This document shows, piece after piece, positions 1-64,000 of a stretch of DNA of 64,000 bases. Origin of the DNA: Anthoceros angustus (lineage: Eukaryota > Plantae > Anthocerotophyta); NCBI GenBank assembly GCA_010909165.1, contig VJWM01000103.1, positions 620,001 to 684,000 of the forward strand, read 5' to 3'. Below the pieces are notes generated by a model. That model searched no databases, was not told the DNA's origin, and saw only the letters and a list, made by a program, of their open reading frames with translations. Made by a program: the position numbers and the translations under genes. Every line of letters starts with the position of its first letter. The stretch's first letter is position 1.

Positions 1-390
1 CCGTTCACAACATACCGCTTTCTCTTCCCTGGTAACAGCATGCTCGTGTGGCGCAGCAGCCTCCTCAAGCACCTGCTTCCCCCTCGACTTATCGAACACA
101 TCCGCAGTCACAGTGGACACACCTGAGGAACACACTGCTTCGCTGGACGTGGGGAAGGAGTCAGCGTCCGAGCACATTTGCGAAGACAGTGTGCTGAACG
201 AATTCAACTCGGCCTGGGCCTGGCCAGCTCCATCACGCGCCGTGAGCTTCCGTTCCCGATCACACTCCACAGGACTGTCTCCCCCGGACTCGGCAGCCGG
301 AGACACAACAGTGCAGCAATCCTCCTCCTTCACCTCTTCCGACGCCCTGTAAGCCAACACTCTCTCCAACTTCCTGTCCAACGATGCCAT
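1..390 (-). CDS. 5' end of a gene running off the window edge; possibly a CHD3/CHR4-like chromodomain protein
   Basis: ATG at 390 opens a stop-free frame to base 1 (130 codons: MASLDRKLERVLAYRASEEVKEEDCCTV...). It is absent from the ORF track because it has no stop in the window. LERVLAYR followed by a long acidic/Ser linker resembles the split first chromodomain (VDRVLGCR plus insertion) of plant CHR4-type remodelers. The identity is inference only. Confidence 0.4.
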   Translation of the reverse strand, partial: MASLDRKLERVLAYRASEEVKEEDCCTVVSPAAESGGDSPVECDRERKLTARDGAGQAQAELNSFSTLSSQMCSDADSFPTSSEAVCSSGVSTVTADVFDKSRGKQVLEEAAAPHEHAVTREEKAVCCER

Positions 391-970
391 GTTCCTCCTC
401 GCACCCGCGCTGCCTCCCTCCATCTCCACCTAACCCCTCCCGCAAACCTCCGCTTCCGGACCTAAGATCCGATCGAGGCCAGTGGCCCGCAGCGCACGGA
501 TTCACCCCATTCCCGAGAGCAGCTACCCCAGCCGCGCTGCCCGGGGAAGGGGCAATGCCAGAGAGCAGAGAAGACCGCAATTGCCTGGACGACGCTGAAG
601 CGCGGAATTCGCAGGAAACGCACGAGACTGCCGCATGAGACGTCTCACCGACACGAGCCCGACGCAGCCGGGCAGGGCTCAGCAGAGCAGAAACAAGAAG
701 AGACAAGCGCGGAATTAGTGTGCGAACGATCGCGGAGACTCGGACTTCAACAAAACACGAGCGTGTTTTTGGATGCGGCGTAAGTTGAAGGCTGGAACGA
801 GGCGACGAGGCGACGAGGCGACGAGGCGGAGAGCAGCGAGAGCGCTTCCGAGCCAAAATATCGCTTCACACAAAGATCAGCGTTGGACTTCCCTTTTTCC
901 CATGGCGTTGCCTGGGCCACTTTTCACCAGCATAGCAGACCGGGCTACTTTTCGGACAGATGCCGTTTTC

Positions 971-980
971 GCCACGTGGC
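971..980. promoter_or_regulatory. Perfect palindromic G-box/ABRE GCCACGTGGC
   Basis: Exact 10-bp palindrome about 580 bp upstream of the ATG at 390, with a second ACGT core near 1028. Confidence 0.4.
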
Positions 981-1509
981 GACATTTCGCCAGCCGGCGC
1001 AACGCCTGATCTTCTGGGCGCAACAGCCACGTCCGGTCGCGAGCGCGAGGGAGGCCGACCGTCGGTCGCCACCCACCGTAACGGCTGACACGGCTCGCAG
1101 GATATTTATCCCCGGAGGGTTTAAGGATAAGAGGATGGGTTAAACTCTGCCGTTCCCCAATAGCACGCCGGCAAATGGGACGCCACGCTGGATCTGCGGA
1201 ATATAAAGAAATTAGTTAAGGCGAGGGGAAATTCGGAAACTCGGTCTGTTGAATGCAACGGGAGCTGGCGGGAGAAGTAAAGGCCCCGCCACCGCACGCG
1301 CAGATGTTGATCAATCGGGGCCGTACCGTAGCTGGTGTGTGCTGTGTGTGCCACGGCCGCCATGTTATGGCTATGGCACAGTCTGCAGATATTTTGTGAA
1401 GGCCTGCAGTGAGGAATTTACATGCCCATTGGCTGGTTGGTGGGATTATTTAAGCGGCCGTGCATGTAAAATATCTGGGAACAAATATCCCCCGGGTTCC
1501 AACTCCCCC

Positions 1510-1569
1510 CTGGGTGCCTGGGTGCCTGGGAGCCTGGGTGCCTGGGAGCCTGGAAGCCTGGGAGCCTGG
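1510..1569. repeat. Short tandem repeat (GCCTGGGW)n, about 7 units of 8 bp
   Basis: ctgggtgcctgggtgcctgggagcctgggtgcctgggagcctggaagcctgggagcctgg. Confidence 0.85.
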
Positions 1570-3368
1570 CCCACGTCCGTCTGCTTCTGCGTCTTCATGT
1601 GCACAACTTTGTCTACTCTAACACGCGTCCTGGACCCTGGGGCGCCGGCTAAACTCGGCTACCCGCCTCTTCGTTCCAACAAAGGCCTCCTTCAATTTCG
1701 TAGCAAAGCACGCTCCCCGGGGCTGGAAACTCGAAACAGTGGCGACAGGCTTGGTTGCCTGTGTGAGTCATCTTGCAGGAGCTTTGCGGTGTTGCGGCTA
1801 CAGTCACAGCACATGTCATGGAGCTAGGGCGTCTTGTCTTCCCCTGTCATTTCTGCCTGTTGCCATCCCTGCCACCTAGCCGCAGTCGCTGCAGGGTTGC
1901 GAAAAGCACGGGTGCAGCGACTATCGAAACCTAACACTTGTCCTCGAGAAAACCTGGGACATGTGCTTCCGGTGCCTAACTGACTCATCGTTCTCTCACA
2001 AGCGCGCCGATTTGAGATGAACATTGTGTTACATCTCATTGCCAATGGATCCAGATGTACTTCTATCAGATGCTGGTGAAACACCTTTCTGATGCTGATG
2101 AAACACCTTTCTGATGCTGATGACATCTTGATATGGCAGAGCAATTCCATGGCACCTGTGCAACCGTCATTAGGTTGTGTCCGTTTCTCTCGGAGCTTAA
2201 ACACCTACAAGCAGATCCATGGTCGTAGCTTGGAGCTCCCTGCACACTCCACGACTCCAATCCACGCTTTAGGGCTAGCCTGATGAAAGTTCTTGTTCTT
2301 GCAATTGGCGTTGAGCGTTCTTTAATGGTGGCATGGACGAGTTGTTGCACCGTGAGTGTCGAAAGGCTCCGCTTGAGCTTGCGGAGTCCACGGAACACGC
2401 CGCATGCGGCAGTCATACGGCTTCGTGATGAAATCTTTGTTCAATCGTCCACACGTTCCCCGTTCCCCGCGCAACCAAGCTCAATCCGACACAGGCACAG
2501 ACGATCCGAAAGTCGCAGCACAACCGAGCGCCACACGTCCAGCCCCATGCAGTCCGCAACCGAGCTCATCACGTTCAGTCATCAGTCCATCGCCGTCTCC
2601 GGCACCCCGGAACAGGCAGGCGGGTTTGCATCGCTATCCCTCGTCCGCTTGCCAGTACGAAATGGGAAAATATCATCACCTAGTCCCTTAAAATTCTCAT
2701 TATGTTATAGCGTGTCATAATTCCCGATTTTGAACGCACAAGTTGAAACGCATGCGGCATTGCATTGCGCCACTCCCGACAATACCGAAGCTATACCATT
2801 CTTTGTGGATAATGCAGGGCGAATATGCTATTTCTCTCAAGCTCCTGGCTCAGCCTGTCCCATGGCACCGCAAACTCGCGGTGCGTGTTTATCCGAATGC
2901 TTTCCGCCAGTTTCGCCTGACACGGCAGAAGCTCCCCAGCTGATGTGGCTTGTAGGCGAGGGAGAACGAGAGGATTTGGTGACGTCAATTGCAGGTGCAA
3001 AAGGCCAGCAGCAAGGCCTGAAGCATATCCCTTCTCCAGTCGCATGCATGCAGGAGCCAAGGCTGGGCTGCAGCGTATTGGCAGGAGATTGGGCTCTGCA
3101 CTCTTTGTCCCTTCTCGTCTTCCCCTCTCCATTGAATCAGGCGTCAGCAAACTGCCTGCCGGAGGTGGAGGCACTCTCTTCTCGTTCCAGAAGCTAGTGG
3201 GGTCTTTTGCATCCTGGTGGAGCTAGGTCTCCAATGACAACAGCTCTGGCTTTTGCAAGCTGAATTTGAATGCATCTCGGTGTGGACAGCACTGGCAGCG
3301 TGCTTGCAGCTGGAGGGAGGCAGCTGAGGGCTGGAAGCTGGGGCCGGAACAAATAGAGTAGGCGAGCC

Positions 3369-4987
3369 ATGGCATGCATCTCTATGTCTGCCCCTCCCAT
3401 GGACAAGTGCTCCAATTCCCTCCCCTGCTGCTCAAATTTTAGCAGCACCCATTGTTCGGGGTCGGCTTCGAGGGTGAAACCTTCAAGCGGGATCTACCAG
3501 CGGGATGTGTCCAATGGATTGCTCAGGAGAGGGATGTCGCCATTGCACCAGGCTGAAGTCAAGCACCTTGTCAGCGGATCGCGGGAACGTTTGCGGTGTA
3601 GGTCAGCTGGTGGGGAGAATCCTGGAATGTCACTGGATGCGCTTCTGGAGGTAGATCAGGAAGCGCTGGCAGAAGAGGCTCCCCGTTTGCTGGCGTTGTG
3701 TGAGGACCTAGACTTGCAAGCGCAGGTTGCTAACCTGCGTGATGAGGCCCACAAGGGCCTGCAGAATTTGAACCTTCGGGCCATTGAGAGATACATCGAT
3801 TCGTGGAGCCATGACGGGTTAGTGCAAGGGCTGGAGCAGCACTGGACAGTGAAGACCCCCTCACCGGAGTTTGAGTGCAAGGTTGAGCTGGGAATGCAGG
3901 ATTTACACTTGCAAGCCTCCCTTCAGGTATGGTTCTGAGCGCCCTAGATGCAACATGTTCACTTATGTTCGGCGGTGTAGGGGAGGGTATCCAACAGGCT
4001 TGCTTCTTTGTGTAATGCAGGCTGTGGAGCACCTGACACGGGGTGTCGACAGCTCCTTTGATTGGCAGGTAGCTGCAAAGGAACTTCGCGAGCATGCGAT
4101 TCTAGGATTTGGGCAAGGGCTACCTCCTAGTCATCTCAGTACCACGTCCTCAGAGGAGCAACTCTGGAGTACATGGGTCACAGCCAGGGATGCTATGGCC
4201 AGTGCTGACAATGAGCTGGCCAAGGAGGCTGTTGCACACGACAATGGGATGGATGCTGAAGAGCTTGTGCATTTGGTGAGTTGATGGATTGCCCTTCTGT
4301 TACCTCGCACCCTTTGCACGGAAGACAGATCTGGTTCACTTGCGTATGTTGCGGCGGTTACACTCTTCTTATCTTTACTCCTGACTACGCCTGTGATTTG
4401 CGGCTGGCAGAGGGCAGAGTTGCAAACATCTAGTCCAAGGCGGCCAGTTCCACTCATACTACAGTCAGTAAGCATTGCTGGTGCCTACCTCGGTGCCTCG
4501 TTAACTGGTCTGCTATGCAACGGGGCAATTTCGTCCAGTGCCTGGGCTGCTGAGAATGGACTCTCCATCGAACCGATGCCCGAGTCTGTCGAGGCTGCGA
4601 CTAGAGCACCGGCATGGCTTGGTCCAGCAGTGCTGGCATTTCCTGTCTTGACCTACGGACTGTTCAACTACTACCGTGAAAATGTGAGTGTCTGGTGCTG
4701 ATCAGGTTCATGCTGAAGGGGCTTTGAGTTTAAGACAGCCGCCGTTCTGATAACTATGCTTTTGCTATCCAGGTGAACCCAGGTGCAAAGGTTGTTGATT
4801 GGATGTTTGGAGTCTTGGCAGCAGTGATCATCGCCAACATAGTTCTGATTGCCACTTTAGGGGTGAGTTATCTTTCAACTGTGTCTATTTTAGCATATGT
4901 GACTTATTCGCCCATGCTTATGCTACAACTTTGAGCATTGACGAGGTTTCCTTTTTTCCTCTGTTTCTGCAGGTGCGGTTATATTGA
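3369..4987 (+). CDS. Unknown, probably plastid-targeted membrane protein (~396 aa, 5 exons)
   Basis: Exons 3369-3926, 4021-4275, 4411-4683, 4773-4862 and 4973-4987 join in frame across GT-AG introns. Ser-rich transit-peptide-like N-terminus. C-terminal hydrophobic helices WLGPAVLAFPVLTYGLF and WMFGVLAAVIIANIVLIATLG, ending VRLY*. Confidence 0.8.
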
Positions 4988-6952
4988 TGCACATTCCCAA
5001 ACATCCCACACTAGGCAATACTGGAAGGACTTGTACAGTTGCTCCCTCCACAAGTTGTGCCATCGCTCGTCACCGCGAGGTGCGAGACACATCCACCATC
5101 TCGGTGGGTCATCCTTTAGGAGCGGTAGGGATCTCAGATCTTTGACCTTCAATGGTCTTCTGGTCAGTTGGGTTAGCCCGTCCTATCTAATCCAGAAATA
5201 AAACCAGTCGAGTAGTGTCTGTGGAAAGGAGCTGCGGCCGCACTGGAGGAAGACCGTCTCTATTTCGACAGAGAAGGACCAACAAATCCTCAACAACTAC
5301 TCCAGTCCACACAGGTGGTTACCCGCCATGGAACAATATTGAAAACAATATTGTCAGGGAAGATGTATGATTTACACAAACCGTCATGGGAGTCGTAAAT
5401 GCAGCTCTGGTAACTGGAAATGGACCGAGTTCATGGCACCTGCGCTCTATGTCTCGAACATGTATAGCCCGGCTTACAGCCATCCAGTCCACTCGGGAAA
5501 CCGCTGATCGTGGCCAGAGGGAGCTATGAAAATCACTCCCACCTTGTCCCTCCAGGAATCCAATGGCTGCTGAAGCTTGAGCCGGAGAGCTCAGAGGTGT
5601 GAAATTGGCTCCTGTGCACGCTAACAGTAGCCTGCAGGAGGCATGGAGACGCTGGGAGCATCTGTCGCCGCATGGCATATCGCGGGTCGGAGTGATTTTA
5701 GTGGGGCTGCCATCTTGGGATCGATGCATGGGGCAGGGTGCCCAATTTGGAAGCACGCATTTGGCGCTCCTGTCATGCCGGCATTGGGACTCGGGAGGAC
5801 GTTCAAAGCATTACAACTTGTAATTCACGGCATGGCCCATGTTCGTCGTAACTCGTAGTTCATGCCATGTTCAAAGTGGCATTGATGCAGAATACAGACG
5901 TGCGGCATTGTGCTTGTGTTTTCAAGCTTGTTGGGCGAGCTGGAGCCCGGGATGCGTTGCTCGTGCCGATGGAATGCGGCTGCTCTCTTTGGTGGTGGGA
6001 GTCCGTTTCTCGGTTTTCACAAAGCTGTGAATCATGACGATGCTGCTAAAAAACAGACGTGGTAAGCACACCCCGCACGTAAGCCTTCAACGAAGGAGCT
6101 GTTTGAATGCCACGACTGATCCAGGAACTGTCAAAACGGACAAGGTATGGGTTTCATTCAATGTTTGGAGTGCAAGAGAACACAGAAAAGTGGTACTTCG
6201 TGGGGCCAAGTTGATTTACGTTTAAACTGCTTGCTCCACACTAGACTCCCTGATTGCAAGCTTCGGATGTTACATACCCCTGCTCCAAGATAACTCAAGG
6301 CAAACATGGGGTGCTTGGATGTGACATGACTACAACCCTGGGGATGCACTGCCCACAAGAGCAAATACCACAGGCAGCAGACATAAACAAAATGTATAGA
6401 GAAGAAAAGTGCACACGCGGGGCAGCAGACAGCACTCTCTGACGTTGGCCTGCCCGCCTGACATTCCTTAGCCTTTCTTCTCATAATGGATATGTTGGGA
6501 AGTGCAAGACGAAGTGTTGGAGGAGACACTGGTAAGCGAGCTGACCTTCTCTTGTACGCCTGGCAATAGTACTACACCAACTGGTGCAGCAGATGCATCA
6601 AAACTTAGCCTGCTCACTGCGGGGGAGAGTTCTACCCCCGTCTCCTCATCTGCCCAGACCTTGTTTCCCTGATATGCCCGCGCTGGTCAACTGCTCGACC
6701 TCACATGGGCTCAAACAATGACGAAGCTACAACAGAGCAACCTCGTTTCTCAGAGTGAGGTGACATGCTAAGCAACCCTACACCCTTCACACTCCAAGTC
6801 ACACAGGACAGGGTCGCCCGGCTCGGTAGATTCCCACGCCAATACCCTGCATGTGTTGCCGGAGGCAAGCCAACAGAACCTCACGCTCGACAGGATGTCC
6901 CGTCTAACACATATCCTCCCACACTAAACCCTAAACCCTGACAAGCAGAGCC

Positions 6953-7545
6953 CTACTCCGCTTGTGGCCCCGCCGCAGGCTTGGCCGCTGCAGATGCCAG
7001 GACGGGCCTTCCCGTCCCTCCACCTCCGGGGATAATGGTCTCCGTGCCATCATACACCAGAACCCCTTTTGCGTTAAACCTCATCTTGGCCAGATCCTCA
7101 TCCAGCTTATCCAGCACCTCCTGCGGTGGAACCCTAATTTCCGTCTTGCACAGCTTCTCGTAGCCCGCAGCTATCAGGCGTCTCCAGAACACCGCCCGCT
7201 CCGTGTCCAGCTTCTTCTCCGGGATGCTCATCAGGTACTCGTCGATCCCCCCTTTCCGATCAATGCACCGCAGCGCGTGCATTGTCACGTCCACCCTGAT
7301 GTGCCGATCCAACACCAAGCTGAAGAGCCGCTTCTTCTGCACGTTAGGTTTCCACGTCCGCCTCGACCTGCGCATTTCAGAGGGTGAGCAGCGCCATCTC
7401 GCACTGGCCAGCCACAAAACTGCACGACACAAGGCAGGTGTGATTACTTGTTTCCGCCGTCCTCGCTGACCTTGTTGCCGAAACGGATGTGCCTCCCGGC
7501 GTACAGCCCCCGCTTGGCCCTGTTCATCACAATTTTGGAGGCCAT
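6953..7545 (-). CDS. MRPL28: Mitochondrial ribosomal protein bL28m
   Basis: Exons 7545-7448 and 7367-6953 (80-bp intron) give MASKIVMNRAKRGLYAGRHIRFGNKVSEDGGNKSRRTWKPNVQKKRLFS...GGIDEYL, the L28 signature. Confidence 0.93.
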
Positions 7546-8475
7546 GGCTTCTCAGCAGACAAGCTCGGGGGGGAGTGGGACAATCCAGAAACAGCGCCCA
7601 CGGTGGAGGACAGTCAGGTGACCTGCTAGTCTGGAGGGACCGATGTCACGGGACCCGACGTGCGGGCCGTGCCGGGTCGGCGGGACACGTGAACGGGAGG
7701 AGACGTGCTTCCACGGGCCGGTCACGTTCCCGGCCTTTCAGCAGTCACCAGTCTTGCACTCACCTTCTTTACTTGATATAATATATTCTTTATTAAGGGG
7801 AGGGGAGGAGATCCCATCCAGCACAGGACATCAAAGGGAGACCCCAAAAGAGCCGCCGTAAAAAGAAGCAACTAAGCTCCATCGCTCCATCCCTATAGTC
7901 ATTTAGTAGACATCTCTCTTTCATAGCAATCATAGAATTCTTAATCTAATTTTTTCTTGGGAGATCAAATTCCACAGAAAAATACAGACTTTATCAAACT
8001 CATTAGAATTTTGGTTTTAACCTCATCATGCAATCAAAGGTTGGGAAAGATAATCATATTCTTTTTTTATCAACTAACCTCCCATCCCATCAATTATATG
8101 GGCTTTTGGTTAAATCTAAACTCGATACAGAGATAAATTTATTTGGAGAGGCTTCTCCACAATGTTTCTCTAGCCCAAGGGCTGGCCATATCTCATGTTA
8201 GAGAATACATTTGGCCCGTAGTCCCATTGGAGAACAACGAATGCAACTCATACCGCTCTGTTCACTAGAGACGGCACGTTCACAATCGAGCCATGTTCAC
8301 AATCGCTTGAAGAAAGTGGATAGAGTCGTTCGAGTAGGATGGACTTGTACTTGGTCCAAGAGATCAAGTCTTCGTACTTAAATACCATTCGCGAGAAACC
8401 ATTACAAAGTAAGATGGGCAGCAGAAGAAACATCTCGGGATAACGTAAAGTACATTAGATGGGCCTGTACTTGGT

Positions 8476-8653
8476 CCAAGAGACCAAGCCTCCGTAGTGA
8501 GGACAATTCTCGTACAATTTAGAACGCCCAAGTTGGACACTCCTATGTACTGTCCCAAAACTTCCCAAGAGACCAAGCCTCCGTAGTGAGGACAATTCTC
8601 GTACAATTTAGAACGCCCAAGTTGGACACTCCTATGTACTGTCCCAAAACTTC
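8476..8653. repeat. Tandem duplication, 89-bp unit x2
   Basis: ccaagagaccaagcctccgtagtgagg...cccaaaacttc starts at 8476 and again at 8565, in AT-richer intergenic DNA. Confidence 0.9.
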
Positions 8654-9319
8654 TTTTCGAGGTATCACTCTGGCAAAAGTACTAAGTACGATTACCTATG
8701 GCCTGCGGCTCTAGGTACCTATATAGATCCTATACAAACATGTTCTCCATTTATGAACATATGAAGCTGTGGAATTTGGTCCCAACTATATCCATCCCTT
8801 GTTGCATTCCATTGAGTGTTGGCCGAGTTTGTATGGAGCATGAGCCTCGCAAAAGAAAGCCCCACATGCGGTCGGGCCCCGCTGCGAGACCTGCGTTGAG
8901 TATAGAGTATATAATATCGTCCTATTTAGAAGAAGTATGCGTGGAGCATGTGAGTGAGAGGCCGGATATGTATCACCGCAAGCAGGCAATGAGCGCAGGC
9001 AGGGTGGTGTTGCAGGTAGTAGTCTAAACTCGGTGGATGAGAGCAATCCTGGGGTTTAGGTAACTCAAGCGTACTAGTGTAGAGCAGCAGGTAATAAGCG
9101 ACAAGGACAAGCGAGGTGGACGCCACGTCGCCTCTCTCTTTGGCTGCTTCCAAGTTCCGCCAGAGTCTTGCGACTGCAGCTGCCTCTGTCCGCCTCGCCA
9201 CGGTAGCTTCGCCCGGCCTGGTCGCTGGTCTGCGTTGCCGGGTTGCTGGGTTGCTGGATGCTGCAGCGCGTGGACAGCACCCCAAGGTCCCTCTTCCCCT
9301 TCCAAGCCCCCGCACCTGT

Positions 9320-9505
9320 ACCAATTCCCTTTCCCATTCCCATTCCCCATTCCCATGCCCCCATTCCCGCAACCACTTGCCGCCCGGCTAGCATTCTCTT
9401 GGCACTGACTTTGAGGGGAAGTTGCCCGGCCCCGGCCCCGGCACCGGCACCGGCACCGGCGGACGGCACCAATTGCTCTGGGCCTGGGCCTGGGCCCGGC
9501 CTGGG
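9320..9505. repeat. Hexamer microsatellite cluster (ATTCCC)n, (GGCACC)n, (GGGCCT)n
   Basis: Directly visible upstream of the 1046-aa ORF. Confidence 0.85.
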
Positions 9506-9800
9506 GACGCGCGGCTGCTGGAATTGCTCAGGATTGCTGGCCTTGGCCGGGTGTGCTGCTCTCGGGACATGACCAGATCTTTGATGGCGCAATCGCAGGC
9601 CTCGTCGGAGTCCCACGTGTAGCGGCTGCGGGCTGGAGGCAGCCCGGTGCCCTCATGCGTCCATGACTCGCCCTGCTCAGGATGTGAGAGCCTGCCAAGA
9701 AGGGCCCAATTCTGCGCATTCCCAGCTGCGGGCCGGCGGGCAAGATGCTGTGCGGAGCCCGGCAGGCCAGGCGTGACGCGGGGGGGAATCCCTTCTTGCC

Positions 9801-12800
9801 ATGTCGGCCGCTGCCTCTGCGTCTGCGTCCGCCGCTGCCGGGGTGGCGGACAAGCCCGCCAGGTCAAGAAAGAGCAAGGCTTTCACCTTGGGGGCGCTTC
9901 TTGCCGGCGCGGATGTGGATCCGCGCTTCCCCGGGGACGGGCTGCAGGATGGCATGAGGCCGGCGGGGAGCGGGAGCGCCAGCGCCAGCGCCAGCGCCAG
10001 CCTCAGCCTGGGGGAGGGCAGCAACGACGTCGGGGCCGACGGCGAGGATGACCTGGATTTCGAGGACGACAAGGGGGATGGCGATGGGAATGGGGATGGG
10101 GATGGCGATGGGAACGAGCTGGAGCTGGAGCTGGAGCAGGAGCAGGAGCAAGAGCACGAGCACGAGCACGAGCACGAGCAGGAGCAGGAGCAGGAGGAGG
10201 AGGAGGAGGAGGGTTTCGGGAATGGGCGGGGGGACGAGCAGGAGGGGAGCATGGGCATCGGCATGGGCATGGGCATGGGCAGCACCAGCAGTCTCAAGAA
10301 GAAGCTCTTCAAGCGCCAGTTTAGGAACGCCTGGAGGTACCTCTACCCGTGGGTCATCACCAGGAAGAAGCCCAGCGGGGAGACGGTGATGAAATGCGAG
10401 TACTGCGAGGAGGGCGGGCTGGACACGCCCTGGGGGAAGGGATCCGGGTGCAGGAACCTGCAGCTGTCCGCTCTGCGCTGCCATGCCAACTCCGAGAACC
10501 ACAAGAAGGCGGAGGCCAGATGGGGGTGCCGGCCGGGCGAGCACATCCGCTCCCTGGCCCTGCCGCTGCCCCTGCCCCTGCCCCTGCCGGTGCCTGTGCC
10601 TGTGTCGGTGCCGGCGCCGGCGCCGCTGCCGCTGCCGGACCAGATGCGGGAGATGGCGGATCAGGGGGCGGACATGGTGGCGTGCCATGTCATGGACTTC
10701 GAGGAGGAGCTGCAGGGGGACGGGGCTGCGGAGAAGGGGAAGAATGGGAAGCTGGTGAAGAGGCACTTCAGGCATGCTTGGAGGCTGCTGTATCCGTGGG
10801 TCAGGACGGTGAGGAAGCCTGGGGGGGAGAGTGTGATGAAGTGCAGGTACTGTGAGGAGGGGAATCTCGACACTCCTTGGGGTAAAGGCTCTGGGTGCAG
10901 GAACCTGCAGCTTTCGGCTCTCAGGTGTCATGCCAGATCTGAGAACCACAAGAAGGCGGAGGCCCGCTGGGGCAGCCGGTTTGATGATGTCAGGCCCATG
11001 TTGGAGAGCGTCAAGGCGGGGGCGGATGAGGTTAGGCTGCCGCCGGATAACACTGTGGCACCGCTGGTTGAGGGGTCGACGGTGTTTCAGGATGCGCTGC
11101 GGCCCTTGTGTTTGCCGGATATGAGCAGGTCTATGGCGATGCAGGTGAGGTCGTCCACGGAGCCACTGCGCCTCCTGCCCCATGACTTGCTGCAGGGGCT
11201 CTTGGACTCTGCTGACAGGGGTTCCGTCATCTCCGGTTTGCAGTTGATGTATTTCATTGCGTGGAAGAACTATCCTCTGGAGGCTTATCCGGAGCTGTGT
11301 GACCTCGTGAGGTTGTTGGGGGCGCCCAAGGTGCCTGGGAAGGATGACGGTTTAGATTATGTGAGTATGGATGCCGGCAAGGCTTTTCTCTCGGCGGCTA
11401 GTGACTACCTGAAACTGACTCAGCAGGAAGAGCTCAAGGACAGCCCTTTCTTTTCTCTGCTCGTTGACAACGGTGTGGGCTTGGCTGTGGAGAATCATGT
11501 GGCCATGTATGTCACGTATCTCTCTGGGAAGGGGGCTGGCCGTCCGACCACCGAATTTCTGCAGCTTGTGGAAATAAAGGACAGGTCTGCCCACTCCATT
11601 TATACTGCCGTGTGCAACATGCTGATGCAGAGGAATCTAGTTAGGGCCAAGCAAGTAGTGCTTGCCACAGATGGCACTTCGGGCCTGAGCAGTGAAAGGG
11701 GTCATCTCGTCTCCATATTCAGGAGGGATGTGCCCCATCTCCTGGAGACTCACAGTGTGACACGCCTTGCGACGGAATGTCTCGCCGCCGGAGATGCTGC
11801 AAGGAATGTACCCGAGTTAAATTTTGTCAACAATTTTGTCAGGAAGGTCTACGAGTCAGTTAGCAGCTCAGCGAATGAGCATATAGAATTTGAGGAGCTG
11901 ATGGAAGCTTTCACGGCTGGTATGGTGGATCCATCTTATTTCTACAAAGTGGAGTGGGTTTCTAGGTGGCAAGCCGTGGAGAAGCTCGTGCAAGCCATGC
12001 CCTTCCTACTTGACAAATGGCAAGCTGAAGAGCATGGCTGGTATGGTTATGCCACTATTTACCAAGTGCAGTTCTGGCTTCATCTGTTAGCCGATGTGCT
12101 GCTGGAATTGAATAAACTAAACAAGAAGATCCAAGAAGAAAATGTGGAAATAACCACCATTGGATCTTTTCTTGATGTCACCCTGTCTGTGTTGAGGAGA
12201 CGGTTTCTTCGAGGGCACAACGAGTTTGGGCTTGGAGGAAGGTATGTCGATCAGCTGCTGAAAGAAGGGGAGTTGAGATCCACAGATATGCATGGGAATG
12301 TTCGGGTGCACATTTTGAGGTTGGAAGGTCTGCAAGGCTCCCTAAGAGGAGGTTCTGTAGAAGACTGCAAAGCACTTGGGGAGATTTTTGTGCAGAACGT
12401 TGTCCAGCTTCTGATTGACAGGTTTCCCGATATCAACGTCTTCCATTCAGCAAGACTATTTAGTCCCAAGTACTATCCGAGTGATGAGATCGAGATGGAG
12501 CGAATGACAGCCCATTGGTTGGAGAAGCTACTGGAGCGGTTCTGTGATGGTTTGGCACAGCCGTTGGTCTCCAGGGAAAGTTGCAAGGCCGAATTGCATG
12601 AGTTCGTCTCCATGCTTGCAAATTCTTGCGAGCGGAAAAACATGTTGGAGGCCTGGAAATTTTGCGGAGGGACACCTCACTGGCACCAAGACTGGCCGAA
12701 CTTGATGAGACTCTGGCAAATAGTGATGGTCATCCCTGCGAGCACGGTAGTATGTGAACGTGGATTTTCCAAGAAGGTGCTCACCCGGAACAGCAACAGG

Positions 12801-12941
12801 AGCAGGTTATCCTTGCAAGCGTGGGATGACATCTTGCGGATATCAGTGAACGGTCCAGATACGAGCAAGATTGATTGGCTGACGATGTTTGATGTCTGGA
12901 AGAATGGAAAGGACAATGGAGTGCTTCCAAAGTTTCACTGA
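9801..12941 (+). CDS. ZNF862/DUF4371-like hAT transposase-derived protein with two tandem TTF-type zinc fingers (likely domesticated)
   Basis: Intact intronless 1046-aa ORF. Two near-identical modules F-x3-W-x3-YPW..MKC-x2-C..PWGKGSGCRNLQLSALRCH-x2-SENH (~10308-10526 and ~10753-10972). RNase-H-like motifs FFSLLVD and LATDG, a W (EWVSR), and the C-terminal hATC motif IPASTVVCERGFS...RSRL. Confidence 0.85.
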   Translation: MSAAASASASAAAGVADKPARSRKSKAFTLGALLAGADVDPRFPGDGLQDGMRPAGSGSASASASASLSLGEGSNDVGADGEDDLDFEDDKGDGDGNGDGDGDGNELELELEQEQEQEHEHEHEHEQEQEQEEEEEEGFGNGRGDEQEGSMGIGMGMGMGSTSSLKKKLFKRQFRNAWRYLYPWVITRKKPSGETVMKCEYCEEGGLDTPWGKGSGCRNLQLSALRCHANSENHKKAEARWGCRPGEHIRSLALPLPLPLPLPVPVPVSVPAPAPLPLPDQMREMADQGADMVACHVMDFEEELQGDGAAEKGKNGKLVKRHFRHAWRLLYPWVRTVRKPGGESVMKCRYCEEGNLDTPWGKGSGCRNLQLSALRCHARSENHKKAEARWGSRFDDVRPMLESVKAGADEVRLPPDNTVAPLVEGSTVFQDALRPLCLPDMSRSMAMQVRSSTEPLRLLPHDLLQGLLDSADRGSVISGLQLMYFIAWKNYPLEAYPELCDLVRLLGAPKVPGKDDGLDYVSMDAGKAFLSAASDYLKLTQQEELKDSPFFSLLVDNGVGLAVENHVAMYVTYLSGKGAGRPTTEFLQLVEIKDRSAHSIYTAVCNMLMQRNLVRAKQVVLATDGTSGLSSERGHLVSIFRRDVPHLLETHSVTRLATECLAAGDAARNVPELNFVNNFVRKVYESVSSSANEHIEFEELMEAFTAGMVDPSYFYKVEWVSRWQAVEKLVQAMPFLLDKWQAEEHGWYGYATIYQVQFWLHLLADVLLELNKLNKKIQEENVEITTIGSFLDVTLSVLRRRFLRGHNEFGLGGRYVDQLLKEGELRSTDMHGNVRVHILRLEGLQGSLRGGSVEDCKALGEIFVQNVVQLLIDRFPDINVFHSARLFSPKYYPSDEIEMERMTAHWLEKLLERFCDGLAQPLVSRESCKAELHEFVSMLANSCERKNMLEAWKFCGGTPHWHQDWPNLMRLWQIVMVIPASTVVCERGFSKKVLTRNSNRSRLSLQAWDDILRISVNGPDTSKIDWLTMFDVWKNGKDNGVLPKFH

Positions 12942-13495
12942 CTCGGCTCCTTACAACCGGTTCGGTATCCCAAGCCTCTTAACCCTTTGTACAAACGAAA
13001 CTCACAACCTAATTATCAGCGGTCTGACACTACACAAAAAAGTTAATTTGTAGGAGCTTTTGACAGGTTACAAAACATTCATTCTTTGTGCCTCTGTTGG
13101 CACCATCTCTCACGGGTGTGCATTGATCCTTGTAATTTTGCAATCATCTTGAATGTCTTCAAGTTTTGTGATGTGCTGTGAGAATTTTATTTTTGCGCCT
13201 CACCAAGGTGTACACTATATCTCAATTGAAACAGAATCTCAGCTTACAAGTTATTTTGCTGCCGGTATCAGCAAAGAAAGTCAAGCTCTGTGCTAATTAC
13301 ATCCAACATCCCAACTGGAACTTTTGTTCAACTGCTTGGCTGGGACTCCGGTAGAGCTTCCACTTGGTGAAAGCTTGGAGAGATGCAAACAACTTGATGA
13401 ATCCCTCCATGCAACAAGTCCTCAAATACGACGGTGCTGCAGAAAAAGAATCGACTGTACAGATAAAACATAGGTGTGCCTCACAGCCTTACACC

Positions 13496-14293
13496 TTACA
13501 CAAGCCAAACATTCTGTATTTGGGTGGCTAGCGAAGGACCAAAACACTTAGCTTGGGTAACGCTAAATCTAATACAGGCGCCACAAGTGGATGCAACCCG
13601 TGTAGTCTGCAAAACGTAGCAAGCACTCCGCCCCAGACTCTTGGCCTGCACAAGCAAACCCCAAACCTCTGAGCCCTCCTCTAGCTCCTCCACGGTCACT
13701 GCACTGCAGGCATCACCCGGCAGCCCTGCAATGCAACTGTTGCCAAGGCTAGACGGGTCTAATCTGTGCACCATTATGACACCATCAGGACAGAGCTCCG
13801 AAACAGACTTCCTGACACAAGTCCACTGCTCTGGATTGTCCAGTACCTCCCTAGAAACCTTGTGCCGCGTTGACTCCCCTGCTCCATATACAAGGTGCAG
13901 AAACGGTGCTTCCTGTAGGTGTCTGACGATGTCGAACACAGCCTTCTCCAACCACCTCTCAAACACCCCATGAGGTGTGCTGGTGCAGTCTCTTGGGAAC
14001 CTACAGGTAAGGTCTTCCTGTGACTCACCAATTCCCTCATACTCCCGGAGTTGGCATGTCATGACCCTTCTGCGAAAGGGACTCAATGTTTCCAACCGGA
14101 CATTCTTCAGACTCACCTCCCACCTACATCTAGCTGGTCTCAGAGAAGAGTCAAACGCCACGTTCGTAGATGGGAACCCCATGTGCACCCTACCAAAACA
14201 TAATTGATCTCTGGTCCTGGAAGCACAGCACATGCTTTCGGAGCAAGGTAACATCCCGCATTTCGCCATCTCACTCACCCAATTTCCGCCCAT
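13496..14293 (-). CDS. Conserved plant uncharacterised protein (DUF7804-like), probably plastid-targeted
   Basis: 265-aa single coding exon. Motifs WLEKAVFDIVRHLQEAPFL, PDGVIMV, WGLLVQ and ACYVLQT..C..F are recalled from a plant-wide unknown family. A probable 5'UTR intron lies at ~14325-14427. Confidence 0.75.
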   Translation of the reverse strand: MGGNWVSEMAKCGMLPCSESMCCASRTRDQLCFGRVHMGFPSTNVAFDSSLRPARCRWEVSLKNVRLETLSPFRRRVMTCQLREYEGIGESQEDLTCRFPRDCTSTPHGVFERWLEKAVFDIVRHLQEAPFLHLVYGAGESTRHKVSREVLDNPEQWTCVRKSVSELCPDGVIMVHRLDPSSLGNSCIAGLPGDACSAVTVEELEEGSEVWGLLVQAKSLGRSACYVLQTTRVASTCGACIRFSVTQAKCFGPSLATQIQNVWLV

Positions 14294-15266
14294 AATTACA
14301 ACAAATAAATCCCCTCCAGCTCCCTGAATAGATATTCTAAGTCGGCTAGCCAGATTCAGTCCTGAGCTTACAGTTCTCGCGCATTCACAGCCACAAGAGG
14401 CGAAAGCAAAATTCTATTTCGACTCACCGCACTGCCCATTCCCATGTAAGGACGTTGCCATGCCCGATCCCGAGGCCCAAGAATTCCCATGTTTCAGCCG
14501 ATTTTACAACTTCGTCACGCCATGTTGAGAAACTTTCTGCCTTTCGTTCTCCAGTGACGACATCGCTCAAAGTAGCGAGCCCCTGCCCCTGCCTGCTCCG
14601 ACCTGATCCGATTGCGCACCGACCCGGAAGCTTCTGCGCTACGAAGCTGCCGGGAATGCCGGCGCCAGACGAGCTTGTGGCCGGCTGTGGTGCAAGCTTC
14701 GTCGGTTAGGCGTCAGGAGAGCAGGACCGTAACAAGAAGGTGAGCAAACATCCGGTTGTGGACCGGCAGCCGGCCCATGTGGCAGGCACGGGCACCCATA
14801 CTTCCTGCCAGGTGGCGGTGGGATAGTGGCTCACGACCCGCTGCGAGACCATGTTTGGCGCACCTCAGAGCGCGCCCAGCTTATGTGGCTCGTGACATGG
14901 CGCCGGGCTGCACGCGCCCGGGCACGCTCGCTTTAAGTGCGTTTTCATGTCGGAGACAAAACGAGGGTGCGTTTTTCAATTAATCACGAAGATACATGTG
15001 AGACTAATCGCGGGGCGGGGCAGCGGCATCCCTTCGACAGGCCACCAGCATGGCAAAACGGAAAAGCGTGGTGGAGGCCGCCTCCCCCGCTTGCGTGTCC
15101 CAGTGTCAGAAGCTTTGCGTGCAACGAGATCGTCGTGCACCGTGCGCCTCCTTCTGGTTTCCTTGCACGGGCCAGATTCTTTGGATTCCTTCTGCTCTCG
15201 AGTGCTGGAGCTTGCTGCCGGCTCTCGTTGCCGCACTGTCCAATTTGTCGAAAAATCCGCGGCCTG

Positions 15267-17258
15267 ATGGCCATCGCGCAATCCCTTCCTGCGTTTTCGG
15301 CCGCTCTCAGCCGATTGGCAGCGGGTAAGATGTGCGTGCGTTGTTCGTGCGGGCCTGGGTGACATGTTGGAAGTGTTGGTGACTGACGGCTGCTGATCCG
15401 GGCGGGCCAGAGAGCGGCTCGCTGTCACCAGTGGCTTCCAGGACCTTTGTGGCTTCAGGGACGCGTTTCGGGCTCCCTGGAGCGAGGTTGAACACGGAAA
15501 GGTGTGTGAACGCCAGGGCGAGGCGGTTAGGAGGTGACGAAGACGTGGACTCGGCGGGGGAAACCATTGCTGATGACTATTACTCCGTCCTTGGAGTGGT
15601 ACGGGACGTTTTTCAAAGGTTTGGTACTGCACACTGAGTGATTTGCAGAGGTGTTTGCCTGAAAGCGTCCATCATGCGCACCTGCAGACGCCGGATGCCA
15701 CCCCTGACGAGATAAAAAAGGCCTACTATTCTTGCATGAAGGTCTGCCATCCCGACCTCAGTGGGAACAATCCCGAGACAACGGCGTTCTGTATGTTCAT
15801 CAATGAGGTGTACGAGGTACCGAATCTGGACAGCAGTTACAAGACCTTTCTAAGTCGACTTCGACTTGCTAGTGTGTGTGCTAGTAGTGAATCTTTAGAA
15901 GTGAAATTGTAGATGCAATTTGTACAACATTTCTGAGGTCCGTTTCCACAACAAGGAGAGCTCGGGGTCAGTGAGTGCACTTGGTAATTCTGGATGCCTC
16001 CAATTCATAGGGTTTCTGTGAGATGTGGCCTTTGTCAGATATTTGTGCCTCTAAACAGGTGTGCTCAGCTCAGTGCCACCATTCTCGAAACTGCAGGTTT
16101 TGATTGATCCGGAGCAGCGTATGGTTTACGATGAAATCAACGGATATGCCTTGACAGCGGTGAATCCATTTCTGAATGATAAGCATGAAAGGGACCACTC
16201 ATTTGTGGACGAGTTTTCTTGCATAGGTGAGGATGGGTTCTACTGGTGGTGAAATTCGTGATTTTGGTCTCGAGATGGAAGAGCCTGCTTCACTTGAATG
16301 TCTGTACGTACAGGGTGCAAGAACTGTGCCAATACTGCTCCAAACACGTTTGATATTGAGATGGAGTTTGGAAGAGCAAGAGTTATGTCGCAGACAGGAG
16401 ATCACCCCTCTTTGGTGCAGAGGGCTATAGACACCTGGTATGCATTCAAAATCAGAAGTTGAAGGAGAGAGCGCACAAATCTTTTTGACTGTTTCATGCA
16501 CGGTAGGGTTCGGTGTGGCTGGCAATGATGTGTTCCTTCTGGCAGCCCTGTGGACTGCATACACTGGGTGACTCCTGCTCAGCTTACACTGTTGGAAGAC
16601 GAGATGCGAAGGATGGAACGGGTGAATGTGAGTATTTGTTGCAGCATCGAGGGGACTTCCCTTACGCTGGCTTGGGGCAGGTTTCATGAGTTTAATGGAT
16701 TTTTGCTGTGCAGGTGGGAATGATGCTGTGTGGCATGGGCAGTGGGAGTCAAGATGTGTTCGGTCAGGTATTGACCTACTTATGTTTTTGGGTCAGGTTC
16801 GACTTATGCTTACTCTCTGTTGGTGTGTCCTTCTTTCTTCCCTCCCTGATAACTCTCCTCCTATTTTGTACCACAGGCAAGCTGGAGGTGGGAGAAAAGG
16901 CAGGCCAAGACAGTGGTATGTTGTTAGCATAAGCGAAAAGCTTTCGTACACACCGTCTTGATATCCAGACACGTACTGACCCCCATCGTGTGACATGGGA
17001 TAGGCAAAGGCAAGGCGGCGCATGATGCAAGAGCAGGGTGCAGCATGGTGGGACGGATTATGGAGTCCTGTCAGTGGCGCAGAAGAGTCTCGCCAGGCAG
17101 ATACGAAGGGCGCGAGGGAGAGGGCAGCAAGAACTGCTGCCGCAGCTCGGCGCTGGCGTGAATATTCAAAACAAGGGCTGGACAGGCGAGCTACAAAGGT
17201 TCTGGCTGCTGCCCAAAGTTTGGAGGAAGAAGAGGAGGAGAAGACCACTTCTGTTTAG
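15267..17258 (+). CDS. DJC76: Chloroplast J-domain protein with 4Fe-4S ferredoxin domain (DJC76/CDJ3-4 type)
   Basis: Nine exons: 15267-15324, 15411-15598, 15688-15816, 16097-16226, 16314-16437, 16546-16627, 16714-16767, 16877-16915, 17004-17258. J domain DYYSVLG..CHPD and ferredoxin motif CIGCKNC...TCPVDCIHW. Confidence 0.92.
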
Positions 17259-17801
17259 TGGTCACATTCTTTCGCTCGAAGAGCTTTGTATTGTTCTGTG
17301 TGTATACTAGTTGTTACATAGATTGCTACAAAAGAGGCATGAGAGCGACGAAACTTGTTCTCTGCAACTGTACAGTGTGTGGTGTGATTGCATGATGTCA
17401 TGGTTCAACACTTCAACATTTGAGAATGGAGAGCTTTAGCGTCCCAGAACGATGGTGTATAACTGTGTGGAATGAATGCCACCACCCGCTGCACGCTGGT
17501 CGCATCCCTATACATAATCAGGTGGAGCTGGTGCTGCAACTACAAAGATGCCTATTCCACTCCCTAAATCTCGATGATCTAGAACCAGCTCCATATCATC
17601 GATGTACGGCCGCCGTGCACAACTCAACTCGCTACTTTAAAATGCTGATTGCTGATTGCTAACTGCTATTGCTAATACTACCTAGTCTAACTAACCCAAC
17701 TCCCACCCACCTCCAATGGAGCTTCTGCTTCTGCTTCTACTTTACAATGCTTTGAAAGGGAAATAACGAAAATAATGGGCCTTCAAAGTGAAAGACTGGA
17801 A

Positions 17802-19016
17802 CTACCTGTCGGCCTCCTTCCAGTCGCAGTCGATGTCCTTGTCCAAGGAAAGCACCGCGGGCTCCAGAGGCAGCGCCCACGGGTCCGACACCACGTCCGG
17901 CGACACCACCTGCTCCATTTTGGAGACGGAGGTGGTGCAGCTCTCGTCTTCCAGCCCTATGCACGCCAGCTCCAGCTGCTTCACGCCTTCGAGCTCTTCC
18001 AGAAACGTCTGGAACTCCTCCGGCTTCAGCGCCGCGTCCACGTCCGGGAAGTTGAAGTTGTCGTCCGCCGGCGTCGGCAGCAGCAGCGGCGGAGTCCGGT
18101 CGTCGGCGAACGGGTCCGACTCCCTCAGCCTCTTCACGGCCCTGAAGATGTGAAAATCATCGCCATCATCATCGCTCTCCTGCTGCTGCTGCTGCTGCTG
18201 CTCTTGCTGTCTCTCTTGCTGCTGCAGGCTCTCCTGCTTCACTTCGTCTCTGAGCTCCATCTTGTGGTCCAACACGGGAGCAGGCCCTGTCAGGAAGGGA
18301 GCCGCAGCAGCCATGATTTCATCCGTGGGAGACGATGCCAGCTGTTGCTCTTGCTCCTCCTCAGAGTTCTCGCAGTGCACCTCCCCCAGCTCCAGCTTGG
18401 CCAGCTGCAGCCGGCCCTTGCTTCGATCTGCAGGCAGGCAGCCACAGACATGGCACGCGCACCAGGTTCAGTAAGTTAACACGATGTCACGGCCTGGTTC
18501 CTGGGTCCTGGTTCGTTCCCTCCCAAGCCGAGGCTCGTTTCGTAGAAAGCAGAACAAATTTGCCTCTCCCAGCCGACGCCATGGCCGGAGTGAGGGTTAG
18601 GTCACTCGGAGCTGAGCAAGCAGCAGCACTGAAGACGCGGAAAGCAACGAACCGGAAGAATGTGGCGACGAGGTGGAGTTGGATCGCAAGGAGTAGGAGG
18701 AGGTGGTGGAGGGCGGGTTGCAGGAGGTGGTTGTGGTAGTCGTGTCGTCCGAATCATCGTGCTCGTCCTCCGGCGGCAGGTGCTTGGTATCCAAAATGTT
18801 AAGCTGCGCGCGGGAGCCGAATATCTTGATGGCCGCCTCGTCGTAGGCCAGCGCCGCCTCCTCCGCCGTGGCGAAAGAGCCGAGCCAGAGGCGCGTCCGG
18901 TGCTTGGGCTCGCGGATCTCCGCTACCCACTTCCCCCAGGTGCGCTGCCTCACGCCCCGGTACTTGCAGGCGGCGTTCTCGGGCCCTCCCCGCCCCTTCA
19001 TCATCCCCGGCGCCAT
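17802..19016 (-). CDS. DREB2: AP2/ERF transcription factor, DREB2 (A-2) type, ~329 aa
   Basis: [32 protein letters not shown] is the DREB2 signature. Proposed exons 19016-18653 and 18427-17802 (phase-1 intron GTTCGT...TGCAG) add a Q-rich, acidic C-terminus. The start codon is uncertain. Confidence 0.85.
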
Positions 19017-19506
19017 GCCCTGGCCTGCCGATGCCCCCCTTGCCCCCCCGCCGGTTGCTGGACGAGCTGGCCGTGGCCGTCGTCTTCATGCTTCGTTCAA
19101 TGCCTTCGTATCCTCCTCTTCGATCTGCTGCTGCTGCAACAGCAATCCCAGTCCGAGCGTGAACCAAAGCGAAATCGATCCCCTGTGACGCTGGCTCCAC
19201 AGTCCATGGCTCGAGCACGGCAACTCTCTCAGCGGGCCATGAAACTGCTCCGGGGCTGCGGGCAGCGCTTGCAACGCAAGGCCTGGCCTGGGGCGCAAGA
19301 GTGCGAAGCAAACCCTGGGCTGCGCCCCAAGAAGAAGACGCGATTCAACCAGTCCCAGTCCCCAGTCGTGGCCACTACGGTAGAACTGCCAGTCCTTCTC
19401 GGATACGATTGCGAAGAAGCTGGCTGGAGGGACGTTCGCGATGCTGCGCGACGGGACGCTGCCTCATCCCTTGTCCCGTGATTTGCTTCAGCCAAGTGGA
19501 AGGTGC

Positions 19507-19705
19507 TACGTGGCCTTCCCCCTCGCTTCCCCGATCCCATGTCAGCCTCCCACGTTGTCCGCCGGTTTCGCGTTTTCGCCTTCCCGTCGCCAAATTCAGT
19601 GCGTAATCAGCGTGCGCGCCCTATGTCCGGCTCCGGGGAACCAGCCGAGCCACCTTTGTCATGAGCCATTTCCGCCACGCTCCTGGGCCGCTTCTAGAAA
19701 CGCGT
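19507..19705. promoter_or_regulatory. ABRE (TACGTGGC, 19507-19514), HSE-like TTCTAGAA (19692-19699) and ACGCGT upstream of DREB2
   Basis: Motifs read directly. The same classes of element are known in angiosperm DREB2A promoters. Confidence 0.4.
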
Positions 19706-19732
19706 TTCTTCTGTCCGGATTCGAACTCCAGC

Positions 19733-19818
19733 AACGGCTCCCGGCAGTCTCGGAACGGCATCGTGGCTTTCCCTCCCCTCCTCCTTCCTCCTGCTCGCGG
19801 ACGCTGCCTCCGTTTGAA
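19733..19818. promoter_or_regulatory. Three MSA cores (AACGG) plus CHR-like TTTGAA upstream of ASPM
   Basis: AACGG at 19733 and 19754, and CCGTT at 19810 overlapping TTTGAA at 19813-19818. They lie 180-260 bp before the ATG of a mitotic spindle gene. Confidence 0.6.
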
Positions 19819-19994
19819 TTGCATTTTGCATTGCGTCGCATTTTCCATGGCTTGTGGCGACCGCGTGTGAGCTGCAGCAGCTCGGAGGCGGACGCGAACG
19901 CGCACGCGCAGGCGGAGGAGAACCTGAGCGCTGTTTCTTCGTCTTCACCCGCTCGCTGCATGGACCCCGCTTTCCCTCTTCGTGGCTGAGCAGC

Positions 19995-22900
19995 ATGGCG
20001 GAGGACAGGACGCCCTTGAGACTGAGCACCAGAAAGCCCAGGGCCGGCGCAGGGACGTCGCGGCAGCAGGCGTCTGGTGCGCTCGCACTTCGGGAGGCGG
20101 CAGGGGAGGCGAGTAGCGTGGTGCTGCTCCGGAGCAGGACGGAGAGCCCGCTCATCATCACAGCTCCCTGCGGGAAGATCACCACCAGAGGGAGAGCGCG
20201 CTTTAGCATTCAGCCTCTATATTTGGCCTTCGGTGGTCAGGATGGCAGACCGGCTGGTCCGCTCAAGAGAAGCTCTGGCTCGCCCTTGGAGGACATTGCC
20301 GAGCACCTCGTGCACAGCTCATTGAACAAGAAGAAGAAGAAGAAGAACTCCTTCGGCCCGGGGCCCGGGCCTGTCACGCCGATTGCCACACGGGATTTCT
20401 GGAGCGCAAATTGTAGCAGTAGCTCTCGGGATGGCGACGAGCGCCTGGTTAAGCAGGCTGCTGCGGCTTCGCCTTTCTGCAGCCCTGTGCGCTCACAGAA
20501 GAGCCTCTCCCAGGCGCTCGGATCCTGCGTCCAGCAAGCAATTCAGCTCACTCCGGCGCAGCAGCACAGGTTGCGGACTCCCATGTCCACTCGGAAGCTC
20601 AAGCTCAGGGCGTCCCGGCAGCTCAAGTTGCGGGACGGTCAGGAGCTGCAGCAAAGGCTCCAGGCGCAGGCACGGCAGGAAGCCGCCATGGAGAAGCAGG
20701 AGAGAACGTATCGAGCGTGGCTGAATTTCGTGTTTGCGAATTCTGCAGCGGGGAATGTGCTGGATCTTGATGGGCTGACAGTTTCGGGCATTTCCGGCGA
20801 AAAGTTGATGAAGGATGCAACGAGGGATTACGGGGACAAGCTCGTGATGCCCTCACCTGCAAAGGTCAGAGTCGGGTCGCGAAAGATTGGAGCCAAAGAT
20901 AGGGGCAAGGGGAAGCCGGATTGTGCATCTGTGACAGCAGCACAAGATGCTTATTTGCAGCCGCTATGCAGTGTGGTGGAGTTGCACCATAGGCTTGGAG
21001 TAGGTTTGCTGGATCATAGTCAGCAGCAGGAGATTGTGTCGACAATGGTGCAAATGGCAAAGGTGAGTCACTCAGCGTCGGTTACCTTCTGTCGAGTTGT
21101 GCTTCTCCTTCTCGGTTAAGGAACGGGAATATGTGAACCTCCTCCTGGCTTTGCAGCATGTAGCCGAAGGGAGGTTAAGGATGAAGCAGGGCTGTGTGCT
21201 GGTCACCGATATCGCACTCCGGCGGAAGGCTCTCGATGTCTTGATGGCCTACAATGCTGCGTGGCTGAGGCTAGGTCTCAGTGTGGTCCTCGGGAACAAA
21301 GCCATCGAGACTTTGACGACAGCAGACGATGCCTATACCGAGGTGTTCCTTGAGCGACACTTTTTGGGAGACATACTTCTGGCAAAAGCATATGCTACTA
21401 ACAAGTCGGTCTCATTCTCCGCTTCCTGCTCGTCTTTGTACAGCACGTCATTCCCGTTCGGGATATGACGATGACCATGTCGATGCCGGACATTGCAGGG
21501 CTATTGAAGGCCTGTACCGGGATGGTTATCATGATTGTCTGGCAAAACTTATCTTCAAAAGGTTTCTGCTGTTGGTACTATTCCTGGATAGAATGAAGTG
21601 TCACACGGGACTGCAAGTAGCTGATGGCATCGATGGACTGGATGGTGGATCCCCGCCGCTGTTTCGGCCAGGTTGCACTGTGAAATCAAGCCGGCAAGCT
21701 ATACATGGTGAGGAGCTTCACTTGTTTGTGGTCACAGAATCGCAGTGCATGTCTATCAAGAATTTCTAATGGAAGCCCCTGACTCAGAGTTCTTCTCAAG
21801 TGCGATGTTTGGAGAAGGAGACTTTCTTGGGCATCTCAGTACACTTGGCTATCACGTCTTCCATGTGCAGGTGTGATCAGTTGCAGCATACCAGAATACA
21901 AGTTGAACACTTGACTTTTCGTATGTTTTGCTTACAAAGAGTCTCTTTTCCTGTGATCCAGCCCACTCTGTCGGAGTACAACTTTCAGATCAACGGGTTG
22001 GAGGATTTAAGGGATGGAGTGCTGCTTTTCAGATTGGCCCAGCTCCTGTCAAAAGACCGCTCCCTTCTCACAGTGAGTCTCATTTCAAACAACCATGATT
22101 TTTGGACTGGGACAGTTTGATGCCCGGATCTATATTACATACAAGCTGTTCTCTTGTGTGCAATGCAGAAACTGCAACTTCCTTGTCAAACAAGATCCAA
22201 GTGCCTCGAAAACTGTGAAGCTGCTCTACAAGTCCTAGCAGAAGCTGGGGTTCCAATTGAAGATGAGGAAGACTCCCTCATCAGTGCTGAAGACATTGTT
22301 GATGGTGTAAAGAAGAAGATGTTGTCTCTTCTTTGGAATATTGTGCTTCATTTGCAGGTTTGTGAAAACCGATCAAGTACAGGAGGTCATAGAGATTTGT
22401 GGAATCAGCACGGACTGGATTCCGTTTGTGGTATCCCTTGTCAACCATCTGTCCCTCAGTATCTCCTCGTGAGGAACCATAGGGCTCAAGACGGATTGCA
22501 GATTGAGTGCTTTCTCAACTCTCAGAGCTGTTGAGTGTTTTTGCAGATGCCGTCATTCATAACCAGGCACAGACTTTGGGAGGAGATTTCGAGAATTGAA
22601 AAGCTGAACGGAGCTGCCATGGTAAACCTAGCGGTTGCAGTTGCCTATTTCCGTATCCTTGGTCTATGTGATTTCTGTGATACCTATGGCCCTTTCTCCT
22701 TGTTTGTCATCTTGCAGGCTCATCGGTTTTCGGAGGGTTTACCATCCACAGTGCACCTGCTGCTGGTATGGGTTCAGGTACTGTGCACAGCTGTACTTGT
22801 CAACTTCAGTTGTTGCTTTGAAGATTAGCCTTAGTTATTACCATTTCTACCTGCCTGCATTTAGCGTGGAACAGCAGTCAACAAACATGCTGGTGAGGTG

Positions 22901-25900
22901 CAGGTTATTTGTTCAAACTATGGCTACAGTGCTGCCGATTTCAGAACATCATTTACCGATGGGCAGGCTCTTTGCTACTTGGTCAGCTTTTACCTGCCAG
23001 AAAAATTTCCCATGCACAACATTCTCAGTGGGGCTTCAAACATGAAGGTAACACCGCATGAGTTTTTCTTGCCAGCCAGATTTTTCTTTGAAAAACTGTC
23101 ACCTACGAATCACCACTTTCATGTCTGTATTACAGGTAGACGGTAAGAGCAATGAATTTGGTTGCAGCTCTCACTCAGACTCGGAGGGGAACGGGGGTAT
23201 ACCAGACCTAGAAATTGCTGCCTGGAATTTTCGCCTTCTGAAAGCTGTTTCTTGCAAGTTCAAAAGCGTTCAACAGGTATTGTGCTGTTGATTTCAACTG
23301 AGACCACAAAGCTGGCTGGACAAGGTCACTTTGGAGTAACGCCGCAATATGATGCAGAATTGTTTTCTGAAGGATCTTCTTGAAGACGATGGAGGGATTT
23401 GTGAGCAGGGAATCATAATCTATGTTGGCTTTTTATGCTCTGAGCTTCTTTGTCGAGACACACTGGTAATTGATTCCTCACTAATAGGAGCTCCAACAAT
23501 AGGCTTCATCAATAGGCTGACGAATTATTATCTTGCGAACAACAAGATTTGCTCACGGCAAAATTTGTACGCCTCGTTCAATTCTTGCACCTCGACTGTA
23601 GGTACACCTTCAAAACCAGGAGGGGACAGTTTTGGACTGGGACTTGGAGCTGATGGCCCAAAGTGTTTCGGTCTCAGAAAACTTGGAAAGCCATCCAGCT
23701 GCTTTGGAGTGTCGAGGTATTTCCTTGCGGTGTCGTCGAAGAAATCTTCGGCCAAATTGAAAAGGCTGCCCTCGTGACTATCAAGGTACTGACTTCTGAC
23801 ACTACTCCGTCATGTAGTTACTGCAGCAATCAAGATACAAACTTGGTACCGAGCTTCCAGAGAAAGATGTAAGTACAAGTCCCTCAAGGCTGCAGTGCTG
23901 CTCATCCAGAGGGCAGTCCGGGTCTGGCTCGTCAAACAAGTGCAGATAAGAAGCCAAGGAGTTCAAAGAAGCGATGAATCTGAACTCATTGCCGTGCAGA
24001 CTCCTCATGGCCACGTGGACAGAGCGCTGGCAGGTATTCAGGCCTTATTTCGGGGGTGGCAGCAGAGACAGAAGTTCAAATACATTCTCGCGGCAGTGCT
24101 AAAGATCCAATGCGCATGGAGGGCTCGAAAGGCTCGTGCAAAGTTTCTTGAAATGAAATCTGCTGCTGCGACAATCCAAAGAAAATGGAGGCAATTACGC
24201 ATGTACAGAATACAGAAACATCAACAGGTTTGTTCAGCTGCTGTCCGGATACAGGCCTGGTGGCGTGGAATTCTTGTCAGAACACTTGTTTGTCGTCTTA
24301 CGGCAGCGGCAACTGTCATAGCAAAGAATTATCGGGCTTATGTGGAGAGGAGGATGTACGAGGATGTGAGAAAAGGTGTTGTGAAACTGCAAGCCCATGT
24401 CAAGTCCAGGATTGTAAGGAGGAAGTTCACTGTTTGCAAGACAGCTGCATGTACAATTCAACGCTGCTATCGGCGTTGGACTGCCAAGCAAAAGCGGGAA
24501 TCTCGTGCTTTGTTGGTCCGTGACCAGGCTGCTCGAACCATACAATATGCTTGGAGGTGTTATGTGGCCGGAAGGAATCGTATCCGCGCTGCTGTGAAAA
24601 TACAAAGTGCTTACAGGGGTTGGATGAAGAGGAATTTGTACAGAAAGGCAAGAGCAAGCATTATCCAGCTCCAGGCACTGCAAAGATGCAAATTCTTGCA
24701 AAAAAGGTTCTCAGAGGGTAAACGAGCTGCTCAGAAAATCCAGGCTGCTTTCCATGGGTATAGTGTTCGCCGACAAATCAGAGTCTGGCAAAGTGCTGCC
24801 TTCCTGATACAGACTCATTATCATAATTATCGTAAGAATCTTGCGGCACAGCAGTGTGCAGCAATCAAAATTCAATGTTATTGGCGGGGTCATGTGGCAA
24901 GGACATCTTACCTTGCTGCTAAAGAGCTCCATGAGAAAAACCTTCATATGACACATGCGTTGCACGCTGAAAGGAAGGCACTTGAGGTTATTGTGGCCAC
25001 CTTCAAGATGAGGAGACAGAGACGTTGGTTCTTAGCATTTCGGAAGTCAGTTCTCTTGGTGCAGAGACGGTGGAGAGTCTATCTGGCAGCTAGAATAGAG
25101 GCAGCTGTTTGTGTTCAGAGGTATGTGCGCGGGTGGATCACTCGCCGCTCTTTTAGCAGGACCCGGAAGTCGGTTATCCTCATTCAGGTGCAATTGCGAC
25201 TACCTATCTGTGTGATGTGACTTACAAAGCATGATGTCTTTAATGAGTGTTTGGTGTATCGTTAATGTGAGGACTGGCAAAGATACGACAGGAAATGCCC
25301 CCTTATTATGCCTGTATTTTTTGTTTCCAGGCTTTCTGGAAGGGTTGCCAGCAGCGGGAGGGGCATACCGAGTTGAAGTTACGGTGCTCGGAACTACGAA
25401 AACGTATGCAGTTGACAGCTCTGAACGTGGAAGACAGCATGAGGCTTGGAAACAGACTCATGGAAGCCCTTGCCTCTCTCTTGAGTAAGAAGACAGTTAG
25501 TAGCATTCTGAACACCTGTGAAACCATTGGTGAGTGACAATCAAAACCTTTTGTTTCTGTTTTAGACGTTTGCCTCTCTCTCTCTTTGTTCAATACTGAT
25601 CTAGTCTGCTGGTCAAACAGATTATGCATCGCAACATTCACAGTTCTGTTGTGAGCGCCTTGTCGAAGGTGGGGCAATTGCCAAGTTGGTGGAGCTCATA
25701 CAGACTACCAACAGGAGCCCCCCGCATGAGCTTGTTTTGAAGCATGCTCTGTCCATCCTTGGAAACATTGCCCGTTTTCCTCTCCTTTCCAAATACATTG
25801 CAGATGACCTGCACTTTATGAGTGTCATCACCGAACAGCTTCACATGTATAGGTTTGTCTGCTTGTTGCAACTCCTCGTGCTGGTCATTTACTGGTGGGT

Positions 25901-26517
25901 AGTCAGCCGGTGGGAAGGTGGTTACATTGTGACGGTAGCCGAGATGTCCCCGTCTGGATCTCCCTGTGCAGAAACAGGGAAGAAGTGTTTCGAAGCGCCT
26001 GGCGTGTATTCCAGCTTGTTTGCACAGTTCCTGTTGGTGTCCACGTGCTGGAGAAAAGCCCATCTGTGTTTCGGAGACTGCACGTCGTGGCTCAGAACTT
26101 AGAGAAGAAGATCGAGGTTGAGAAGAGGTGAGAGAGGAATCTGATCCTCCAAGCTAAAGTGAGCTTGCTTCGTTGTCCGTGTGCTTATCTTTAGGGGTTA
26201 TGTGCTGTAGAAACCAGGAGAGGCTGCCAGCCACAACAACCCTCACTGTCATCCACGCAGCTGAAAGGCGGGTGATCGAGACTGTGCTGCAGTTCGAAAC
26301 GCTGGTTGACTTGATGAAGGATGTGATAAGGGTGGCTCAACGAAGGAGAGGGTGTCAGCAACCTCATGTCCAGATCGTGGCTCAAGGTCAGAACCAGCGA
26401 AGGTCAGGTCAGCATATGGCGAAGGCCCAGAATCGTTCCGGAATTGTGGCGAGTCGACCAAGACAACAATGTCGCATTCCCTTTACGGACCGTTCTAACG
26501 TAACGGGCAGGAGCTAA
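19995..26517 (+). CDS. ASPM: Abnormal spindle-like microcephaly-associated (ASPM) homolog
   Basis: Multi-exon gene. ASPM motifs WLNF, LMAYNAAWLRLGL and GIDGLDGGSPPLF. CH domains (DLRDGVLLFRL, IVDG..LSLLWNI, SFTDGQALCYL). About 18 IQ-like motifs, mostly in the large exon ~23860-25187. C-terminal ARM-like region (NRSPPHELVLKHALSIL). Not every exon boundary was resolved. Confidence 0.9.
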
Positions 26518-27204
26518 TATTATGTTCGTTTTCTGTACATTTGCACCGATTTTGTAATATATTATAATGGAGGTAGGCATCTAAAATGTCTACATAATCA
26601 CGCCTGTCGGATGTAACGTAATGTGACAATCTGATTTGTACACGACATTGTGAATAGACATTTTCTACTTAGGACGGCTAGTCGTTTCTACCGGAAGACA
26701 ATTTTTACATATCTGTCGCGTGGTGGTACATACACTGTTACGTGCGAGAACACATTTTCAAACACTGGAACTATCAATACGCCACCTGTAATGTCCACCT
26801 CACGGTGGAAGAGCTGTGTGGCAACAGTTATACACTACCATACCAAATAATGCCTACAGACAAATAAACTGCGAACTCGGCCCAGTGTTCCTGAGTTAGG
26901 GACGCCGAAACTAGTCACTCTGTTAAAACAAGACACTGCAAGATGCCTTCGGACCTTGCTCCAGCGGACTCTATCAGGATATAGATTTGTCTTATTCCCA
27001 GATCTGCTAAACAGATCACACTCTCAATGCATCTTCCATCTCCACCAGCGAAGTAATTAGAGTCAGAAACTGTGAACCTCGCTGGGGAATCAGTTGTCAA
27101 AAGACTACTGTCAGACTCTGTACCTCCATCGTTGTTGTTAGGCCATGCGGGTAGTCAACAGAGATATACCTCCCGCATAAAAAGAATCGAACCAATCCAA
27201 TGTG

Positions 27205-28305
27205 TCAGCAATTCTGACGGACTGTGCAAGCCACAGCCTGCGCCCAATGCCTCAGGCGAGTTTTCACTTGCTGAGGGTGGTCACCTGCACCGCAAGAAAC
27301 GCTCGTCAGGCCAGCAGCTTCGGGTCAGGGCCCGGCAGGGCAGCCAAAGCAAAAAACACTAGACACTAAACAAAAGCATGAGCAAGGAAGGTGAAAATGC
27401 ATACCAGGACTACTGATAGTCCAAGAATGTTTCGGAGAGTTGGTCAAGCTCCCTCCAGCACGCTCCAGCGTGGAGACAGGCGAGGAGCGCTCGTTGTACG
27501 AGCGGGCAATAGCATAGCACAGCTCCAGCGCGGGCAGAGTATTGCAAAGCTGGGGATCTTCACGCTCGTTGCTGAATCCGAACCCTAGATCAATGCATCC
27601 CCGCAGCTCGTCCAAGTCCTCGTCAGTCAAGCTCCTGGTCCGAGCACGGGCCCGGGAGCTGGGGCGAGGCCAAGACCGGTCGCCGCAGTCCGACGCGCTG
27701 CGGCCCACGGCTTTGGCGATCTGCTCCTCCTTCATCAGCTCCATCTCCTCCTGCAGCACCTTCTGGCTCCTGCGCTCCCAGGCCTCGTCCCGCGAAATGA
27801 GAGTGCTGAGCGACCTCTGGCTCCGCAGCCTGCGGTGACCCCTCCTCCCCTGCCTTCCCGCGGCCGCAACCTCCACCACCGGCGACGGCGTCTCCGGCGT
27901 CCACCCCGCCTCCGCCTCCGCCTCCGCCTCCTCCCCTCCCCGCCTTGAAGTCGCTGGGCACCGAGGCCCCGGAACAGCCCGTCTCCAGCTTGGCCGGGGC
28001 CTCCGCCGAGCTCCCTCCCCGAGCAGGCTGGGGTCCCCGTGCCGCTGCCGGTGCGACCCGAACCCCGCGAACGGCTTTATCTCCGTCCGCTTCAGAATCT
28101 CGGCCGACAGCTCCTCGTCCTCCCCGAGAGAGCACATCCCGAACAGCTCCCTCTCGTCCAGAAAGTCCTCGGACTCCTCCGACACCAACGTATCCCGCTC
28201 GCAGGCCACCCCCTCTCCTCCCCCTCCCCCGCCTTCCCCTTCGGGAGGCTCATCGGCCCCCGCAGCCCCCACAGGGGCCAGCAGAATATGGTCCTTTCCA
28301 GACAT
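27205..28305 (-). CDS. DUF1685 family protein
   Basis: Exons 28305-27405 and 27284-27205 give RSLTDEDLDELRGCIDLGFGF..LCNTLPALELCYA..WTISSPGDHPQQVKTRLRHWAQAVAC. Confidence 0.9.
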
Positions 28306-28959
28306 ATCTACAGCAACACCAGCAGCCCCAACGGCACCTGATCCGCAGCCACGGCTCCCGATCCCGATGCCAAGCTCAAGCAATGCGCTCCCTAGCTCTA
28401 CAACAAGTCTGTACAATCACTCTACCGGGCTGAAAACTTCAACAGGGTCAGCAGCAGCAGAAACAGAATGAGAAGGAGGAGAAGAAGGAGGAGCAGAAAG
28501 TCGAGGAGGAAGAAGAAAAGAAGGAGGTCAGAGATGCAGGAAGAAAGGAAGTTGCAGCAGCGTAGATAGTCTGCAGAGCAGCAGCAGGAGCAGCAGGAGC
28601 AGCAGGGCAGCGATGGCTGCCCGCAGAGGGGCAGATCGGGCGAGTCTCGCAATCAGTCTCAGGCAGGAGGGCGAGGCAGCGGCGCTGCGGAGGCTTGGAG
28701 CTCCGCCCGCCCGAGTGTCGGGCTGGCGTCCGCCTGGAAGCGATGGCGTGGCCTGGCGGGCCGCACCTCCATACATTCCATAGCTGCTGCCCTCTCTTTC
28801 ATCTTTCATGTGGGCCGCGGCCGGCGAATCTCCCCCGGCGATACCGTGCCACCCCGTTCGCGCGTTCGCGCCCTTTCCTTTCCCGTTTGGGCTCAGAAAA
28901 GGAAAAACCTTTTTTGTACAAGCCGGGCGCCGGGCTGGCCACGAATGCCAGAAAGAGAC

Positions 28960-28989
28960 GCAGGCCCACGCAGGCCCACGCAGGCCCAC
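28960..28989. promoter_or_regulatory. (GCAGGCCCAC)x3: phased TCP/site II-like motifs upstream of the DUF1685 gene
   Basis: Three exact 10-bp repeats, each containing GGCCCAC (GTGGGCC on the minus strand). Confidence 0.5.
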
Positions 28990-30488
28990 TGCCGCTATTG
29001 ACAAGCCAGGTTGTTAGGTGCGTCGGATGCCACATGCTTCGCTTTTCGCTATCCCGTTCTATCATGCTCAAAGCGTTGTACCAACCAGTCCACACCGCCC
29101 CTTCCCCCTTCTCCTCTGGCTCCTCTGCCGATACACATGTTCATATATCCATTCCTTTTTTTAAACACAGCCCATAGCATCTCCGGAGGTCTTCACTCCC
29201 TGCACACGTTATAGCTTACTTTCAACACGTTACATCTGGCAGCGCAAGATATCATACACCGACCTCCTCTCTATTTTAAACATTCAATTCCTACATATGT
29301 AGTTCATGCAGTTAGATATCTACCTTATACAAGAATTGCACCCATTGACCAACTTCATATCTTTTATGTCCTATATCCATTCTTCCTTTCCATTAGTATT
29401 CTACACTTCTCATTCTCTCATCAACTCGTTATAAGTTCGTTCTCATTTGATAGGTAGTGGAGATTATAGCGAGAACTCAATTACGTTTCTTCATAGTTGT
29501 CCAGCACATTTCGTTGCCACTTTCGTAACATGGCTATTCTAATATTGGCGAAACTGTTGTTTGACAAATGGTCAACTTGAAGACTATGACCTACGTCACG
29601 CCCAAATCCTTACAAGTCAAACCATGCGCACATTTCACGCCCTTCCACGCGTTATGGGACTTGTAGATCTGCAACCTGCCCACGAGCCACAGTACTTATG
29701 TACTTATGTACTTCCGGTCAAACTTGCACGTGCAAAGCAAAGGGATACAGTATGTACATCTGTACATATTTGTATGTACCTCTTCGTGTAGGAACATTCG
29801 ACGCCATTTTTGTTAGTACATTGATGGGTTCTACACATCTACATATGTACGTTGAAGTAGTCCAAGGACGATCCAAATTGTAAAGACATTCTACTTTCTT
29901 GATCATTACTTCGTCCATTCATTAAAATATTCACACATATGTATGTACATAAAAATTACTTACATATTATATCCTAAAGATTCATCCAACTTAAGGTTTT
30001 TCATCCATGTACACATAAGTACATAATCAACCTAAATCGAATATCTCACATTTTGAGACGCTAGAATAAGAATGTTAGAATTAAAAGCTATAACACCTTT
30101 GGTAACCTATAGCACCTATGTATTATAGCACATGGAGAGCCTGAGCTGATGGTATATATCAAGTTGGACAACTACTATGATATTTAGTCTCTAATTTGGA
30201 ACATGTGACACAACTTCCCCATAGCCCATTATGCAATATTGTTGGACACTTCCATGGTTTTCTAATCCGATATGTGGTTTTTATCTCAAGCCACTTTCAA
30301 CTCATTTTTAAATCTAATTTTTATATCTAAACGTTAAAATAGAAGATAACAGTTGAAAAGAGTTGAAAATCTATTCAAAGAATAATATAATTTGAACTGA
30401 TGCATCTAGTATTGTGTAGTGTTTACTTCTTTTACTTGATTTTGAAGATTTTTTAATTTATTATAGGGATAATGAATCATAATTTTTA

Positions 30489-31571
30489 TTAGACTTTCTT
30501 AGAAAAAATTGAAAAAAAGGACTCTATGGGTGAACGAAATACAATGGAACGTGCAATCTTGAAATCAATCATTGCCACAACTTTCGGTAAAAAAGGATGG
30601 AACGAAAGGGAGTGAGACGTTCTTAAAAAAGATGTCGTACCAAAGCATAAAGATACCAGATAATTTGTCCATGCTTCGTCCACCCTTCTAATTTGAGGTG
30701 TAAGGTACAAAGCAGGTCACAAGTTCTCCAACTTCACCAATACTGTCTCCGACACCACTTTCTTGGCGCATGCAGATTCCATGATGCGTGTCAGTGGATC
30801 CTCCTCCCATATAGCATCTTCCAGTCTCTCCTCGTCTGTCGCAACATGGACTGTTCGGACGTGTTCGGACACTGCTTCCTCGGCGCTCACAGCTTTACGC
30901 CTCGTCTTCTTTTTCCCTGTATCCATTTGTTCACACTTATAGCGGCTACTACCTCTAGCAGCATTTTTCGAGGCTGACTTCCACTTCTCTAGCACATGAG
31001 ACATCAGGAGGGTGCCGGCCGGCCAACGCCCTGTACCTGTTTCTAGCTCATATCTAGCCGTCGGGACTTCCATACACTGGCCAGGCGTACTATACTTCAC
31101 AATAATATCTGCATTCCTATCCTCTACTTAGGCATCAGACTCCTCCATATCATCATCTGAACGACCTAGAATATCCCGGATTGGCCCATCATCCACATCA
31201 AGATGTGGACGATGGGCCAATCCGAGATATTCTAGATCCCGTTCACTACCTTTAGGGCTGTGTACCTCCTCCTCAACTTCTTGCAGCTGACCCCTACTGC
31301 GTCTAAGCGCCATGACCCTCCTGTGATCGAGAGCGGACTGTATAATCTCCGCAAACAAGGAACGGATGGCCTTCCCATTTGTCTAGCCTTCAAGACACAA
31401 CACAGCATTGATACAGTATTTGTTAAACGTTAACAGTGCAGCCAACACGATGAACAAGTCCATTTGTGGCGCAACTTTCGCTGACGGCCAGCCGGGCGCG
31501 CACAATCCCGTGTCGTTGTAGTAAGGGGTCCGCTCCCAAGAGAATGACGGGCTCCATTTGTCGGGTTTCAA
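30489..31571 (-). pseudogene. Relic ~360-codon ORF of unknown family, interrupted by three stops
   Basis: Track ORFs 31383-31571, 31128-31358, 30717-31100 and 30489-30710 share one frame and are separated by single TAG, TAA and TGA codons. Confidence 0.6.
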
Positions 31572-32364
31572 TCGTTTCTGTCCGTTTCGGACTCAAACAC
31601 ATACATTTATCGTTCCCACTACTATCTACTCGTGATGTCCACCGAACAGGCTTGGTGAGGCCAAACGTTTAAGGACTCGTTTGCGTCCGTATCATTCCAG
31701 TCCGTCCCTCTTACCACTCTCGTTACACTCATCTAAAATCACTCACGCCAAAATCTCCACATCTCTCGCGACACTCAACGTCCTTTGAAAAAAATGGGCG
31801 GGCTGCGTGGTCCGGACCTCCTCCGTCGTTCACCGGGCCTCTCTGTCCGGCTCTACCGCCCGGAGTTCCTCCGCTCACCTGCCCGGTCCACCCAACGTCG
31901 GTTGTTGCTACGGGCGAGCAAGGGTCCCCGATCGTTCGTCCTGCACACACCACCACGTTAGGGTCCGTCACGGGACTGGATCGATCTCTCCGGGCGTGCA
32001 CCTTTCGGTGACTCGGGACTCACGGTAGCAAGAAGGCGCACAAGTGCGCAAAATGCGATCAACACCAAGAGAAAGATACTTTACTAGAGCATCGGCCCTC
32101 TTATACTACGCCCAAGGTCGTCTTTATTACACTCCTATTATTTGTGGCCAGCTCGGTGGGCCCTTGGCGCCTACTATCTCCTTATTCCGCCTATCTATCT
32201 TTGTCGGTGGTGGGGGGGTTGCTCAGTTCCGCCTCGGCGTTGGCGGCCCAAGCCTAGCCACGACAAGCGCGCAATCGGATGATCCATGGCGGGCCCCTAC
32301 CTCCCCGAGACTGCTGTGAGCTCTCAGGCGGCGGCCCCAACCAACCAAGTCCTCCTCCTCCTCT

Positions 32365-32632
32365 CCCTACTAGAAATGGCAGCCCATGTTACACTTTATG
32401 TTAAGATTTGGACCCCTGGATGTAACACTTATGTTGCAATTTTGGGGTCATGTAACACTTTTGGGCCTCTTGTTACACTTTGGCTTGGAAACCAAGCTGG
32501 GCGTTTGTTGCAACCATGTTGCAATGGTGTTGCAATTATGTTGAGATGAAGTGAGAGGTGCTTTTGTCCTCTCAAGATTGCAACAAGATTGCAACATATA
32601 AAGTGTTACAAGAAAAGTCTTGTAACACTTTT
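32365..32632 (+). mobile_element. CACTA-like transposon terminus with subterminal repeats
   Basis: CCCTACTAGAAA (one mismatch to CACTACTAGAAA) is followed by many TGTAACACTT/TGTTACACTT and GTTGCAA/TTGCAAC copies in both orientations. No partner TIR found. Confidence 0.5.
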
Positions 32633-32764
32633 GGAGGCTTGGTACCTCCTCTGAGCGAGGCCCACCAAGGCAAGAGATCTCTTGCCTTGCTGGTGGGCCC
32701 TCGTTCAGCGGGCCCTCTAAGAGATGGTTCCGTCAGGGCAGGGGATAGGTGACTCCCCTCTGCA

Positions 32765-35700
32765 CCCCGAGTCTGGACCTCAAGGTCTAGTCTCGACTCT
32801 GGAGTCCGGACTTCCAGGTCCGGTCTTCTCTCGAGTCCGGACCTCGGTCCGTCTTCTTCGAGTCCGGACCTCAGGTGGGTCTCGTCACTAAGTCTGGACC
32901 TCGCGGTCGGACTTTCTTCTGAGCCCGGACCTCGGGGTCCGCCTCTTCAGTCCGGACAAAGTCCGGCTCATGACTGGCTTCCCCTCATTGGACTTTTCAA
33001 TGGTTCACCCACTGAGCCCTCCCGTGGGTCCAGGTTCCCCGGAGTTGCTCCCTCCGTAGCCTCCCCAGGACCTTCCTCCCTTCCCTCCGTGGTGGGGTGC
33101 GGAGTGCTTACCTCCGGTGCAGCGACATCCCTTGTATCCTGTTCCTCCTGCTGCTCCCCCTCTCCACTGCTGCTGTCGTCGTCGAACAACGCACCTAAGG
33201 TCCCGGTTGCCATGCTGTCTCCGGGGCCTTCCTCCCTCGCTCCTTCTTCTGACCCAGCTGGGGGTCCGTCCATCTGCTGGGGGTGGCGTAGGACCTCTAG
33301 GGCCTTGAGGAGCTCTGCGTGGTAGTAGGCAAAGTCTGAATCGACTTGTTGAATTGCCTCTTCCACATGGGCCCGGAGCACCCGGTACTCCCTTCGCCAA
33401 AGGTGCTCGGCGGTTAGGCGTCTTGGCCGCCTACTATCTCCTTATTCCGCCTCGGCCGACCATGGCGGTGAATCCGTGAGGCCGTCAAGGAAGCCTCCAT
33501 TACCTCCTGCAGCCTCCGCTGCTGCTCCGCCTGCTCCATCTTTCCTCGTTGCTGCACCTCGGCCAGCTTAACGGCCATAGCGCAACGCTCTCCTTCCGCC
33601 CTCTGCAGCTGGAGCAGCAGCTTCCTCTCCGCGTCCATAGCCCTTGCCCCCCCATTCATCCGGGCCTGGAGCTCCGCCATCTCTCTCTCCAGGCGGTCCG
33701 TCACCTCCGCCCGACTCCTGGCTTCCCCCAGCTCTCTCTCCAATTCGACGACGGCCAACTCCTTGGCCCGTCGTAGGCTTCCCTCCGCCCTGCAGCAAGA
33801 CTGTAGACGCTCGATCTCCTGCTCGAAGTCTTTGATTCTCTCTTTGAGAATCCCGTGTTGCTCAAGCCAGCGTCTTGGAGTTGCGGCTCAGGTGTCCTTC
33901 TCCTCCGCTCTTCCTCCCTCCTCGCTTCACTTTGTGCCGGAGATCCCCTATCTCCCGGGTGCTGGCCTCCATTCCCCTCACGGCTGCCCGTGCTTGGGCC
34001 TCCTGTGACCTTCCTCCCTCCGTAGCCTCCCGGACCTTCCTCCCTCCACCGGTTCCATCAGCCGGCTAGTGATCCCGGTCGACCTGCATGACTTCGCCTC
34101 CGCGCCGCCTTCACCAGCCTCACGGCTTGGTGTTGGTCCACCAGCCGCCTCGGCCAGTCGCGGCGTTTTCCGCCTCGGCCCTCCTCCGCCTCATACGCTC
34201 TTCCTCCCTCCGTTTGTAGAGGTCTTCAGCCGTGCTTGGGCCTCCGCCGCCTTCACGCCGCGGTGAAGGACCTCGGTCCGGTCTTCTTCGAGTCCGGACC
34301 TCGGTCCGGACCTCTCGCTCCACCGGCGTTTTCCCTCCTCGATTCGGGCGAGGATTCCGCCTTCTTCGCCTCCTAGGCCGCCTCTACCGCCCTTGAAGTT
34401 CCACCATCCTTGGCCGGTGGCCCCACTTCTTGGGTCTTCTCCGCTATTCATGAGACCCCAAAGCATACCGTCCATGACGGTGGCTAAAACTCCAGCGTTT
34501 CTTCCACGGCCGTGAGGAGATGCCTGTGAAGTCCGTTGTGGGCGCGGCATCTCCCGGTCCGAAGGACCGCCATCCCAGTCCGAGCAGCCCTCTTGGCCGT
34601 CCGGACCTAATCAGACCCTCGGGTCCTGAGGCCGTCAAGGAAGCCTCCATTAAATCCTGCAGCCTCCATTTGGTGCCGCCTGCTCATCTTTCCTCGTTCT
34701 TGCACCCGGCGTTTTCCGCCTCGGCCCTCCTCCGCTCTTCCTCCCTCCGCCTCCTCTGGAGCAGCGGCTTTCTCTCGCGTCCATAGCCCTTGCCCCCATT
34801 CATCCGGATGGAGCTCCGTCATCTCTCTCGAGGCGGTCAGTCACCTCACGCTCCCACTTCCCCGGCTCTCTCTCCAATTCGGCGGCCAACTCCTTGGCCG
34901 TCGTGGCTTCCCGATCATAACAAGGTAGACGCTCGATCTCACCGCCGAAGTCTTTGATTCTCTCTTTGAGAATCCGTGTTGCTCAAGCCAGCGTCTTGGA
35001 GTTGCGGCTCAGGTGTCCTTCTCCTCCGCCTTCTTCGCCTCCGCCTCCTCCGCTTCCCTGCAGTACGGAGATCCCTATCTCCCGGGTGCTGGCCTCCATT
35101 CCCCTCACGGCTTGGTGTTGGTCCACCAGCCGCCTCGGCCCTCCTCCGCCTTCTTCTTCGCCTCCGCCTTCCTCCCTCCGTTGTGTGGTTTGGAGCTCCT
35201 CCGCCTCCTAGGCCGCCTCCGCGCCGCCTTCACCAGCCTCACGGCTTGGTGTTGGTCCACCAGCCGCCTCGGCCAGTCGCGGCGTTTTCCGCGCCTCGGC
35301 CCTCCTCGCCTCATACGCTCTTCCTCCCTCCGTTTGTAGAGGTCTTCAGCCGTGCTTGGGCCTCCATTCCCCTCACGGCCTTGAGGAGATGCCTGTGAAG
35401 GACCTCGGTCCGGTCTTCTTGAGCCGTCCGGACCTCTCGCTCCACCGGCGTTTTCCCTCCTCGATTCGGGCGAGGGATTCCGCCTTCTTCTTCGCCTCCT
35501 AGGCCGCCTCTACCTGCCCTTGAAGTTCCACCATCCTTCGCCGGGTGGCCCCACTTCTTGGGTCTTCTCCGCTATTCCGCACTGAGACCCCAAAGCATAC
35601 CGTGGCTAAAACTCCAGCGTTTCTTCCACGACCGGGGAGATGCCCAGGAAGTCCGTTGTGGGCGCGGGCATCTCCCGATCCGCCTCGGCCCTCCTCGATT

Positions 35701-36285
35701 CGGGCGAGTCGGGGCCCGGGACCTCTGTCCGGGACCCTCAGTCCTGAGTCTTGTCCGAGCCTCGCCTTCCTTAGCCCTCTTGGCCGCTAACTCCTTCTCA
35801 GCCCTTCTCCTCCACAGGACTCGGAGGTGGAGAAGGAGTCAGCCAGCCCTCTTGCCTCTCGCCGGCAGTGACGGTCACCAGTAATCGCTGAGGTGCATGG
35901 CCTACTCCCGACTTACGCTTCCGCTTACTCTGGCCTTACGCCGCCGCGTACTCTAAACTTACGCCACCGAACTGTACTCGGGGCGTGAATACCTGCCTAT
36001 AACGGCCACTGGCAACCCTGCGGTCCTAGTCTACTGCATGCCCGTCTACCACTCAGCACCGTCCACGTGGCTTCGTCTGTCTAAATCACGCTCCAACTTC
36101 TAAGTTACTTTACTTAGCGTACTTATCTCGTTCCGCCCCGGACTGTGGTCCGGACTTATCCCGATACTCCGTTGTGTGGTTTGGAGCTCCTCCGGAGTGT
36201 GCTCCGGAGTCCTTCCACCTGCTCCGGAGTCCTTACTCCGGAGTGCAGTCCGGAGTGCATACCGGAGTAGTCCGGACTTATTTCT
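32765..36285 (-). mobile_element. GC-rich element fragment with a broken coiled-coil ORF, possibly the extra-ORF region of a Tat/Retand-type Ty3 element
   Basis: Frameshifted E/R/A-rich coiled-coil ORF pieces (33414-33758, 32968-33381) are flanked by arrays of GAGTCCGGACCTC (32765-32965) and TCCGGAG (36130-36285). No RT or integrase seen. Confidence 0.45.
33477..35675. repeat. Imperfect tandem duplication, ~1.1 kb unit x2
   Basis: tgaggccgtcaaggaagcctccatta occurs at 33477 and 34627, and agtccgttgtgggcgcgg at 34530 and 35650. Many small indels separate the copies. Confidence 0.85.
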
Positions 36286-37170
36286 TCCTTTCCGCCTTAT
36301 TTTGCACTCCGTACCTACGAAAAAAAACAAAACCTAACTCATTTCCTACTCCTGAGGAGAGTCCGTGGTTCACACCATTGTCACTAAAATCAAATGTACC
36401 TACCGTTTGCTCCCGTCTGCAATCCCAAAACACTCGAACAAGCCTTGCTGGCTCGCATTTCTTTATGATAAGACTATTGAAGTGGACATGTTCGCCTCCT
36501 TTGGCAATGAATCAAACTCCTATGGCTTAGTTGCGCACAATAAGTGGCCTTCAGGCTCTCCTTCCAACATATCTAGAGTTGCCAAAATATCCCAACCAAC
36601 CCTGGCTCTTTGATTTGGCAATGCATTTTTGTAGCCCATAAGCGACAGCTTGTATAGTGGCATCCATAAAATGCCATCATTTGCTGGTTCCTCCTCTTGC
36701 ACCCACATCCAATCCTTCTCCACAACGACCATAAGATTAAGCTACGCACCAATACGTTTGATGTGAATTGTTTCCTCATAACTGTAAGGAGATTGAATGG
36801 GGGCAGGCACAAGTTTCTTCTGTGTCTTCGCAACCTGCTCACCTCTTCCATCTCCTTTCGTCGTGCTTGTCTTCCCATAGGTGTGGCTCAAAGAACGCGC
36901 TTGCCTGCCTCCACTTGATGGCCTGCCTGTTTGCAGCTGGGGCGTCAGCATCTTATTCATTGTTGGCGATCCACGTAGTTGGGGTGCACCGAGCTCCTCC
37001 ACAGCTTCGGACCCGCTTGCCTTCCCTTTGCCCTTTGTATTCTTGCGCGGCCGTTTTCCGCCTCGGCCAGTCGCGGCGTTTTCCGCCTCCGCCTCTCTTG
37101 CTCCGCCTTCCCATCGCCATGACGTCCTCTGCCACAGATCACAATTGCGAGCTCAGAATCCTCACATGTG

Positions 37171-38645
37171 AAGCGAAGAGAGCAGCGCGTGGCGGGCAAT
37201 CAGCAAACCTCGTCTCTGTCACCAACCAAACAAGGGTAGATCGATAAACTGAAATTCAGTGGCAAATGTGGGGAGTAAGAAGGACCTCCTCAGCACGCTC
37301 CAAGCAGCCGCTGTATCACAGAAAGAAGGAAATCCAGTTCGCGAATGGTGTAGGTTGGTACAACCCAGGCACAACACACCGCGTGCATTAATTAGGGTTA
37401 GCCATGAAATGCTTAGTATTATAGCTTAAAAGCGATTTAATCGGGACATAGCCTCGTTCGAGTTAAAGCTATTCATACCTGAATACATATCAAATTAGAT
37501 TTTGCGGCTAGGAGGGGCCGCTTCATTGAATAGGCCAACGCAAGATGTAGGAAACAAGGAATATGTAATTAGCCGGTCCCGGCATTCAGGCCGGTGACCG
37601 GTGAATGGGATTCAATGTGCTTAGGGTGAAAAGTGGTGTTCAGGCACCACACACCACCGCATGCAGTTCGAGACATGCTTGAACACCCTGCAGTCCGCGA
37701 GTTCAAAGTCGTTTCCTTCGCACGTGATGTTGCTCGGCACGCACACAACCTCCGACGATGAAGTGAGAGCCTCTGATTTTGCATAGTATGAGTTGTCCAT
37801 GGTCGCTGTATCTCACATCGCTCGTGAATCTTGCTATGTGCAGGCGCTCCAGGATGAAGCCCAAGACCAATCCTAGTTTGAAGAGTACGGCGTGAAGGGC
37901 AAATAAGCGAAGAGAGGCGTGGCGGGCAATCGCAAACCTCGTCTGTCACCAACCAAACAAGGGTAGATCGATAAAATTCTGGCAAATGTGGAGTAAGAAG
38001 GACCTCCTCAAGACGCTCCAAGCACATTTATCACGAGAAGAAAATCGATTCGCGAATGGTGTAGGTTGGTACAACCCAGGCACAACATGCACACCCTGGC
38101 ATTAACCCAATTAGGGTTAGCCATGAGTAACCGTATTATAGCTTAAAAACGATTTAATCAGGACATAGCCTCGTTCCAGGAGTTAAAGCTATTCATACCT
38201 GAATACATATCAAATTAGATTTTGCGGCTAGGAGGGGCCGCTTCATTGAATAGGCCAACGCAAGATGTAGGAAACAAGGAATATGTAATTAGCCGGCGGT
38301 CCCAGCATTCAAGGCCAGCTGACCCGGTGAATGGGATTCAATGTGCTTAGGGTGAAAAGTGGTGTTCAGGCACCACACACCACCGCATGCAGTTCGAGAC
38401 ATGCGCAGCAGAACACCGCCTGCAGTCCGCGAGTTCAAAGTCGTTTCCTTCGCACGTGATGTTGCTCGGCACGCACACAACCTCCGACGATGAAGTGAGA
38501 GCCTCTGATTTTGCATAGTATGAGTTGTCCATGGTCGCTGTATCTCACATCGCTCGTGAATCTTGCTATGTGCAGGCGCTCCAGGATGAAGCCCAAGACC
38601 AATCCTAGTTTCGAAGAGTACGACGTGAAGGGCAAATAAGCAGAA
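37171..38645. repeat. Tandem duplication, ~734-bp unit x2
   Basis: aagcgaagagag..gcgtggcgggcaatc starts at 37171 and 37905. The copies are near-identical apart from small indels. Confidence 0.92.
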
Positions 38646-39202
38646 GAAGAGATATCTTGAACACCATACCCGGACAAGGTCATGTTGGATTAGATGTAGT
38701 TCAGGACCATTTTAAGTTTCGGAGAATCCGCCGCGAAGGGGAGATAAGCAGAAGAAGGGAAATGCTGAACACCGTTCCCGTCCTAGCGGAGAACCGGACA
38801 CATTTTCTTTCAACTTCGCCAGGAGGTCGTCGATCAGGTATCGGTAAGTGAAGTGCGAGATTATAGTGCACACCATGAATTGATAGGTTGGCATTGGTCT
38901 ACATAGAAGGAATGCCTGAGAATGTGCAGACAAAATGACTGATGGGAGTACTGAGCGACGCCGGCTGGTGCCGTCACCAACTCTTTCACGATCGGTTCCT
39001 CAAACACCACGGAATTTGAATTTGTACGGTTGTGGAGGTACTTTCGCTGACAGCCAACCGGGCGCGCACTAATCCTGTGTCGTGTAGTATGGGGTTCAGT
39101 CCCAAGGGAATGATCCGTATCGTTTGCTTAATATCTCCCTACTCCGGATTCCTAACTTATCCTCCTCCTACTCCGAGTGAAAACCCTTCCGGTGGCCACT
39201 TG

Positions 39203-39311
39203 CGGGGGAAGGGGTAAGGGGTAAGGGGTAAGGGGGCAGGGGAAGGGGAAGGGGAAGGGGGAACGGGGAAGGGGAAGGGGGCAGGGGAAGGGGAAGAGGG
39301 GAAGGGGGGGA
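39203..39311 (+). repeat. G-rich purine tract (GGGGAA/GGGGTAA)n with G-quadruplex potential
   Basis: More than 12 runs of four or more G, separated by 1-4 nt. Confidence 0.85.
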
Positions 39312-42300
39312 AGAATGGTTCATGGCCTCGCCCTATCCGAGATGCTACTAGGGTGAGCGTAATACACGCCACAGAGACCGAGGCGACACTTAAGGTATCG
39401 ATCTACTCTTCCAACAAACCGGACCGAGATGCGTCGTACCACCCTTATCATGTCGGATTCTGACCCGAGCCAACCGTACCACCACCGTGACGCCTACGTA
39501 AACGCATAAAGTTTGGGCCCCTGGTTCAAGATGGTTTGATTTGGAACGGGTCCGAGTTTTTCTGGTTAGAAAAGGTTTGGAGGATACATGCCGGAACTTT
39601 TTTGTTCCTCTTGAAGCTGGAAATGTGGGATACTATTAGGAAGGCATAACGGATACATGGGGAAAAAGAAACGGGTCAAAATGACCTTGTGGTGAAGAGA
39701 GTAGGTAGCCTAGGTGGACGATAGGAAGGCTGCAGCCTACCGCCATAGGCTGCCTACCGATGATGGTAGGCAGGAGAAGACCAAAGGACATGGGCAACCT
39801 ACCGTGGTAGGATGGTGACTCGCCACCGTAGGCTAAGGTCGACTCGAATAGGAAGTAAGGAATTAGGGCAGGATATGAAGGAGTTGGCCACGAAATGGGC
39901 CAAGGAGGTGGATGGACCCGCACTAGATGGTCGGGACCTAAGGGTCCTAATCGGTCCGAGTACGACCCGGACTGCTTTCGCCACGATCCGGCAATCCTTA
40001 GCAGGCGGGGATGCCTGCGCCCGGCGGTTGTGGGAGCTTCGCCAACCGCGGCGGTGCAGGAGACCCGGCGGGTCCTAGCGGTCGTCGTGGATGGCATGAT
40101 TTGGGGCTCAGCATCAGCAGGCCGGGCCTTGAGTGGAAGCCACCCGGAGGCGTCTTCAAAAATATGCACTCCACTTGCAAATGGACACTCCAAAAGCCTG
40201 AAGCATACCCTCACCGGTTGCTCGCCGAAGATGAGCCAACATTCTGAGGGTTTCCTACTCTTCTTCCGAATGCACGCCATCATCTTCGCTGGGCACAACA
40301 TCATCATCGTCATCTTCACTGTTCTCAACGGCACTTTGACTCGCTGATTAAATAAAGCCTTGCAATTCAATCAACTTATCCTTGATTGCCTTTTTATCCA
40401 CAACATACAAATGTTTCCGCAGTCAAGTTGAACTCATAATAGAAGATGACCGTTTGGTGAACAAAAACCTCTACTCACACGACAATCTATTTCTACGATA
40501 GTCCCAAAGTAATGCTATGCTTCACGTTTTGGCGGGTACCTGAACATGCTCATATGTTCTTCGAGAACGAAGCTGCACATAGTACAGTTCGAATGAATAT
40601 ATGAAAATAGGGTTGGAAAATACGTTCAACCATGGCATGAGAGGAGTTTCAATATACGCATCCATAAAGAGAACGCTGGTCGACCAGCGCCCTTCCCCAA
40701 CAAGCCTTGCCCATGGGTGCCGGCAGACCGGCGCCCTCCCCATGTACCCCCTCCCCATGGGCGCCGGCCAGCCGGCGCCCTCCCCATGCATGTTCTCCTC
40801 ATGGGCTGCCATTAATAAAATAAATAATTAGTGCTTCCAATACTATTCAATTTGGGATAGTTACTCACGTGGTTTGGACATTTGGAAATAAATAAGTCAT
40901 GGGTTCGAATCCCCAAGAATTTTAGAAAACTTTGTTGATTTTATGGGCGCATGGGCACGGGCATTTAAGGGCGCTAGTATGCCCGTCTATTGAGGCTGAC
41001 TTGAGGTGTGCATGATATATTCCACAACAGATCCATGGGTATGAGGTTTTGCCAGATGCTAACGAAGAATTGACATTTGAGGCCTACCGCAGAGGACTTC
41101 CGCAATTATGGGCAAAGGAGGTGTGTATCAACGAGACGGACTCTCTAAAATCGCAGGTGGTTTCTTTGAACGCTCGTCGGCTGAAGACCAAAACTGTGGG
41201 GGACTGAACAAAGACTCAAAGGCTTTGGGCGAGAACAATAGCTTCGATGAACGACAACTGGAGCGGATTCAAAATTTGGCCATTGTGATGGATTCGGAGT
41301 CCACTCTAGCACCCGATGAGTCACAAGTTAGCCCTAGAGAGTAGGTTTACGGTTTTGTAGGCACTTAGAGTGCTTCTTCTTTGTGTTCGTGATAACTTTT
41401 GGACCCGTTGCAGTGAGGCAATTGATGATTTCATTTTCCCCTCTTCCTCAAAAACGAAGGGAAAGTGTCGGCCGCCCGACGCCTTTGCTTGGATTTGTTG
41501 TCTTTCTGTATTCGAAATGGGTTTTTACGTTAACTACTTCTTGGGAAAGGGTCGACCTTTCTTCAAAACGAGGTAAAACGCATATTTCGGGACTGTGTGG
41601 GATGTGTTAAGAGGGTTTAGATGTCAAAAAAGGGGGTTCGGATATTCACCCCCTTGGAAAGATACCGTGTTTTGCGTAGTTCCCATGTTTGATCGAAGAG
41701 GGAAGAAGGAGAAGGCAGTTGTCGCACGAGGTAAGCACTGGAATTCATATAAGCACTTCCTCGACAAACAACCAAGCAAAACAAATCTAATATGCAGATA
41801 TAGGTGCAAACCAATAACAACAAGAGGGAGTAGCTCGCACATCGTGGCACAAACACATTCTCCCCACGAGAAGAACACGCAAATTCCTCACACATTGCTC
41901 TCGGAGTCATAGCTTTGGCCTCCTCACAACACCCTTGCATTGCATGCTCTGAGTCATAGCTTTGGCCTCCTCACAACACCTCAGATTGCCCAGAGAGGAC
42001 AAGCTATGATCCGAGCTTGTCCTCAATGGAAGGGTCTACATATATCTTGGCATTAGCATATTCCTTAGATATCCTATTGGCATATGCCGGAAATATCCTA
42101 AGAATACACTATAATATGCAAGGAATATGCTAAAGCATATTACTTGAGCTTATCCACTTAGCTATTGTATCCTAAGAATATAGTATAATATGCATATTAC
42201 TTGAGCTTATCCACTTAGCTATTGCTAACCAGGTTTGATTAATATTAATCAATGCTTAATTAACATAAGCACCTTGGATTAATTAACACTAATTACTTAC

Positions 42301-43418
42301 TTAAAGATAAGTAATTAGATTAATTCATGCTAATCAAACACTAAACCCAAGTGCAGATATTAGTATCACACGGCATGACACAGTCACCATGTGGAATGAT
42401 CTGAGAGGTGCTGGCTATTCTATAAAAGAGTCCTCCTCATGACCTCCTCAGTGTGATGAGGAGGTCATGCAGGCAATCTTGAATAAGAGTGTGGAGGATG
42501 ATGGCTTTGGCGTCGGCATGAGGAGGAGTAGACAGCGATCCTGAGTTTTTGGTGTTGGACACACCTCAATTTACCTTGTTTGAAATTGCTAAGTTGGTTG
42601 TTGATAAGAACATCATAATTTTTGAAGGGGGTGAATAATCTCGAAGGGGGTTTTCCGTAAATAATCTCTGAAGGGGGTTTTTGATGGGCCCTAAAATAGC
42701 GTTTTTAAGGCATTCCAGAAAACATCTCCGAAAAAAGGGTGTCACCCACTAAAGTTCCTACTTTCCATCCAGCAATGTTCCTGTCGAATGGTGGTTGCAA
42801 ACTCGAACCTATGGGATTAATACAAAGTAGGAACGGTAAGGAAGGTCGTTCCTGCCGGGAAGGGACGATCAGAATTCGCTTTTGGGAGGAAAATGTGGTT
42901 TAGTAAGGACACAACAAAAGCCACAGACGGTATTTCCAAAACACATAACATTTGGAACAGACGTTCAACATTCACTGGGACCCCGGACAAACCGTGATTT
43001 CAGTTTCACTCATCACCAGAGTTCAATCCTTCGTCATCACTTGGTCCGACTTCTCCATTGTCATCACTATCTTGACACTTTGACTGTATGAAACCGCGCA
43101 ACTCATGAGCTTATCCCTTATCGCTTTTTGTCCACCGCATACACATGTTTAGTCGTTCAACACAAACCCATAATCTGGGATGGTTTATTTCATTCACAAA
43201 CACCTCAAGTATGTTTTTTGGGTAATGGACCTTATTCCCTTTTTTCCTCAGCATCAGACCAGATGGGTTGGCACTCTGACGGACTATGTATTCCTACACA
43301 TATCTCCCTTTCTACGCATCTGTGTGCTCGGTCCGATACCAGTGGATAAGAAAGTGAGGTCGTGGTGCATCTAGCTTTGCGTCAATGACTCTGCCCAATC
43401 CAGAATGGCCTGTTATGT

Positions 43419-43850
43419 GTGTCCGTAGTGCACAACACTGCCGGAAACATCCCCTTCAAGATTTCCATTATGTCCCCATTCATCCTCGCCATTCCCATTG
43501 TTGCCTTCCGGCATTTTGATATGCCCCCAAGTACATATCACGCTGTGGGAGGTCCCTCAATAATGCCTCATCTAGCAAAGCTTCATCCGGCACTTGAAGT
43601 GGTCAGTATGATCCATACGCGTGAAAACCACTTCCAAGGACGCCGTAGCACTAGCCCAATGTTATTCTCCACAATGATAGCAATCTCCTTCGGTCCACCC
43701 AAAAGGCTTCCCACCACTTGTACTCTTCAGGTCACCTATGGGCGCAAATCTTTTAACCCTTCCACAAATGGGCCACACCTTCCATCGGTGATAGGATACC
43801 GTTCCTTCTTTCCCCCTAGCTTCACCCGCATGCACGTAGGATGGTGCTAA
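43419..43850 (-). mobile_element. Degenerate gag-like fragment with zinc-knuckle relic
   Basis: GDCYHCGE*HWA at ~43650-43690 resembles a CCHC knuckle broken by a stop. The surrounding frames are disrupted. Confidence 0.4.
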
Positions 43851-44062
43851 GGGAGGGGCGCCGGCCGGCGCCTCCCTAGCACATCCCCACGCCCATGGGC
43901 GCATGGGCGCATGGGCGCATGGGCGCCGGCCGGCGCCTCCCTAGCACACCACCACCGCCCATGGGCGCCGGCCGGCGCCTCCCCTACCCATGGGCGGCCG
44001 GCCGGCGCCTCCCTAGCACACCGCCCATGGGCGCATGGGCGCATGGGCGCCTCCCTAGCACA
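43844..44062. repeat. Array of palindromic GC motifs (GGCGCCGGCCGGCGCC, GCCCATGGGC, CATGGGCG, CTCCCTAGCAC)
   Basis: Read directly. A diverged related array lies at 40690-40806. Confidence 0.85.
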
Positions 44063-45185
44063 TCTCGTGGGTTTGTAAGAAAATAAATATTTAGCGGCGC
44101 AAGAGCATTACAACTTGGGACCGTTGGTCAAGTTTTGGGAAAAAGAGTGTAGTAATGAATAAGTTTCGTGTTCAAAACTCGTATATTGTTAACAACTCAA
44201 TTTTGGTGATTTTAAGGATGCTTGCATGGGCGCATGGGAAACTAACTTTGTTCATTTTAACGACGGTGGCATTGCCTTAAAGCCCAAGTGGTTGCATTGA
44301 GTGCCAGAAGGTTGAAGACCACGACTGACGACCTTTTGGATGAGGTCGGCGATGCTAGATCTTTGTGTGGCGATCGACATCGTCGGACGCTGGGCCCAAG
44401 AATGGTACTATTGAAGACGAGCAAGCAATGGAGGAGAATGACAACTTTGAGGGGAGGATATGGACCGCCTCTGAAATATGGCGGTGGTACTTGACTCAGT
44501 TTCGGCGCAAGGCATGGATGAGTCGCCAGGCCGCACTCTTAAATGACTATTGTCGATGCTGATCACCACTTCCTCCTTTAGCAGTTGTTTGTTGCAATGT
44601 TCTCACGACCATTGAAATGAGACTCCCGCTAGTACATGATTGTTTTCATTGTGTTCCACCACTTCAAAGTAAAAGTTTTCGGTTGTAATAAACATATGAA
44701 AATGGCAGCCCTCTATACATTCTACAAAAACGCAGACGCCCACACCCTACTGTGCTCCAGTTCTCTGGTGTAGACTTGAAAGTGCGTCTTTTATCAAAGG
44801 TATGACCTCAGAAAGGGTGTGCGCATTATCAAAGTAGGGCAGATATGCTGCTACAGGAAGGGTGTACATCGTGACAAGGGGGTGCTGTCTCGACCAAAGG
44901 GGGTTACTATATTCCCCCCCTTCAAAAATTATCATGTTTAAGATGCTGATGTTCACTTGCATGATCCCATTTTGCAGGCTAGTCTTGTGTTTAGGGTGGA
45001 GGAATGAAGAAGGAATCCAAAATAGTAGGTCTATCGTAGGCTTCCCTTAAAGGAGACCAATGTAGAGTTGAGGGCATCGGTGAGGTTTAGTGGAGCAGGA
45101 TTCCATGTAGGGCATTTTTGGGAAACTTGACTGCAGCCCTACACATTGTTTGCAACAGCATATTGAACAAAAATCACTTTATATA

Positions 45186-45395
45186 TTTTACAACGGAGAG
45201 TCTACAAGAATTAATAGCAAAATTTACAACGGAATTAAAAAGAGAATTTACAATGGAATTAGAAGGTTACTTTACTATGGAATAAAAAGGAGAATTTACT
45301 ACAGAATTAAAAGGAGAATTTATAATAGAATTAAAAGGAGAATTTACAATGGAATTAAAACAGAATTTACAATGGAATTCAAAGCCGAATTCACA
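45186..45395. repeat. 24-bp minisatellite (AGAATTTACAATGGAATTAAAAGG), about 8 copies
   Basis: Read directly; it produces the spurious IYNGIKRR ORF. Confidence 0.9.
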
Positions 45396-46093
45396 GCATT
45401 GGGAATTTTTTGTGGGAACTGGTTTGAATTTTTTTGTGGGATTTTTTTTAATTTTTTGGCTGAAAATGGGTTGAATTTTAGGCGGGAATTGGTTTTGAAT
45501 TTTAAACCCTGAAATTAATTAGTTATCTTAATTGAGTTAATTAGCTCTAGTTACTTAACTTTAGTCACTTAACCCCGAATAAAAAACCATAGTTAATTAA
45601 GCATTTTTAATGATCTAGAAGATTTTAACCATGATTAGTTTGTTGTAAATTGCATATTGTAATGTCCGGTAGTAGATGTTCTGTTGTAACTTCCTGCCTT
45701 CTCACCGCTTCCACGTTCCTACCATATGTAGGAGGGGGTTCCCGAACTTCGTTGGAGGCCAATATTACGTTTCATAACAAGTGTTGCTTATGCGGGCCTT
45801 GTGGGAGCTGCTTTCTATGGTGTGTAGGTTAAGAGGTACTCCTGTTGCCTAAAGGAGGGACTTGCTGCATCCATAGGAGGGAGGTCCTATCGGTGTAGAA
45901 GTAGCACTCGCCTCCTGCAGGAGGCGTATAAAAAGAGGAAAACATGCATAACTCGTTGCACCTGGGTGGAAAAAGCTCCATAAATCCTTTTAAGGAATCG
46001 GGAAACCCTTCCGTACATCTAACTCCTTGAATTTAAAAGCCTAAATTAGTTACGGAAGAGCAAGTTAAATATTGTCAGGTGAGCAGTAGCAGC

Positions 46094-46111
46094 TTCTAGG
46101 CCCTTCCTGAA
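46094..46111. promoter_or_regulatory. Gapped heat-shock element upstream of DnaJ
   Basis: TTC(46094)-n7-TTC(46104)-nn-GAA(46109) in 5-bp phase, plus TTCTAGA at 46171. Confidence 0.4.
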
Positions 46112-46751
46112 TGCCTAGCCACCGTCCGATCCTTCCATCGGATGGCTGGAGAGGTGCGCGGCAGCGACCCTTCTAGACGCTCCTGCCCTTTCTCCGTTGC
46201 CCGCTCGCGTCGCCTCGAAGGCGAGCTTCTCCTCTCTCTTCCTTCTCTCTTCTCTCGATCTTTCCTTTGCCGGTCCTCTTGAGGAGGGCTTGCGAGGAGA
46301 GGAGCGCAAATCCTTGGTTTCGCAGCTGTTCCGTAGGGACCTCTGGAGCGTTTGCGGTGCGTGCATCCTTTCCTTCTCGGACGGCTTGGACCTTTCCCCG
46401 CGCAGTGCTGGTACCAGTAGTGCCCTTACTGGACACGGGGTCTGCTGTGATACGGGGTCCGGGTCTGGTGGTAGGGTACCAAATTCCCTCTTCTATGCTG
46501 ACTGTTTTTGGTAGCGGCGGACTGCCTTCTCATGATGCCATCGTGGGGTTGGGAAGTCTGTTTGCTGGCAGATCCATGGGCAAAGCTGTGCTTCGTGTTG
46601 TGTATTGGGGTGGTTTCGGAGAATGGCGTTTGCTGGTTTCGATTCGCTTCTCTTTAGACTTTTGCCCTAACCCTGCTACCCGGTCTATGGCAGGATTTCA
46701 TCATTAGGTGCCTTTGGCTGTAGTTGACTGGTGTTTCTGTAGTCGGGCACC

Positions 46752-48740
46752 ATGTTCGGTCGTATGCCATCGAAGAAGAGCGACAACACGCGGTATTATG
46801 ATGTGTTAGGTGTCTCGAAGACCGCGTCACAGGATGAGCTGAAGAAGGCATATCGTAAGGCTGCAATTAAGAATCATCCCGACAAGGGTGGGGACCCCGA
46901 GAAGGTAAATGTGGAAAGACTGCTGCATGCCGTCTGTTTGACTAGCCATCTGTAGGGTTTGCTGCTATGTCGATGGTATTGCTCGTAGATGTTATGGTCG
47001 CCCTCGGGTGTTGCAACAGCGTTTGCTACAAGTCGGTTTGAATGTTGAGCTGTATACGAAGACTAATGTGACCTTTAATTCCTGCAGTTCAAGGAGCTCG
47101 CTCAAGCCTATGAAGTTCTCAGTGACCCCGAGAAAAGGGAAATATATGACCAATATGGCGAAGATGCCATCAAAGAAGGAATGGGCGGAGGCGGTGGCTC
47201 TCACAATCCATTCGATATTTTCGAATCCTTTTTCGGAAGTGGAGGGCATCCCTTTGGAGGTACTTGGACGTGACTCCGGTTACTGGGTCACATGTGATTG
47301 AGCAGCATGTGAATGTCCGGCCAGGATGACATGAAACATGCAGTCCAAGGAAGTGAGCTGAGTACTGTTTGTTCTCCTGTGGTACTTGTTGTTTCCAGAA
47401 TTTTCCGGTGGTGGAGGAAGGGGAGGTCGTAGCAGGCAACGAAGAGGTGAAGATGTGGTGCATCCCTTGAAGGTTTCCTTGGAGGACCTTTACAATGGTA
47501 CTTCCAAGAAGTTGTCTCTGTCCAGAAATGTGCTGTGCCCAAAGTGCAAAGGGTAGGTCATTGCCACCAGTGTGTTAAAGGACTGGGTGGTTTCTTAGTC
47601 CAGGGTATTCGACTTGTGAACTGACAAGTGAGGTGTCTACGCTGATTTCAGGAAGGGATCCAAGACTGGTGCTTCTAGCCGTTGTGTTGGATGCCAAGGT
47701 TCTGGCATGAAAGTGTCCATCCGCCAGCTTGGCCCCAATATGATCCAGCAGATGCAACACGTGTGCCCTGATTGTAAAGGCGCAGGTGAGTGGCGCTCTT
47801 GTCACGTGGTTCAGCCTGTTTGTTTTCTCTCTATGGTTCTGTGACTGATAGCGGAGCTTCCTTTGCGATTGCAGGGGAGACGATCAGTGATAAAGACAAG
47901 TGCACGCAGTGCAAGGGCCTAAAAGTTGTACAGGATAAGAAAATGCTGGAAGTTCACGTTGAGAAAGGGATGCAGCATGGTCAGAAGATCACTTTCGCAG
48001 GGGAAGCTGATGAAGCGGTAAGATCTGTGGGCCCTCCTGTGACTGTTGTTTGAAAGTATTTGTTCTTTCATGTTGGTATCGCTGAAAGTGGTCTTCATAG
48101 TAAACCTTCATTTTTTATTTGATTGCAGCCTGATACTCAAACTGGAGATATCGTCTTTGTATTGCAACTCAAAGAGCATCCAAAGTTCAAGAGAAAGGGG
48201 GATGATCTTTTTGTGGAGCATAGTCTCTCCCTGACCGAGGCATTATGTGGCTTCCAATTTCCTCTTACCCACCTGGACGGCAGGCAATTGCTCATTAAGT
48301 CCAACCCGTGTGAGGTCATCAAACCGGGTATGTTGTGCTCTCCCTCCCCCCGCCGGGCATTTGCGCTGTCGATTGTTTGTACCATATGCATATGTATTGA
48401 CATTCCCCTACTCTGTGATGCAGGCCAATTTAAGGCGATCAACGACGAGGGGATGCCTCACTATCAGAGGCCTTTCATGAAGGGCAAGTTGTACCTTCAT
48501 TTCAATGTGGAGTTCCCAGAGTCTCTGACTCCAGAGCAAACCAGCCTTTTGGAATCAGTTTTGCCCGCTAGGTCATCCGTGCAGATGACGGATATGGAGA
48601 TTGATGAATGCGAGGAGACAACCCTTCATGATGTGAACATCGAGGACGAGATGAGGAGGAAACAGCAAGCGCAGCAGGCCGAAGCGTACGAGGAGGACGA
48701 AGAAGGATCTGGGCCTCGGGTGCAGTGCGCCCAGCAATAG
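46752..48740 (+). CDS. DNAJ: Type I cytosolic DnaJ (ATJ2/ATJ3-like Hsp40)
   Basis: Seven exons: 46752-46904, 47088-47259, 47399-47552, 47652-47785, 47875-48017, 48129-48327, 48424-48740. HPD motif, G/F region, four CxxCxG repeats and C-terminal CaaX (CAQQ). Confidence 0.97.
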
Positions 48741-49603
48741 GCTGTCGGATGCCCGTCTACTGCTTGTGTGCCCAGCACATTTTTCTGGGCAAGGCACCGC
48801 AACATTCGTTCGCATGGGAAGGTTGAACTGGTCTGTGGCTCCATTTGTGTCTCCAGCTATCTGTGGGATTCAGAAGCGCTACAACTCTCAAGAAGGTAGT
48901 TGCGGTGGATGAGGTGCAGGGCGTTTGTATCCCTGGACGTTGCTCCACTGCAAACTTATCCAAGTTAATCATGTGCAGGCATTTAAGTAGAGATGAATCA
49001 CTGAATTTGGAACAGTGAAATTTGTCGATTATTTTCTACTGGAAGATAAGTAGCGACCCAAGTTCCGTTCTCCAAATCGATTTTTGTCGCACGAGTGCAA
49101 TGTCACGAGAGTCATGCGTAACTACTGCTTGTCAGAAGGAAACATTTAATACGCCGAGCTCCCGGATCGCTGTGCTATGGGCTGTCTCCTTGTGGCGGTG
49201 TGCTGTCAAGGCAACAAGACAAGCGGACGACACTGCTCCCCTAAGGCAGAGCACGCAGGAAGCAGTGCCCTCACAGCGCTCTCTGCTCCTCATTTTCCAT
49301 CCTCGAGATTCTGTTTGTACGTGAAATTACCAGCAGAGTTTGTCGACGGGGGTCGAAATGTCGCAGCCATTCCGGGAGATTGCATTCCCGCAGCCTGCGA
49401 ATCGTGCAGCCTGCGGATCGTGCAGCCTTCGATCTCGTCTAGTGCATTGGATGTCTGATGCAATGTGAGTCCGTTCAGGTAACCGTGTGGGTTGCTCGCA
49501 GTGCCTCGCACTCCGGCAGGACACACACTGAAACAGGTGTCTTGTCTGGTCACCTTGTGCCTTTTGGCAATCACTGTGGGCGCTTGCAGGCTAGGGTCAA
49601 ACT

Positions 49604-50275
49604 ATGCAGGGTGCTTTCCGCAATCTGCTTCGAGGATGCTCTCGGCCTCTGGACGGTGACGATGCCGACCTGGGCGAGGGAGGTCAGAGATTTCTACCGC
49701 GTTACAGTCCCACAAGATATGGTGAAATGTCCGTGGTTCGGCTCCGGGCTGCTGTGGAGCTGCACGCAATATTTCGCTACCTACAAGTCCGGTGGCAACT
49801 TTTCTGCGAGGCGCTGACCAAATTCTGTGATCTGGAATCCATGCTCGTCATGTGCACGGATGATGTCACCTGGAGCAAGTATCTGACCAACAACTTGGTC
49901 AGTGGCAGTGTGTCTCAGCTTTCTGCCAACCTGCAGACACTCATCACACAGAGGATGTCCCTTGGTGTGTTAGTGGAACGGGTGACCCAAGTTTCGCCCT
50001 CAGGCCTTGTGGATTTGTCACTCGACAAGGATGGTCACTGTGCCAATCTGGTTGGGAGCGACCTCAAGAAAGCCCAAGCTGCATTGGAACTCCTGCTCTC
50101 CTATCGGAATAAGGACATGGCCTACTACAGTGGACGTCAGCTTGTGCTGGAGACTCACAGATACACACTGCACAATGAGCGTGGAATTCTGGTGGAGGAG
50201 GGTAGCCGAATGGTGTTGTGGGAACTGCACAATTCTTCATGGTATGTGCGAGCCAACATCAATTCCCCTATTTAG
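49604..50275 (+). CDS. Uncharacterised 223-aa protein with NTF2-like (SnoaL/DUF4440) pattern
   Basis: Uninterrupted ORF. FCEALTKFCDLESMLVMCTDDVTW and ETHRYTLHNERGILVEEGSRMVLWELHNSSWYVRANINS match the DUF4440 pattern by eye. The 5' end is uncertain. Confidence 0.65.
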   Translation: MQGAFRNLLRGCSRPLDGDDADLGEGGQRFLPRYSPTRYGEMSVVRLRAAVELHAIFRYLQVRWQLFCEALTKFCDLESMLVMCTDDVTWSKYLTNNLVSGSVSQLSANLQTLITQRMSLGVLVERVTQVSPSGLVDLSLDKDGHCANLVGSDLKKAQAALELLLSYRNKDMAYYSGRQLVLETHRYTLHNERGILVEEGSRMVLWELHNSSWYVRANINSPI

Positions 50276-51205
50276 GGTGCTGTGGTGGCTCACACTGGTT
50301 GTTGAGACGTTAGGTGCTAGAGGTCTTGTCCCATTTTTTGTCATTCTCTTTCCGTAGATGGATAACAATCAAATTCATTTCAAATTCTGTCACCATGTAT
50401 TGCGTGAGTTAAAAACTGCGTCATCAGGCTTTGTGTAGTCCGTGGTTCTCTTGGCTCCTATTTTGCAGCTCTGAGCTCTCGGTCTGATCCACACACGGCG
50501 GATGACCGTTTCTAAATCTTCGGATCGTTCGTCCAAAGGCTCTTGGGTTTTGACCTCCACAAAGGGCGATGAATTATTGTAGGATGCTAGAATCTTTGCG
50601 ATTTTCTTTCAGATTTTATAATACTATTGTCTAATGTTCTGAGCGCACCATTAGGTGTATAGGTAGGTAGATCATAAAACAAAAACCTAAACACAATGTA
50701 CGCAGAAACAGGCCATGGAACAAGGGCCCCATCGGACAGCATCTTCAACTCCAAGTATGAGTCCTCAGTCTCTCAGTCCTGACCGTGAACGGATTTCGTC
50801 AAAAGGAGTACGAGGAGGCCAACGCCCTACGATGTTGTATGTAGTCCAGTCCATCAACAGCACGTGTGATTAAGATCCGTGCAATATCCAGGTGTACTCA
50901 GGGGAAACTGTCGAGGTGGTGTTGGAGCATCCCTGTGTTCCTGGTAGCTGCTGTAAGCGGCATTTCATGGAGTACTGTGAACGACAGACTAGTGGTGAAG
51001 CATAAACACCCATTGGTATGTGCTCTGAACACTTGTTTTGTATTCCTTTGCTTTCTACCTATGTACATCCATGTCTTAATGTAAGACAACTAGGTACCAT
51101 GCACTACTTGACTCCTTCAGTATGAAGAGCTTCTACGGAGGGAACCATTCACTAACTTCATATTTCAGGGTCTCTACGTGCCGTCACACTGGATTTGGGA
51201 CCAGT

Positions 51206-53277
51206 TCAACACATTTTCTTTTCAAGGAGCCTTTCCAGGTCCTCTGGCGACCGCCTCTGCAATCTCACCTTCAAACCATGCTTCATGAAAAGAGTAAGCG
51301 AGACCCTATAGTCTATTGGGTGATGAGGATCTATATCCACTTTATAGTTCCAAAGAACTGCAGAGGAAACAGCTTTCATCTGCAAGTATCCCAGGTCTTT
51401 GCCCAGGCACAGTCTGGGCCCGGCATTGAATGCAGTGAACTTGAAATGATTCTCTGCAGTAAACACTCCATTCCTTAGCCACCTTTCCGGCTTGAATTCC
51501 AGGCAATCAGGGCCCCAGATAAAGGGCATCCTTCCCATAGCATACATGGCGTACACCACTCTTCCGCCCTTAGGCACCTTTGTGCCATCTGGCAATACAT
51601 CGTCTTCGGCAGCATACTTGGTGTCCAGAGGCACCGAGGGGTAGAGCCTAAGGGACTCAGAAAGAGCAGCATGGAGATACTGCATTCGCCTCAGTTCGTC
51701 GAAGGTAAAAGGCTCCGCTGCCAGCCCTTCGAGAGTTGCTGTTTTTGCGTCTTCCGCTTGTTCTGTGCGGCTACATAGAACCCCAGCAAGTTCCTCCAAG
51801 ATCTTATTTTCCACGTCGGGGTTCTTGCTCAGTAGCCAAAAGAACCATGTGAGAGCAACTGCTGAGGTGTCTCTCCCAGCAATGATAAAGTTGGTGGCAA
51901 CATCTCTGAGAAAGGAGTCAGAGTACGGTTTCCCCTCACTGTCTTTCATCTGCATGAATCTGGAGAGGAGATCAGCAAAAGAGCTACTTGGGCTGGCTGG
52001 CATGGAGTTGCCATGGGAATTTAGTTCCGTCGGAGTGTCGGCACGAACCAAATCGTGAAGATCAAACTGAGAATCTATCATACTCCTCCTGGACAACAAA
52101 GATGGAAACTCCGCTGCACCAATTGGACCTTCTCCAGGTTGAACCACCTGTAGCTGCCTACGTCTGGTTGCGATGACATCTCTGGCAAAGTTGTCCACAA
52201 CAACCAGAGCAGTCTTGAGCTTGCCCTCAATCCCGATGCCCAGAGCTCTTTTGAACCTCCACAGCCATTCAGGCGTCAATAACCGCTTGCAGGTTGCTTC
52301 TGTAACAAGATCATACGAGGTCGCAAAGGGGACGTCGGGAAGGCCTGGAGCGAGACATCCTGGATCTACACCGAACGCTACTATGCTTATGTTATCAAAC
52401 GTGTATCTGCATGTGTAAGAAGAGAACGATCAGGCCCAAACCTTGACCACAGCGAAAAGCACAAAGCAAAGTGAAGAGGCTTCAGGCCGGTTAGTCAAAT
52501 TCAAGGAAACGCTGAGGAAAAACCTTCGTTGCGGTCAACCCGCAATTGCTCATTATGGGGGATATCTGTGGAAGCAGAATACCTTAAGAAGACGTCCTGG
52601 AGATCAATGGTAGTTTGTTGGTGACAAGCTCCGTCCAAAACTGGCAGCAGCCTCTCCTGGACACCGGTGCGAACCGAGCTTACCATAAGCTCCCGAAGCG
52701 CCTTGGTACTAAATTCAAGGCTGGCTGTCTTTCGTTGCATCTTCCATGGATCGCCGTCGGTGTTGAAAATGCCATCCCCGAGCAGTTGGTGAAAGACGTA
52801 GCTGAATTTAGAGCCCTGTGATAAGCGAGTAATCCGTTTGTCAGCAAGTTCTTCACTGACAAAGCAGAAAGCAACGAAGAGCTCGAGAAACATCACACAC
52901 TTCACAAAACAACTTACTTTGGGGTAGTTGCAGAAGCGAGTCTTGAGAATGTATTCGAGGCACTCGGGGTCGCAAGTGACGATGGACGTTAAAGAAGGCA
53001 CAAGTGGTACTACAAACGTGTAAGTTCCTCTGTACTGCAGAAGCAGCGTGGCAATCCAATCGTATATTCTGTGCGCGTTCAGAACGAGTCCATGAACAGA
53101 TCCGAAATATGGCCACACGCGGGGTCCCTTGACGTTGCAATAATAGATGTATTGGAAAATTGCGTGAGCCAGCAGAGCCGCGACCGCTAAGATGGGCAGG
53201 GGATTTGAGAATATGCTGGCCTCCGGTGCGCGAACTCCCTGTTGAACCTCATTGGCAGTCGAATTCAGCAACTCCAT
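51206..53277 (-). CDS. CYP86: Cytochrome P450, CYP86 clan (fatty-acid omega-hydroxylase-like)
   Basis: Exons 53277-52918, 52815-52583 and 52406-51206. Motifs GPRVWP, LLGDGIFNTDG..W..QRK, AGRDTS, ESLRLYP, PERW and FNAGPRLCLG. Confidence 0.95.
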
Positions 53278-56200
53278 CCTGAGAGGATCCAAATCCCCCA
53301 CAACTTGATCCCCAAAAGTTCCGTCTCGGCTGGTGTCACAGACACCTCACAAGCTCACTGAATTTTGAACCCTGACTCCAAATCTGAACCGCAAGAACAA
53401 TTCATCTGAACTTGGTTTGCATACTGAATTGTAAACAACGTGCATGGAGCAAAAACTGGTAACATAGGACAGAAAAAAATTGCATAGCCAAGCAGCCAAA
53501 CAAGAAAGCGCTGTGCAAAAGCATTTGGGACTGGGATATCAGAAGAGCAAGAGAGCACGAGGAGAAGCGGGGATTCACAATTTAACGTCCGAAACGTGAA
53601 ACAAGTGTGCATGAAAAGCCATCAAGTACGGGAAAGGAGCATTCAATAGCGTCAAATAATGTTGCACTGGCAGCACCAAGAGCCAGCAGGAGAAGCCGTA
53701 GCTCCATGGAGACTTGCACATGACCGCAAGGAGGAGGAGAAAATGCGGGGAGAGTAATGAAGAGCTCAAGCATCACAATCGGTCGACAGAAAAAATGCAG
53801 TCGCTCGAAGTACAGACAGCGCTGGAGCGGGAAGGAGAGAAAAAATTTGCAAGCGGTAAGACGAAGGCGGGAGGGAAATGAAGTCGGGCATTCTCACTGT
53901 TGACTGTCGCAATTCGGAGCAGAAGCTCACCTTGCTCGTCAGAGAGGCGGAAGGCGAGCACCAGCTCTTCTCAGCCCACTTCCAGCACTTCCCCGACGCC
54001 GTGCCGTGCGCAGTCCTTGAGAATTGGCTCCCCCCTTACTCGGCACAGACAAGCTTAAGGAGGAGCGACAAAGCGCTGCTCTTTCTATACTGCAGCATCT
54101 GACGCGCATCATCGGCGGAGATGGGATGTGCGAGAGCAATCCGGAAAGGTCTGCAGCGTCGGGGGCGGGCTCACCCTGAAAGCAACAACTCAACAGAGAT
54201 GAACAGGAGAAGAAGCAGACAACGGAGCGGCTGCAGCTACAGGCGTACGATCGGCCTGTCAGTGGCGGCGCGAACTTGCAGGGTGGCAGCAGCGGCCAAC
54301 GCGATTGCAACGAGGGAGACGGCACCGGCCCAGGCCCCGGCCCGGGAGATGGCGCCCATGGCAGTGCATCGGCAGGCGAGTGCGTGGACGAGTCCAGAAG
54401 GAAATTTAAATGTGTGGGGGAAGGAGATGGAGTCTGGAGGCCTAATAATCCCCGTTTATAGCGCACCACGTGAGCATTGAAGACATTCCGTTAGGTTACG
54501 TCTTCGGTTGTGGCTGCCAAGCCCCAGGCATCGTCCAGGCCTCTCCCGAGCGTGGCTATGGCAGCCAGGTGTGAGTGCTGCCTTTATGGCGTACCTTGTG
54601 AGTGCTCTTCTTGCCAACACCTGCCTCCTGCCTCCTGCCTCCTGCTTCCTGCCGCTGGCTGGATTCCTGTCCGGTCGGCGTCAATAGAGTGATCTCCCGG
54701 TAAAAGTCATGAGGCGGGGTGAAAGGCAGGCAAGCGAGCTCTCAGCCACTGAAGAGTCAGTGCGGTCATCCTCCGTGAACGCCTCCAGTTGGACGGCGGA
54801 ATGCTACGTAACAGCGGCTAGGCTTTAAGGCTTGAGGAGGAAGGCGTGGTGCAGTTGAAGCTCTTGTGGATCCAGCACAACAGGTGCGCTCTACCTGTTT
54901 CCTTTCTCCTGTTCTGGCTGACTAGGTGTCGATTGTTTGTTGAACGCGATAGGGCTAACAGTTCCGTCTTGTTGCTTCACAGTCGTATTCGGAACAACTC
55001 CGCTGAGCTGAGCGGGTAATTGTAGGAGCTGCAGGAAACTCCACCAGCACTCTGTGAAGTGTTGTTTTGGCTGGCCCTATGCTCAGGATTAGAGGCAATT
55101 CCGCAGGGTCAACAACGCAGAGAGTGACCAGAATTGACTGGCAGAGACTATGATGTGGCGCTGGTGCCTCACTTCCTGTGTGAACCCGCTACTTACTAAT
55201 TCTTTTGGTGGCACAAATTGAGTTCTTCAACTGCCTCTGCCACAGTCTTTACACTGGCGCTGACCGTGCTCATACACTTACATACTACTCTCGAGGAATC
55301 GAAGTTGCAAGCCTGGGACGTACCACGAGGCAGCTGCATACATATGATGTGGCAAGCAGGTGCGTACTGCACTGCAATGCCCCAGAAGAATCGATCCTTG
55401 GCAGGATGGATAGTAACGTTGCAATGCCAGCTATGTACAGATGTGTGTATGTACTCGCTTTCTCACTAGCGTCTGGGATTAAGGGGGAGTCAGTGCTGAC
55501 AGTGAGAGATTTGGAGTCTGTAATGTCGTACCATCCAGTCGCGTGCTTATTAGCGACTCGGATTGAGCAGGAATCAGTGCTGACAGACAGGGATTTGGAG
55601 AGTCGCTTGACAGTCTCTCATGTCGTAATCTGCTGGGAAAAGAGCCCACCAGACAGCAGCGACTCGAGCTGCAGCGCGCCTTGCTGGCTTTCCTGTCTCT
55701 CACACTTCCGCAAGGTGCGCGTGGTAGCTGCTTGCTTCCCCGTAGCCCGTACCCAGGCTGCGCACTGGCAACAGCGGGGCTTCCAGGACGGTGGGCTGAG
55801 AGCAATGTCCATTTCCCGCATATGCCGCACATGGTAAGCTGCGATTAGGTGGCTCTGAGAGGCACCTCACACTCATTGCGGCAGCAGCACAGAAGGGAGC
55901 GCTTGCGATTGCTCCACTACCTTCCGGCCAAAACAGATGGAGATCCCGGGAGAAGCCGGATCGTTAGACGCCGTCCAAGGACATCCGCTGGGTGGAGGTA
56001 GGCGCAGTTGCGGACAGGGACTTTCACCTCCTTAAAGAGTTGGTAGCATGCGCTCCAGAAGGATTCAGGGCGGAGTGTGACTGCTACCTCTCGCCACCTC
56101 GCCCCTTTCACACTTTCATACTGGTTTTCCTTGGGACGCCCAGGCCAGACACACAGCGACTCACCTTCGTAGAATTGACGGAGCGCTGAAAGCGTGACTG

Positions 56201-56396
56201 ACGACCCAGCAATATCGTGCCAGAATTCACACAGACCGGAGAGTTTCCAAAACAAAAGGAAAAACAGGGAAATGAAATTATCATAGACAAACCTCATAGA
56301 GGGAAACAGAGTTATTACAGCCTCCAAAATACCAACCGTTGGTCTCGAAGGCATTCAATTGCACATTCCCACCTTTGGACTAATCGGCAGGGTTCT

Positions 56397-56470
56397 CGAC
56401 CACAATGGGATTCGAACCCACGACCTTTGGATCCGAAGTCCAACGCGCTAATCCACTGCGCTATGCGGTC
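56397..56470 (-). tRNA. trnR-UCG: tRNA-Arg (anticodon UCG)
   Basis: GACCGCATAGCGCAGTGGATTAGCGCGTTGGACTTCGGATCCAAAGGTCGTGGGTTCGAATCCCATTGTGGTCG folds as a cloverleaf with A and B boxes. The upstream region is AT-rich. Confidence 0.96.
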
Positions 56471-56597
56471 CTGAGGATACACTGTATGTGTTCTTCAAAT
56501 ATTTCAATAGTATTTAACGTTCCTTCCCCGAGTTTTTCCCCCTCCTTCCACGAGAAAATCCCCGCCTCATGACGCTTGTACAAAGCGTCTGAAGCCT

Positions 56598-59500
56598 ATG
56601 GCGGCCGGCACGACCCGACGACAGGGTCATAAGCGTCTGCTCGTCACGACATCGGTTCTTCTTGCCTTCATTTCAGGTCAGCTTCCAACTCAAACTCCCT
56701 CCAAATGCTTTTGGTCCCACTATCTGTGTTAAGGTGGTGAACTCGTGGTTGCAATCGCAGGAATTCCTGTTTGGTGGTGGACTACTGAGATCTATCGATC
56801 ACCAATTCCTTTTTCCGTTATCAAGGAACACTCGGAGAATGTTTCATCTCAATCGCTTCTTCTTCCTTGCCATTTGCACGTGATCTTCATTGTGTCAGGG
56901 GATTCTGTACCAGCTGCACAATTGGAGGCATGGGCCGCTAGTATTCGGGAGGACATATTCGCATCTCTGCATTCTGCTGTCGACACGTGTGGCTCTGGCT
57001 TCAAGCTGTTAGTTAGCGTGGACTCTCATCTCGGCTGCCACAGGACTGGTGAACATGAGGGTTTTGTTGTCTGGCCTTGTGGTCTGGCCAGTGCCCCTAT
57101 GGAGCATGCTTTCAGGACAGCTACTGACCACGAATTGGATGAACTCCTTTGGAGATATTCTGTGCTTGAGCTGGGCAATCCTGGAGTGCCAGACCAGGGT
57201 GGGAAGTACTCTATCATAGTGAGATCTGATGCAGAAGGTATAGTCCTAATCTTTGTCTGTCTGTCTGCCAGTGCTATTTGTTCTCACTTGGTCTGCCTTC
57301 GTGTGCAATGAATGGCATATCTGTGGGTGGTTCCAGCCAGTGATACTGGTGGAAACCACCAGCCAAAGTCAGCAGCGGTCGTTGGGAAGCATCGCCATGC
57401 CTGGATATCTGTGGTCAGAGACTTTGATGTCGTTCCTCTCATTCGTGAGATTGCTCATGTTTATTTCGACCGGAGAAGAAATGCTGATGCGGCTGTTGAG
57501 GAACATGGCCAAGTGGTTAGCATGCCACTTGGAGCAGACGGAAAAGTTGTGCTGTCGTTCAGTCTTTTAAATGCAGAACCAAAGGACTGGATTTATGATT
57601 GGTGAGTAAGTCAAGTAAGCCGCTTGGGTTTGGCACACCATCCATCTGAGGCTTGTATCTGACAAAATCACTGAAGTCCTTGGACTATGGAGTGGTAAGG
57701 GATTTCAAGACTCTGGAGATGCAATTCCTGAAGCCAGTAGTGAAGGCAATGTCACCTGTGGGAGTTATGAGCGTTGAAAGTCAGGTAACCGTAAAATCAG
57801 GCAGTCAAAGATGACAACATGGAACATGGTGCTGAATTTTTGGGCTGTGCCGTAAATCATATCTGGAGTTTTCCGATATTAGAGTATTTAGTAACTCAGG
57901 TTTCATATCTGCAAAACAGGTCCTTCACTACACTCGTAAGGGAGTCCAGGCAGCTTGGGATAGATATTTGGGTTCTTACGTGTTGACTCCAGACAAGCTC
58001 CCTTTTTTCGTGAGTGACTAACCTGCCAGTCTATCATTTGTTTTGTTGAAACCACCTGACAAAAAACGAGTGACTGTTTAGGTGAATTCTAAAGAGTGGC
58101 ACCTGGACTCCTCAACTGCATCTGTTGGTCGGTCGAAGCTCCTGCATTTTGTGATGTACTGCTCAGTATCAGCTTTGTACAGTGCCTTGTTTTGTACTTG
58201 TCATGACGATCGGCGGTTGCTTAGGACTTGCTCAGTGGTTATTATGACTCATGCAGCTACATACCTGCCTCTGACGAAAGTCCCCTTCGGATTAAGCATG
58301 CAAGTGGTCAAGCGTTGATTAATGGATTCACCTCACCTGTAAGCACCCATCTCTTCCAGGTTGCTGAGCTACTTGAATTTCCAGAATCATGTTTCTTGGT
58401 TCCCATGGTCTTCTCTCAGATGCATTTGTTTTCACTTGCCACTCTCTGTCACAGCCTTTGACGTTGCTCTGTCTGTGGCAGGGATGGGGAGGCGTGACGA
58501 TCTGGAATCCCCCAACGTGTGAAACAGTGAGACAAGGCACCAAACCTGCCCCCCGGCGTCTCGATGCCAAGGTGGCACTCACAATGAATTGTCAATCTCC
58601 TTTTAAGGATATCGTATCTGAAAAGCTGGCACTGAGACCTTGCTCCTTGTGTGTATCCAGGATATGCAACACGTAATGGGAATCATTGTGGCTCAACTTC
58701 GTACTCTCTTCGGATTGCCGTCCCTAGACTTCACCAACACAACTGTCTTGCACCATGTCCCTGCTGTCACCACTGGCATTGCTGATTGGTATGGTGTCCA
58801 TAATTGCAGAACTGCGTAGCGTGCCAGCTGCTGGTTTGCTGGCAAATTTGACAGGTATTACATTTTTCAGGGAGATCGACGTGCTGCTGCGAAGACGTAT
58901 TGCCGCGGATGAGTTAGCTACGGCAGCAACACTGACCTCCCTTTCCGAGCTGGTAGTGTTTTTACCCCTGCGATTTCCACTGGTCCGGAGTTTGAACTAG
59001 TATTTTGCATGGTTTAATTATGTCGCCACTTTTTTCTTTTGTAGGTGCAATCTCTTCCAAGCATGGTCATCAAGGACGAGATTGCTGAACAGGTGCTGCT
59101 TCTGGTTCCGTTTAAACTGTAACTTTTCAGTTACCCTGCTGATGACCTGAATTCAGCTGAATATCCGCATGGAACATCCACAGGTATCTATGTCCCTTGA
59201 GGCTGCCAATGCCGCAAGGTCACAAGCATCCAGGGGTGCCTACTTTGCCACAGGAGGTAAATGCTGTACATGTTTCATGTCGTTGCCTGTCCCGGAGTGC
59301 AAGCCCATACTTACCGTCACATCATGTTGCTTGGTGTCCTGACCAGAGGCGGCCAGGCGGGCAAGGGCATTAGCGGAGGACGCATTTTTCCAGCCGTCCT
59401 TCATGTCTTTACTATACTTCCCCTTGGAACATCATTTGGCAATATACACTGTGAGTCTGCCTTCCACTGCATGGCTGTTGCACTTTCTCATCCGCTCCCT

Positions 59501-59617
59501 CACCTGGCGTCGTTATGCCTGCAGCCGTTCTTCGTACCGGTGCTGTTGCACGTCCTCCTTGCAGTTGTGAAGGAAATATTCCGGCGGTATAGGAGGGGGA
59601 GAGTAAAGGCTGATTGA
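56598..59617 (+). CDS. PIGS: GPI transamidase component PIG-S
   Basis: Multi-exon gene. GIPVWWWTTEIYRSPIP, FSLLNAEPKDWIYDW, ESQVLHYT, PQGWGGVTIWNP and AFFQPSFMSLLYFPLEHHLAIYTPFFVP, followed by a basic tail. Confidence 0.92.
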
Positions 59618-59844
59618 CAGTCTGGAGGGTCACCATTTCCGGATCTACCCATACCTATAGACCTATGTAAACGCCTCATGAGGCAGAAATAGCAACTCTT
59701 GTTGAACTGGACCAAGCTTTGGCCAAGAAAGGCCTAATAAATGCGGCTCTTCCTCTACAGCGTGTCAGGTCCCGTGGATGCTGACTTGGGTGTTTGAGGA
59801 GCCTCTGTTCGCAGTTGCGGACCTGTGAGGCAGGTGTAGCGATC

Positions 59845-62531
59845 ATGGCAGCGAGACATGCAGCCATGGCGCGCCAGTGGGCGGGCCTGAAGCCCTCTGT
59901 GTTCATGCCTTCACGCAGCAGCTGTAGCACAGTCCGTTTTCGTCTCTCCTTTCCCGACTCCCACCACAACGTGACACAGGCTGGCGAAATTGTCGCCAGC
60001 TTGCGTGATTCCCCCTTGACTCTAGGTCTCTAACCGTCCTCCAGTTCAAGGATATGGGCTACCTTTTTCTTGCTGGATGTCTTGTTCCGAATTTCTGCCG
60101 TTTTTGTTCTGAAATTTGGGACATCGCTTTTGATTTAGATGCAAACATCTCAGACGGAACACCGAGCTTGCTGTCCACCTCAGTAGAGTATCCTCGGGAA
60201 AAATCGGCCAACGGAAGCTTGCTGGATGGTGGGTCTGTGGACGAATGCAACGAGTCAACAGTAAGCATCACTGTAGTTGGCGCCTCTGGAGACTTGGCCA
60301 AGAAGAAAATTTTTCCAGCACTTTTTGCCCTCTACTCTGAGGGGTGCTTGTCAAAGGTCTGTGCATCTTCGATGCTGTATTTCTTGAAAAGAGAACGCAT
60401 GATCGTTTGCGAACTGTACTTTTGCTTGCAAGTCGTCCAGGACCTGCATATTCAACTGCATGTGCAAACCGATGTTGATGTGTTTTCCTGCCTGATCAAT
60501 CGTATGCAGCACTTCACAATTTATGGATATGCACGAAGCAAGCTTACGGAGGCCGAGTTTCGAAGCATCATCGGTGGCACGCTCAAGTGTAGTGTCAGCC
60601 ATAGGTGACTAGCTGGATGACCTCTGTTTGCGCTTACTTGAGCTGTGTGAGAACGGTGTCACATGGGGCCTCCTGAGTTCGTTGCTTAGTTATTCTGTTG
60701 GTGGCAAGTTTTTACAGTGAGAGCTGCGAGGAGAAGATGAAGGACTTTTTGTCACGATGCTTTTATTTGTCTGGCCAGTATGATTCCGAGAACAGCTTCA
60801 GGCAACTAAATAGCCAACTACAAAAGCATGAGGTAGACCTCGTTTCTGGTGGTTGATTCTTGGAGGCTGTTTCCTCTTTAGAGACTTGTATTTGAGAACA
60901 TGACAAGCCGCTTTTCAAGGTTGATGTGTTTGAGGAGGTATGGGTCTCCAATGCTTCTGTCTGTTACACAATATGAAAGTGTGCTGTCCTGTATGTGTAG
61001 GGTGGCAGGGTATCGAATAGACTATTCTATATGTCGATTCCGCCAAACATCTTTGTTGATGTAGCACGATGTGCAAGTGAATACACCTCATCTTCTAAAG
61101 GCTGGACTCGTGTTATAGTGGAGAAACCCTTTGGACGTGACTCTGAATCTTCAGCAGAGCTAACAAGAGGCCTCAAGCAGCATCTAGCAGAAGATCAGAT
61201 ATATAGGTGGGTGGTGCTCTTCTGACTATTGTTGAGTTGGTTCTAAAACACAGGGATGAGCTTGGCTGCTCTGTTCCAACGTTGTAGTACGTTCAGCACT
61301 TGACGAGATTGTGAACTGTTTTTCCACGCTGCAGGATTGACCACTACTTGGGAAAGGAGTTGGTTGAGAACCTCTCAATTCTGCGGTTTTCTAACCTTGT
61401 TTTTGAGCCTTTATGGTCAAGGCAGTACATTCGGAATGTCCAATTCATCTTTTCTGAGGATTTTGGCACTGAGGGACGTGGAGGGTAATGGTCTGAACAC
61501 CCATGCACAACAGCTCTCACAATCAAAAGCTAACTAGATGCCTCTGCAGCTATTTTGACAATTACGGCATAATTCGGGATATCATGCAAAATCACTTGCT
61601 CCAAATACTCGCCTTGTTTGCCATGGAACCGCCAGTGAGCTTGGATGCAGAGGACGTGAGAAATGAGAAGGTGTGTGATTCGCTAGTGTGTTTCCCTTAA
61701 ATTAATCCAGTGCACTCCACTTAACCCGCTGATTTGTCTTGCATTGGTCGGCAGGTGAAGGTACTGAGGTCGATGAGGCCATTAGGTCTGGAAGACATCG
61801 TTATCGGCCAGTACAAGGGTCATGCAAGGGGCGGAGTGAAATATCCTGCCTATCTAGACGATGTAACTGTTCCCAGCAACAGCTCGACGGCTACGTTTGC
61901 TGCAGCAGCTCTCTTCATCGACAATGCAAGGTGGGATGGAGTCCCTTTCTTGATGAAAGCGGGAAAAGCTCTGCATAACAAGCGGTAAGGTCAAGACGCG
62001 GTTGACCAGTGTCCGTTGAGCAAACTCTTATTCGTCATGACGAGGACTCATCAGCTCCCTGGCTATGCTGCCAGGGCCGAAATCCGAGTGCAGTTTAGGC
62101 ATGTTCCTGGAAACATATATAAGAGGAGCTTCGGCACCGACTTAGACCAGGCAACCAACGAGCTGGTGATCCGAGTCCAGCCGGATGAGGCCATCTATTT
62201 GAAGATCAACAACAAGATCCCGGGGCTGGGCATGAGACTAGACCGGAGCAACCTCAACCTTCACTACGCTGACAGATACTCGGGCGAGATTCCTGATGCC
62301 TACGAGCGACTGTTGCTGGACGCCATCGAAGGGGAGCGGCGCCTTTTCATCAGAAGCGACGAGCTGGATGCCGCCTGGGCCATCTTCACTCCCTTGCTGA
62401 ACGAGTTGGAGTCCAAGCGGGTGGCACCGGAGCTCTACCCTTACGGCAGCCGAGGCCCCGCCGGAGCTCACTACCTTGCTGCCAAGTACAAGGTGAGATG
62501 GGGCGATGTTGACACCGAAGCAGCGCAGTGA
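59845..62531 (+). CDS. G6PD: Plastidic glucose-6-phosphate 1-dehydrogenase
   Basis: Transit peptide, [28 protein letters not shown] and RWDGVPF. The redox Cys pair is retained ([12 protein letters not shown]). Confidence 0.97.
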
Positions 62532-63544
62532 GTCTCATTCCTTCATTTTTCTTGAAGATCCGGTTACGGGATGCCATAGGCGCAAGGAATTGCATAGACG
62601 CAGACGACGCTCTTCAATTGTTGAAGTTCCAACATCTCGTGCTGTCATGTTGATATCTAAGACATCAACATGTGAGTCCGGTCTCCAGAAGCTTAGCCAT
62701 TTAGAGATTGTAACAGACAATCCATCGTCCGCATCAGGCGATATAGATGCTCAGCTTGGTCATATCACGCACAGCGAAGCCAGTCGCGTTGCTGGTCGCA
62801 AACATGAGCTGCAGGATCTAGCGGCCGGCTGCGAGAGTGTCCACAGAAGCGTCCGCAGTCAGAGATCAAGTCACATGATATGGAGTGTTTTGAGGTGGTC
62901 TAGAAAATCCTAGATCTTCGACCCGTGGGTAAATATTTTAGGACTTTTTAGCAGGAAAGATAAATTGTGTTTATAGTTGAAAGTTTTAATTAGTGGTTTT
63001 TGTGACAGATTTTTCGTTATAATGGACTCATATCCCGCGGTGTTCTAGAATCAATGTTGATCCCAATTCCAACAACGAGGGTCAGAGGATCAGGCGAGTC
63101 CATTGTAGATTAGAGTTGTGGATACATATTGAGTCAGCTGGTAGGAGCTCGATCGTCCACTGAGCAAGCTTCCTCGGGCAAGCAGATTGTACGTGCAGCA
63201 CTCCACTCTGACCACTGCAAGTGCTTTTAACCGGCGTTCCTAGATGACATCGGCTTCAATTTCGATTACGCGTTGGGTGGTGCATCGAAGTAGCTTTGAT
63301 GACCACGGAAGTATGCTGGTTGGGATGTCAGTTACCATATAAAGGTCCGAGGACGTAAAACAATACCATATACGTCTAGGACTCTAATAATTTACAGGAA
63401 GTAGTTACCATTCCATTGGAGGAACTACCATAGATATGGAGGGTGCTCTACGAGCCTGTGCAAGAGTGACACTTTGTACGTTCTCTTCAAGCTTGCTTCC
63501 CGCGCAGCCGTGAACTGTACACAGCCTCTTCAAAAGATAGTCCT

Positions 63545-63953
63545 TCACAGGCTGGACATGGAATAGTCGAGAGCATCCACAAGGAAGTCTGCAGTACAGA
63601 GGCAGTATAGGTCACAGTTCTATAGTAGAGGTCGAGTTTCAGAGCTCTGCTGCAAAGAAAGAGACGAGGAAGACGTTACCAGCATCTGCTACAGTGAAGC
63701 ACATTGGTGGCTTTATCCGGAAGACATTTCCATGGAGTCCTCCCTTACCTACCAACACACCAATATCTGCAAAGACAGAACAGGCCAGTCAGTTAAGCAC
63801 CAGCAGCCAAATTGGATCACCCAGCACATGTAAACCTACCTTTCATCTTCTCAAAAAGAGTAAGCGTTTCTGCCTTTGCTGGGGTTTTCAGCTGCCTGTC
63901 AGTGACAAGCTCCACCCCCAACATCAAACCTCTGCCTCTGACGTGTCCAATAA
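63545..63953 (-). CDS. AGT2: Alanine-glyoxylate aminotransferase 2 (class III aminotransferase), last three exons
   Basis: Exons 63953-63840, 63766-63680 and 63588-63545 give [67 protein letters not shown]. The gene continues beyond the window and is missed by the ORF track. Confidence 0.93.
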
Positions 63954-64000
63954 CTGCACCATAGAATAAAAGATGAGATGAAAGTATTAGACCAGCTATG

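What the first reader, a model, noticed from the sequence alone, without database searches (positions are those of the whole stretch)
9801..12941. Probable domesticated ZNF862-type hAT transposase embedded among host genes
Seen: a fully open 1046-codon intronless ORF between bL28m and a conserved plant gene. Only ~550 bp separate it from its convergent neighbour, and I see no TIR or 8-bp TSD. By contrast, the TE island in this window is heavily decayed. D, D and E positions remain (LLVD, ATDG, CERGFS), but the usual DESTD reads DNGVG and the hAT CxxH motif (typically HCxAHRL) reads HSVTRL. Known: CxxH is important for hAT catalysis, and ZNF862-like genes and SLEEPER/DAYSLEEPER are domesticated hATs. 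Inference: this is a catalytically disabled transposase kept as a host DNA-binding regulator, possibly a domestication distinct from the BED-finger SLEEPERs.
Basis: partly seen in the sequence, partly recalled or inferred. Interest (0 to 1): 0.8.

Follow-up and report, generated by a model that had tools for sequence, protein, structure and literature searches.

The report
Domesticated hAT transposase gene, bryophytes
This intact, intronless 1046-codon gene in a probable hornwort is a former "jumping gene" enzyme (hAT transposase) that has lost its transposon ends and part of its catalytic pocket, yet is kept under strong selection and shared with the liverwort Marchantia, so it is an apparently undescribed, ancient case of a transposase turned into a plant host gene.

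Summary
Window 9801-12941 (+) is one open 1046-codon frame between a bL28 gene and a convergent DUF7804 gene 555 bp downstream.

What it encodes:
- two CCHH zinc fingers of the zf-C17orf113 type;
- a hAT core whose model matches the Hermes transposase (pLDDT 86.5, Foldseek E 6e-10).

Among 163 relatives, only this protein, an 83%-identical orthologue (P0001) and Marchantia Mp7g13480 (52%) replace HCxAH by HS... and lack DESTD. These three form one clade (support 100/99), even with the motif columns removed. The clade sits inside a streptophyte family of intact-motif, multi-copy, TIR-bearing elements.

Evidence for a host gene:
- Against the P0001 locus, pN is 0.117 with synonymous sites saturated (omega about 0.06).
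- An upstream gene and an identical 24-nt upstream element are shared with that locus.
- I found no TIR/TSD and no second copy in the window.
- Probable RNA contigs cover the gene without joints.

Verdict: a domesticated DUF4371/ZNF862-type hAT transposase, independent of the angiosperm SLEEPERs. It is most likely a dimeric DNA-binding factor unable to excise DNA. Residual nicking in hornworts, where D-D-E is intact, is not excluded.

I found no paper on it. It is a new member of a known kind, of moderate interest. The scan lists this same stretch a second time (s1-700810).

The parts
9801..12941 (+). Intronless 1046-codon ORF (stop included) of the hAT-derived gene
   Evidence: ORF; Pfam; no joints in laid contigs; intact orthologous ORFs in L005 and L001
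9117..9140 (+). 24-nt upstream element, identical in the orthologous locus L005 (9095-9118). It has an ACGT core (GCCACGTC) followed by a CT-rich tract, and lies about 70 nt upstream of the 5' end of the probable RNA contig. Candidate promoter element.
   Evidence: Identical although synonymous sites between the two species are saturated. Promoter function is inferred.
9207..9800 (+). Probable 5' UTR of about 600 nt. Contigs of the probable RNA run X1 begin at 9207, whereas the DNA run X2 of the same sample also covers 8400-9206.
   Evidence: tables 2 and 8. The 'RNA' label of the run is the tool's guess.
9975..10295 (+). Acidic and low-complexity N-terminal region made of in-frame hexanucleotide microsatellites (dipeptide runs GD, EL/EQ/EH, GM). 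Much shorter in P0001 and absent from other relatives.
   Evidence: period-6 arrays; alignment
10296..10520 (+). Zinc finger 1 (zf-C17orf113 type, CCHH: C-x2-C ... H-x5-H)
   Evidence: pN 0.034 against L005.
10749..10973 (+). Zinc finger 2, a tandem duplicate of finger 1 (77% nt identity). The duplication is shared with P0001; Marchantia has one finger.
   Evidence: repeat D2. AF2 model pLDDT 92.9. All 11 listed substitutions against the close relative fall on third codon positions.
11199..12938 (+). hAT transposase core: RNase-H-like catalytic domain with an all-helical insertion domain and the C-terminal hAT dimerisation region
   Evidence: AF2 pLDDT 86.5, pTM 0.85. Foldseek top 12 hits are all Hermes transposase, E 6e-10 to 1e-7. 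The A1 profile hits Hermes. omega 0.05.
11457..11480 (+). Degenerate first catalytic motif LLVDNGVG (family consensus xDESTD). D556 is kept; E, T and the last D are lost.
11667..11681 (+). Second catalytic motif TDGTS (family TDGAS). D624 is kept.
   Evidence: (aligns with Hermes D248 region)
11751..11777 (+). Lost CxxH motif: HSVTRLATE in place of HCxAHRE (C to S, H to R, 2-residue insertion)
   Evidence: Role of CxxH: PMC4763223.
12753..12770 (+). CERGFS motif with catalytic E986, inside the Pfam Dimer_Tnp_hAT match (aa 948-1004, nt 12642-12812)
   Evidence: aligns with Hermes SERTFS
12942..13203 (+). Probable 3' UTR. In the close relative's run X3, the contig over the gene ends at 13203. 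A separate contig of different depth starts at 13220 for the convergent neighbour.
   Evidence: table 8 (records 27 and 28)
3357..4931 (+). Upstream gene of unknown family that is also upstream of the orthologue in L005 (6058-7576), in the same order and orientation. This is the microsynteny anchor.
   Evidence: no Pfam match

Best explanation
This is a domesticated ('molecularly tamed') hAT transposase of the DUF4371 / zf-C17orf113 (ZNF862-, C17orf113-, FAM200-like) subgroup. It is now an immobile, probably single-copy host gene of a probable hornwort, with an orthologue in the liverwort Marchantia polymorpha (Mp7g13480).

Shown:
- The protein keeps the whole hAT architecture: two N-terminal CCHH fingers, an RNase-H-like core with insertion domain, and a C-terminal dimerisation region.
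- It evolves under strong purifying selection along its whole length.
- The residues around the active site that are near-invariant in mobile relatives (the C of CxxH, the T of DESTD, the A and G of the TDGAS-x-M-x-G block) are replaced in all three members of the clade.
- Each lineage has then lost different further catalytic-site residues. Hornworts lost the H of CxxH and the E and last D of DESTD. Marchantia changed the first catalytic D to E.
- No transposon ends are detectable.

Inferred mechanism:
- The protein binds specific DNA sites through its (duplicated) fingers and basic N-terminus.
- It dimerises or oligomerises through the hAT core and C-terminal domain, as hAT transposases do.
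- It acts as a chromatin or transcription factor. The hornwort-specific acidic low-complexity region is a possible activation or histone-binding module.
- It cannot carry out hairpin-mediated excision.

Inferred history: the shared derived substitutions and the well-supported clade point to a single taming event before hornworts and liverworts diverged.
For: Architecture and fold.

Selection: window against L005 gives pN 0.117, pS 0.70 (saturated) and omega about 0.06. By region: fingers pN 0.03-0.06, core omega 0.05. Against a relative at about 96% nt identity, 23 of 38 listed substitutions are at third codon positions, including 11 of 11 in finger 2.

Catalytic-pocket erosion:
- Of 163 relatives, only WIN, P0001 and P0002 have HS in place of HC and lack DESTD.
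- Of 40 columns conserved at 85% or more in 69 relatives, 17 are changed in at least one of the three clade members. Eleven of these lie in the three catalytic motifs and 2 next to the conserved W. The other 23 columns are kept.

Clade: support 99, and 100/99 with motif columns removed.

Relatives behave as transposons:
- 90%-identity clusters of 23-38 members that include fragments.
- Multiple copies in Closterium.
- Two 99.5%-identical 3.27-kb copies in Ceratodon, ending in imperfect 18-bp TIRs.

Immobility and orthology:
- No TIR/TSD and no other copy in the 64 kb.
- A DNA-run contig runs unbroken from the ORF through the spacer into the neighbouring gene.
- The upstream gene and an identical 24-nt upstream element are shared with L005.
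- The same downstream neighbour is present in the close relative (X15 record 13).

Expression: probable RNA contigs cover 9207-13203 but not 8400-9206, which the DNA run does cover.

CxxH role: PMC4763223.
Against: - D556, D624 and E986 (the DDE triad) and the conserved W719 are all intact in both hornwort proteins, so loss of catalysis is not proven.
- Genome-wide copy number was not measured; only contig continuity and the 64-kb window were examined.
- The runs called RNA are guesses by the tool, and contigs cannot show strand or level.
- Microsynteny with L005 is limited to one gene plus a short element and is absent downstream. There is none with Marchantia within 10 kb either side.
- Active transposases also evolve under purifying selection, so a low omega alone is not decisive.
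- No moss orthologue of the clade was found. A single ancient domestication therefore requires loss in mosses, or the database lacks it.
- DNA binding, dimerisation and any regulatory role are untested.
Confidence: 0.72

Rival explanations
1. The gene is domesticated but still catalytic. It would be a site-specific nickase or recombinase recruited for a host DNA transaction, in the manner of Kat1, RAG1 or PiggyMac, rather than a pure DNA-binding factor.
For: The D-D-E triad and the conserved W are intact in both hornwort proteins. The whole core is as constrained (omega 0.05) as the fingers. The Kat1 CxxH double mutant still nicks DNA (PMC4763223).
Against: - The C of CxxH (99% conserved) is lost in all three clade members, and the H is also lost in hornworts.
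- Marchantia has E in place of the first catalytic D (100% conserved elsewhere).
- Different catalytic-site residues are lost in different lineages, which is the pattern expected once catalysis is no longer selected.
- CxxH mutants of Kat1 and Hermes cannot form hairpins and so cannot make double-strand breaks.
Confidence: 0.15
2. It is still a transposon gene: a low-copy, autonomous or recently immobilised hAT element whose ends I failed to recognise.
For: The ORF is intact and the architecture complete. Relatives are mobile. My TIR+TSD scan also failed on a real moss element, so its negative result is weak. Genome-wide copy number was not measured.
Against: - The orthologue sits in L005 with the same upstream gene and an identical upstream 24-mer, although synonymous sites are saturated.
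- Between the two species, nucleotide homology in the intergenic flanks of the ORF is limited to that 24-nt upstream element.
- A contig runs unbroken across the ORF's 3' boundary into unique flank.
- Only one representative of the clade per species exists in a 5.8-billion-protein collection, against 23-38 members for the mobile relatives.
- Catalytic-pocket residues are lost.
Confidence: 0.06
3. The hornwort and Marchantia genes are not vertical orthologues. An already degenerate element moved horizontally between bryophyte lineages, or the two lineages tamed related elements independently.
For: No microsynteny with Marchantia within 10 kb either side. No moss member of the clade was found. 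hAT elements are known for horizontal transfer (PMC3942097 title and abstract).
Against: - The clade has 100/99 support with motif columns removed.
- The derived states C to S, T to V/I and G to S are shared.
- An element without CxxH would be unable to excise and spread.
- Loss of microsynteny is expected over the hornwort-liverwort divergence.
Confidence: 0.07

Closest known systems
SLEEPER / DAYSLEEPER family (domesticated hAT transposases of angiosperms; PMC3499209)
   Same: An intronless coding sequence, N-terminal zinc finger(s) plus a hAT dimerisation domain, loss of residues needed for transposition, no flanking hAT repeats, and retention as a host gene.
   Different: - SLEEPERs carry a Pfam BED finger and derive from Ac-like hATs. 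This protein has zf-C17orf113 fingers, no zf-BED hit at E up to 1, and belongs to the DUF4371 subgroup.
- SLEEPERs are reported absent from gymnosperms, mosses and algae. This clade is hornwort plus liverwort.
- It is therefore an independent domestication.
Vertebrate DUF4371-type hAT-derived genes (C17orf113, ZNF862, FAM200A/B, ZBED5, GTF2IRD2)
   Same: The same Pfam finger family (PF25431). Relatives carry PF14291 DUF4371, PF27073 FAM200-ZBED5_RNase-like and PF27046 FAM200-GTF2IRD2-like. A hemichordate family representative is named ZNF862-like.
   Different: On the tree the plant clade is nested among streptophyte elements (Closterium, Chlorokybus, ferns, conifers, mosses) and is not placed with the one animal-named representative sampled, a hemichordate ZNF862-like protein. 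There is no KRAB or SCAN fusion. The taming event is separate.
Hermes transposase (active hAT; PDB 4D1Q, 2BW3, 8SJD)
   Same: The same overall fold over about 550 aligned columns (TM 0.5-0.67). D248 and E572 align with D624 and E986.
   Different: About 13% identity. CxxH (Hermes C265/H268) is absent here. There are no transposon ends, the fingers differ, and there are two of them.
Kat1 (Kluyveromyces lactis domesticated hAT that makes hairpin-capped breaks for mating-type switching; PMC4763223)
   Same: A hAT-derived host gene. It is the model for the rival reading that catalysis is retained.
   Different: Kat1 keeps CxxH, which is essential for its hairpin step. This protein has lost it.
Streptophyte zf-C17orf113/DUF4371 hAT elements (e.g. 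Ceratodon purpureus M758_UG021100, Taxus, Cryptomeria, Adiantum, Ceratopteris and Closterium copies)
   Same: 30-41% identity over the whole core and one finger. They are the closest outgroups on the tree.
   Different: They keep DESTD, TDGAS, HCxAH and CERGFS. They occur in multi-member clusters. In Ceratodon they occur as near-identical 3.27-kb units with TIRs.

Membership tests
hAT transposase superfamily (protein) | RNase-H-like catalytic core interrupted by an all-alpha insertion domain, with a C-terminal hAT dimerisation region | tested here: met
   Pfam Dimer_Tnp_hAT at 26.2 bits, above the 21.4 cutoff. AF2 model pLDDT 86.5. The top 12 PDB matches are all Hermes. The family profile hits Hermes at E 3e-5.
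hAT transposase superfamily (protein) | Catalytic D, D, E triad | tested here: met
   D556, D624 and E986 are present in the window and in P0001. D624 and E986 are anchored to Hermes D248 and E572 by profile alignment. D556 is assigned by motif position only. Marchantia has E at the first position.
hAT transposase superfamily (protein) | CxxH motif in the active site | tested here: not met
   The sequence is HSVTRL. C is 99% and H is 99% conserved in 69 relatives, and both are replaced here.
hAT transposon (mobile element) | Terminal inverted repeats flanked by an 8-bp target-site duplication | tested here: not met
   None within 3 kb either side in the window, L005 or L001. The inverted repeats are low-complexity or chance-level. 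Caveat: the scan also misses the moss element.
hAT transposon (mobile element) | Multiple dispersed near-identical copies | tested here: inconclusive
   No second copy in the 64 kb. A contig runs unbroken from the ORF into flank. The clade has single-member clusters. No whole-genome search was possible.
DUF4371 / ZNF862 / C17orf113-type hAT subgroup | zf-C17orf113 finger together with a DUF4371-type core | tested here: met
   PF25431 matches twice, E 7.8e-29. PF14291 is on record for P0001 and most relatives but was not reported for the window protein itself in my Pfam scan. The tree places the protein inside this family.
SLEEPER family | BED-type C2H2 finger and SLEEPER motifs 1-3; angiosperm-specific clade | tested here: not met
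   No zf-BED hit at E up to 1. The finger model's structural matches are weak, Z at most 4.7, and none of the chains listed is described as a BED finger. The host is a bryophyte. SLEEPER motifs 1-3 were not compared, because no reference sequence was at hand.
Domesticated transposase (operational criteria) | Purifying selection between orthologues | tested here: met
   omega about 0.06 with dS saturated. There is a third-position excess against the close relative.
Domesticated transposase (operational criteria) | Orthologues at a syntenic position in other species | tested here: inconclusive
   The upstream gene and a 24-nt element are shared with L005. The downstream neighbour is shared with the relative at about 96% nt identity. 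There is none with Marchantia.
Domesticated transposase (operational criteria) | Transcribed; loss gives a phenotype | not testable with these tools
   Contigs of runs guessed to be RNA cover the gene.

The most novel reading that the evidence does not exclude
A single taming of a DUF4371-type hAT transposase took place before hornworts and liverworts diverged, that is, in early land plants. It produced a bryophyte gene that has been conserved for hundreds of millions of years. This would be the first domesticated hAT reported outside seed plants, and it is independent of the SLEEPERs. In hornworts, with D-D-E intact but CxxH lost, it might even act as a programmed DNA nickase rather than only as a DNA-binding factor.
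Probability: 0.45. Interest if true: 0.6.

Novelty: new member of a known kind. Interest (0 to 1): 0.45.

Why it matters
Domesticated transposases have repeatedly given rise to regulators, for example DAYSLEEPER, FHY3/FAR1, the ZBEDs and RAG1. The plant hAT domestication I found described in the paper library, the SLEEPER family, is angiosperm-specific (PMC3499209). My searches found no paper on this family in plants, on Mp7g13480, or on hAT domestication in bryophytes.

This locus shows a separate and apparently much older taming, in a different hAT subgroup. The mobile cousins are still present in mosses, ferns, conifers and charophyte algae, so the steps of active-site erosion can be read directly from the alignment.

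Because Marchantia carries the orthologue, the function can be tested at once by knockout, localisation and DAP/ChIP-seq.

Tried and rejected
- **Word-index protein searches.** No further hornwort or liverwort orthologue was found, so selection within liverworts could not be measured.
- **Metagenome scan** with the three-member clade profile found nothing.
- **Exact look-up of the window protein** in public assemblies: not on record.
- **TIR+TSD scans** were negative everywhere, including the moss positive control, so I rely on them only weakly.
- **Moss TIR consensus** searched in the window gave one match, at chance level.
- **Finger fold.** Foldseek found no significant match. VIA-align gave only weak CCHH-finger matches, to TUT4/TUT1 and spliceosomal matrin/U1-type fingers, Z at most 4.7. 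BED-fold membership is left open.
- **Rfam** on 7500-15000: nothing.
- **The four Marchantia assemblies** are identical over 22.6 kb, so they give no polymorphism information.
- **Long minus-strand ORFs** over the GC-rich repeats (e.g. 9864-11183) are shadows of the plus-strand frame, not genes.
- **Depth as copy number** was rejected, following the tool's own caveat.
Full report
**1. The observation**

Window 9801-12941 (+) is a single open frame of 1046 codons. It starts at the first in-frame ATG, and its N-terminus aligns with that of its closest relative.

- Upstream lies a Ribosomal_L28 exon at 6953-7432 on the minus strand.
- Downstream, after 555 bp, lies a convergent DUF7804 ORF at 13496-14293.
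- Pfam finds two zf-C17orf113 fingers (E 7.8e-29) and the hAT C-terminal dimerisation region.
- The N-terminal half is interspersed with in-frame hexanucleotide microsatellites that encode dipeptide runs.
- The finger itself is tandemly duplicated: 10301-10532 and 10748-10979 are 77% identical at the nucleotide level.

**2. Fold and family**

- An AlphaFold2 model of residues 467-1046, built on a 49-sequence alignment, has mean pLDDT 86.5 and pTM 0.85.
- Its 12 best PDB matches are all the Hermes hAT transposase (E 6e-10 to 1e-7, TM up to 0.67). Nothing else is comparable.
- A profile of the family hits Hermes by sequence. It aligns CERGFS with the SERTFS of catalytic E572 and, weakly, TDGAS with the D248 region.
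- A model of finger 2 is confident (pLDDT 92.9). The four ligands C-x2-C ... H-x5-H are invariant in 64 fingers.
- The finger's structural matches are only weak CCHH fingers, Z at most 4.7. I therefore do not call it a BED finger.

**3. Relatives**

The word-index search found 14 proteins:
- one at 83% identity from a Logan assembly (P0001, which also has two fingers);
- Marchantia polymorpha MPTK1_7g13480 at 52% (one finger, intronless);
- at 30-41%, proteins of conifers (Taxus, Cryptomeria), ferns (Adiantum) and a moss (Ceratodon).

The exhaustive profile search found 27,244 representatives at E up to 1e-3 and 1,282 at E up to 1e-30. Named representatives include Ceratopteris, Closterium, Chlorokybus and a hemichordate 'ZNF862-like' protein.

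**4. The active site**

I tabulated the four motifs in all 163 sequences held. Nearly every relative has xDE(S/T)TD, xDGAx, HCxAH and CERGFS. Only the window protein, P0001 and the Marchantia protein have HS in place of HC and lack DESTD.

Forty columns are at least 85% conserved in 69 full-length relatives.
- Six are changed in all three proteins. Four of these lie in the catalytic motifs: the T of DESTD, the A and G of the TDGAS block, and the C of CxxH. The other two (K996, L1011) lie in the C-terminal region.
- Eleven more are changed in only one lineage. In hornworts these include the H of CxxH and the E and last D of DESTD. In Marchantia the first catalytic D (100% conserved elsewhere) is changed to E.
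- The other 23 columns are retained.

So the scaffold is kept while the pocket is eroded, partly in common and partly independently.

The D-D-E triad itself is intact in the two hornwort-type proteins. In Kat1, a C402A/H405A mutation of CxxH abolishes hairpin formation but still allows nicking, and Hermes H268 lies in the active site (PMC4763223). Excision by the hAT mechanism is therefore very unlikely here. Nicking cannot be excluded.

**5. Phylogeny**

- A quick ML tree of 72 full-length cores puts the three proteins in one clade (SH-aLRT 99). The clade sits inside a land-plant group (support 97) whose sister is a Closterium group.
- A careful tree of 32 rows, with all catalytic-motif columns removed, keeps the clade at 100/99. 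Convergent motif loss therefore does not create it.
- Relations among the land-plant subclades are unresolved.

**6. Relatives are mobile; this clade is not visibly so**

- The conifer-type and fern-type representatives stand for 90%-identity clusters of 23-38 members, including many fragments. The window's clade has 1-2 members.
- In Ceratodon, two 3.27-kb units lie in inverted orientation. They differ at 16 positions. Their similarity stops at imperfect 18-bp terminal inverted repeats, and they share one 8-bp flank.
- Around the window ORF, the L005 ORF and the Marchantia ORF, I found no TIR+TSD pair within 3 kb. That scan also fails on the moss element, so it is weak evidence.
- The window holds no second copy.
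- A contig of the DNA run from the same sample runs unbroken from inside the ORF through the spacer into the neighbouring gene (record 21). A 31-mer assembly would not do this across the edge of a repeated element.

**7. Orthology and selection**

- The P0001 locus (L005) has the same upstream gene in the same order and orientation: window 3357-4931 matches L005 6058-7576, with tblastn E down to 7.5e-24.
- At the nucleotide level, similarity between the two loci is confined to that gene, the ORF, and one upstream patch.
- The core of that patch is 24 nt, identical in both, and contains GCCACGTC followed by a CT-rich tract.
- Nei-Gojobori counts for the two ORFs give pN 0.117 and pS 0.70. Synonymous sites are saturated, and omega is about 0.06 or less. 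Per region: fingers pN 0.03-0.06, core omega 0.05, low-complexity and linker parts 0.08-0.16.
- No microsynteny with Marchantia is seen within 10 kb.

**8. Reads**

All four runs laid were contigs, and their RNA or DNA label is the tool's guess.

- The probable RNA run of the window's own organism matches the window with no differences over 9207-9960, 10239-10545 and 10644-14300. It has nothing at 8400-9206, which the DNA run of the same sample does cover.
- In a second organism at about 96% nt identity, one run gives a contig that ends at 13203. A separate contig of different depth starts at 13220, as expected for two convergent transcripts.
- Another run of that organism gives one contig spanning the ORF and the neighbour.
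- No joints were reported, so the gene is intronless.
- Of the 38 listed substitutions inside the ORF, 23 are at third codon positions by my count from the table, including all 11 in finger 2.
- The DNA-run contig shows scattered 1-nt deletions at 10664-11018 that the RNA-type contigs do not share. I read these as read errors in that run.

**9. Organism**

Several points fit a hornwort:
- plant-specific neighbours (DUF1685, P450, IQ);
- Marchantia as the closest named relative;
- about 98 Mb of DNA contigs;
- many runs from a sister species at about 96% nt identity.

Other agents of this scan reached the same view. I did not test it directly, so 'probable hornwort' is an inference.

**10. Comparison with what is known**

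- SLEEPER/DAYSLEEPER genes share the logic: intronless, finger plus hATC, catalytic residues lost, no flanking repeats. But they carry BED fingers and are reported to be absent outside angiosperms (PMC3499209).
- The vertebrate C17orf113, ZNF862, FAM200 and ZBED5 genes share the Pfam families. On my tree the plant clade is nested among streptophyte elements, away from the one animal-named representative sampled, so the vertebrate genes would be separate tamings.
- I found no paper on C17orf113-type proteins in plants, on Mp7g13480, or on hAT domestication in bryophytes.
- Another note of this scan reports a different 'dead hAT next to CSN4' in the same genome. I could not see its sequence and do not know whether it is a paralogue.

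**11. Verdict**

The gene is a domesticated hAT transposase of the DUF4371/zf-C17orf113 type, shared by a probable hornwort lineage and Marchantia.

It is most likely a dimerising, sequence-specific DNA-binding protein that can no longer excise DNA (confidence about 0.7). Retained nicking activity is the main rival (about 0.15).

It is a new member of a known kind: an independent, apparently old and undescribed domestication, readily testable in Marchantia.

Noticed in passing
L007:5163-8438 and L007:10708-13983 (Ceratodon purpureus CM026446.1): Two 3.27-kb copies of an intact-motif relative lie in inverted orientation, 2.3 kb apart, and differ at 16 positions. Similarity ends at imperfect 18-bp terminal inverted repeats (CAnnGCTCAAAAyTGAAG). 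The 5' flank of one copy and the 3' flank of the other share the 8-mer CATATGAA. This fits an inversion or alternative transposition between two insertions.
   Followed up: partly
window 8476-8653 (also 8338-8376 / 8458-8496): A perfect tandem duplication of an 89-bp unit, with related shorter repeats just upstream, lies in the intergenic region between bL28 and the hAT-derived gene. The probable RNA contigs do not cover it.
   Followed up: no
window 3357-4931 (+) and L005:6058-7576: An upstream gene is conserved between the two species at only 37-50% protein identity and has no Pfam match in three consecutive reading-frame pieces. It is an unknown, fast-evolving or multi-exon gene.
   Followed up: no
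N-termini of family members in alignment A1, columns 60-130 (window aa about 15-75): Most relatives begin with a basic GRPKK-like peptide followed by Q-x-x-[LI]-x-x-[ILA]-F-G, which resembles a PCNA-interacting (PIP-box-like) motif. Marchantia keeps it (RQSSIANLFG). The two hornwort-type proteins keep the basic part but have lost the Q and the F.
   Followed up: no
window 10664-11018: The contig of the DNA run X2 (same sample as the window) shows nine single- or double-base deletions relative to the window. The RNA-type contigs of the same sample and of the sister species do not have them. They are probably read errors of that run, not real frameshifts.
   Followed up: partly
window 13985 (DUF7804 gene, minus strand): The sister organism carries an 18-nt in-frame insertion (a GGTGCT-type repeat) in the convergent neighbour gene.
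   Followed up: no
same genome, another piece (note s1-278092): Another first-reader note describes a 'catalytically dead hAT transposase head-to-head with CSN4' elsewhere in this genome. It could be a paralogue or a second, independent hAT domestication. I had no access to its sequence.
   Followed up: no
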